From Candidatus Hodarchaeota archaeon (GTDB lineage: Archaea; Asgardarchaeota; Heimdallarchaeia; Hodarchaeales; Hodarchaeaceae): DNA of 27,571 nt. The stretch spans positions 1 to 27,571 of the forward strand of contig JAHQWW010000040.1 in the NCBI GenBank assembly GCA_029856365.1, written 5' to 3'. Position 1 is the first letter of the stretch. Every line of letters starts with the position of its first letter. The notes beneath the pieces were generated by a model. It made no database searches, was not told the DNA's origin, and saw nothing but the letters and a program-made list of their open reading frames with translations. Shown in pieces: positions 1 to 27,571 of this stretch. A program made the translations under genes and the position numbers.

Positions 1-694
1 TGATGTTAATACCTGCACTAGCGCCGATTCTAAATTTAAGAGGATCAAGAATAAGTCCATTGGCAATTATGACTCGGGCAGCATCAGCATAGTTTCTAAT
101 TCCTCCAGCTGCTTTTACCCCCATATCAGGTCCTACTGTTTTTCTCATCAATTTTACATCGTAAGGGAAAGATCCATATACGCCAAATCCTGTTGAAGTC
201 TTTACAAACTCTGCACCAGCATCTTTACTGAGTTCACTTGCCTTAATCTTTTCTTCATCAGTAAGATAACAAGTTTCAATAATGACTTTTACTAATGCTT
301 TACCTGCAGCGCTTACTACACTTTCGATATCTGTTTGTACATACTTATACTCACCACTTTTTAACATACCAACATTAATGACCATATCGACTTCGTTAGC
401 GCCATTTTTGACTACATTTTTTGTTTCATAAGCTTTTGAATCGGTGCCCATCATCCCTAGGGGAAAACCAACAACAGAACAGACTTTGACATCAGTATTT
501 TTAAGAGTTTCAACGGCTAACGGAACATAAGAAGAATTAATACAAACAGAGTAAAAATTGTATTGAATTGCTTCATGACAGAGATTTTTTATCGCTTGAG
601 GCCCTTCCCATGCTGATAGTTTTGTATGATCTATCAGTTGAGCCATTTGGGCTGGAGTAACATCAAGTTTGAAGCCTTTAAAATCAATATCCAT
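1..694 (-). CDS. deoC: Deoxyribose-phosphate aldolase (3' end runs off the window; absent from the ORF track)
   Basis: Manual translation from ATG at 694: MDIDFKGFKLDVTPAQMAQLIDHTKL...CSVVGFPLG...EVDMVINVG...KVIIETC...FVKTSTGF...GVKAAGGIR...RIGASAG, all DeoC motifs. AAGGAG lies upstream. Confidence 0.95.
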   Translation of the reverse strand, partial: MDIDFKGFKLDVTPAQMAQLIDHTKLSAWEGPQAIKNLCHEAIQYNFYSVCINSSYVPLAVETLKNTDVKVCSVVGFPLGMMGTDSKAYETKNVVKNGANEVDMVINVGMLKSGEYKYVQTDIESVVSAAGKALVKVIIETCYLTDEEKIKASELSKDAGAEFVKTSTGFGVYGSFPYDVKLMRKTVGPDMGVKAAGGIRNYADAARVIIANGLILDPLKFRIGASAGINI

Positions 695-972
695 TTTGTA
701 AATACAACTCCTTTCTCATTTTTTTAAGAATTCTTGCATTAAATTTTCTTTCATCAGATTTTATCTCATTGATCCAGCTTTATTAGAGAATAAGACATGA
801 AAAACTCTCAAGCATTACAATAATTTGGTTTTCAATGCAAATAATACATAAATGATTTGGTTTGTTTCAATCAACTTATGTTGGGTTTTTATTCTAGAAT
901 TATATAGTAAAGCTTTTGAATTAATGATAAGTAAGGTGTATATGACTTAACTAACACTGGAAGAATATAAAA

Positions 973-1155
973 ATGGCAGGTAGTCATGGTTCGCTTACAA
1001 AAGCTGGAAAAGTCAGAAATCAAACCCCTAGAGTTGAAGCCAGGCCTCGGAGGGGGCTTACACCAAGTCTACGAAATAAAAAGAATTTCTTCAAGCGTGT
1101 GGAAAGAGGGATGCCAACTGGACAACCAGAATATAGACGCGAGAGTCGTATGTGA
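973..1155 (+). CDS. rps30e: 30S ribosomal protein S30e (eS30)
   Basis: [17 protein letters not shown] signature. Confidence 0.95.
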
Positions 1156-1161
1156 ATAAAA

Positions 1162-1395
1162 TTATCTTGATCGTATTCGTTCGCCACAACGTTCACAAAA
1201 TTTTCCTTCAGGATGTATTGAGGCACCACATCTTCTACAATAACGAACTATTTTGCCTTGCCTTGATTGTTCATCATCAGAGTATTCACGCCACGCTGAT
1301 TTATGAGGATCAACACCTTTCTTCTCTGCATATTCAAACCAAAATGATTTTTTTTCCTTTTTTTGAGTTCGACGAGGATCTTTTGCTTGAACTAT
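1162..1395 (-). CDS. Small zinc-ribbon protein (~77 aa), start codon uncertain (ATA)
   Basis: Open frame 1395->1162 translates to (I/M)VQAKDPRRTQKKEKKSFWFEYAEKKGVDPHKSAWREYSDDEQSRQGKIVRYCRRCGASIHPEGKFCERCGERIRSR*. The C-terminal CxxCG-x8-CxxCG is a typical zinc ribbon. GTGGTGG precedes the ATA. Confidence 0.7.
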   Translation of the reverse strand: MVQAKDPRRTQKKEKKSFWFEYAEKKGVDPHKSAWREYSDDEQSRQGKIVRYCRRCGASIHPEGKFCERCGERIRSR

Positions 1396-1576
1396 TTATT
1401 CCACCACGCTTTTCATGCTTTCCAATTAAACAAACTCTGATGTACTTAAAAAATTTTATTATCACAGAACTAGTGCAATATAGGTAATTCCCAGAAATCA
1501 TGGAAAAAGCATCAATCAACTTTTTTTAAGTATTTTAAGAATTCAATGAGGTATCATCACTGTATAGGTGATTATT

Positions 1577-1720
1577 ATGACTCCCTCATTAAAAAATTCA
1601 CTTATTATAAAGAAGGATGCTAAAATGAGGTTTGAAGTTAGAATAGAAGTATATAAAGTGACTGAATCACAAAGAAATGAGTATAACTCCTATATTCTCT
1701 ATAGTTTAGCAACTATTTGA
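1577..1720 (+). CDS. Possible 47-aa small protein
   Basis: AGGTGA SD 5 nt before ATG; MTPSLKNSLIIKKDAKMRFEVRIEVYKVTESQRNEYNSYILYSLATI*. No recognisable motif. Confidence 0.25.
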   Translation: MTPSLKNSLIIKKDAKMRFEVRIEVYKVTESQRNEYNSYILYSLATI

Positions 1721-1769
1721 AGGAAAAAGATATTAAAGTTAAAGATATCTCATTTAATAAAATAACAAA

Positions 1770-1867
1770 TGGTAGCGGCCGGAGGATTTGAACCATCCGA
1801 TCTCGGGGTTTCTCAAGATAGATTTCTTTATGAGCCCCGCGGGATAACCTAGCTACCCTAGGCCGCT
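1770..1867 (-). tRNA. Initiator tRNA-Met(CAT) with a 19-nt intron at 37/38 (1810-1828); CCA encoded
   Basis: Acceptor AGCGGCC/GGCCGCT (A1-U72), consecutive G-C pairs in the anticodon stem (CGGGG/CCCCG), loop CTCATA|A, TTCAAAT T-loop. BHB motif: CTCA/TGAG helix with TAA and AAA bulges. Confidence 0.95.
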
Positions 1868-2117
1868 CAATTATTTGGGCTATTTACCCTATTGATAATA
1901 ATTCTCTTTTTATTTATAAACACTCAGTTATTTTTTGATCCATTGCCAGAATTACGTAATAGTTAGTAGTCATATTCAGTTTTAAATTTTTCCACTCTCA
2001 CATCTCTACGAATGAGAACATAACTTTCCACATCAGAAATAAAAACCTCTAGCTCTTCCTTAAACCAAAAAATAATGGAAATCTAGTAATATGGATGTAT
2101 GATTGATAATTTGAGGA

Positions 2118-2459
2118 TTATTCAAAGAAAAACGCTTTAAATTCTGCATCCTGCTGCAACAACTCAGTCACCTGTAAACCAAGGGGCGTTAATTGCCAGC
2201 CTTGTTCTCCTCGTTCGACTAATCCAAGTTCAAGTAATGATCTACTATACTTCCCTGTTCGAATATGACTTCTAATGGTATCCAAACCCACACCAATTAT
2301 CTTGCTAAGCCGTTTATAGCCTACTGAATCACGATATAACTCAATTAAAATGCGTTTTTTGGTTCTCCCGAGTCTTTCAATGACCTTGGTGGGATCTGAG
2401 CTCTGTTCTTGTTGTGAATCTTGTGTATCTGGAATATCCTCGGATTCTTTCTCAGCCAT
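2118..2459 (-). CDS. Winged-helix DNA-binding protein (ArsR-like)
   Basis: KKRILIELY...YKRLSKIIGVGLDTIRSHI...LLELGLVER...WQLTPLG wHTH pattern; 9 nt downstream of rpl44e. Confidence 0.7.
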   Translation of the reverse strand: MAEKESEDIPDTQDSQQEQSSDPTKVIERLGRTKKRILIELYRDSVGYKRLSKIIGVGLDTIRSHIRTGKYSRSLLELGLVERGEQGWQLTPLGLQVTELLQQDAEFKAFFFE

Positions 2460-2468
2460 TTTTTTTCC

Positions 2469-2771
2469 TCATACTCGGGTGATTTCAGTTCTTCTAGCTC
2501 TAGGACGACTACGAATCCATTTTTTTCCACATTCAGAACATGTAATCCGGAGATCAACTTTCTTTGTGGTTTTTGAGGTCATATTTCTCGCAGCAATCGG
2601 CCTGCGAGAATATCTTCCATGATTGCCAATACGACTTGTCCACCGAGCGCTCCTTCGACTCCCTTGGCTCATTCCTCCTCCTCTTTGACGCGGTTTCTCA
2701 ACTTTTACATCTTGGGATGTGTGTTTGTTGCAATTGGGACAGAATGTGCGCATTCTAGAAGGAATTTTCAT
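2469..2771 (-). CDS. rpl44e: 50S ribosomal protein L44e (eL42)
   Basis: MKIP..MRTFCPNCNKHT...KTTKKVDLRITCSECGK zinc-finger signature. Confidence 0.95.
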   Translation of the reverse strand: MKIPSRMRTFCPNCNKHTSQDVKVEKPRQRGGGMSQGSRRSARWTSRIGNHGRYSRRPIAARNMTSKTTKKVDLRITCSECGKKWIRSRPRARRTEITRV

Positions 2772-2773
2772 CC

Positions 2774-2833
2774 TAGGTTATCTCCATTCCTATATTAATA
2801 TCAGAAACTTTTATTTTAGGTTGTCTCCATTCC
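2774..2833. repeat. 17-bp direct repeat (1 mismatch) upstream of rpl44e
   Basis: TAGGTTATCTCCATTCC (2774-2790) and TAGGTTGTCTCCATTCC (2817-2833). Confidence 0.85.
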
Positions 2834-2913
2834 CAATCGGTTTTAGACCGAATATATAAATTTAATCTGATTTGAGTATTTCGTTCTTATAATTTTAATA
2901 TCCATTTTGTATG

Positions 2914-2937
2914 ATTATGGTATCTATTATGGTATCT
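2914..2937. repeat. Perfect 12-bp tandem repeat in the divergent promoter region
   Basis: ATTATGGTATCT twice (2914-2925, 2926-2937). Confidence 0.85.
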
Positions 2938-3075
2938 TTTTTATTTCTATACTTATGTTAAAAATTAAATATTTAGAGAAATATAAGCCTTTAGCCATTT
3001 CCAATAGACGGAAGATAATAATGATCTAACGATACTTCTAAAAACTTTGCACATAATCCCTTTCTATGAATAATA

Positions 3076-4221
3076 TTGCCTTTATTGCCTTTAAATCCAA
3101 AATATAAGACGATTATTGAACTAGGTCTGCTTTTAGGCTTTGCTATTCTGATTGCAATAGCTGTTTCTGCTGGAATCACGATTTTCTTGGGTGGATCTAG
3201 GCACCCTACTGTAGCAGTGACCACAGGTAGCATGCTTCCCATTTACAACGGTTTTCAAGATGGTGAATATACAGATATCTACCCCTTTCGTGGAGATATC
3301 CTTCTTGTGAAAAAAATTCCAATTGAATCGATAGAAGTGGGAGATGTTATCGTTTTCAATACCACAAATGTATCTGATCCTGTTGTACATCGTGTTGTTG
3401 CAAAATGGCAACATAATGGTGAATACTTCTTCATAACGAATGGGGACAACAATCTTTCACCGGATAAATGGGAAGATGTAGAGGGAACGATTTCTGGAGA
3501 TAAAGTTTTCGGAGTTGTAGTCCTTCGGATCCCTCACATTGGTTGGTTCTTGTTAGTAGTACAAACAACTTTTGGAAAAATAATTATCCTAGCGCTTGCA
3601 GTTCTCATTCTATTTGTTGGAGACGAATCAGAAGAGGAAGCCTCATCTATCAAGAAAAAACAGAATTTTATACATCAAGAAGAAAACACTAATCTGCTAT
3701 CAAAGATTAAGGTCATAGGAACCAAAATAATACAAAATAAGAGTTATCTATATGTTTTTCTCGCTCTAATGATTCTCATCTTATTTTTAAGTGCTAATTT
3801 ACTAGGTAGTCTTGTTAATCCTCCATCAGTCAAACTTTATCGTATTGAAGATGAATCTCGAATAGCTAATCTTATTCTGGCACCCTCACCTCTCTCTGTT
3901 AGTGGGAATAAAGATCTTTATTCTTGGAAAGATCATACCAATCAAACTATTTTCTTTTTCCCCATTCAAATCGAGATTCAATCAGGGGGAATTTTCAATA
4001 ATATTGATTGCATTGAAATTCGTGTTAATGAGACCAAAGGACTCTATCGTTGGACCACTGTTTACAACTTCATTGGGACACGTATTTTTGAGGGAGCAAT
4101 TATTGCAGTCATGGATAGCAATACTATTGCTAATGCCTCGGTTTCTGTAACCATGTATTCACGGGGATTACTTGCGTCTTCTCCCCCCCCCCATTCTTTC
4201 TCAATCATTTTACGAAGTTAA
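3076..4221 (+). CDS. sec11: Signal peptidase I (Sec11/S26B type) with an extra C-terminal TM plus extracytoplasmic domain
   Basis: TGSMLP (catalytic Ser), GDIL, VGDVIVF, VVHRV (His), TNGDNN, IPHIG. About 190 aa longer than a typical Sec11. TTG start uncertain. Confidence 0.9.
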   Translation: MPLLPLNPKYKTIIELGLLLGFAILIAIAVSAGITIFLGGSRHPTVAVTTGSMLPIYNGFQDGEYTDIYPFRGDILLVKKIPIESIEVGDVIVFNTTNVSDPVVHRVVAKWQHNGEYFFITNGDNNLSPDKWEDVEGTISGDKVFGVVVLRIPHIGWFLLVVQTTFGKIIILALAVLILFVGDESEEEASSIKKKQNFIHQEENTNLLSKIKVIGTKIIQNKSYLYVFLALMILILFLSANLLGSLVNPPSVKLYRIEDESRIANLILAPSPLSVSGNKDLYSWKDHTNQTIFFFPIQIEIQSGGIFNNIDCIEIRVNETKGLYRWTTVYNFIGTRIFEGAIIAVMDSNTIANASVSVTMYSRGLLASSPPPHSFSIILRS

Positions 4222-4223
4222 AG

Positions 4224-4988
4224 ATGAAAATCATGACTAACATTTGCTATTTGGTTGGTACTGCTGGATCAGGCAAAACTATGCTTACGTCATCCCTTCA
4301 ACAATATTTAACTACGAAAGGAGCCTCTCTCACCATAGTTAACCTTGACCCTGCAGTTCAATATATTCCTTACAAAGCAGATATTGACATTCGAGATTAT
4401 ATTGATTTTGATAGATTAGTCGATGAATATAAATTAGGCCCAAATGGTGCTATGATTGCAGCTGCAGATTTAATAGCAGATTACATTGTTGAAATACGTG
4501 AGGATATCGAGGAATTAGGTGAAAGCTCTGCAGTGGTATTAGTTGACACTCCTGGTCAAATGGAGCTTTTTGCATATCGCCATTCTGGTTTGAAAATATC
4601 AGAGAGCTTTCCAAAGGACACATCATTACTAACTTTTTTGTTTGATTCCAGCCTTATCTCTCAAATATCAGGATTTATTTCAATCAGTCTACTAGCAACA
4701 TCAGTTCAAATACGCCTAAACCTTCCTGTTACTCATGTTATAACAAAGAGTGATCTGTTGAAACCTCATCAGATTGACGATATTTTAGCATGGCGAGAGG
4801 ATCCATATGGGGCTATTGAGGAACTTTATGGCATGACCCGTGAATTTTCCGCACGAGCAGGACAGATAATTGAAGGGATGGGCCAAATTCCCTTAATACC
4901 CGTGAGTGCTCTTTCAGGGGAGGGCTTAGAACTGCTTAGTGCTCAAATTAGTCGTATTTTTGTAGCTGGTGAAGATTGGTCTATTTAA
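4224..4988 (+). CDS. GPN-loop GTPase
   Basis: GTAGSGKT, NLDPA, LGPNGA, DTPGQMELF, TKSD, PVSA. Confidence 0.95.
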   Translation: MKIMTNICYLVGTAGSGKTMLTSSLQQYLTTKGASLTIVNLDPAVQYIPYKADIDIRDYIDFDRLVDEYKLGPNGAMIAAADLIADYIVEIREDIEELGESSAVVLVDTPGQMELFAYRHSGLKISESFPKDTSLLTFLFDSSLISQISGFISISLLATSVQIRLNLPVTHVITKSDLLKPHQIDDILAWREDPYGAIEELYGMTREFSARAGQIIEGMGQIPLIPVSALSGEGLELLSAQISRIFVAGEDWSI

Positions 4989-5386
4989 AAGAGCTGTATC
5001 ATCCACACCAAAGAAGTAAATACTATAAAAAGAATTACAAAGGTGAAAGTCCCAGACAACCATAATCGTTTCTGATCAACCTGATCATATGGGATTTTAA
5101 GGCCATATCGCACAAAAGTGACACAGATAATCAAACTTCCAATAAGAATTACTATCCAAAGTTCTGGGGAGACATTTGACAACAGAAAAATTAATCCTGT
5201 AGCTATCCCGCCACCTACGCCAAAACAGATTTTGGTATAATACATTTTTGTATTGGGTGCAAGCCCTTGAGGCTTCGTTGCGCTTGGTTCGGACTCTAGC
5301 TCAAAAGATGAATCATCAGTTGGACGTTTGATTCTGCGAATCTTACGTTGACTGATATATCGCCGCTCTTTACTCAATTTCAACAC
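4985..5386 (-). CDS. EMC6/Rab5ip-like 3-TM membrane protein
   Basis: YYTKICFGVGGGIATG...WIVILIGSLII...LWLSGTFTFVILFIVFTSLVW follows the EMC6 pattern (Y.R...S...G..AG...G..T....W). Recognised by eye. Confidence 0.6.
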   Translation of the reverse strand: MLKLSKERRYISQRKIRRIKRPTDDSSFELESEPSATKPQGLAPNTKMYYTKICFGVGGGIATGLIFLLSNVSPELWIVILIGSLIICVTFVRYGLKIPYDQVDQKRLWLSGTFTFVILFIVFTSLVWMIQLF

Positions 5387-5603
5387 TTATTAACAATGGT
5401 TTGAGCTTTTTGAATAATAGCTTAGTACAACTCCTCTTATGTTATGATAATAATCCTTTTTACTGACTTGAAAATTAAGCTTGTATCTATTATTCTAATA
5501 TACATCTGAATAACAAAATTCAGTTTGTTTTAATAAGCAAATTATTCTCACTATTTTTGTCCAAAATTACCTTTCAGCAATTAATCCAATAGAGAGGATT
5601 ACT

Positions 5604-6218
5604 ATGAGTTACTCTGGGGAATATCTTGTAAAATTAGCCCGTAGAGCTATTGAAACTTACCTCAAAGAAAAAAGGAAAATTGCAATCCCTGAAAATGCAC
5701 CAAAGAATCTTTTTGATCAGTCTGGTGCCTTTGTAACACTTCATCTTGTTGTTAAGGGGAGAGAACCAAGTTTAAGAGGATGTATTGGGCGAATTGAAAG
5801 CCCACATAGTTCTTTAATCCAATCAACCATTGATTCTGCAATTGATGCTGCTATCCGTGACCCACGGTTTCCTCCCGTTGGTTATGATGAAATAAAGTCA
5901 ATAACTGTTGAAGTCACTGTTTTGACTGTTCCAGAGGTACTTAATGTCAGAAATCCTCAAGATTATTTCAATTTAATCGAAATCGGAAAACATGGATTAA
6001 TAGCAGAACGAGGCCCATACCAACGAGGGCTTCTCTTGCCGCAGGTGCCTGTTGAGCAGAAATGGGATCTCCAAGAATATCTTAATTATGTTTGTTTGAA
6101 GGCGGGTCTTCCCAGTAAGGCATGGACTGATCTAAATACTAAAATTTCACGATTTGAGGGCTTTATTTTCACAGAAAAAACTCCAAATGGTGATATCGAA
6201 CAGAAAAAGATCAACTAG
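5604..6218 (+). CDS. AMMECR1/PH0010-family protein
   Basis: GAFVTL, LRGCIG, DPRFPP, GKHGL, GLLLPQV, CLKAG. Confidence 0.95.
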   Translation: MSYSGEYLVKLARRAIETYLKEKRKIAIPENAPKNLFDQSGAFVTLHLVVKGREPSLRGCIGRIESPHSSLIQSTIDSAIDAAIRDPRFPPVGYDEIKSITVEVTVLTVPEVLNVRNPQDYFNLIEIGKHGLIAERGPYQRGLLLPQVPVEQKWDLQEYLNYVCLKAGLPSKAWTDLNTKISRFEGFIFTEKTPNGDIEQKKIN

Positions 6219-6228
6219 CTTAGTTTAC

Positions 6229-7332
6229 TCAGAGTTTAAAAGATAAAAATTTCTCCAGTGTTGGATTATTGAAATCATTATAAATTTTAATAGAAACTTT
6301 TGATTGAAAGGGACAACAAGCGATCTGGTCTAAGTGATCTATGTTTATACTTTGACTGAAAAAACCTAGTTGAATCGGCCGTATTACCGATAAAAAAACA
6401 TGTTTCTCAAGGATTTCCAGTGCTTCTAATGACATTATTTCATTATTATAGTTAAAACAAGTCGGAGATATAATAATTGAAATCTTTTCCTTGTCAGCAA
6501 CTTCTTGGCATATTTTCTCACAATATACTTGACAGAATAAACACAGGGAAGAATGATCTTTGAAGGAACCTAATAGGTCTTTTATTGACATAACAATAAA
6601 ATCTCTATTGAATTGTGATCGAATGTGATCTAAAAAAGTATTTTCAGATGATTTCCCCGTCCTGAAAAAAATAGGTATTACTTCCACTCCCCTCTTCTTC
6701 ATCAACCAAGCTGCTAAAATCGAGTTGAAATTAGGTCGAATTAGAGCAATTGCTTTTCCTTGAGATTGAGATGGGATTCCATCAATCCCTCTGAAAATTT
6801 CTGTATATATGAAGGCTAATGGTCCTCGAATATCTATAAAAATCTGAAAATCTGGGGTTTCTAGATTAACTTTAATGCCTTCAATCTGAGATGATAAAAT
6901 TTCTGTACCTAATTTGCGTGCAATATCCTTTGAGGAAAAAGGGTGATTTCCTTCTCTACGAACACGAACAGCAAAACTGCTATGAGGCATGATGATAGCA
7001 ACAGCATTCGACAATCCTCTAGAAATGATGGATTTTTCTGTAGCTTCAACAACAAGTGCTGGACTGACAGAAGAAATACCACTAAGCGAAGTAACAATGA
7101 GATGTGACAACTTATTGAGATTATTATTAGATTCAGAATAAATAAGCAAACGATCTCTGAATTCAAAGATTTTGAAAGTGGGATATTTTTCTAAAAAGCT
7201 CTCAATATTACGTTTTAGCTGACTCACCATACGTCGACGAGTTTGCCAGCTTTTTATCCCTAATTCGCCACCAATACGTACTAGTATAACTTGTTTATTT
7301 ATTAAAAATAAGTTATTTGAAAATGAAACCAT
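6229..7332 (-). CDS. THUMP-domain ThiI-like protein with degenerate PP-loop
   Basis: ILVRIGGELGIKS, SFAVRVRR, KVNLETPD, GIDGIP..SQGK..., AAWLMKKRG follow the ThiI architecture. The expected SGGxDS is replaced by RPNFNS. Confidence 0.8.
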   Translation of the reverse strand: MVSFSNNLFLINKQVILVRIGGELGIKSWQTRRRMVSQLKRNIESFLEKYPTFKIFEFRDRLLIYSESNNNLNKLSHLIVTSLSGISSVSPALVVEATEKSIISRGLSNAVAIIMPHSSFAVRVRREGNHPFSSKDIARKLGTEILSSQIEGIKVNLETPDFQIFIDIRGPLAFIYTEIFRGIDGIPSQSQGKAIALIRPNFNSILAAWLMKKRGVEVIPIFFRTGKSSENTFLDHIRSQFNRDFIVMSIKDLLGSFKDHSSLCLFCQVYCEKICQEVADKEKISIIISPTCFNYNNEIMSLEALEILEKHVFLSVIRPIQLGFFSQSINIDHLDQIACCPFQSKVSIKIYNDFNNPTLEKFLSFKL

Positions 7333-7424
7333 ATTGATGACTTTCTGGATTCCTAGTTCAAATCAAAGGAAGTTTCATGTATTTTGCTTTAATCCCATAT
7401 TTGGAAGGTCATTGAACCTCAAAA

Positions 7425-7499
7425 CAACGTGCGAGTCAGAGTAACTATAAGATTTCATCGCTCGGCTCATCCTTGTCAGGTTTCATCATTTCGCCGCTG
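7425..7499 (-). ncRNA. Dual-guide box C/D sRNA (predicted 23S rRNA 2'-O-methylation guide)
   Basis: Minus strand order: terminal stem CAGCGGCGA/TCGC(A)CGTTG; box C ATGATGA (7489-7483); guide AACCTGACAAGG; D' ATGA (7470-7467); C' GCGATGA (7461-7455); guide AATCTTATAGTTACT; box D CTGA (7439-7436). Both guides complement conserved LSU rRNA sequence. Confidence 0.85.
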
Positions 7500-7521
7500 G
7501 ATGACCTTGATATGGGATCTA

Positions 7522-7950
7522 TTACCCTTCATCTAGCTCTTCTAATTCTTCCTCTTCTTCTGTGAGCTCTTGGGAGGTTTTAATTAATTCTGCAGCATCA
7601 AACTGTTGTTCAAACCTCCGCCAAACAGCTGCTTTTAAATTTTTATTCAGTTTTTTGATGGCTTTTTCTACTACTTTTCTTGCTTCCTCACGGTCTTCAG
7701 GTAACTCAGTGAAACCCCATGTCGAAACAGGGGGAGCTTTGGGGTCTTTTTTAATCAAATAAACTAAACTTTCCTGTTGTTGAAACGCATAGAATTCAGG
7801 TTGAACAAGAGGGCAATCTATGTATCTACAAGTTCCTGTAATGGTGAAAAGATGATTACAACGAATTTTTGGAGATGTTGAAGCAGATTTAAATGCGCAT
7901 TGTCCATCAGCAAGGTATTTCCAGGTGGTAATTAACTGTGATGATTCCAT
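7522..7950 (-). CDS. mak16: Mak16/L28e-family ribosome biogenesis protein
   Basis: W...CAFK...C..H.FTITGTC....CPL...VYL.KK...W...EL..D.EEA, then an acidic tail, parallels eukaryotic Mak16 (IW...FCSFK...CRNEY..TGLC...SCPL...YL..K...LW..V.L..NYE.AL). Cys18/31/41/46 retained. Confidence 0.8.
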   Translation of the reverse strand: MESSQLITTWKYLADGQCAFKSASTSPKIRCNHLFTITGTCRYIDCPLVQPEFYAFQQQESLVYLIKKDPKAPPVSTWGFTELPEDREEARKVVEKAIKKLNKNLKAAVWRRFEQQFDAAELIKTSQELTEEEEELEELDEG

Positions 7951-8011
7951 TTCTTGTCACACAACTGTTTTATGTTCAGTTTAGGTATATTTTTCTGAGA
8001 GTAATTATAAT

Positions 8012-8115
8012 AGCCGCTGGTGGGAATTCCATATACAATTCATCAGAATCTTATATCTTGAACCCACGGCCAACGGATTACAAGTCCGTCGCTCTACCAA
8101 CTAAGCCACAGCGGC
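8012..8115 (-). tRNA. tRNA-Thr(TGT) with a 31-nt T-loop intron at 59/60 (8026-8056)
   Basis: GCCGCTG/CAGCGGC acceptor, ACGGA-CTTGTAA-TCCGT anticodon arm, GTGGG-TTCAAG|T-CCCAC. BHB motif: TTCA/TGGA helix with AGA and ATT bulges. No encoded CCA. Confidence 0.9.
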
Positions 8116-8216
8116 ATTAGTTTTTCCAATATTCATTCATTATATGTGAGATTTTGGAGTGATTTTCATACACCTTGTTTCAAATTCCTCCCTTTTTGGA
8201 TAAATTTAAATTTGTT

Positions 8217-8687
8217 TCATTGTAATTCAAGAAATCGCTGATTACGAATATAAAGGAGTTTTATTCTTTTCTTACGCGCCATCCTTTTTAATTTACGATC
8301 ATTAGTTGCAATAATCCCATTTCTTTCTTTTCCATAATGCAACAGTATAAAGTCAATATTCCGATGTTTGTACTCGGAAGGCCATTGTTGACAATATTTA
8401 TGCACAAATTCAATCGCTATGCGAGATTCCATTTGTTCTTTAGGATTTCCTTTCAGATGTATTTTCTTGAGTTCTGAATAAATCGGCTTAATAACAACTA
8501 ATACTCGATTTCCAGGAATAACTCGATCTAGTTCATATGATAAGTTAAAATTAGGAATCTGACCTAGAGCCATAAGAAAATTAGTGTCTAAAAATATCAA
8601 TGACTGCTGTTCACTTGAAAATGGAGGTTTTACTTCTGTCGTTGTTCTTTCCCGCCTTTGGTTACTCCCCATCCGATTAATCTCCAT
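8217..8687 (-). CDS. PIN-domain nuclease (Fcf1/Utp24-like); true start may be downstream
   Basis: FLDTNFLM, IYSEL, NIDFILL, IATNDRKL; conserved position behind aIF2-gamma. Confidence 0.85.
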   Translation of the reverse strand: MEINRMGSNQRRERTTTEVKPPFSSEQQSLIFLDTNFLMALGQIPNFNLSYELDRVIPGNRVLVVIKPIYSELKKIHLKGNPKEQMESRIAIEFVHKYCQQWPSEYKHRNIDFILLHYGKERNGIIATNDRKLKRMARKKRIKLLYIRNQRFLELQ

Positions 8688-9940
8688 CTACGATCAATCT
8701 GACGACTTATGGCTATACGAGTGCCTAAATCTGCACATACTGGAAGCCGAAGATCGACTTGAGTGCCCTTTTTACTAGTTTTTACTACTTTCCCTACGGT
8801 TTTAGCTGTACCCACACTTAACATGAGGTTTTCATTTAATTCAATAGCTTGAACCATTGTTTGAATTTCGCTGCCTACAACACGCTCAAGTAGGTGGCTA
8901 TCAAATTCCAACATATCCCAGATCGGTGGAAGCTCATCAGGATATCCGACGATTTGTCCGACGAGGGAATCACTTTTCGTGAGAGAGGGATCGATATTTG
9001 TTCCAATCCCAATAAGTCCCCCTGATAACGCTGTTTGTAGCTCGCCAAATCCTGATCGTAAGCTTACAATCTTTGTCTTAATGACCTGCCATTTACTGCC
9101 TTTTCGGTTCCCTGGCCGTATTTCAATCTCATCATCAATTGAAAATTTGCCCTGGACAATACTTCCTCCTACAACTCCTCCTTTCAGCTTAGTCGGGGAT
9201 TGTCCTGGTTTGTTTACATCGAAAGATCTTGCCACAAGCATTCTAGGAGAAAGACTCTCGTCTCGTTCTGGTGTTGGTAAGTGTTCCTCTATGTTCTGTA
9301 TTAACATATCAATGTTCGTATGGTGAATAGCACTAATAGGAATGATAGGAGAGTTCTTTGTACTAGTTTTCGAAATAAATTTCTTTAGATCTTTATAATT
9401 CTGAATAGCAGCCTTCTCAGAAACCAATTCGATTTTATTTTGGCAAAAAATCACCCTCTCCATCCCTATAATCTCCATGGCTGCAAGATGTTCACGAGTT
9501 TGAGGCATAGGAACCCTTTCATTGGCTGCAACGACGAGAAGTGCTCCATCCATTATACTTGCTCCAGATAACATTGTTGCCATTAATACTTCATGTCCAG
9601 GAGCGTCAACAAATGCGACCCGACGGAGGAGAATAGTTTCTTTACCGCAAACTGGACATTTTTTCTGAGTAGTATATTTAGCTGGGCTTTCACATTCTAG
9701 ACACTCACGAAACTCGGTTTCAGCATATCCCAATCGAATTGAGATTCCTCGACGAATTTCCTCACTATGAGTGTCAGGAAATTTTCCGGTCAATGCTTCT
9801 GTTAAAGTGGACTTTCCATGATCTACATGCCCAATCATCCCTATAGAGATCTCTGCTTGATTGGGATAGTCCGCTGGGGCCTTCTTCCTCTTTGGTGGGG
9901 CCTTCTTTTTTGCTGGGGGCCTCTTCTTCTTTGCTGGCAT
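8630..9940 (-). CDS. eif2g: Translation initiation factor 2 gamma subunit
   Basis: QAEISIGMIGHVDHGKST, RGISIRLGY, zinc knuckle CxxC..CxxC, DAPGHE, QNKIE, RWRLIGWG. Confidence 0.97.
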   Translation of the reverse strand: MPAKKKRPPAKKKAPPKRKKAPADYPNQAEISIGMIGHVDHGKSTLTEALTGKFPDTHSEEIRRGISIRLGYAETEFRECLECESPAKYTTQKKCPVCGKETILLRRVAFVDAPGHEVLMATMLSGASIMDGALLVVAANERVPMPQTREHLAAMEIIGMERVIFCQNKIELVSEKAAIQNYKDLKKFISKTSTKNSPIIPISAIHHTNIDMLIQNIEEHLPTPERDESLSPRMLVARSFDVNKPGQSPTKLKGGVVGGSIVQGKFSIDDEIEIRPGNRKGSKWQVIKTKIVSLRSGFGELQTALSGGLIGIGTNIDPSLTKSDSLVGQIVGYPDELPPIWDMLEFDSHLLERVVGSEIQTMVQAIELNENLMLSVGTAKTVGKVVKTSKKGTQVDLRLPVCADLGTRIAISRQIDRRWRLIGWGVTKGGKEQRQK

Positions 9941-9959
9941 TGGAATCCTCGGATATAAT

Positions 9960-10340
9960 TCATAACAACTCTTCTATGGCTTTACTACTCTTATCTCGTT
10001 CGAGAATTTTAAGGTTTATCTGGTAGATATCCTCACTGATCAATCTACCTCGGACACGTTTTCTCCGTCTTTTTCCTTTTCTATCAGGCTTATAACCTAC
10101 ACCTCTATGGCCAATGAGAATTCGTTTGGGCATTGCTCCTTCAACACCAGGAACCATAGGAAAACCAGCATGATCAGAACCCCCAGTTATTTTAAATAAA
10201 TAACCGTCAAAACCGATGAATTGTCCATCTAGCTCATCTCCAACTTCTTTACCGATTAGATGGCGTGTCATAGCGTCATCATCGATTTCCTTTTTATAAC
10301 TCTGCTTATCATCAGCTAAATTAAGTTGAAATCTAACCAT
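9960..10340 (-). CDS. rps6e: 30S ribosomal protein S6e (eS6)
   Basis: FKITGGSDHAGFPM, GKRRRKRVRG, QINLKI. Confidence 0.95.
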   Translation of the reverse strand: MVRFQLNLADDKQSYKKEIDDDAMTRHLIGKEVGDELDGQFIGFDGYLFKITGGSDHAGFPMVPGVEGAMPKRILIGHRGVGYKPDRKGKRRRKRVRGRLISEDIYQINLKILERDKSSKAIEELL

Positions 10341-10650
10341 TTTATCGTCTCATGTCTTTTTATCAAATGACCTATTAGAATAACCGTTATAATCTGTATT
10401 CAGATGTTCATTGGGTTATACGTGTCATAACGTGTCAAATCTCTTTCTATTCTTAATAGTTCTCATAATTCTCGAGAGGTTCATTTTGTGATTTCCCATC
10501 AACCGTTTTATCATTTAAAACTCTTGTTATTCTGATAGAAAGAGAATTCTTACGAAAATTACCTAATTTCTAAAAGAAAATTGCACAACTTCTATTTTAT
10601 TCTTACTATACATATTTCAAAGTGAAGAACCTATATCAATCCATATGGGA

Positions 10651-12444
10651 TCATAGCGCCCAATACTTATTCACAGTTCGTCGTTTTATTTCAATCAGTT
10701 CAGTAAGTGCATCCATTTCTGTCCCTGAAAGTAGGTTTTGTTCAGTAATTTTTCGAGCATCAGGTTCAGGAACATCGATCCATAATTCATCCCCCTCCTT
10801 AATCTGACGTCCTGCAGTTGGGCCACGAATAGCTACTGCAACTTGATCAGTCACTTTTGCTTGAGGAATAGTATTTCCACGGTCTTGTATTTGTAATAAG
10901 TGACCAATTTTTTTATTTTCACGATTGATTAGATTATTTTGAGGAGTTAAAATGCCAGCTAACACCTCAACTCCTAATATGCATGGTTTGCTTTGTCTAA
11001 ACACATAGGGAAGAACTTTTATTTTGCTAGGTCGTATGATGTCCTTGATTGCTTCTTCTTCAAGACGTTGTTGAACTTCATATTGATATGCTTCATATTC
11101 TTCTGACAAACGATAAATAATATCATTCTGAATTATAGGGATATGTAATTTACTTGCCTCCTCTTGAGCATCCAAAAGGATAGCCGTTCGAAATCCTAGG
11201 ATAATGCCATAATACTCATTTTTTTCTCTAGATAATGATGCTTGATAGACATCTTTCTTGGTTACATCTCCTACAGCAGCAAATCGAATTTGAACATTGG
11301 AATCCCGAAGGAAATTTACCAGTGCCTCCAGAGAGCCCAGGGTATCAGCTTTTACAATAACTCCAGCATTGTCAGTTTCAACTAGAATACTGGCCAATTC
11401 CTCTTCGATCTTCGTTATCGCCTCTTCAACTTCATTTTTATCTACCACATAAAGGGAGGATCCTGCTATTGCCTCATCTATATTGGGGGCAGCCAATTTC
11501 ACGCCAACTGCTGCCACAACTTGTTCAACGCTATCAAATTTATTCCGTGGATCCCGAATTTCATCCAATTCCTTTGGTACCAATATTGCACGAACATTTG
11601 TTGAGATCGGACCATTTATTCCAGCTAAGACGATTAAAGAATTTTGTTTAATAATTCCATCGAAGAGGATCACATCTAATGTTGTACCCATTCCTACTTC
11701 TTTTTTTACTTCTAAAACTACTCCTTTTCCTTTGTCTAAATGTAATTCTAACTGCTTTTTCAAGTATTGTTCTGTAAGACTGGCTAATACTAGGAACATT
11801 TCGGGAATTCCCTCACCTGTTATCGCGGAAGTAGGAATAATGGCGATTTTCTTCGCAAAATTTTTGATCCGATCAAATCTATCTGGTTCAAGATTGAAAT
11901 GACTCAATTCAGTCATAATTTCATAAATAATTGATTGTAGAGCTTCTAATGACCCATTAGATTGTTTTGATAGTGATTTCACCAAAGTAAGGTCAGGATA
12001 GCTTTTCCAACCAGGAAGACGATCGATTTTATTAGCGGCTATCAGAAAAGGTACTTTTTGTTTCACTAAAATCCGTAATGATTCAACTGTTTGTGGTTGA
12101 ATCCCTCTACGGACGTCAATTACTAAGATTGCAAAATTTGCCGCACTTGCACCGCGTTGTCGTAGATTCATGAATGAACTATGCCCTGGTGTATCAATGA
12201 TTAAGATCCCTGGAATTTGAAGTGTTTTTCTACTTTGAGTAAGTAAAGATCCACATAGAGCTGTAACTGTCTCAATAGGGAAAAAACTTGCACCAATATG
12301 TTGAGTAATCCCTCCTGATTCCCGTGATTGCACTGCAGTCCCACGGACTTTATCAAGAAGACTAGTCTTACCAGAATCCACATGACCGAGAATAACTGTG
12401 ATGGGACTTCGCATCTGACCTGTATACTCTGATTCTGTTGTCAA
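10651..12444 (-). CDS. infB: Translation initiation factor IF-2/aIF5B
   Basis: RSPITVILGHVDSGKTSLLD, ESGGITQHIGA, DTPGH, NKID, KADTLGSLEAL; TTG start with GGTGGTG upstream. Confidence 0.97.
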   Translation of the reverse strand: MTTESEYTGQMRSPITVILGHVDSGKTSLLDKVRGTAVQSRESGGITQHIGASFFPIETVTALCGSLLTQSRKTLQIPGILIIDTPGHSSFMNLRQRGASAANFAILVIDVRRGIQPQTVESLRILVKQKVPFLIAANKIDRLPGWKSYPDLTLVKSLSKQSNGSLEALQSIIYEIMTELSHFNLEPDRFDRIKNFAKKIAIIPTSAITGEGIPEMFLVLASLTEQYLKKQLELHLDKGKGVVLEVKKEVGMGTTLDVILFDGIIKQNSLIVLAGINGPISTNVRAILVPKELDEIRDPRNKFDSVEQVVAAVGVKLAAPNIDEAIAGSSLYVVDKNEVEEAITKIEEELASILVETDNAGVIVKADTLGSLEALVNFLRDSNVQIRFAAVGDVTKKDVYQASLSREKNEYYGIILGFRTAILLDAQEEASKLHIPIIQNDIIYRLSEEYEAYQYEVQQRLEEEAIKDIIRPSKIKVLPYVFRQSKPCILGVEVLAGILTPQNNLINRENKKIGHLLQIQDRGNTIPQAKVTDQVAVAIRGPTAGRQIKEGDELWIDVPEPDARKITEQNLLSGTEMDALTELIEIKRRTVNKYWAL

Positions 12445-12756
12445 ATGATTTCACACCACCGAAACGACTTTTTGAATTGTCTAAAGCACCAATCATTACA
12501 TTTGAATTTTGAACTGTGTCAAGAATGGTTCTTGTTTCAGAAACTAATATATTAAATGTTAACAAAGAGACTATAAAACAAGTATCTTCTTCTAACTTAT
12601 TGAGGAATTATGTTATTATCATATCTATTGAATTGCAATTCAATCTATATTTTTTTCTTATGTGAATACTTGGCAAAAAAAATATATTTTCCTCCTGATA
12701 CTGGGTGAGATGATAAAAACTAAAGTTCCTTTTATAAAAAGGAGATAGAAATAACA

Positions 12757-13173
12757 TTGAGACGAGACAATACATATTATTTTGTGTTCCCAGAATATCT
12801 TGATAAATCACTCACACGCAAGGAAGGGCGTCGATTATCTCTGGAACAAGCATTGGAAAATCCTACGATCACAGAAATACGATTAGCAGCAGAAAAATTA
12901 GAACTTGACTATGAAATCCAGAAATATGCTGCTTATCCCCGACATTGGTGGGAAAGGAACGGTCTTATTTTAATTGAGAAAAAAAATCCTAAATTACAGA
13001 CTCTGAAAGACTTAAGTAACGAAATAAAGATGTACATTCGTCCAGCACTTGAAAAACAGAAGAAAGAATTAGCAAAAGAGGCGAAAAAACGGAAAAGTAT
13101 CAAATATTCTCCACGAAAGAAACTGGAAGAAAAAGGAAAACCTAGGAAATTTCGTCCAAAAAGAAGAAAGTGA
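12757..13173 (+). CDS. srp19: Signal recognition particle 19 kDa protein with basic C-terminal extension
   Basis: FPEYLD..LTRKEGRRL...ALENP...YPRHWW...G. Confidence 0.92.
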   Translation: MRRDNTYYFVFPEYLDKSLTRKEGRRLSLEQALENPTITEIRLAAEKLELDYEIQKYAAYPRHWWERNGLILIEKKNPKLQTLKDLSNEIKMYIRPALEKQKKELAKEAKKRKSIKYSPRKKLEEKGKPRKFRPKRRK

Positions 13174-13185
13174 CATTATTTCTTC

Positions 13186-13863
13186 GTGAGATCAGCTATT
13201 AACAGTAAAATGGTGTTAACTCTGCCGAAAAAGCGTGATATGTACACTAAACAGGCTAAATCTGAAGGATATAGAAGTCGAGCTGCCTATAAACTTCTTC
13301 AGATTGATAAGAAATTCAAATTATTTCATGGCAACCAAACTGTTATAGATTTATGTGGAGCGCCTGGAGGGTTTTCACAGATAGCACGGGATAGATCGGT
13401 TGGTAAAGCACGGATTTTTTTAGTGGATATAGCTCGTATCAAATCAATTCCGAATATTACTGAAATCATTAAGGGAGATATCACAGAATTACATACAATT
13501 CTTCAATTACAAAAGAGTCTTGAAAAACATGAAGCAAACAACAATGAAATCATTGTACTAGCTGATTGTTCTCCTAATGTCTCAGGACACTGGATCACCG
13601 ATCATGCGCGGCAAATTTGGTTAGCAGAAGTGGCTTTGGGGATTTCGAACTATTTTCTAGCTGAAAAGTTTTTAACCAAGGTTTTTCAAGGGGAATATTT
13701 CCAAGAGCTTTTAGAAAAGATCAAAGCATCCTATCAGAATGTAAAGACTTACAAACCCCCAACATCCCGCAAGCAAAGTGCTGAAATATATATCATAGCA
13801 ATAAACAATAAAAATCGGGGAACTGATCGATATAATCGTAATCATCTTGTTGAAGACGAGTAA
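13186..13863 (+). CDS. rlmE: 23S rRNA U2552-type 2'-O-methyltransferase (RlmE/FtsJ); start uncertain
   Basis: GYRSRAAYKL, DLCGAPGGFSQ, ADCSPN, TKVF, SRKQSAEIY (K-D-K-E tetrad). Confidence 0.92.
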   Translation: MRSAINSKMVLTLPKKRDMYTKQAKSEGYRSRAAYKLLQIDKKFKLFHGNQTVIDLCGAPGGFSQIARDRSVGKARIFLVDIARIKSIPNITEIIKGDITELHTILQLQKSLEKHEANNNEIIVLADCSPNVSGHWITDHARQIWLAEVALGISNYFLAEKFLTKVFQGEYFQELLEKIKASYQNVKTYKPPTSRKQSAEIYIIAINNKNRGTDRYNRNHLVEDE

Positions 13864-13882
13864 GTCGTCGGTAGGCTAGTTT

Positions 13883-15067
13883 ATGAAACTTGTTGAAATC
13901 CAAGAAGGCGTGGGGACTTTTCTTGTTCCAGAATCAAACATCAATGGTCATATCCCAAGACGATCAGATGAGGTATTCTTTAATTTTCATCAAGAAATCA
14001 ATCGTGATTTTTCAGTTTTAGCTTTACGTGCATATGGAAATATAAATTCAAAGAGCGATCTGAGAGTATGTGAACCTTTATGTGGATCAGGGATACGTGG
14101 TGCTCGCTATGCGTTGGAGACACCAACTTCTAGCATTTATTGTAATGATATTAACTCTAAAGCTGTTTATATCACCCAGAAAAATATTAATCGGCTTCCA
14201 AGCATAATTGCAAAAAGGATTCAGCTCTTCAATATGGATTGTAATTCTTTCCTCCAAAAACTCAACGCAATAGATCTTGTTTTTGATTTTATAGATATTG
14301 ATCCCTTCGGAACCCCCATCCCTTTCGTTCAGAACAGTATTAAAATGGTTACTCTTCAAGGCCTTCTCGCTTTCACAGCAACGGATCTCGCCAGTCTCGT
14401 TGGATTATATCCCAGAGCGCTTTATGCAAAATATGGTATTAGCCACTTTGACACCCGTATCGGAAATGTTCATGAGATAGCCGCTCGAGCCTTAATAACG
14501 GGCATTCAGCATACAGGATTAATCCTAGGTCAGTCTCTTATCCCCATTGCAACCCTTTACCATAGACATTTTGTGAGATGTTTTCTAGTTCGCAATAGAG
14601 GGGTCGACACCGTTATTAATCAAACAGGATTCATTCATCTCTGTGAAAGATGCCAAGCTAGATATCTCAGTTTTTTGGGTGAAAATAAAACCAATTGTCC
14701 TACTTGTGGTAATTCTGATGAATTAAAAGTAGGCCCTATATATCTAGGAGGGATTCAAAACTCAGAATACATGTCCTCAATGCTCCTCGATAAACATTTG
14801 CTAAAAATGGGAACTAGAAAAAGACTGGTTAAAATATTACCATTAATGATAGATGAGTCATCATTGGATATTCCTTGGTCATTTGATATCCCAAAATTAG
14901 CCAAAAAAATTGGAGTTACAGTCCCACCGTTAACACAAATTATGAAGATATTGAATGAAACAGGCTATAAATGCTATAAAATCCATTATTCAGGAACTAG
15001 TCTCAAAACTGAAGCCAATGAAGCCGAAATATGCTCAGTGATCAGATCATTAAAACCCAGATCATGA
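13883..15067 (+). CDS. trm1: tRNA (guanine26-N2)-dimethyltransferase
   Basis: VFFN...NRD.SV, GSGIRG.RY, NDIN, DIDPFGTP, TATD, CxxC...CxxC, GPIYLG. Confidence 0.95.
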   Translation: MKLVEIQEGVGTFLVPESNINGHIPRRSDEVFFNFHQEINRDFSVLALRAYGNINSKSDLRVCEPLCGSGIRGARYALETPTSSIYCNDINSKAVYITQKNINRLPSIIAKRIQLFNMDCNSFLQKLNAIDLVFDFIDIDPFGTPIPFVQNSIKMVTLQGLLAFTATDLASLVGLYPRALYAKYGISHFDTRIGNVHEIAARALITGIQHTGLILGQSLIPIATLYHRHFVRCFLVRNRGVDTVINQTGFIHLCERCQARYLSFLGENKTNCPTCGNSDELKVGPIYLGGIQNSEYMSSMLLDKHLLKMGTRKRLVKILPLMIDESSLDIPWSFDIPKLAKKIGVTVPPLTQIMKILNETGYKCYKIHYSGTSLKTEANEAEICSVIRSLKPRS

Positions 15068-15147
15068 ACCACACTTCAAAGAAAAAAAAGTTATATTTCT
15101 ATGCGAAAAACACCTTTATGGTGAAAATAAACAATAGAGATCGCTAG

Positions 15148-15284
15148 AGGGATGTGGTCTAGCATGGTTATCGCCATATTTCTGGCAAATACGGTGGCTA
15201 GATGATTCCTGATTTGGGAATGACCAATTAGAGATTGGTCATCAGAACATCAGGTGGTCGTGGGTTCAAATCCCACCATCCCTA
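15148..15284 (+). tRNA. tRNA-Pro(TGG) with two introns (21/22: 15171-15202; 37/38: 15219-15248)
   Basis: AGGGATG/CATCCCT acceptor; CCTGA-TTTGGG|A-TCAGG; GTGGG-TTCAAAT-CCCAC. Anticodon intron has a strict BHB (TTTG/CAGA) and an ATGACCAAT/ATTGGTCAT hairpin. D-loop intron has a relaxed BHB (TGGT/GCTA). Confidence 0.9.
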
Positions 15285-16591
15285 TTCTAAGAGGTTCTTT
15301 TCTTTAATAAATGGTTTCTTTCCTTAATTTCTAATGTTCAGGAATGTAATTCTTAACATTGGTTATATGACCTTTTAAAAAGCATCTGAACTTTCTAGTC
15401 CTTTTTCTTGCATAATTCAATTGGTTTATAATTAAACTAAATTAAAATTAGTACTAATTCTTTCCATAATTCCAGTTTAAACAAAGTGAAATTATTATGG
15501 TAACTACTAATGAATATGCCAACCTAAGCGATAATGAAAAAACAGTTTTAGGGATTATCAGTGAACTCGAAACGAGAGACAAGGATCCTAAAACAAATGA
15601 AATAACTATTTCTGAAAGTTTGAAGATCACTCTTACAGGAGAAGGAATCAAAAAACTTAAAATGATCTCTGAGAAGAATATAGATTCTGATTCTGCAATA
15701 AATTCATTGATTGCAAAAAATCTAGTTGTTAATGATGAAATTGGGCTTAAACTTACTAGTTTTGGGGGGAAAATAGGAAAAGTAATTCGCTCTAAACAAA
15801 TGAGTGATTGGTACAATAAAAATCTCCTTAGATGTGCTAAAAGTAAAGCGTATACCCTGTTCTGTGAAAAAGTGTTTGGAAAGAACCTTTATCAGTTCAA
15901 TGTTCTTGATATGGATCAATTAGAAACACTCATATCTATATTAAGTCTGAATTCCAATGATTCAGTCTTAGATTTAGGATGTGGATTGGGAAAAGTTACC
16001 GAATACATTCAGCTGAAAACAGGTGCCAAACTTACGGGAATCGATTTCGCTGAACAGCTTATTCTGTGGGCGAAAGATAATACAGAAGTAAATGAAGACA
16101 TGTTAGAATTTCAAGTAGGGAATATTAATGAACTAGTTTTTCCACCTTCATCCTTTAATGCAATTTATGCTATAGATACTCTATATCCAACCAATGTAGA
16201 TGATTTAGGAGTGACCCTAGCGAAGTTAAAGGCAATTTTAAAGCCAAATGGTCAATTGGGAATATTTTTTGCTCAAATTATAGAATCCAAAGAACAACAA
16301 CATATTTTAGAACCTAATCAAACCGAAATGGCCCAGGCTTTGAAAGACAATAATTTATCTTATACAGTAATTGATTTCACCCAAAACGCGAGGGCTATTT
16401 GGGAACGAGAGATTACTATTGGAAATGAATTACGAGAAATGTTTGAAAAGGAAGGTAATCTCGATCTGTGTGAAGAGCGAATTGCAGATGGAGAGAATTG
16501 TGTTTATCGGATCGATAATCAATTACAGATTAGATATTTTTATCATGTATCTAGGATTTAATCACCTCTAATCTGAAATCCTACCATCACT
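15268..16591. mobile_element. Putative eroded genomic islet integrated at the tRNA-Pro 3' end
   Basis: AAATCCCACCATCCCT (15268-15283, tRNA 3' end) recurs as AAATCCTACCATCACT (16576-16591, 14/16 identical) right after the methyltransferase. No integrase present. Confidence 0.5.
15497..16561 (+). CDS. Class I SAM-dependent methyltransferase with N-terminal wHTH-like segment
   Basis: VLDLGCGLG, TGIDF, FNAIYAIDTLY, LKPNGQL; N-terminal INSLIAKNLV...LKLTSFG is wing-like. Confidence 0.85.
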   Translation: MVTTNEYANLSDNEKTVLGIISELETRDKDPKTNEITISESLKITLTGEGIKKLKMISEKNIDSDSAINSLIAKNLVVNDEIGLKLTSFGGKIGKVIRSKQMSDWYNKNLLRCAKSKAYTLFCEKVFGKNLYQFNVLDMDQLETLISILSLNSNDSVLDLGCGLGKVTEYIQLKTGAKLTGIDFAEQLILWAKDNTEVNEDMLEFQVGNINELVFPPSSFNAIYAIDTLYPTNVDDLGVTLAKLKAILKPNGQLGIFFAQIIESKEQQHILEPNQTEMAQALKDNNLSYTVIDFTQNARAIWEREITIGNELREMFEKEGNLDLCEERIADGENCVYRIDNQLQIRYFYHVSRI

Positions 16592-16615
16592 CTTTAAAAT
16601 ATCCAATCAATAATA

Positions 16616-18748
16616 TTAAAGCTCTTGAAGTTCACTCACTAATTCTTCAGCAATTATTTTGGGTGATGGAAATCTAACACGATTGGCAAACAGTTCTTGG
16701 CGCTGGATTGTTTCTCCTTGTACTTCCTGTGTTTGTAACTGAACTCGTCCTTGAATAAGTACAGTTTTTCCTTCAGCTTCTTGTTGTACTATGGTAAAAA
16801 TTTCATCATCAGTTAACCCATTCTCTAGTAGCTTCTGAATATCATTACTTCCCATTCCTGTGAGAATTTCTCCTGAAAGGCCGAAGAATACAGTTCTCAT
16901 TGTACTAGTCCCATCATCGAGTGTTCCTGTGAGTCGAAATCGTATTTGTGGCTGTACAATCTGGTGTTCTTGACAAATCCACCCCGCGTCTGTTTCTATT
17001 ACTTTTTTTCGACATTGAGGACAGGAACGATAATAAGGACTCTGTTGAAAAAGCTTGACGACTTTTCCAAGTACTTCTATCGTAGTCCCGTCTTCATCTT
17101 CTGACAGATCAGAAAGTTGTACTTTATGATAATCAGGGAGAGATTGAGTAGTAGGTTGTTCTTCCTCAACGATTTCAATACTTCTTAAGGTAATGGGAAC
17201 CCGTGAAGATGGGCGGACATGACTTTGAGGAGATAAATGAATTTCTATTGCATCAGTGTCTTTTTGTTGAACCCTACCAAAAAATATCTTGACAAATTTC
17301 ATCTCTTTTTCTTGAATCGATGTTATGTGCTCAACATCATCATCCCAAGCAACCACTCGAATCGATCCCGTGGAGTCTTGAATTGACATTGAAGTTACAC
17401 GTCCAGTGCTTCCATCGGAGCGATTGAACTCCCTTTCTTCAAAGACGTTTTTAATTACTCCTTGAACACATACTAGACCCTGCTGAGGTCTAATCTCTGT
17501 AATATTTTGAAGTGGAGGATCTTCGGGAATTTGGGAAGAATCAAGCGGGATAAATTCGGTTTCAGCTATTGTGTGTAATTCTATCGTCTTATATCTTGAC
17601 ATATTGACCCGTAATTTCTTTATTTGAAAAGGTTCATCCCCTAAATCATCAAACTTTGGGATGGCTTCATTCCAAAGTACCAATGTTGTCACACTTGTTT
17701 CATCATATATGGCTGCTCTTTTCACAGATCCAGTTGACCCATCATTTCGTGTAAAGCTACTTAAATTACTTACAGGACCCTTCCGAGCATCAATTGTAAC
17801 TAATCCATCAGTTGGTTCTATTTCAGCAAGCTTTTTTTCTGTTGCTTCACCCACAACTCGTTCGGAAACCATTGTTTCATCAATACTAGGCAATGATTTA
17901 TGGCCTATTTTGGTGATATAGGTCACTCGTGAGGTATGTATTTCAGGTCTCCCGTCTCGATCTAATTTAACATTTGCAGCTTGGATTAAAATTTCATCTC
18001 CCCGCGTGAAATTAAATGCCGATTCTGCACGATCATCCCAGAGCACCATTCTGCGCGTTGCCTTTTCACCTCTGAGAAACAAGTTTGACACACGGCCCTC
18101 CGTTCCATCCGAGTGGTTAAAGGTAACAAGATTTCCTACTTTATAGATTGTAGCTTTGACGTCAATTTCCAGCATTTCCTCATCTAATGAGTCTAAGCTT
18201 AGGATTTCATCTTCAGGGTCTGGAAAATTTTCAGTTTTTGTCTCAGTATCCAGTTCTAATAAACCACGATCTCCAAGATGAAGCTCTAATTCTTGGTTCC
18301 TCCCTAATTTAGTATATCCCTGCTTAATATTAACAATGGAGCCTCTTTCAATCTGTTTTTCTGTAATACGACGAGCCATTGCACCCCAGAGAACGGTACG
18401 GATACTGTCGGTTCCATCATGTAATAGAATAGGCGCTAAAATTCCTTTAGTGCCTTCTCTAACGAATTCAATGGGATGATAAACTCGTAATATAATTGCG
18501 GCAAGACCTACCCCTGATAAGCCTGGTTCCATCTTTTTAAGACTTTTAATTGTAAGTTTGGGCCTTTTCTTTAACTCTGGACGACCGAGAGGAACATTTA
18601 GGTCTTTTGCGATAATGTGAGCCGCTGCAATGTCATTCACAAAGAATCCTAGTTCTTTTTGTTTTTCCTCAATTCTCTTCTTGATTTCAGCCCGAGAAAG
18701 TCCAGCTTTTTGAGAGATTTTTTGCATTAACTCTTCTATATTACTCAA
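16616..18748 (-). CDS. rpa: Replication protein A large subunit (multiple OB folds plus zinc finger)
   Basis: Repeated F.R.DG..G.V...D.T....LW OB motifs (4 copies), C-terminal OB fold with CPQC...CQEH and LDDGT; GAGGAG SD before TTG. Confidence 0.9.
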   Translation of the reverse strand: MSNIEELMQKISQKAGLSRAEIKKRIEEKQKELGFFVNDIAAAHIIAKDLNVPLGRPELKKRPKLTIKSLKKMEPGLSGVGLAAIILRVYHPIEFVREGTKGILAPILLHDGTDSIRTVLWGAMARRITEKQIERGSIVNIKQGYTKLGRNQELELHLGDRGLLELDTETKTENFPDPEDEILSLDSLDEEMLEIDVKATIYKVGNLVTFNHSDGTEGRVSNLFLRGEKATRRMVLWDDRAESAFNFTRGDEILIQAANVKLDRDGRPEIHTSRVTYITKIGHKSLPSIDETMVSERVVGEATEKKLAEIEPTDGLVTIDARKGPVSNLSSFTRNDGSTGSVKRAAIYDETSVTTLVLWNEAIPKFDDLGDEPFQIKKLRVNMSRYKTIELHTIAETEFIPLDSSQIPEDPPLQNITEIRPQQGLVCVQGVIKNVFEEREFNRSDGSTGRVTSMSIQDSTGSIRVVAWDDDVEHITSIQEKEMKFVKIFFGRVQQKDTDAIEIHLSPQSHVRPSSRVPITLRSIEIVEEEQPTTQSLPDYHKVQLSDLSEDEDGTTIEVLGKVVKLFQQSPYYRSCPQCRKKVIETDAGWICQEHQIVQPQIRFRLTGTLDDGTSTMRTVFFGLSGEILTGMGSNDIQKLLENGLTDDEIFTIVQQEAEGKTVLIQGRVQLQTQEVQGETIQRQELFANRVRFPSPKIIAEELVSELQEL

Positions 18749-18907
18749 ATTTAGCTCCTCATTTCTATTCTAGTGAAAAGACAGTCATTAATGAATTGAG
18801 CTTTATCTCAACTTAAATATTAATTAGCTTTTATTTTGTTGTAGAATTGTCTTCGATTATTTTCATTCAGTGATTGATATAATTCTCTTTTATATTTATA
18901 AAAATTA

Positions 18908-19498
18908 TTACCAATGTTGATAATTTGACCCCAGTTCCTGAACTACTAATTCTTTAACCCTATTTCGCAATGTACGGCATCCTATCTTAGTTTTTAGTGA
19001 TATAAGGAAAAAATCAAACTCGGGAAGATCATATGACTTTAATAATGCAATATTTTGTTCTATCAATGTTGTCGTAATTTTGTCAATTTTATTTAGTACA
19101 ACCACTGGAGGAAGATATGTTCTTTCTGCTATGAATTGAATCATCTCGATATCTAAAGGGATAACCCCTTTTTTTTCTAAACTGGTTACCATGTTATGGA
19201 AGGTAGATATATCAATGATATGGATGACGAACAGTAATTGATTTGAGGGATCCTCCAAAAAAAGGATGATTTCATCTTTAATTTGGTCTTCGATTTTTTT
19301 TGACCGTTTTGTTATCCTTCCAAATCCTGGAAGATCTATTAGAAATAGGTTCTTAACAAGGGGTACAGATGCTATACTCAAAGTTGTCCCAGCATGTTTT
19401 CCAACGGGTCGTTTTGAGTGACTTAGATAATTTACTAAAGAGGTTTTACCTGCATTTGGACGGCCCGAAATTGGTATCAGGTGGATAAAAGTCATCAT
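18908..19498 (-). CDS. engB: EngB/YsxC-family GTPase
   Basis: GRPNAGKTS, GKHAGTT, IDLPGFG, PLDIEM, NKID. Confidence 0.88.
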   Translation of the reverse strand: MMTFIHLIPISGRPNAGKTSLVNYLSHSKRPVGKHAGTTLSIASVPLVKNLFLIDLPGFGRITKRSKKIEDQIKDEIILFLEDPSNQLLFVIHIIDISTFHNMVTSLEKKGVIPLDIEMIQFIAERTYLPPVVVLNKIDKITTTLIEQNIALLKSYDLPEFDFFLISLKTKIGCRTLRNRVKELVVQELGSNYQHW

Positions 19499-19516
19499 TA
19501 AAACTTAAGCAATTAC

Positions 19517-19798
19517 TTAGTTAACAGTATCATCAGAGCTAGTAAAATTGTTATTATCATTTTCTTCCATTAGTAATTCGTCTAACCAGTCACCATATAC
19601 ATCAACACGTTCTTCAATAGGACGCATTGGTCGGGTTGCCTGAACCTTACATTTTCCGCATCGAATTATTGCTACCTTAATTTTCCTATTAACCTCAATG
19701 TGAACTGACTTCCCAGTCCCGCATATAGGGCAATCGAACACAGTTGGAAGCGTTGGAATAGGTTTAGTACGAACAATTCTTTTTCTTTTCCGACCCAA
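19517..19798 (-). CDS. elf1: Transcription elongation factor Elf1
   Basis: MGRKRK...LPTVFDCPIC...CGKC...VDVYGDWLD. Confidence 0.92.
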   Translation of the reverse strand: MGRKRKRIVRTKPIPTLPTVFDCPICGTGKSVHIEVNRKIKVAIIRCGKCKVQATRPMRPIEERVDVYGDWLDELLMEENDNNNFTSSDDTVN

Positions 19799-19810
19799 CA
19801 GGTTTCTCTC

Positions 19811-21037
19811 CTACTTTTTCCTTCGACGATGATGCTTCTTGATTTGCTTTAGTCGCCTATCACGTCGTGATTCCTTGGAAGGAGGACTAGATTCAATAGA
19901 GCTAGTTTCTATAGCTTTATCGGTAGACTTAGGTGCAGCTACTATTTCTTCTCCTGACTTTACGATCAGAATTTTTCGTCCAGATCCGATAAAAAATAAT
20001 AGACTTCCGCCTAGTAAGAAGAAACTGGCCATAACAACTATTAATATTATTATAAAGAATAAGATCTGTTCTGGAACAACCGAGGGAGAAGGAGTCTCAG
20101 AACCCGCCTCTGCTAACCAATCAAAAATATTTAACCATAGGAGTGAATTGTTTTCGCTATTATACCAAGAAGAATTTTCGAAAGGTCGTCCTTCGGGAAT
20201 CAAATCACTAAACATGATACTAGATCCCCCCAATAAAACGCGAGTATCATCCCAGTGTTTTTCCAGTTCCTGCATCGCCTCCCCAGAGGCTCTGAACAAA
20301 ATAATATCTGAAGAACCTGAACTAATCTTCCCTGATATGGTCTTGGCAACAGCCTCCGGAGGGGCAACAATGACTTTTTCATCTTTATTTGGATCTGATT
20401 TATCGGTTTCAATGACAGAACATGTAGAAGTAACAATGGAAGTAATATTTTTGCCAATTGATAAAATGTTGTGATCGGTACAATTCAAATCGAGGATTAA
20501 GTACTTAGAATCCCCCACATTTGAAAACTCATTATGAATAACATCAGTTGGTAAATAATTGGTAACATTCTCTGTATAAACCCAAAATTCACCCATCTCC
20601 CATGAATACTCAAGAGACAATAAAAGATCATTTAAAATGTCTCCACGACCGTTTAATGTTTTATTATCTTCATCCAATGGGTTTGCCAACAACATCATTC
20701 CCTTTCCTTGCGAAAGGAATTTGTTAATATAATGCTGTTCTGCTTCTAAGAAATATTTTTGTGGATTTGTTGAAATAAATATATTAACCCCTTCAAAACT
20801 AGTACTGTTGATTTCCCCTTTATTAAAAACTATCTTCATAGATTTATTAACTATTAAATCCGAAATTGCTTGACGATATATTGAATGATTGAAGAATTGT
20901 CCATGTCCTTCATCAAATAGGACGATAATTGGATTTTCTAAGGCTGAGTCATCAGCTCCAACTGTTAAAACATTATTAAGACTAAATATAATACATATTA
21001 TTGCGTAAAGGATAATATGTTTTGATTTTACGGACAT
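19811..21037 (-). CDS. Secreted, C-terminally anchored GIFT/DUF4350-like (GldG/IFT52-type) protein
   Basis: Signal peptide, VLFDEGHGQ, FLSQGKGMMLL, RVLLGGSS.MF, NSLLWLNIFDWL, C-terminal TM, basic tail, many N-x-S/T sequons. Confidence 0.65.
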   Translation of the reverse strand: MSVKSKHIILYAIICIIFSLNNVLTVGADDSALENPIIVLFDEGHGQFFNHSIYRQAISDLIVNKSMKIVFNKGEINSTSFEGVNIFISTNPQKYFLEAEQHYINKFLSQGKGMMLLANPLDEDNKTLNGRGDILNDLLLSLEYSWEMGEFWVYTENVTNYLPTDVIHNEFSNVGDSKYLILDLNCTDHNILSIGKNITSIVTSTCSVIETDKSDPNKDEKVIVAPPEAVAKTISGKISSGSSDIILFRASGEAMQELEKHWDDTRVLLGGSSIMFSDLIPEGRPFENSSWYNSENNSLLWLNIFDWLAEAGSETPSPSVVPEQILFFIIILIVVMASFFLLGGSLLFFIGSGRKILIVKSGEEIVAAPKSTDKAIETSSIESSPPSKESRRDRRLKQIKKHHRRRKK

Positions 21038-21286
21038 GGTATCTTCCTCAACTTTTCAATGACTCTTGTTAATTGGGAAGTTCCAATAAACGGGTGAATT
21101 TTCAAAAAAGAGGTAAATAGATATTATCTTTTGTGTCTTTTCTTCATAAGAATTGTTAATATCTCCAAATAACAACAACTAAAAATACCAACGAATTCCC
21201 CTCTAGTTGATTTAAAAAAGGAATTAAGATGGATTTACACTTATTAGCTTAAAACTATCCAAATAGAGACAGTTGGAGAAAGAAAT

Positions 21287-21733
21287 ATGGTTACTGCACA
21301 AATGATTCCCAGTGAATTATTGATAAAAGCAATTTCAGAGGAACTAAAGTCTAATAATAAGATATTTCAACCCCCTAAATGGGGTGATTTTGTTAAGCTC
21401 AGTGTTACTCGAGAAAATGCGCCAGAACAGAGAAAAGATTGGTGGTTCATCCGTGTTGCTTCAATTTTAAGGAAAATCTATCTGCACGGGCCAGTGGGAG
21501 TGATGCACATAAGAAAAATGTATGGGGGAAAACGGAACAGAGGAAGTAAACCGGAGAAAACAGCTAGAGGTTCTGGTGCCATTATTCGGCGTGCAATTCA
21601 TCAGTTAGAAAAAGGAGGCTATGTTACATTAGTTGCAGGAGATGGAAGGATTGTTACTCCAACTGGCCGAAGTTTCGTTGATAATGTGGCATTTAAAGTT
21701 AAGCAACAGCTTCCTGAACTTTCAAATTATTAG
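21287..21733 (+). CDS. rps19e: 30S ribosomal protein S19e (eS19)
   Basis: PPKWGDFVK, DWWFIRVASILRKIY, YGG..NRG, GSGAIIR. Confidence 0.96.
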   Translation: MVTAQMIPSELLIKAISEELKSNNKIFQPPKWGDFVKLSVTRENAPEQRKDWWFIRVASILRKIYLHGPVGVMHIRKMYGGKRNRGSKPEKTARGSGAIIRRAIHQLEKGGYVTLVAGDGRIVTPTGRSFVDNVAFKVKQQLPELSNY

Positions 21734-21900
21734 TTCGAGAAAAAACAGAATCTGTTTTATTTATATAAAAACGTAAAATACCAGAGAAAATCTTAATAAT
21801 TCTTACTCGGAAAAAATAATGAATGCTTAAAAAAAGTGTAATAATCTTAAGTAATCGGATAATGGGAGTATTTAAAGGCCTTAAAAGAGTGTAAATACCA

Positions 21901-22242
21901 ATGGCTGAAGAAGATCCTGAATTGGCAGCACTTCGGAAAAGAAAGCTTGCGCAAATGCAAAATGAGCAATTTGCTCAACAACAGGCGGAGGAACAACAAC
22001 GTCAAATTGAGAACCAACGTCAAGCAATCCTAAAAGGAATACTAACGGGTAAAGCACGAGAAAGGCTTGCCAATATCAAGTTAGCGAAACCAGAGTACGC
22101 AACAACATTAGAAAACCAATTGATTCAACTTGCCCAAACAAGACGGGTCTCTGACAAAATTAGTGACGATCAATTACGACAGCTTTTAAGACAATTAACC
22201 AAAACAAAACGAGAAAGCAAAATTACTTTCAAACGCAGATGA
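21901..22242 (+). CDS. PDCD5/TFAR19-family DNA-binding protein
   Basis: ELAALRKRKL...ARERLANIKLAKPE...LENQLIQLAQ...ISDDQLRQLL...ITFKRR; conserved position after rps19e. Confidence 0.92.
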   Translation: MAEEDPELAALRKRKLAQMQNEQFAQQQAEEQQRQIENQRQAILKGILTGKARERLANIKLAKPEYATTLENQLIQLAQTRRVSDKISDDQLRQLLRQLTKTKRESKITFKRR

Positions 22243-22709
22243 ATCTAGGGTTATTACTGATGACAACGGTTGTTCAGTTCTCATGGTCACGATTGGAGGG
22301 ATTAGGGCTGATCACTGTTGCCCTAGGTTGGGGATTTCTAGCTCAATTACCCCCTATATTTTTTACTTTGACCTTACTCCATTTCAGTCTTGAAAAGTAT
22401 TTTATTGCCATGACTGGAACCATTCTAGGAACAAGTATTATTCTTGCAACACTTTCCTGTTCGCTTGCAGAGGATTGGGATGATTTAACTTTTCCTACCG
22501 TAAGAAACGTGACGACATCCTCTCTTTCTCTTATTTTTATCTTCATTTGTGGATTTTTCCTTTTCTTTCTCCTTGAACCGATTTTCCCATCAGAATTCAC
22601 TAACTTGGATTCAACTCAGAGATATTTTTCTGCTATGGCGTTAGCGTTAACACTTGTCGGAATATTCACCTTTATAGTATATAAAGCTAAAAGCTTTTTT
22701 GTTAAGTAA
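22239..22709 (+). CDS. Hypothetical 4-TM membrane protein
   Basis: Four hydrophobic segments; ATGA overlap with the PDCD5 stop codon. Confidence 0.65.
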   Translation: MNLGLLLMTTVVQFSWSRLEGLGLITVALGWGFLAQLPPIFFTLTLLHFSLEKYFIAMTGTILGTSIILATLSCSLAEDWDDLTFPTVRNVTTSSLSLIFIFICGFFLFFLLEPIFPSEFTNLDSTQRYFSAMALALTLVGIFTFIVYKAKSFFVK

Positions 22710-22945
22710 ATTCTTTCTCAACACTTAACATGTGCTATAGCCTGATAAATTCATAGTTGTAATATCCGAAAACTCTGTTTATCGTTTGTTAGTTCTTTAT
22801 TGATGGTTTTGTAGCCATTTTTCTAAATCTATTTCCATTTAAGAAACAGCTATCATCAACATTCGTTTTGACAAAAAGTAAATAATCCAGATCTAAAGTT
22901 ACTATTATCAATATCTTATATTTTGTACTTGCCTAGGTATTTAAT

Positions 22946-23737
22946 ATGCCTGATTTTATAAAAGAAATAGTGACAGAATCTAAATTATGCTCAATAATCT
23001 ATTCTTATGACGAAGTAAGCTCAACCAACAATCTAGCTAGAAAATTGATTGAAGAAAAAAATCAAATTGGATTTGTAATTGTTGCAGAAACACAGACAGC
23101 TGGTAAAGGTCAAGGAGGGAGGGTTTGGGAGTCACCAAAAGGGGGATTATGGTGCTCAATAGCAATTCAACCCCAAATCGATCTATCATTATTAGGAGTG
23201 GTTCCTATTCTTTCAGCTGTAGGAATCGCGAATGCCTTCGAGACCTTCAATATTAAAACAATGCTAAAATGGCCCAATGATATTTTGATTAGATCCAATT
23301 TAAAGAAAATTGGGGGAATTCTAGTAGAGAGTAAGGTTTCACAACTTTCGTTGGAATATTTAATCATCGGAATTGGGCTAAATGTTAATAATACATTAGA
23401 CCAATACTCTATAACGCTTCGAGGACAAATTACAACTATTTATGAAGAGATTGAAAACGAACTTGACCTAGAATTATTGTTACAAAGAATCATTCTTCAG
23501 ATTGAAAATTCTTTCGAAATCTTAAGTACCTTCGGATCCCAATGCCTCCTTAATGAATGGAAACAAAAGGATAATATCCTTGGAATGGATGTAATTGTTC
23601 AAAGTCCTGAGGGAAAATATCAGGGCAGAGCAGTTGATATTTCTCCATATGGCCAATTGGTACTGGAAATTCCAGACTCTGTAAAAACTATAATTTCTAA
23701 TGGTACGATAATTCTTCCAAGGATTAAAAAGGAATAA
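22946..23737 (+). CDS. birA: Biotin-protein ligase without HTH domain
   Basis: SSTN, AETQTAGKGQGGRVWESP, KWPND, KKIGGIL, IGIGLNVN. Confidence 0.93.
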   Translation: MPDFIKEIVTESKLCSIIYSYDEVSSTNNLARKLIEEKNQIGFVIVAETQTAGKGQGGRVWESPKGGLWCSIAIQPQIDLSLLGVVPILSAVGIANAFETFNIKTMLKWPNDILIRSNLKKIGGILVESKVSQLSLEYLIIGIGLNVNNTLDQYSITLRGQITTIYEEIENELDLELLLQRIILQIENSFEILSTFGSQCLLNEWKQKDNILGMDVIVQSPEGKYQGRAVDISPYGQLVLEIPDSVKTIISNGTIILPRIKKE

Positions 23738-23970
23738 TCAATATGAAAGTGTCAAGTACTCTCAAAACAAAGAAGATAAGGCATACTAATAAAGAGGAAA
23801 GAGCTATTAAATAAGCGAAAAAGAGAAAAATTATATTTACAAAAAAGTGGGGCGAATGTTTTTAAGACCCCCAAGATGTTTAACTAATTTTAGAAATTTC
23901 AGAATCTAAAAAGGATAATTTTCCTACAAGGACGGTTACTGTTCTAAGGATATAGAACTGAGGTAATTTT

Positions 23971-24525
23971 ATGTTTTATAATCTAATAAAGGGAGAAAAT
24001 ACAGTTCTTAGAGGCTTGATTGCGGAGGAATTTGCTCGATATATTCTTTCTCTGCGTTTTCCAATTCTAGTAGTACGACCTTCAACCGCTCTCAGATATT
24101 TAGAAACAACAACAGTTCAAGGGAGAAATGTCGATTTTTTACGAAAAAACCAAAAAACAATGGATTTTTTGGGAATAACTCCGTTCTTCCCAAGTGATGA
24201 ACTTCAATTGACACCAAAAGAATTAGTACACAGGTTTTTCTATGAGAGAGAAGGATTAAATCGCTATCTAATGAATGGAACCTGTTTTAATCAACTTAAG
24301 GGATTTGTTATCGAGGTAAAATCTCGTACATCTACAAATTCGTGGGCACCTTTTCAGTTTTCATTTTCCTCTAATCAAAAGGAAATGTTTGACCAAATTG
24401 AAACACATGATTTTGAAATCATATTATGTGGTGTCACATTTACTTCGGATTGGAACCTTTCTGTTGTTTTTTGTGATAGTAATCAAAAAATTCTTTCAGA
24501 TGATTTCTTTGTCATAGATCAATAA
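23971..24525 (+). CDS. Hypothetical protein, probable PD-(D/E)xK nuclease fold
   Basis: GLIAEEFA...MDFLG...FVIEVKSR...FSSNQ fits the E...D...ExK...Q pattern. Confidence 0.55.
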   Translation: MFYNLIKGENTVLRGLIAEEFARYILSLRFPILVVRPSTALRYLETTTVQGRNVDFLRKNQKTMDFLGITPFFPSDELQLTPKELVHRFFYEREGLNRYLMNGTCFNQLKGFVIEVKSRTSTNSWAPFQFSFSSNQKEMFDQIETHDFEIILCGVTFTSDWNLSVVFCDSNQKILSDDFFVIDQ

Positions 24526-25675
24526 ACACTGGATGAGAGTTCGTAACCATTTGAGGCCCTTTTGAGGTAATTATAACATCATTTTCAAGTCTAAATCCAC
24601 CCACATCCTTTTCATAAATTCCAGGTTCAATCGTAAAGACCATACCCCTTTTTACTGGTGTATCAGTCCAGTTATTCAATAATACCTCATGAGTTGGTCT
24701 TCTTCTCAAATCAGGTGAATCATGAACAGTCAATCCGATACCATGTCCCAGCCCATGAGGCATTTAGAAATTTTTTGATTCTATTATCTTTATTGCAACT
24801 TCTGCAACTTCATGGAGAAAATTTACCTCTTTTAGAGCATCAATTGCCTCATAGTGGGCGTACTCTACTGTTTCAACAATCAATTTCATTTTATTATTCA
24901 TTTTCCCAACAACAAAGGGCAAAGTGACATCTGAAGTAAGACCCTCTGCATTCACTCCAAAATCAATCAAAGCTAAGCCAGGACGATACATTGATAATTG
25001 GTCAGCACGGGGATATGTATGAATTTGCCAAGATCTTGCACTACTTGCTACCAAAGTTTCAAAACCTGGTCCAAATGCCCCTAACTTTCGCATCTGATTA
25101 TCAACGAAGATTGCTAGATCAATTTCAGACTCAATATTGCTCTGGGAGCGAGTAGTCATAGATTTCTCTATCTCGTTTACAAGATGATTACTTATACTGA
25201 CTGACTTTTTTAAGAGGGTAATTTCATGATAAGATTTTATCGATCGTAGCTTTTCGAGTATTGAATCAATTTCTTGTGGATTATATATTATTTCAGCGTT
25301 TGGTATTTGATCAATTATCGTACGAACGTTATAGTATGGAATCGCTTTTGGAACACCAATATTTGGATTTGAATTCACGATACTCTTTAGGGTCTCATGA
25401 ATTGCAGGTATTAACCCACCATCGTATTCCATGATATTAATTACTTGATCTACCTCTGCAAAGTCATTTGCTAATTGGTAATCCCAAGGAACTAGAATTG
25501 TTTGTCGATTTTTGACATCTATGAATAAACTCGCATCCTCAGGATGCCCTGTAAGATATTTTAAATTCACATCTCTGTGATCTTCCGAATCCCTAATATA
25601 AAGAACATCTAATCTCAAGTTTTCTAATCTGTCAAATAATTCAGCTAGCTTTTCCTTTGTCACAAACCGAGTCAA
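24512..25675 (-). pseudogene. Xaa-Pro aminopeptidase (M24B) interrupted by one in-frame TAA at 24764-24766
   Basis: N-part has LKYLTG, LRSIKS..EI, IDFG...TSDVT. The same frame continues past the TAA with MPHGLGHGIGL.VHD, FTIEPGIY, GFRLEND. Confidence 0.75.
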
Positions 25676-25738
25676 TATTGATACACCTAATCAAATGAGA
25701 TTTCTTTTTACTTTAGTTTAATCTCGTGTGTTAATAAT

Positions 25739-26413
25739 TCACATGGTTTTCATAAGTTTTGCAATTTCAGCCATTATTAGGTCACTAATCTTTTGGGAGG
25801 TCTCTTTAGAACTTGGTAGCTTGTAATAATCTCTTAAATCAAGTGGTGGGCCGAATTTCACTTTTAATGTGATTTTTCTGGGGCCTCCTCCTAATGTAAA
25901 AGGTTTTCCTACTGGCATGGCAATTTCAGTATTCTTAACAGCACAGGGTAAGACTAAAGCTCTGGTAGAATGAGCTATCAATCCTGCTCCCAATTTTCCA
26001 GGTTGTAATTTTCCATCTTTGGTTCGAGCTCCCTCAGGAAAATAACTAACTGAACCCCCGCCTTTAATTACAGCAATGTGATGTTTAATTATATCCATGC
26101 TTTTAGAACCTTTAAAAACGGGAAAACAGTTCATACCTTGTAAGATTGGACGGAATAGGGGGAGTTTCCATAACTTAGCATCAGCTGGATAAAAAAAGGG
26201 TTTGTAAAAACGGGGGAATGCTGCTACGCCGACTAAAAATGGATCCAAGTGCGAACGGTGGTTTGACATAATTATAATCCCTTTATTATCCCAACCTTTG
26301 GCTGGGACATGCTTCTTTCCCCATACTTTTACTTTGTAACATATATGAAAGAAAGAAAGTAAGATTGGAATAGCATAAAGATGGAGCATAATTTTTGTTC
26401 GAATTTTGGCCAC
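25739..26413 (-). CDS. plsC: 1-acyl-sn-glycerol-3-phosphate acyltransferase (PlsC/LPLAT family)
   Basis: SNHRSHLDP (HxxxxD), YFPEGART, VLPCAV, VKFGPP. Confidence 0.9.
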   Translation of the reverse strand: MAKIRTKIMLHLYAIPILLSFFHICYKVKVWGKKHVPAKGWDNKGIIIMSNHRSHLDPFLVGVAAFPRFYKPFFYPADAKLWKLPLFRPILQGMNCFPVFKGSKSMDIIKHHIAVIKGGGSVSYFPEGARTKDGKLQPGKLGAGLIAHSTRALVLPCAVKNTEIAMPVGKPFTLGGGPRKITLKVKFGPPLDLRDYYKLPSSKETSQKISDLIMAEIAKLMKTM

Positions 26414-26524
26414 AATACACAGCCTTCTGTTTAAAACATAATATAAACTCCCTTTTAGGTACTTCTAAAAAAAATTATTTTTTAGATAAGTAGTATTCTT
26501 TTTTGAAACTGCCGATTCAAGCGT

Positions 26525-26758
26525 CTAATCGATTTTTATCTTGTACCTCTTTTTCTTAGGTCTAGTAGTAGGAACTTTTTTTGAACGTTGTGACTGAGAA
26601 ATTCGAGAGTGACTGAATTGTTTCTCAATGTTTCTGGCAGTCATTTGAGAAATTTTAGAAGTGATTAATTGTAATTCGGAGGTATTAGGACGATATTTCT
26701 TCAAGATCTCTTGAAATTCACGAAGAATCGAATTTACTTTGTCCTTTTCAATCGACAT
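26525..26758 (-). CDS. Small basic hypothetical protein
   Basis: 77-aa ORF with GAGGT upstream, helical N-terminus and Lys/Arg-rich tail. Confidence 0.55.
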   Translation of the reverse strand: MSIEKDKVNSILREFQEILKKYRPNTSELQLITSKISQMTARNIEKQFSHSRISQSQRSKKVPTTRPKKKRYKIKID

Positions 26759-26994
26759 GACGAATAACCCTTACCTCATGCTATAAAAAAGGCTTTTGAT
26801 ATCTTTTTTCCTTTTTATGGAAAGGTTGATAGTATCTTTCTTAAAAGCCCAGTCATGATTAGATAGACCAAACTAGGTTATCTCAATCAAGAATATTTTG
26901 GTCTAGTGGCCAATTGATTGTATAATTCAAATATATTCCTATAAATCATCTTATGATTCATAATAACTATTAATAATTTAATAAAGTGAAAAAA

Positions 26995-27571
26995 ATGCCG
27001 AAATTTACCATCGAAGAAGCACAAAAATTACTTATTAATCGAGATCTTGTACGGAACCTTGGAGTTATCGCCCATATTGACCATGGTAAGTCTACTTTGA
27101 CTGATTCCCTTCTTGCAGCTTGTGGACTTCTAGCTGAAAAAATCGCTGGCGAAGCACGAGCTACAGATACACGGGAAGACGAGCAAGAACGTGGAATCAC
27201 GATAAAAACCACAGGAATCTCTTTGGTCCATGAGTTTGACCAAAAAACATATCTGGTCAATCTTCAGGACACCCCTGGACACGTTGACTTTTCTGGTGAA
27301 GTTACTTCGGCGTTACGGGTAGTCGATGGAGCTCTGGTTCTCGTCGATGCTGTTGAGGGAGTTATGGTTCAGACTGAAGTTGTTACTCAACAAGCTTTAA
27401 CTGAACGAGTCCGTCCCGTTTTGATAATCAATAAAGTCGACCGATTAATTACTGAGATGCGGATGACACCCGAAGATGCATACGAAAAATTTAAGACAAT
27501 TATTAATGATTTTAATATACTTATTGAGACCTATGCACCTCCAGAATACAAGAAAGTTTGGCGTGTAGATC
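26995..27571 (+). CDS. fusA: Elongation factor 2 (5' part; runs off the window; absent from the ORF track)
   Basis: Manual translation: MPKFTIEEAQKLLINRDLVRNLGVIAHIDHGKSTLTDSLL...AGEARATDTREDEQERGITIK...DTPGHVDFSGEVTSALRVVDGA...INKVDRL. Confidence 0.95.
   Translation, partial: MPKFTIEEAQKLLINRDLVRNLGVIAHIDHGKSTLTDSLLAACGLLAEKIAGEARATDTREDEQERGITIKTTGISLVHEFDQKTYLVNLQDTPGHVDFSGEVTSALRVVDGALVLVDAVEGVMVQTEVVTQQALTERVRPVLIINKVDRLITEMRMTPEDAYEKFKTIINDFNILIETYAPPEYKKVWRVD

Follow-up and report, generated by a model that had tools for sequence, protein, structure and literature searches.

Does any archaeal signal peptidase carry, within its own chain, a counterpart of the accessory subunit SPC22/23 (SPCS3) that accompanies SEC11 in eukaryotes? 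In the eukaryotic complex, where one TM helix has been described for human SEC11, SPC22/23 comprises one TM helix and a lumenal β-sandwich that embraces the SEC11 core and is required for activity; the accessory subunits of the complex appeared with eukaryotes, and no precursor of SPC22/23 is known (10.1101/2020.11.11.378711). The question is raised by an open reading frame (ORF) in the window, that is, the whole 27,571-nucleotide stretch of Candidatus Hodarchaeota archaeon DNA that we analyzed. A sequence-only reading of this ORF had singled out the stretch 3733-4221, which encodes residues 220-381 and the stop codon, as the part in which Sec11 would be fused to a domain resembling SPC22/23. 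The features discussed below are collected in Table 1.

Table 1. Features of the long-form Sec11 locus and its neighbors, in window coordinates
Feature	Residues	Position	Strand	Basis or remark
Small zinc-ribbon ORF, upstream, divergent		2469..2771	-	
Long-form Sec11 signal peptidase I, whole gene	381 aa	3076..4221	+	
TM1, N-terminal anchor	20-38	3133..3189	+	hydropathy; AF2 helix 8-38
Sec11/S26B catalytic domain		3142..3612	+	TIGR02228 span
Ser52 (GSMLP)	52	3229-3231	+	catalytic
Insertion after Ser box (IYNGFQDGEYTDIYPF)	56-71	3241..3288	+	f1-specific; AF2 pLDDT <50
His105 (VHRV)	105	3388-3390	+	catalytic
Asp124 (GDNN)	124	3445-3447	+	catalytic
Asp130	130	3463-3465	+	catalytic
TM2, after catalytic domain, chain back to cytoplasm	166-184	3571..3627	+	hydropathy, AF2
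Charged linker, predicted cytoplasmic, disordered	185-222	3628..3741	+	AF2 pLDDT <50 for 182-220
TM3, module anchor, predicted N-in/C-out	227-245	3754..3810	+	hydropathy, AF2
Ig-like β-sandwich, predicted extracytoplasmic	250-381	3823..4218	+	domain model
GPN-loop GTPase, downstream		4224..4988	+	starts 2 nt after Sec11 stop

Judged by its sequence, the ORF is an ER-type signal peptidase I with a Ser/His/Asp active site. It matched the archaeal model TIGR02228 (sigpep_I_arch) over residues 23-179 with 73.2 bits against a cut-off of 51.85 (75.3 bits in the genome-wide search), and its match to the bacterial-type S26 model of Pfam was weak. His105, Asp124 and Asp130 were invariant in 39 aligned sequences; the His of ER-type signal peptidases stands where the bacterial enzyme has Lys. 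Among solved proteins, human SEC11C and SEC11A were the best relatives of the catalytic domain both by sequence (E 2e-10), with an alignment that runs through the catalytic motifs, and by fold (7p2q_A in Foldseek, E 2e-4). The gene has no ATG start. Two in-frame TTG codons 9 nt apart, at 3076 and 3085, are the candidate starts, and the second (MPLNPKYK) is the one used by the homologues and by the Atlas record. No second Sec11-type gene turned up when the genome (84% complete) was searched in full, and we therefore read this one as the housekeeping enzyme.

The catalytic domain contains a further element, the 13-residue insertion IYNGFQDGEYTDIYPF, which directly follows the catalytic Ser box and hardly varies within the f1 family. 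Human SEC11C lacks it, as do all other Asgard Sec11 forms, long or short, for which it could be scored. We considered it as a docking element for, or a correlate of, the C-terminal module, and rejected this idea because the insertion occurs in f1 only and the other long forms lack it.

We then analyzed the membrane layout of the protein. The anatomy described in the sequence-only reading, in which the Sec11 C-terminal TM helix is followed by a charged linker, a third TM helix and a β-rich domain, was borne out by hydropathy, the AF2 model and the model of the isolated domain. A Lys-rich N-terminus, predicted to be cytoplasmic, precedes TM1. The linker is an acidic and basic stretch (GDESEEEASSIKKKQ...) whose length differs between lineages, as it lies in a region of variable gaps in the homologue alignment. 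An external location is predicted for the catalytic domain and the sandwich alike, on the basis of the Lys-rich N-terminus and the charged loop. The sandwich modeled on its own has about 8 strands in about 130 residues (pLDDT 84.6, pTM 0.73). The full-length AF2 model was only moderately confident (pLDDT 69, pTM 0.58), and in the active-site stretch (residues 37-59) its pLDDT fell below 50. The module as a whole, at about 160 residues, also matched SPC22/23 in size and in type II topology, as had been noted; the likeness is one of layout, namely one TM helix followed by a sandwich predicted to be on the external side.

The distribution of conserved residues adds to this picture. Sequons of the N-x-S/T type occur three times in this sandwich and were present in 31 of 32 C-domains, and within the NET sequon, N318 and T320 are each retained by at least 90% of the f1-type homologues. 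Because archaeal N-glycosylation acts outside the cell, these conserved sequons fit an external sandwich. Across all lineages, W326 was invariant and G334 nearly so, and the mean column identity of the C-domain was 23%. With only these two residues near-invariant, the pattern looks more like that of a structural core than that of a functional interface. A complex prediction between residues 1-186 and residues 213-381, made with alignments and without controls, gave scores of 0.01, 0.70 and 0.17, which we weigh neither for nor against docking.

Is the module SPC22/23 by descent? The Pfam family of SPC22 (PF04573) had no match in the organism's own genome at E<=10 and none among 32 scanned C-domains. 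In 300 Asgard genomes nothing exceeded the cut-off of 25 bits, and no match lay at any Sec11 locus. The weak matches were rejected on inspection: the one in genome G142 is an unrelated secreted protein (181-aa ORF), those in G107 and G187 (331-335 aa) belong to a membrane protein with a zinc ribbon in which 'SWGTKQ' occurs by chance, and some others contain internal stops and are noise. We also performed profile-profile comparisons. For these, an alignment of 36 animal and fungal SPCS3/Spc3 database sequences (A3) was collected with two 73-residue baits that were 99-100% identical to database SPCS3/Spc3 and were themselves excluded; all bait matches listed carry PF04573. The broad alignment of the Asgard C-domain, which includes long forms from several families (A4), aligned to A3 in hhalign with a probability of 0.3% over 12 columns. 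Every Asgard sub-alignment, with or without the TM helix, stayed at or below 1% and was indistinguishable from reversed controls. In addition, W80, N81, K83, Q84, F86, Y88, W106 and D107 (numbered by the first row of A3) were invariant in the 36 SPCS3 sequences, and none of them had a counterpart in the Asgard domain alignment. The echoes of SPCS3 segments that had been noticed by eye fell away as well, with 4 identities in 24 positions for the first pair (counted by hand) and with both segments left unaligned by hhalign at 0.3%. Thus, the homology of the Asgard module to SPCS3 is not supported.

We also compared folds. The best Foldseek matches of the domain model were generic Ig-like or LEA-2/TMEM106-type sandwiches, which is one of the two outcomes that the sequence-only reading had named as speaking against its proposal. 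The nearest folds included carbohydrate-binding, adhesin, LEA-2/TMEM106 and FixG_C-type sandwiches. No SPCS3/SPC22 entry was among the best 50 rows of three Foldseek searches of the PDB (pdb, pdb_via and pdb_via_wide; pairwise scores not given), which does not prove that the folds differ, and in a fold search of the Atlas with the domain model SPCS3/SPC22 was absent among the matches listed. A feature-based search of the protein Atlas with the C-domain gave no usable match. When PDB sequences were searched with the f1 C-domain profile, the only match was one at chance level, to a viral envelope protein (E 0.034). The Asgard sandwich resembles the fold of the TMEM106B luminal domain and of LEA-2 (PDB 8B7D), but none of the 32 scanned Asgard members matched the TMEM106 or LEA-2 families (PF07092, PF03168) at E<=1, and the biological context of those proteins is unlike that of the Asgard Sec11 module. 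We describe the module as a domain family that is specific to Asgard archaea and whose Ig-like fold is generic; because its kinship with SPCS3 is undemonstrated, we treat it as an analogue.

Next, we surveyed how widely the fusion occurs. A word-indexed search retrieved 38 close homologues with the same layout, labeled Heimdallarchaeota, Hodarchaeales, Promethearchaeota or Thorarchaeota. The f1 profile, run exhaustively with HMMER over 1.84 billion representative proteins, gave only 29 matches. Most were 326-439 aa long and carried the domain C-terminally, the others were 78-285 aa long, and no eukaryotic SPCS3-like protein was among them. The apparent reach of this narrow profile is a single genus; the Sec11 length survey and the broad profile show a wider range. 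The broad A4 profile matched 89 of the 300 sampled Asgard genomes, among them 72 of the 77 in the window's class (f1, 20/20; f2, 1/2; f3, 26/29; f4, 11/11; f5, 1/1; f6, 3/3; f7, 10/11). In other classes it matched all genomes of f9 (2/2), f21 (5/5), f22 (1/1) and f26 (1/1) and five of the seven in f24, one protein of which is labeled Njordarchaeales in NCBI. The largest other families were nearly devoid of matches (f11, 0/76; f17, 0/19; f14, 1/68, a weak one). The claim of a Sec11-SPC22/23 fusion divides into two parts: the fusion itself is genuine and conserved, as the 38 homologues and the 89 of 300 genomes attest, but a specific resemblance of its C-terminal part to SPC22/23 was not supported by the PF04573 and hhalign comparisons. 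The fusion does occur in the Asgard group that is reportedly nearest to eukaryotes.

The A4 matches usually occurred as one copy per genome, in Sec11 ORFs that were 310-450 aa long or, in a few cases, longer; the exceptions were pieces at contig ends and two weak matches. Nearly all Sec11 ORFs in the window's class were 335-450 aa long. In the rest of the phylum lengths were mostly about 170-280 aa, although some families reached 311-361 aa. These long forms of other families share the layout of TM2, linker, TM3 and sandwich. The C-domains of different families were linked by hhalign at 84-99% probability, which is evidence that those of all lineages form one family. In a tree of the catalytic domain, a single branch separated the long forms from the short ones (SH-aLRT 87). 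One gain of the module could explain this split, as could one loss, and the split suggests that module and enzyme stayed together over a deep divergence, which would be expected of a module that serves the enzyme. Apart from the two weak matches, the C-domain was never found alone or on another protein among the genomes searched. Candidates for a natural split form with a stand-alone C-domain, namely P0050 (178 aa), G067 (151 aa), G079 (267 aa) and G141, are cut by contig ends and were rejected.

Two unusual Sec11-type ORFs were also seen in the survey. One, in genome G004 of family f10 (L029:904-1998, + strand), encodes a 365-aa Sec11 that is enlarged N-terminally, with about 230 hydrophobic residues and, by eye, several TM helices before a catalytic domain that is itself normal; it represents another route to a larger Sec11. 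The other, in genome G264 of family f2 (L059:1453-2952, + strand), is a 500-aa ORF that matches the Sec11 catalytic profile weakly and in part and has a long C-terminal region. The genome gave no match to the C-domain profile, and the ORF may encode a divergent paralogue.

Compared with known enzymes, the protein combines familiar and unfamiliar parts. Ordinary archaeal Sec11 (TIGR02228; Haloferax Sec11a/b and Methanococcus SPase I) and short Asgard Sec11 belong to the same catalytic family and have the same N-terminal anchor, but they end about 20-50 aa past the catalytic domain (22-51 aa for the short Asgard ORFs), at about 170-280 aa in total, whereas the window's enzyme continues for about 200 aa with the linker, TM3 and the sandwich. 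Given that most archaeal Sec11 and other Asgard Sec11 lack the module, Sec11 catalysis in general does not need it. With respect to the eukaryotic core (SEC11A/C with SPC22/23; yeast Spc3; PF04573; PDB 7P2P/7P2Q), the Asgard catalytic domain is a clear Ser/His/Asp relative of Sec11, and its accessory part likewise consists of one TM helix and then a β-sandwich of about 130 aa that is predicted to be non-cytoplasmic. However, the Asgard enzyme is one chain instead of two, with its parts joined by TM2 and the cytoplasmic linker, and its module has neither sequence or profile similarity to SPC22 nor the conserved SPCS3 residues.

On these grounds, we propose that the module is a cis-acting accessory that supports and positions the catalytic domain, analogous to SPCS3, and we give this reading a probability of roughly one half. 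From hydropathy and charge, the chain would run from a cytoplasmic N-terminus through TM1 to an external catalytic domain, back through TM2 to the charged loop, and out again through TM3 to the sandwich, which would thus be tethered on the same membrane face as the active site. There, it may buttress the catalytic domain and position it at the membrane surface in cis, and TM2 and TM3 could act as extra helices around TM1 that help to define where signal peptides are presented. In eukaryotes, SPC22/23 (SPCS3/Spc3) does the equivalent job in trans. We favor this reading because the module has an SPCS3-like layout, is predicted on the right side of the membrane, is seen, among the genomes searched, only in Sec11 ORFs and follows the tree of the enzyme.

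The main rival is that the sandwich is an unrelated ectodomain with a job of its own, such as glycan or S-layer binding, substrate capture or spacing, without docking on the catalytic domain. We regard this as a serious but clearly less probable explanation than a cis-acting accessory. The carbohydrate-binding, adhesin, LEA-2/TMEM106 and FixG_C-type folds nearest to the sandwich are in keeping with it, as are the long, disordered linker of variable length and the low conservation across lineages (the 23% mean column identity). However, general-purpose binding modules usually spread to other proteins, and therefore the confinement of this domain to Sec11 ORFs, the two weak matches aside and nearly always in one copy, counts against such a role. 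The presence of the sandwich also follows the catalytic-domain tree, which again argues against an independent ectodomain. We also considered the possibility that two genes were joined artificially by mis-assembly or by a lost stop codon. This is a general concern with a metagenome-assembled genome, but the same uninterrupted ORF was found in 88 other sampled genomes, in several of them on contigs longer than 1 Mb, and with no stops inside the match, so that an artefact is very improbable.

A further alternative is common descent, in which the module would be ancestral to SPC22/23: a one-chain enzyme of the Heimdall group, including Njordarchaeales, would be the ancestral form, and SPCS3 would have arisen from it by fission and diverged beyond recognition in sequence. 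The agreement in size, type II topology and membrane side points this way, and SPCS3 is also a β-sandwich. So does the presence of the fusion both in the class of the window and in a family labeled Njordarchaeales, given that the Heimdall group and Njordarchaeales are reportedly the Asgard group nearest to eukaryotes. The proposed emergence of SPC22/23 at the origin of eukaryotes, with no precursor known (10.1101/2020.11.11.378711), would leave room for such an ancestor. Nevertheless, the absence of PF04573 matches from the organism's own genome and from the Sec11 loci of the 300 genomes, the hhalign probabilities at the level of reversed controls, and the invariant SPCS3 residues that lack an Asgard counterpart all stand against it. 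The catalytic domains also do not favor the long form as the direct ancestor, since those of long-form Asgard enzymes scored 39-49 bits against human SEC11 and those of short forms 54-74 bits; unequal evolutionary rates could be the cause of this lower score. We therefore consider common descent unlikely, and less probable than an ectodomain with a separate function.

Whether through ancestry or through convergence, these enzymes offer a natural single-chain model for the role of a membrane-anchored sandwich in a Sec11 protease. In nearly the whole Asgard class of this genome, and in the Njordarchaeales-labeled lineage, the only Sec11 has a covalent module with an SPC22/23-like layout, and the module is almost absent from the largest other Asgard families (f11, f14 and f17). 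The module serves as a clade marker for these archaea, and through it the origin of SPC22/23 becomes a testable question. If the module is unrelated and undocked, what remains is a domain fusion particular to these lineages. Our literature search, outside which most subscription journals lay, found no paper describing a fusion of Sec11 with such a sandwich. New here are the profile-profile test with controls, the recognition of one C-domain family, the split on a single branch, and the family-by-family distribution, which extends to the Njordarchaeales-labeled lineage and to four further families from outside the class of the window.

Finally, we examined the neighboring genes, which are context and no part of the module. 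The divergent zinc-ribbon ORF upstream probably encodes, by its sequence, the ribosomal protein eL42/L44e. In the f1 loci that were read, the long Sec11 gene is accompanied by the GTPase in 12 of 12 and by the zinc-ribbon ORF in 11 of 12. This three-gene order was not seen in other families. The GPN-loop GTPase also adjoins Sec11 at an f2 locus, and the arrangement of Sec11 and GTPase is conserved within the order. The distance of 2 nt between the Sec11 stop and the GTPase start suggests that the two genes are co-transcribed. On the opposite strand, a 133-aa ORF (4985-5386, - strand) with long hydrophobic stretches, resembling a membrane protein, overlaps the GTPase stop by 4 nt.

Follow-up and report, generated by a model that had tools for sequence, protein, structure and literature searches.

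The stretch of DNA analysed here (the window, 27,571 nucleotides at its full length) corresponds to contig C33 in an assembly of 4.24 Mb and 204 contigs (83.6% complete), and its host is a mesophile-type MAG of the Hodarchaeales (Heimdallarchaeia, Asgard). On the minus strand a predicted box C/D sRNA of about 75 nt runs from 7499 to 7425, these coordinates being its exact ends, and it lies between two protein genes of the same strand. The upstream neighbour (7522-7950, minus) encodes a 142-aa Mak16/L28e-like protein that matches the eukaryote-type Pfam family Ribosomal_L28e with an E of 2.2e-6 and 28.7 bits, below the 33.2-bit cut-off, and its stop codon falls 22 nt before the sRNA. The downstream neighbour (6229-7332, minus) is a 367-aa protein of the THUMP/ThiI family, with the Pfam domains THUMP, ThiI_fer and ThiI, and its gene begins 92 nt beyond the sRNA end. 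No open reading frame of at least 40 aa overlaps the sRNA stretch and so the sRNA is intergenic. The Mak16-like neighbourhood also includes aIF2-gamma (8630-9940) and a PIN_9 protein (8217-8687).

Two interrupted tRNA genes were seen elsewhere in the window. A tRNA-Thr (UGU) at 8012-8115 (minus) carries an intron of about 31 nt in its T-loop; the Rfam match (29.3 bits) stops after the 5' 55 nt, ARAGORN overlooks the interrupted gene, and once the intron is removed ARAGORN calls a tRNA-Thr there. A 137-nt tRNA gene with one or more introns at 15148-15284 (plus) is found by Rfam at 41.5 bits and missed by default ARAGORN, the intron option of which gives a putative tRNA-Ala (GGC) with a 43-nt intron. 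Motifs resembling boxes C and D occur within the intron of this second gene.

Read 5' to 3' along the minus strand, the sRNA starts with the 5' strand of a terminal stem (7499-7491) that pairs with the 3' strand (7434-7425) over 9 bp at -12.7 kcal/mol, with A7430 as the sole bulge by duplex energy. The C box AUGAUGA (7489-7483) fits the RUGAUGA consensus and leads into a 12-nt D' guide (7482-7471) complementary over 11 bp to 23S helix 71 (E. coli positions 1941-1951). The D' box that follows is AUGA (7470-7467), the first base of which departs from the CUGA that is canonical for D and D' boxes. A 5-nt linker, read from the sequence between 7467 and 7461, then joins D' to the C' box GCGAUGA (7461-7455), and the first two nucleotides of this box pair with 7466-7465 to close a 3-nt loop (K-loop). 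The D-side spacer of 15 nt (7454-7440) contains, in the 11 nt beside the D box (7450-7440), a guide for the helix 69 loop, E. coli 1909-1919, and the D box itself reads CUGA (7439-7436). A UUUU run (7424-7421, minus) stands directly 3' of the terminal stem, and is likely to act as an archaeal terminator. By the N+5 rule the methylated nucleotide faces the fifth guide position from the D or D' box, and here the fifth guide nucleotide from the D' box is C7475, opposite G1945 (E. coli), and that from the D box is U7444, opposite A1913. A complete C, D', C', D order closed by a terminal stem had been put forward in the preliminary description and is indeed found, but with AUGA and not CUGA as its D' box and with a D spacer of 15 nt and not 12. 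The D' spacer has 12 nt, and the 15 nt of the D spacer (11 of them paired; 13-15 nt in other Asgard members) are to be set against the 10-12 nt usual for archaeal C/D guides (PMC7994747). The locus had also been called unannotated; no Rfam family reaches its gathering threshold on the window sRNA, and only generic weak C/D matches lie below it.

In the minimum-energy fold of 7391-7519 (minus), at -39.5 kcal/mol and a z of -1.96, the sRNA and its U-run lie inside an outer inverted repeat of 10 + 8 bp, the arms of which are 7519-7501 and 7412-7391. In read-through transcripts this repeat could serve as a precursor stem. One subclade alone has it in strong form (G000, G007, G009, G011 and G014); it is absent from the other congeners, and was rejected on that ground as a conserved processing signal of the family; as a BHB motif it was likewise rejected, the fold being without the 3-4-3 bulge-helix-bulge.

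Of its own 23S rRNA the window's assembly holds only the 3' end (model positions 2721-2973), and pairing was therefore tested on two congeners, G004 and G016, the sequences of which are identical from helix 69 to helix 71. Both target 11-mers are present in these two 23S rRNAs, 32 nt apart, and each guide makes 11 Watson-Crick base pairs with them, the rRNA in this case being that of the congeners and not the host's own. The plus strand of the window holds both 11-mers in target sense (helix 69 and helix 71), as first quoted for the two guides. Five positions from the D' box one reaches the G of CCUUG, E. coli G1945, and five from the D box the second A of GUAAC, E. coli A1913, with the E. coli numbering checked against the alignment and ruler in the supplement of PMC4644070. 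A full-length 23S on contig C57 of G001 (L002) was not used: its helices 69 and 71 are unlike those of the genus and it is probably a contaminant from another archaeal lineage. In many MAGs of the genus the 23S is fragmented or missing. Among other Heimdallarchaeia (L003-L008) the 23S matches span 3.3-4.1 kb as compared with a model of 2,987 positions, which points to introns or insertions, and in a Lokiarchaeial 23S (L130, on G190:C87) some 30 extra nucleotides, which could be a small intron or an expansion, separate helix 69 from the AAGGUAGC segment and lie between both sRNA target sites.

Within the genus one clear BLAST homologue per genome was found at the same locus in 21 of 21 other genomes, flanked in all 21 by the Mak16-like and ThiI-like genes, the protein identities of which fall to 53% (Mak16-like) and 45% (ThiI-like) among congeners. 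An ungapped alignment of the 22 genus sequences has 38 of its 82 columns invariant, every one of them in a box or a guide: the C and D boxes, the D' and D guides, the GA of D' and the AUGA of C'. Variation is seen in the stem and linker, in the nucleotide beside D' and in four spacer nucleotides beside C'. The UGAUGA of the C box and the CUGA of the D box are the same in 22 of 22 sequences, as are the D' guide apart from the nucleotide adjoining D' and the 11-nt helix 69 guide, with the four varying nucleotides on its C' side. The D' box is less constant, reading AUGA or UUGA in 20 of the 22 and being degenerate in G001 and G016. On the C' side 21 of 22 sequences preserve the GC/GC mini-stem, including one C-G to A-U change, next to an invariant AUGA. 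Every congener has a terminal stem of 6-11 bp, followed in most by T-runs. A count of stem covariation on the ungapped alignment gave 70% paired as against 64.5% in shuffles, a count blurred by register shifts, and was replaced by per-species duplex energies and by a model-based alignment of the phylum. The per-species energies average -12.0 kcal/mol for cognate 5' and 3' flanks and -7.7 kcal/mol for non-cognate ones, and the stem is preserved in the genus by compensating changes.

Outside the genus a covariance model built on it (R1) recovered the sRNA in 2 of 2 cases for the order's sister family and in 9 of 12 for a second Heimdallarchaeial family, and a broader model (R2) found the family in 72 of the 150 sampled Asgard genomes, in 30 of 52 genera. 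In all 33 R2 matches inspected, down to an E of about 0.009, the helix 69 guide stands before the D box. A search for synteny outside the genus did not find the Mak16-like and ThiI-like neighbours beside the sRNA in other Asgard families. A lack of box conservation in relatives had been named as grounds for giving up the call, and the outcome, boxes and guides invariant across the genus (the D' box less so) together with a family traceable through the phylum by covariance model, supports the call. In an alignment of 47 members each of the 11 modelled pairs has changed on both sides in a compensatory way; 78% of stem cells are paired as compared with 45% in shuffles, none of 500 shuffles being as high, and the covariation score is 0.64 as compared with 0.18 in shuffles and at most 0.17 with the partners slid, figures to be read with the bias toward pairing of an alignment fitted to the model structure. 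Across the phylum 96% of the cells of the C' mini-stem are paired. Loose Rfam searches (E up to 1) with 14 other family members returned only generic sub-threshold C/D matches. The window sRNA is the founding example of an Asgard-wide C/D family. The second Heimdallarchaeial family of the R1 search, f4 (L088-L094, L096, L097 and L124), carries an extra, conserved hairpin of about 35 nt in the D'-C' interval. The C box there reads AUGAAGA and the D box is often CCGA, which would put an A/C pair where the kink-turn normally has U-U.

An exact-pattern scan for the dual guide was also run over one genome per prokaryotic GTDB species, requiring canonical boxes and the GUAACUAU form of helix 69. It returned 23 stretches, all from this genus but two, which are contigs of one Lokiarchaeial MAG. 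Such a scan is blind to Thermoproteota, where helix 69 differs; it covers the GUAACUAU-type lineages and is no proof of absence outside Asgard.

All 47 members carry the helix 69 guide, and about 40 of 47, counted by eye, carry a helix 71 guide of the G1945 type, a regex count having given 42 of 47 with two false matches among them. About seven of the 47 have another guide in place of the helix 71 one or have it displaced by 5 nt, and one lineage besides family f3 has a different D' guide. The comparison of guide with target was limited to genomes with both sRNA and 23S at hand, and in these helix 71 comes in five variants by lineage, GUCAGG, GUCGGA, GCCGGG, GCCGGA and GUCUAG, for which the D' guide carries the matching complement in most lineages, with 8-12 Watson-Crick pairs; the helix 71 guide of G028 (family f4) fits only one nucleotide out of register. 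At helix 69 an A at E. coli 1918 goes with a guide U, and most lineages with a G there have a guide C. In family f3 (sRNAs L137-L142; 23S L004, L006 and L007) the rRNA has C for G1910 and the guide G for C, and the D' guide is displaced by 5 nt on the same strand of the rRNA, which would aim it at the G1940 equivalent. The helix 71 site may be shifted by 1-2 nt (to U1946 or C1947) in G001, G016 and family f4, because the D' box there is degenerate or readable 1-2 nt earlier. Lokiarchaeial members have a canonical CUGA D' box in the same register, which supports G1945, and the invariance of the D' guide together with its covariation with helix 71 argues for selection on pairing.

Taken together, the RNA is very probably a box C/D guide sRNA of about 75 nt, encoded on the minus strand and directing methylation of the G1945 and A1913 equivalents. 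The call of a double guide is made because boxes, spacers and stem are all present, the stretch is intergenic, relatives keep it and its guides covary with their targets; this architecture and conservation, the structural as well as the guide-target covariation and the presence of the protein genes were all computed here. Those genes are found in the host genome, where fibrillarin (PF01269, 263.6 bits) adjoins Nop5 (PF01798, 218.8 bits) on contig C118 and L7Ae (PF01248, 96.1 bits) is encoded on contig C48. The sRNA would be transcribed from the minus strand, its terminal stem would bring box C up to box D in a kink-turn, and D' with C' would form the K-loop. L7Ae would bind both motifs and a Nop5 dimer with two fibrillarins would assemble on them. 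Pairing is predicted between the D' guide and the 5' strand of 23S helix 71 and between the D guide and the loop of helix 69, upon which fibrillarin would 2'-O-methylate the nucleotides facing the fifth guide position, G1945 and A1913, which lie at the subunit interface in the region of bridge B2a. The same RNA may also hold the 32-nt-spaced target segment during folding. The AUGA of the D' box and a D spacer that, at 15 nt, is longer than usual are points against this reading.

It is the D' box in particular that lends itself to another account, in which the RNA is a real C/D sRNP acting mainly as an rRNA folding chaperone, or in which only the D guide methylates (helix 69) and the D' module is catalytically weak. 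A D' box that is AUGA here and degenerate in several relatives would fit this, as would a helix 69 guide kept in every aligned member beside a helix 71 guide that is replaced or slid in some, and a chaperone role has been proposed by Dennis et al. for double guides with neighbouring targets (PMC4644070). However, the D' guide is invariant within the genus, most lineages have it covarying with helix 71, and the register is unchanged in members whose D' box is the canonical CUGA, and so a purely chaperone or D-only role seems unlikely; as both roles need pairing, chaperoning and methylation are in any case compatible with each other. Less probable still is a cis-acting kink-turn of the 3' end of the Mak16-like mRNA or of the 5' leader of the ThiI-like gene, through which L7Ae would regulate genes and which would have no guide function in trans. 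The sRNA does begin only 22 nt past the Mak16-like stop codon, an outer stem does span it in some species, and binding of L7Ae to mRNA kink-turns has been reported (PMC5539422). Yet other Asgard lineages have the family without these neighbours and still keep both rRNA guides, covarying with the rRNA, the outer stem is limited to a subclade, and a U-run comes after the terminal stem.

A chance gathering of short, A/T-rich motifs in intergenic DNA, with no functional RNA at all, would sit well enough with the lack of an Rfam match at threshold and with the occurrence of the 11-mers elsewhere in the genome (four others in helix 69 sense and one other in helix 71 sense), which is about the number estimated from base composition. 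It is the comparison with relatives that speaks against a chance origin: presence in all 21 congeners and in 72 of the 150 Asgard genomes, compensatory stems and guide-target covariation are inexplicable by chance, and of all the accounts weighed this one, which we regard as refuted, has the least to be said for it. A guide sRNA with two targets in the large subunit rRNA remains the preferred reading, and the further claim that a double-guide box C/D sRNA exists here in a lineage close to eukaryotes agrees with the Hodarchaeales host, the full architecture and the two guides.

The two sites have counterparts in eukaryotes. Yeast Am2256, guided by snR63, lies two nucleotides before Psi2258, which is E. 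coli 1915 (PMC2794176), and Gm2288, guided by snR75, lies 32 nt downstream of Am2256 (PMC11542601, PMC8817022). With the Psi2258 anchor and the 32-nt spacing, A1913 and G1945 equate to yeast Am2256 and Gm2288, as the preliminary description had said, the N+5 count giving the same pair. Yeast, human, plants, Ostreococcus and Dictyostelium all methylate both sites, and in every eukaryote listed with guides they are served by separate snoRNAs (PMC11542601, PMC8817022). The helix 69 site is Am3739 in human and Am2522 in Dictyostelium (PMC11542601, PMC8817022). The helix 71 site is Gm2278 (PMC8817022) or Gm2289 (PMC11542601) in Arabidopsis and Gm2554 in Dictyostelium, in the latter again 32 nt after the helix 69 site (PMC11542601, PMC8817022); the human Gm at the helix 71 site is listed in PMC11542601 and not in PMC8817022.

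Like the D guide of the window sRNA, snR63, U46 (SNORD46) and Dictyostelium CD4 guide Am at the same nucleotide of the helix 69 loop; they are separate snoRNAs with no sequence or model similarity to the window sRNA beyond the guide, and so homology with them is not demonstrable. Like its D' guide, snR75, AtU15 and Dictyostelium CD14 guide Gm at the same helix 71 nucleotide, each as a snoRNA apart from the helix 69 guide and with no model match to the window sRNA. The Rfam families SNORD46/snR63 and SNORD15/snR75 gave no match to the window at E up to 10, nor to 14 other members at E up to 1. That snR63 or snR75 descends from the window RNA is possible, with the shared target as its sole support, and is beyond what sequence can show. 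To have called the RNA ancestor-like was too much, given that double guides are the archaeal norm, that Crenarchaeota have the same predicted targets and that Rfam offers no match. The two-site combination is on firmer ground than the preliminary description could know, being Asgard-wide, with guides that covary with their targets. The predicted targeting of the same sites in Crenarchaeota weakens the ancestor-like reading and the phylum-wide conservation of the two-site combination strengthens it. Since each site is a predicted target in Crenarchaeota, the link to eukaryotes could be a shared archaeal hotspot and not a specific inheritance. That Am2256 and Gm2288 were inherited from an Asgard ancestor along with their guide, the double-guide sRNA being the direct ancestor of U46/snR63 and of U15-type/snR75 and its two modules having later been split onto separate genes, is accordingly a doubtful proposition, if one with some chance of being right. 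The locus does define a phylum-conserved family with both guides in fixed order and co-evolving with their rRNA targets, and the family is a concrete case for asking which eukaryotic rRNA 2'-O-methylations predate eukaryotes, as well as a source of a covariance model for annotating guide RNAs in Asgard genomes.

Box C/D sRNAs of archaea are reportedly the subject of Omer 2000 and Gaspin 2000, and the literature searched here contained no paper cataloguing the C/D guide RNAs of Asgard archaea. Like other archaeal box C/D sRNAs the window RNA runs C-guide-D'-C'-guide-D, with two guides, K-turn and K-loop and the N+5 rule, and as in the systems of PMC4644070 its genome encodes L7Ae, Nop5 and fibrillarin and its predicted targets fall in the hotspot of helices 68-71. 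Double guides are the archaeal norm, and helices 68, 69 and 71 are methylation hotspots (PMC4644070, PMC7994747). Unlike typical members it has a D spacer of 15 nt, an AUGA D' box and a stem of 9 bp (up to 11 bp in congeners), it matches none of the Rfam archaeal sR families at threshold, and its host is a mesophile-type Asgard MAG and not a hyperthermophile. Its closest counterparts in terms of target are in the supplement of PMC4644070, where the predicted target of S. acidocaldarius sR113 is alignment position A2179, equal to E. coli A1913 (printed as 'A21779' and read as A2179 by counting along the alignment), without a second predicted target, and where T. tenax sR30 and P. calidifontis sR54 have a predicted target at G2211, equal to E. 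coli G1945, paired with U2233. The predicted targets of the window sRNA are the same nucleotides, but in sR113, sR30 and sR54 the helix 69 and helix 71 sites are on different sRNAs whereas the Asgard family joins both in one RNA. Neither predicted site is then new for archaea, but none of the seven species of PMC4644070 has both served by a single RNA.
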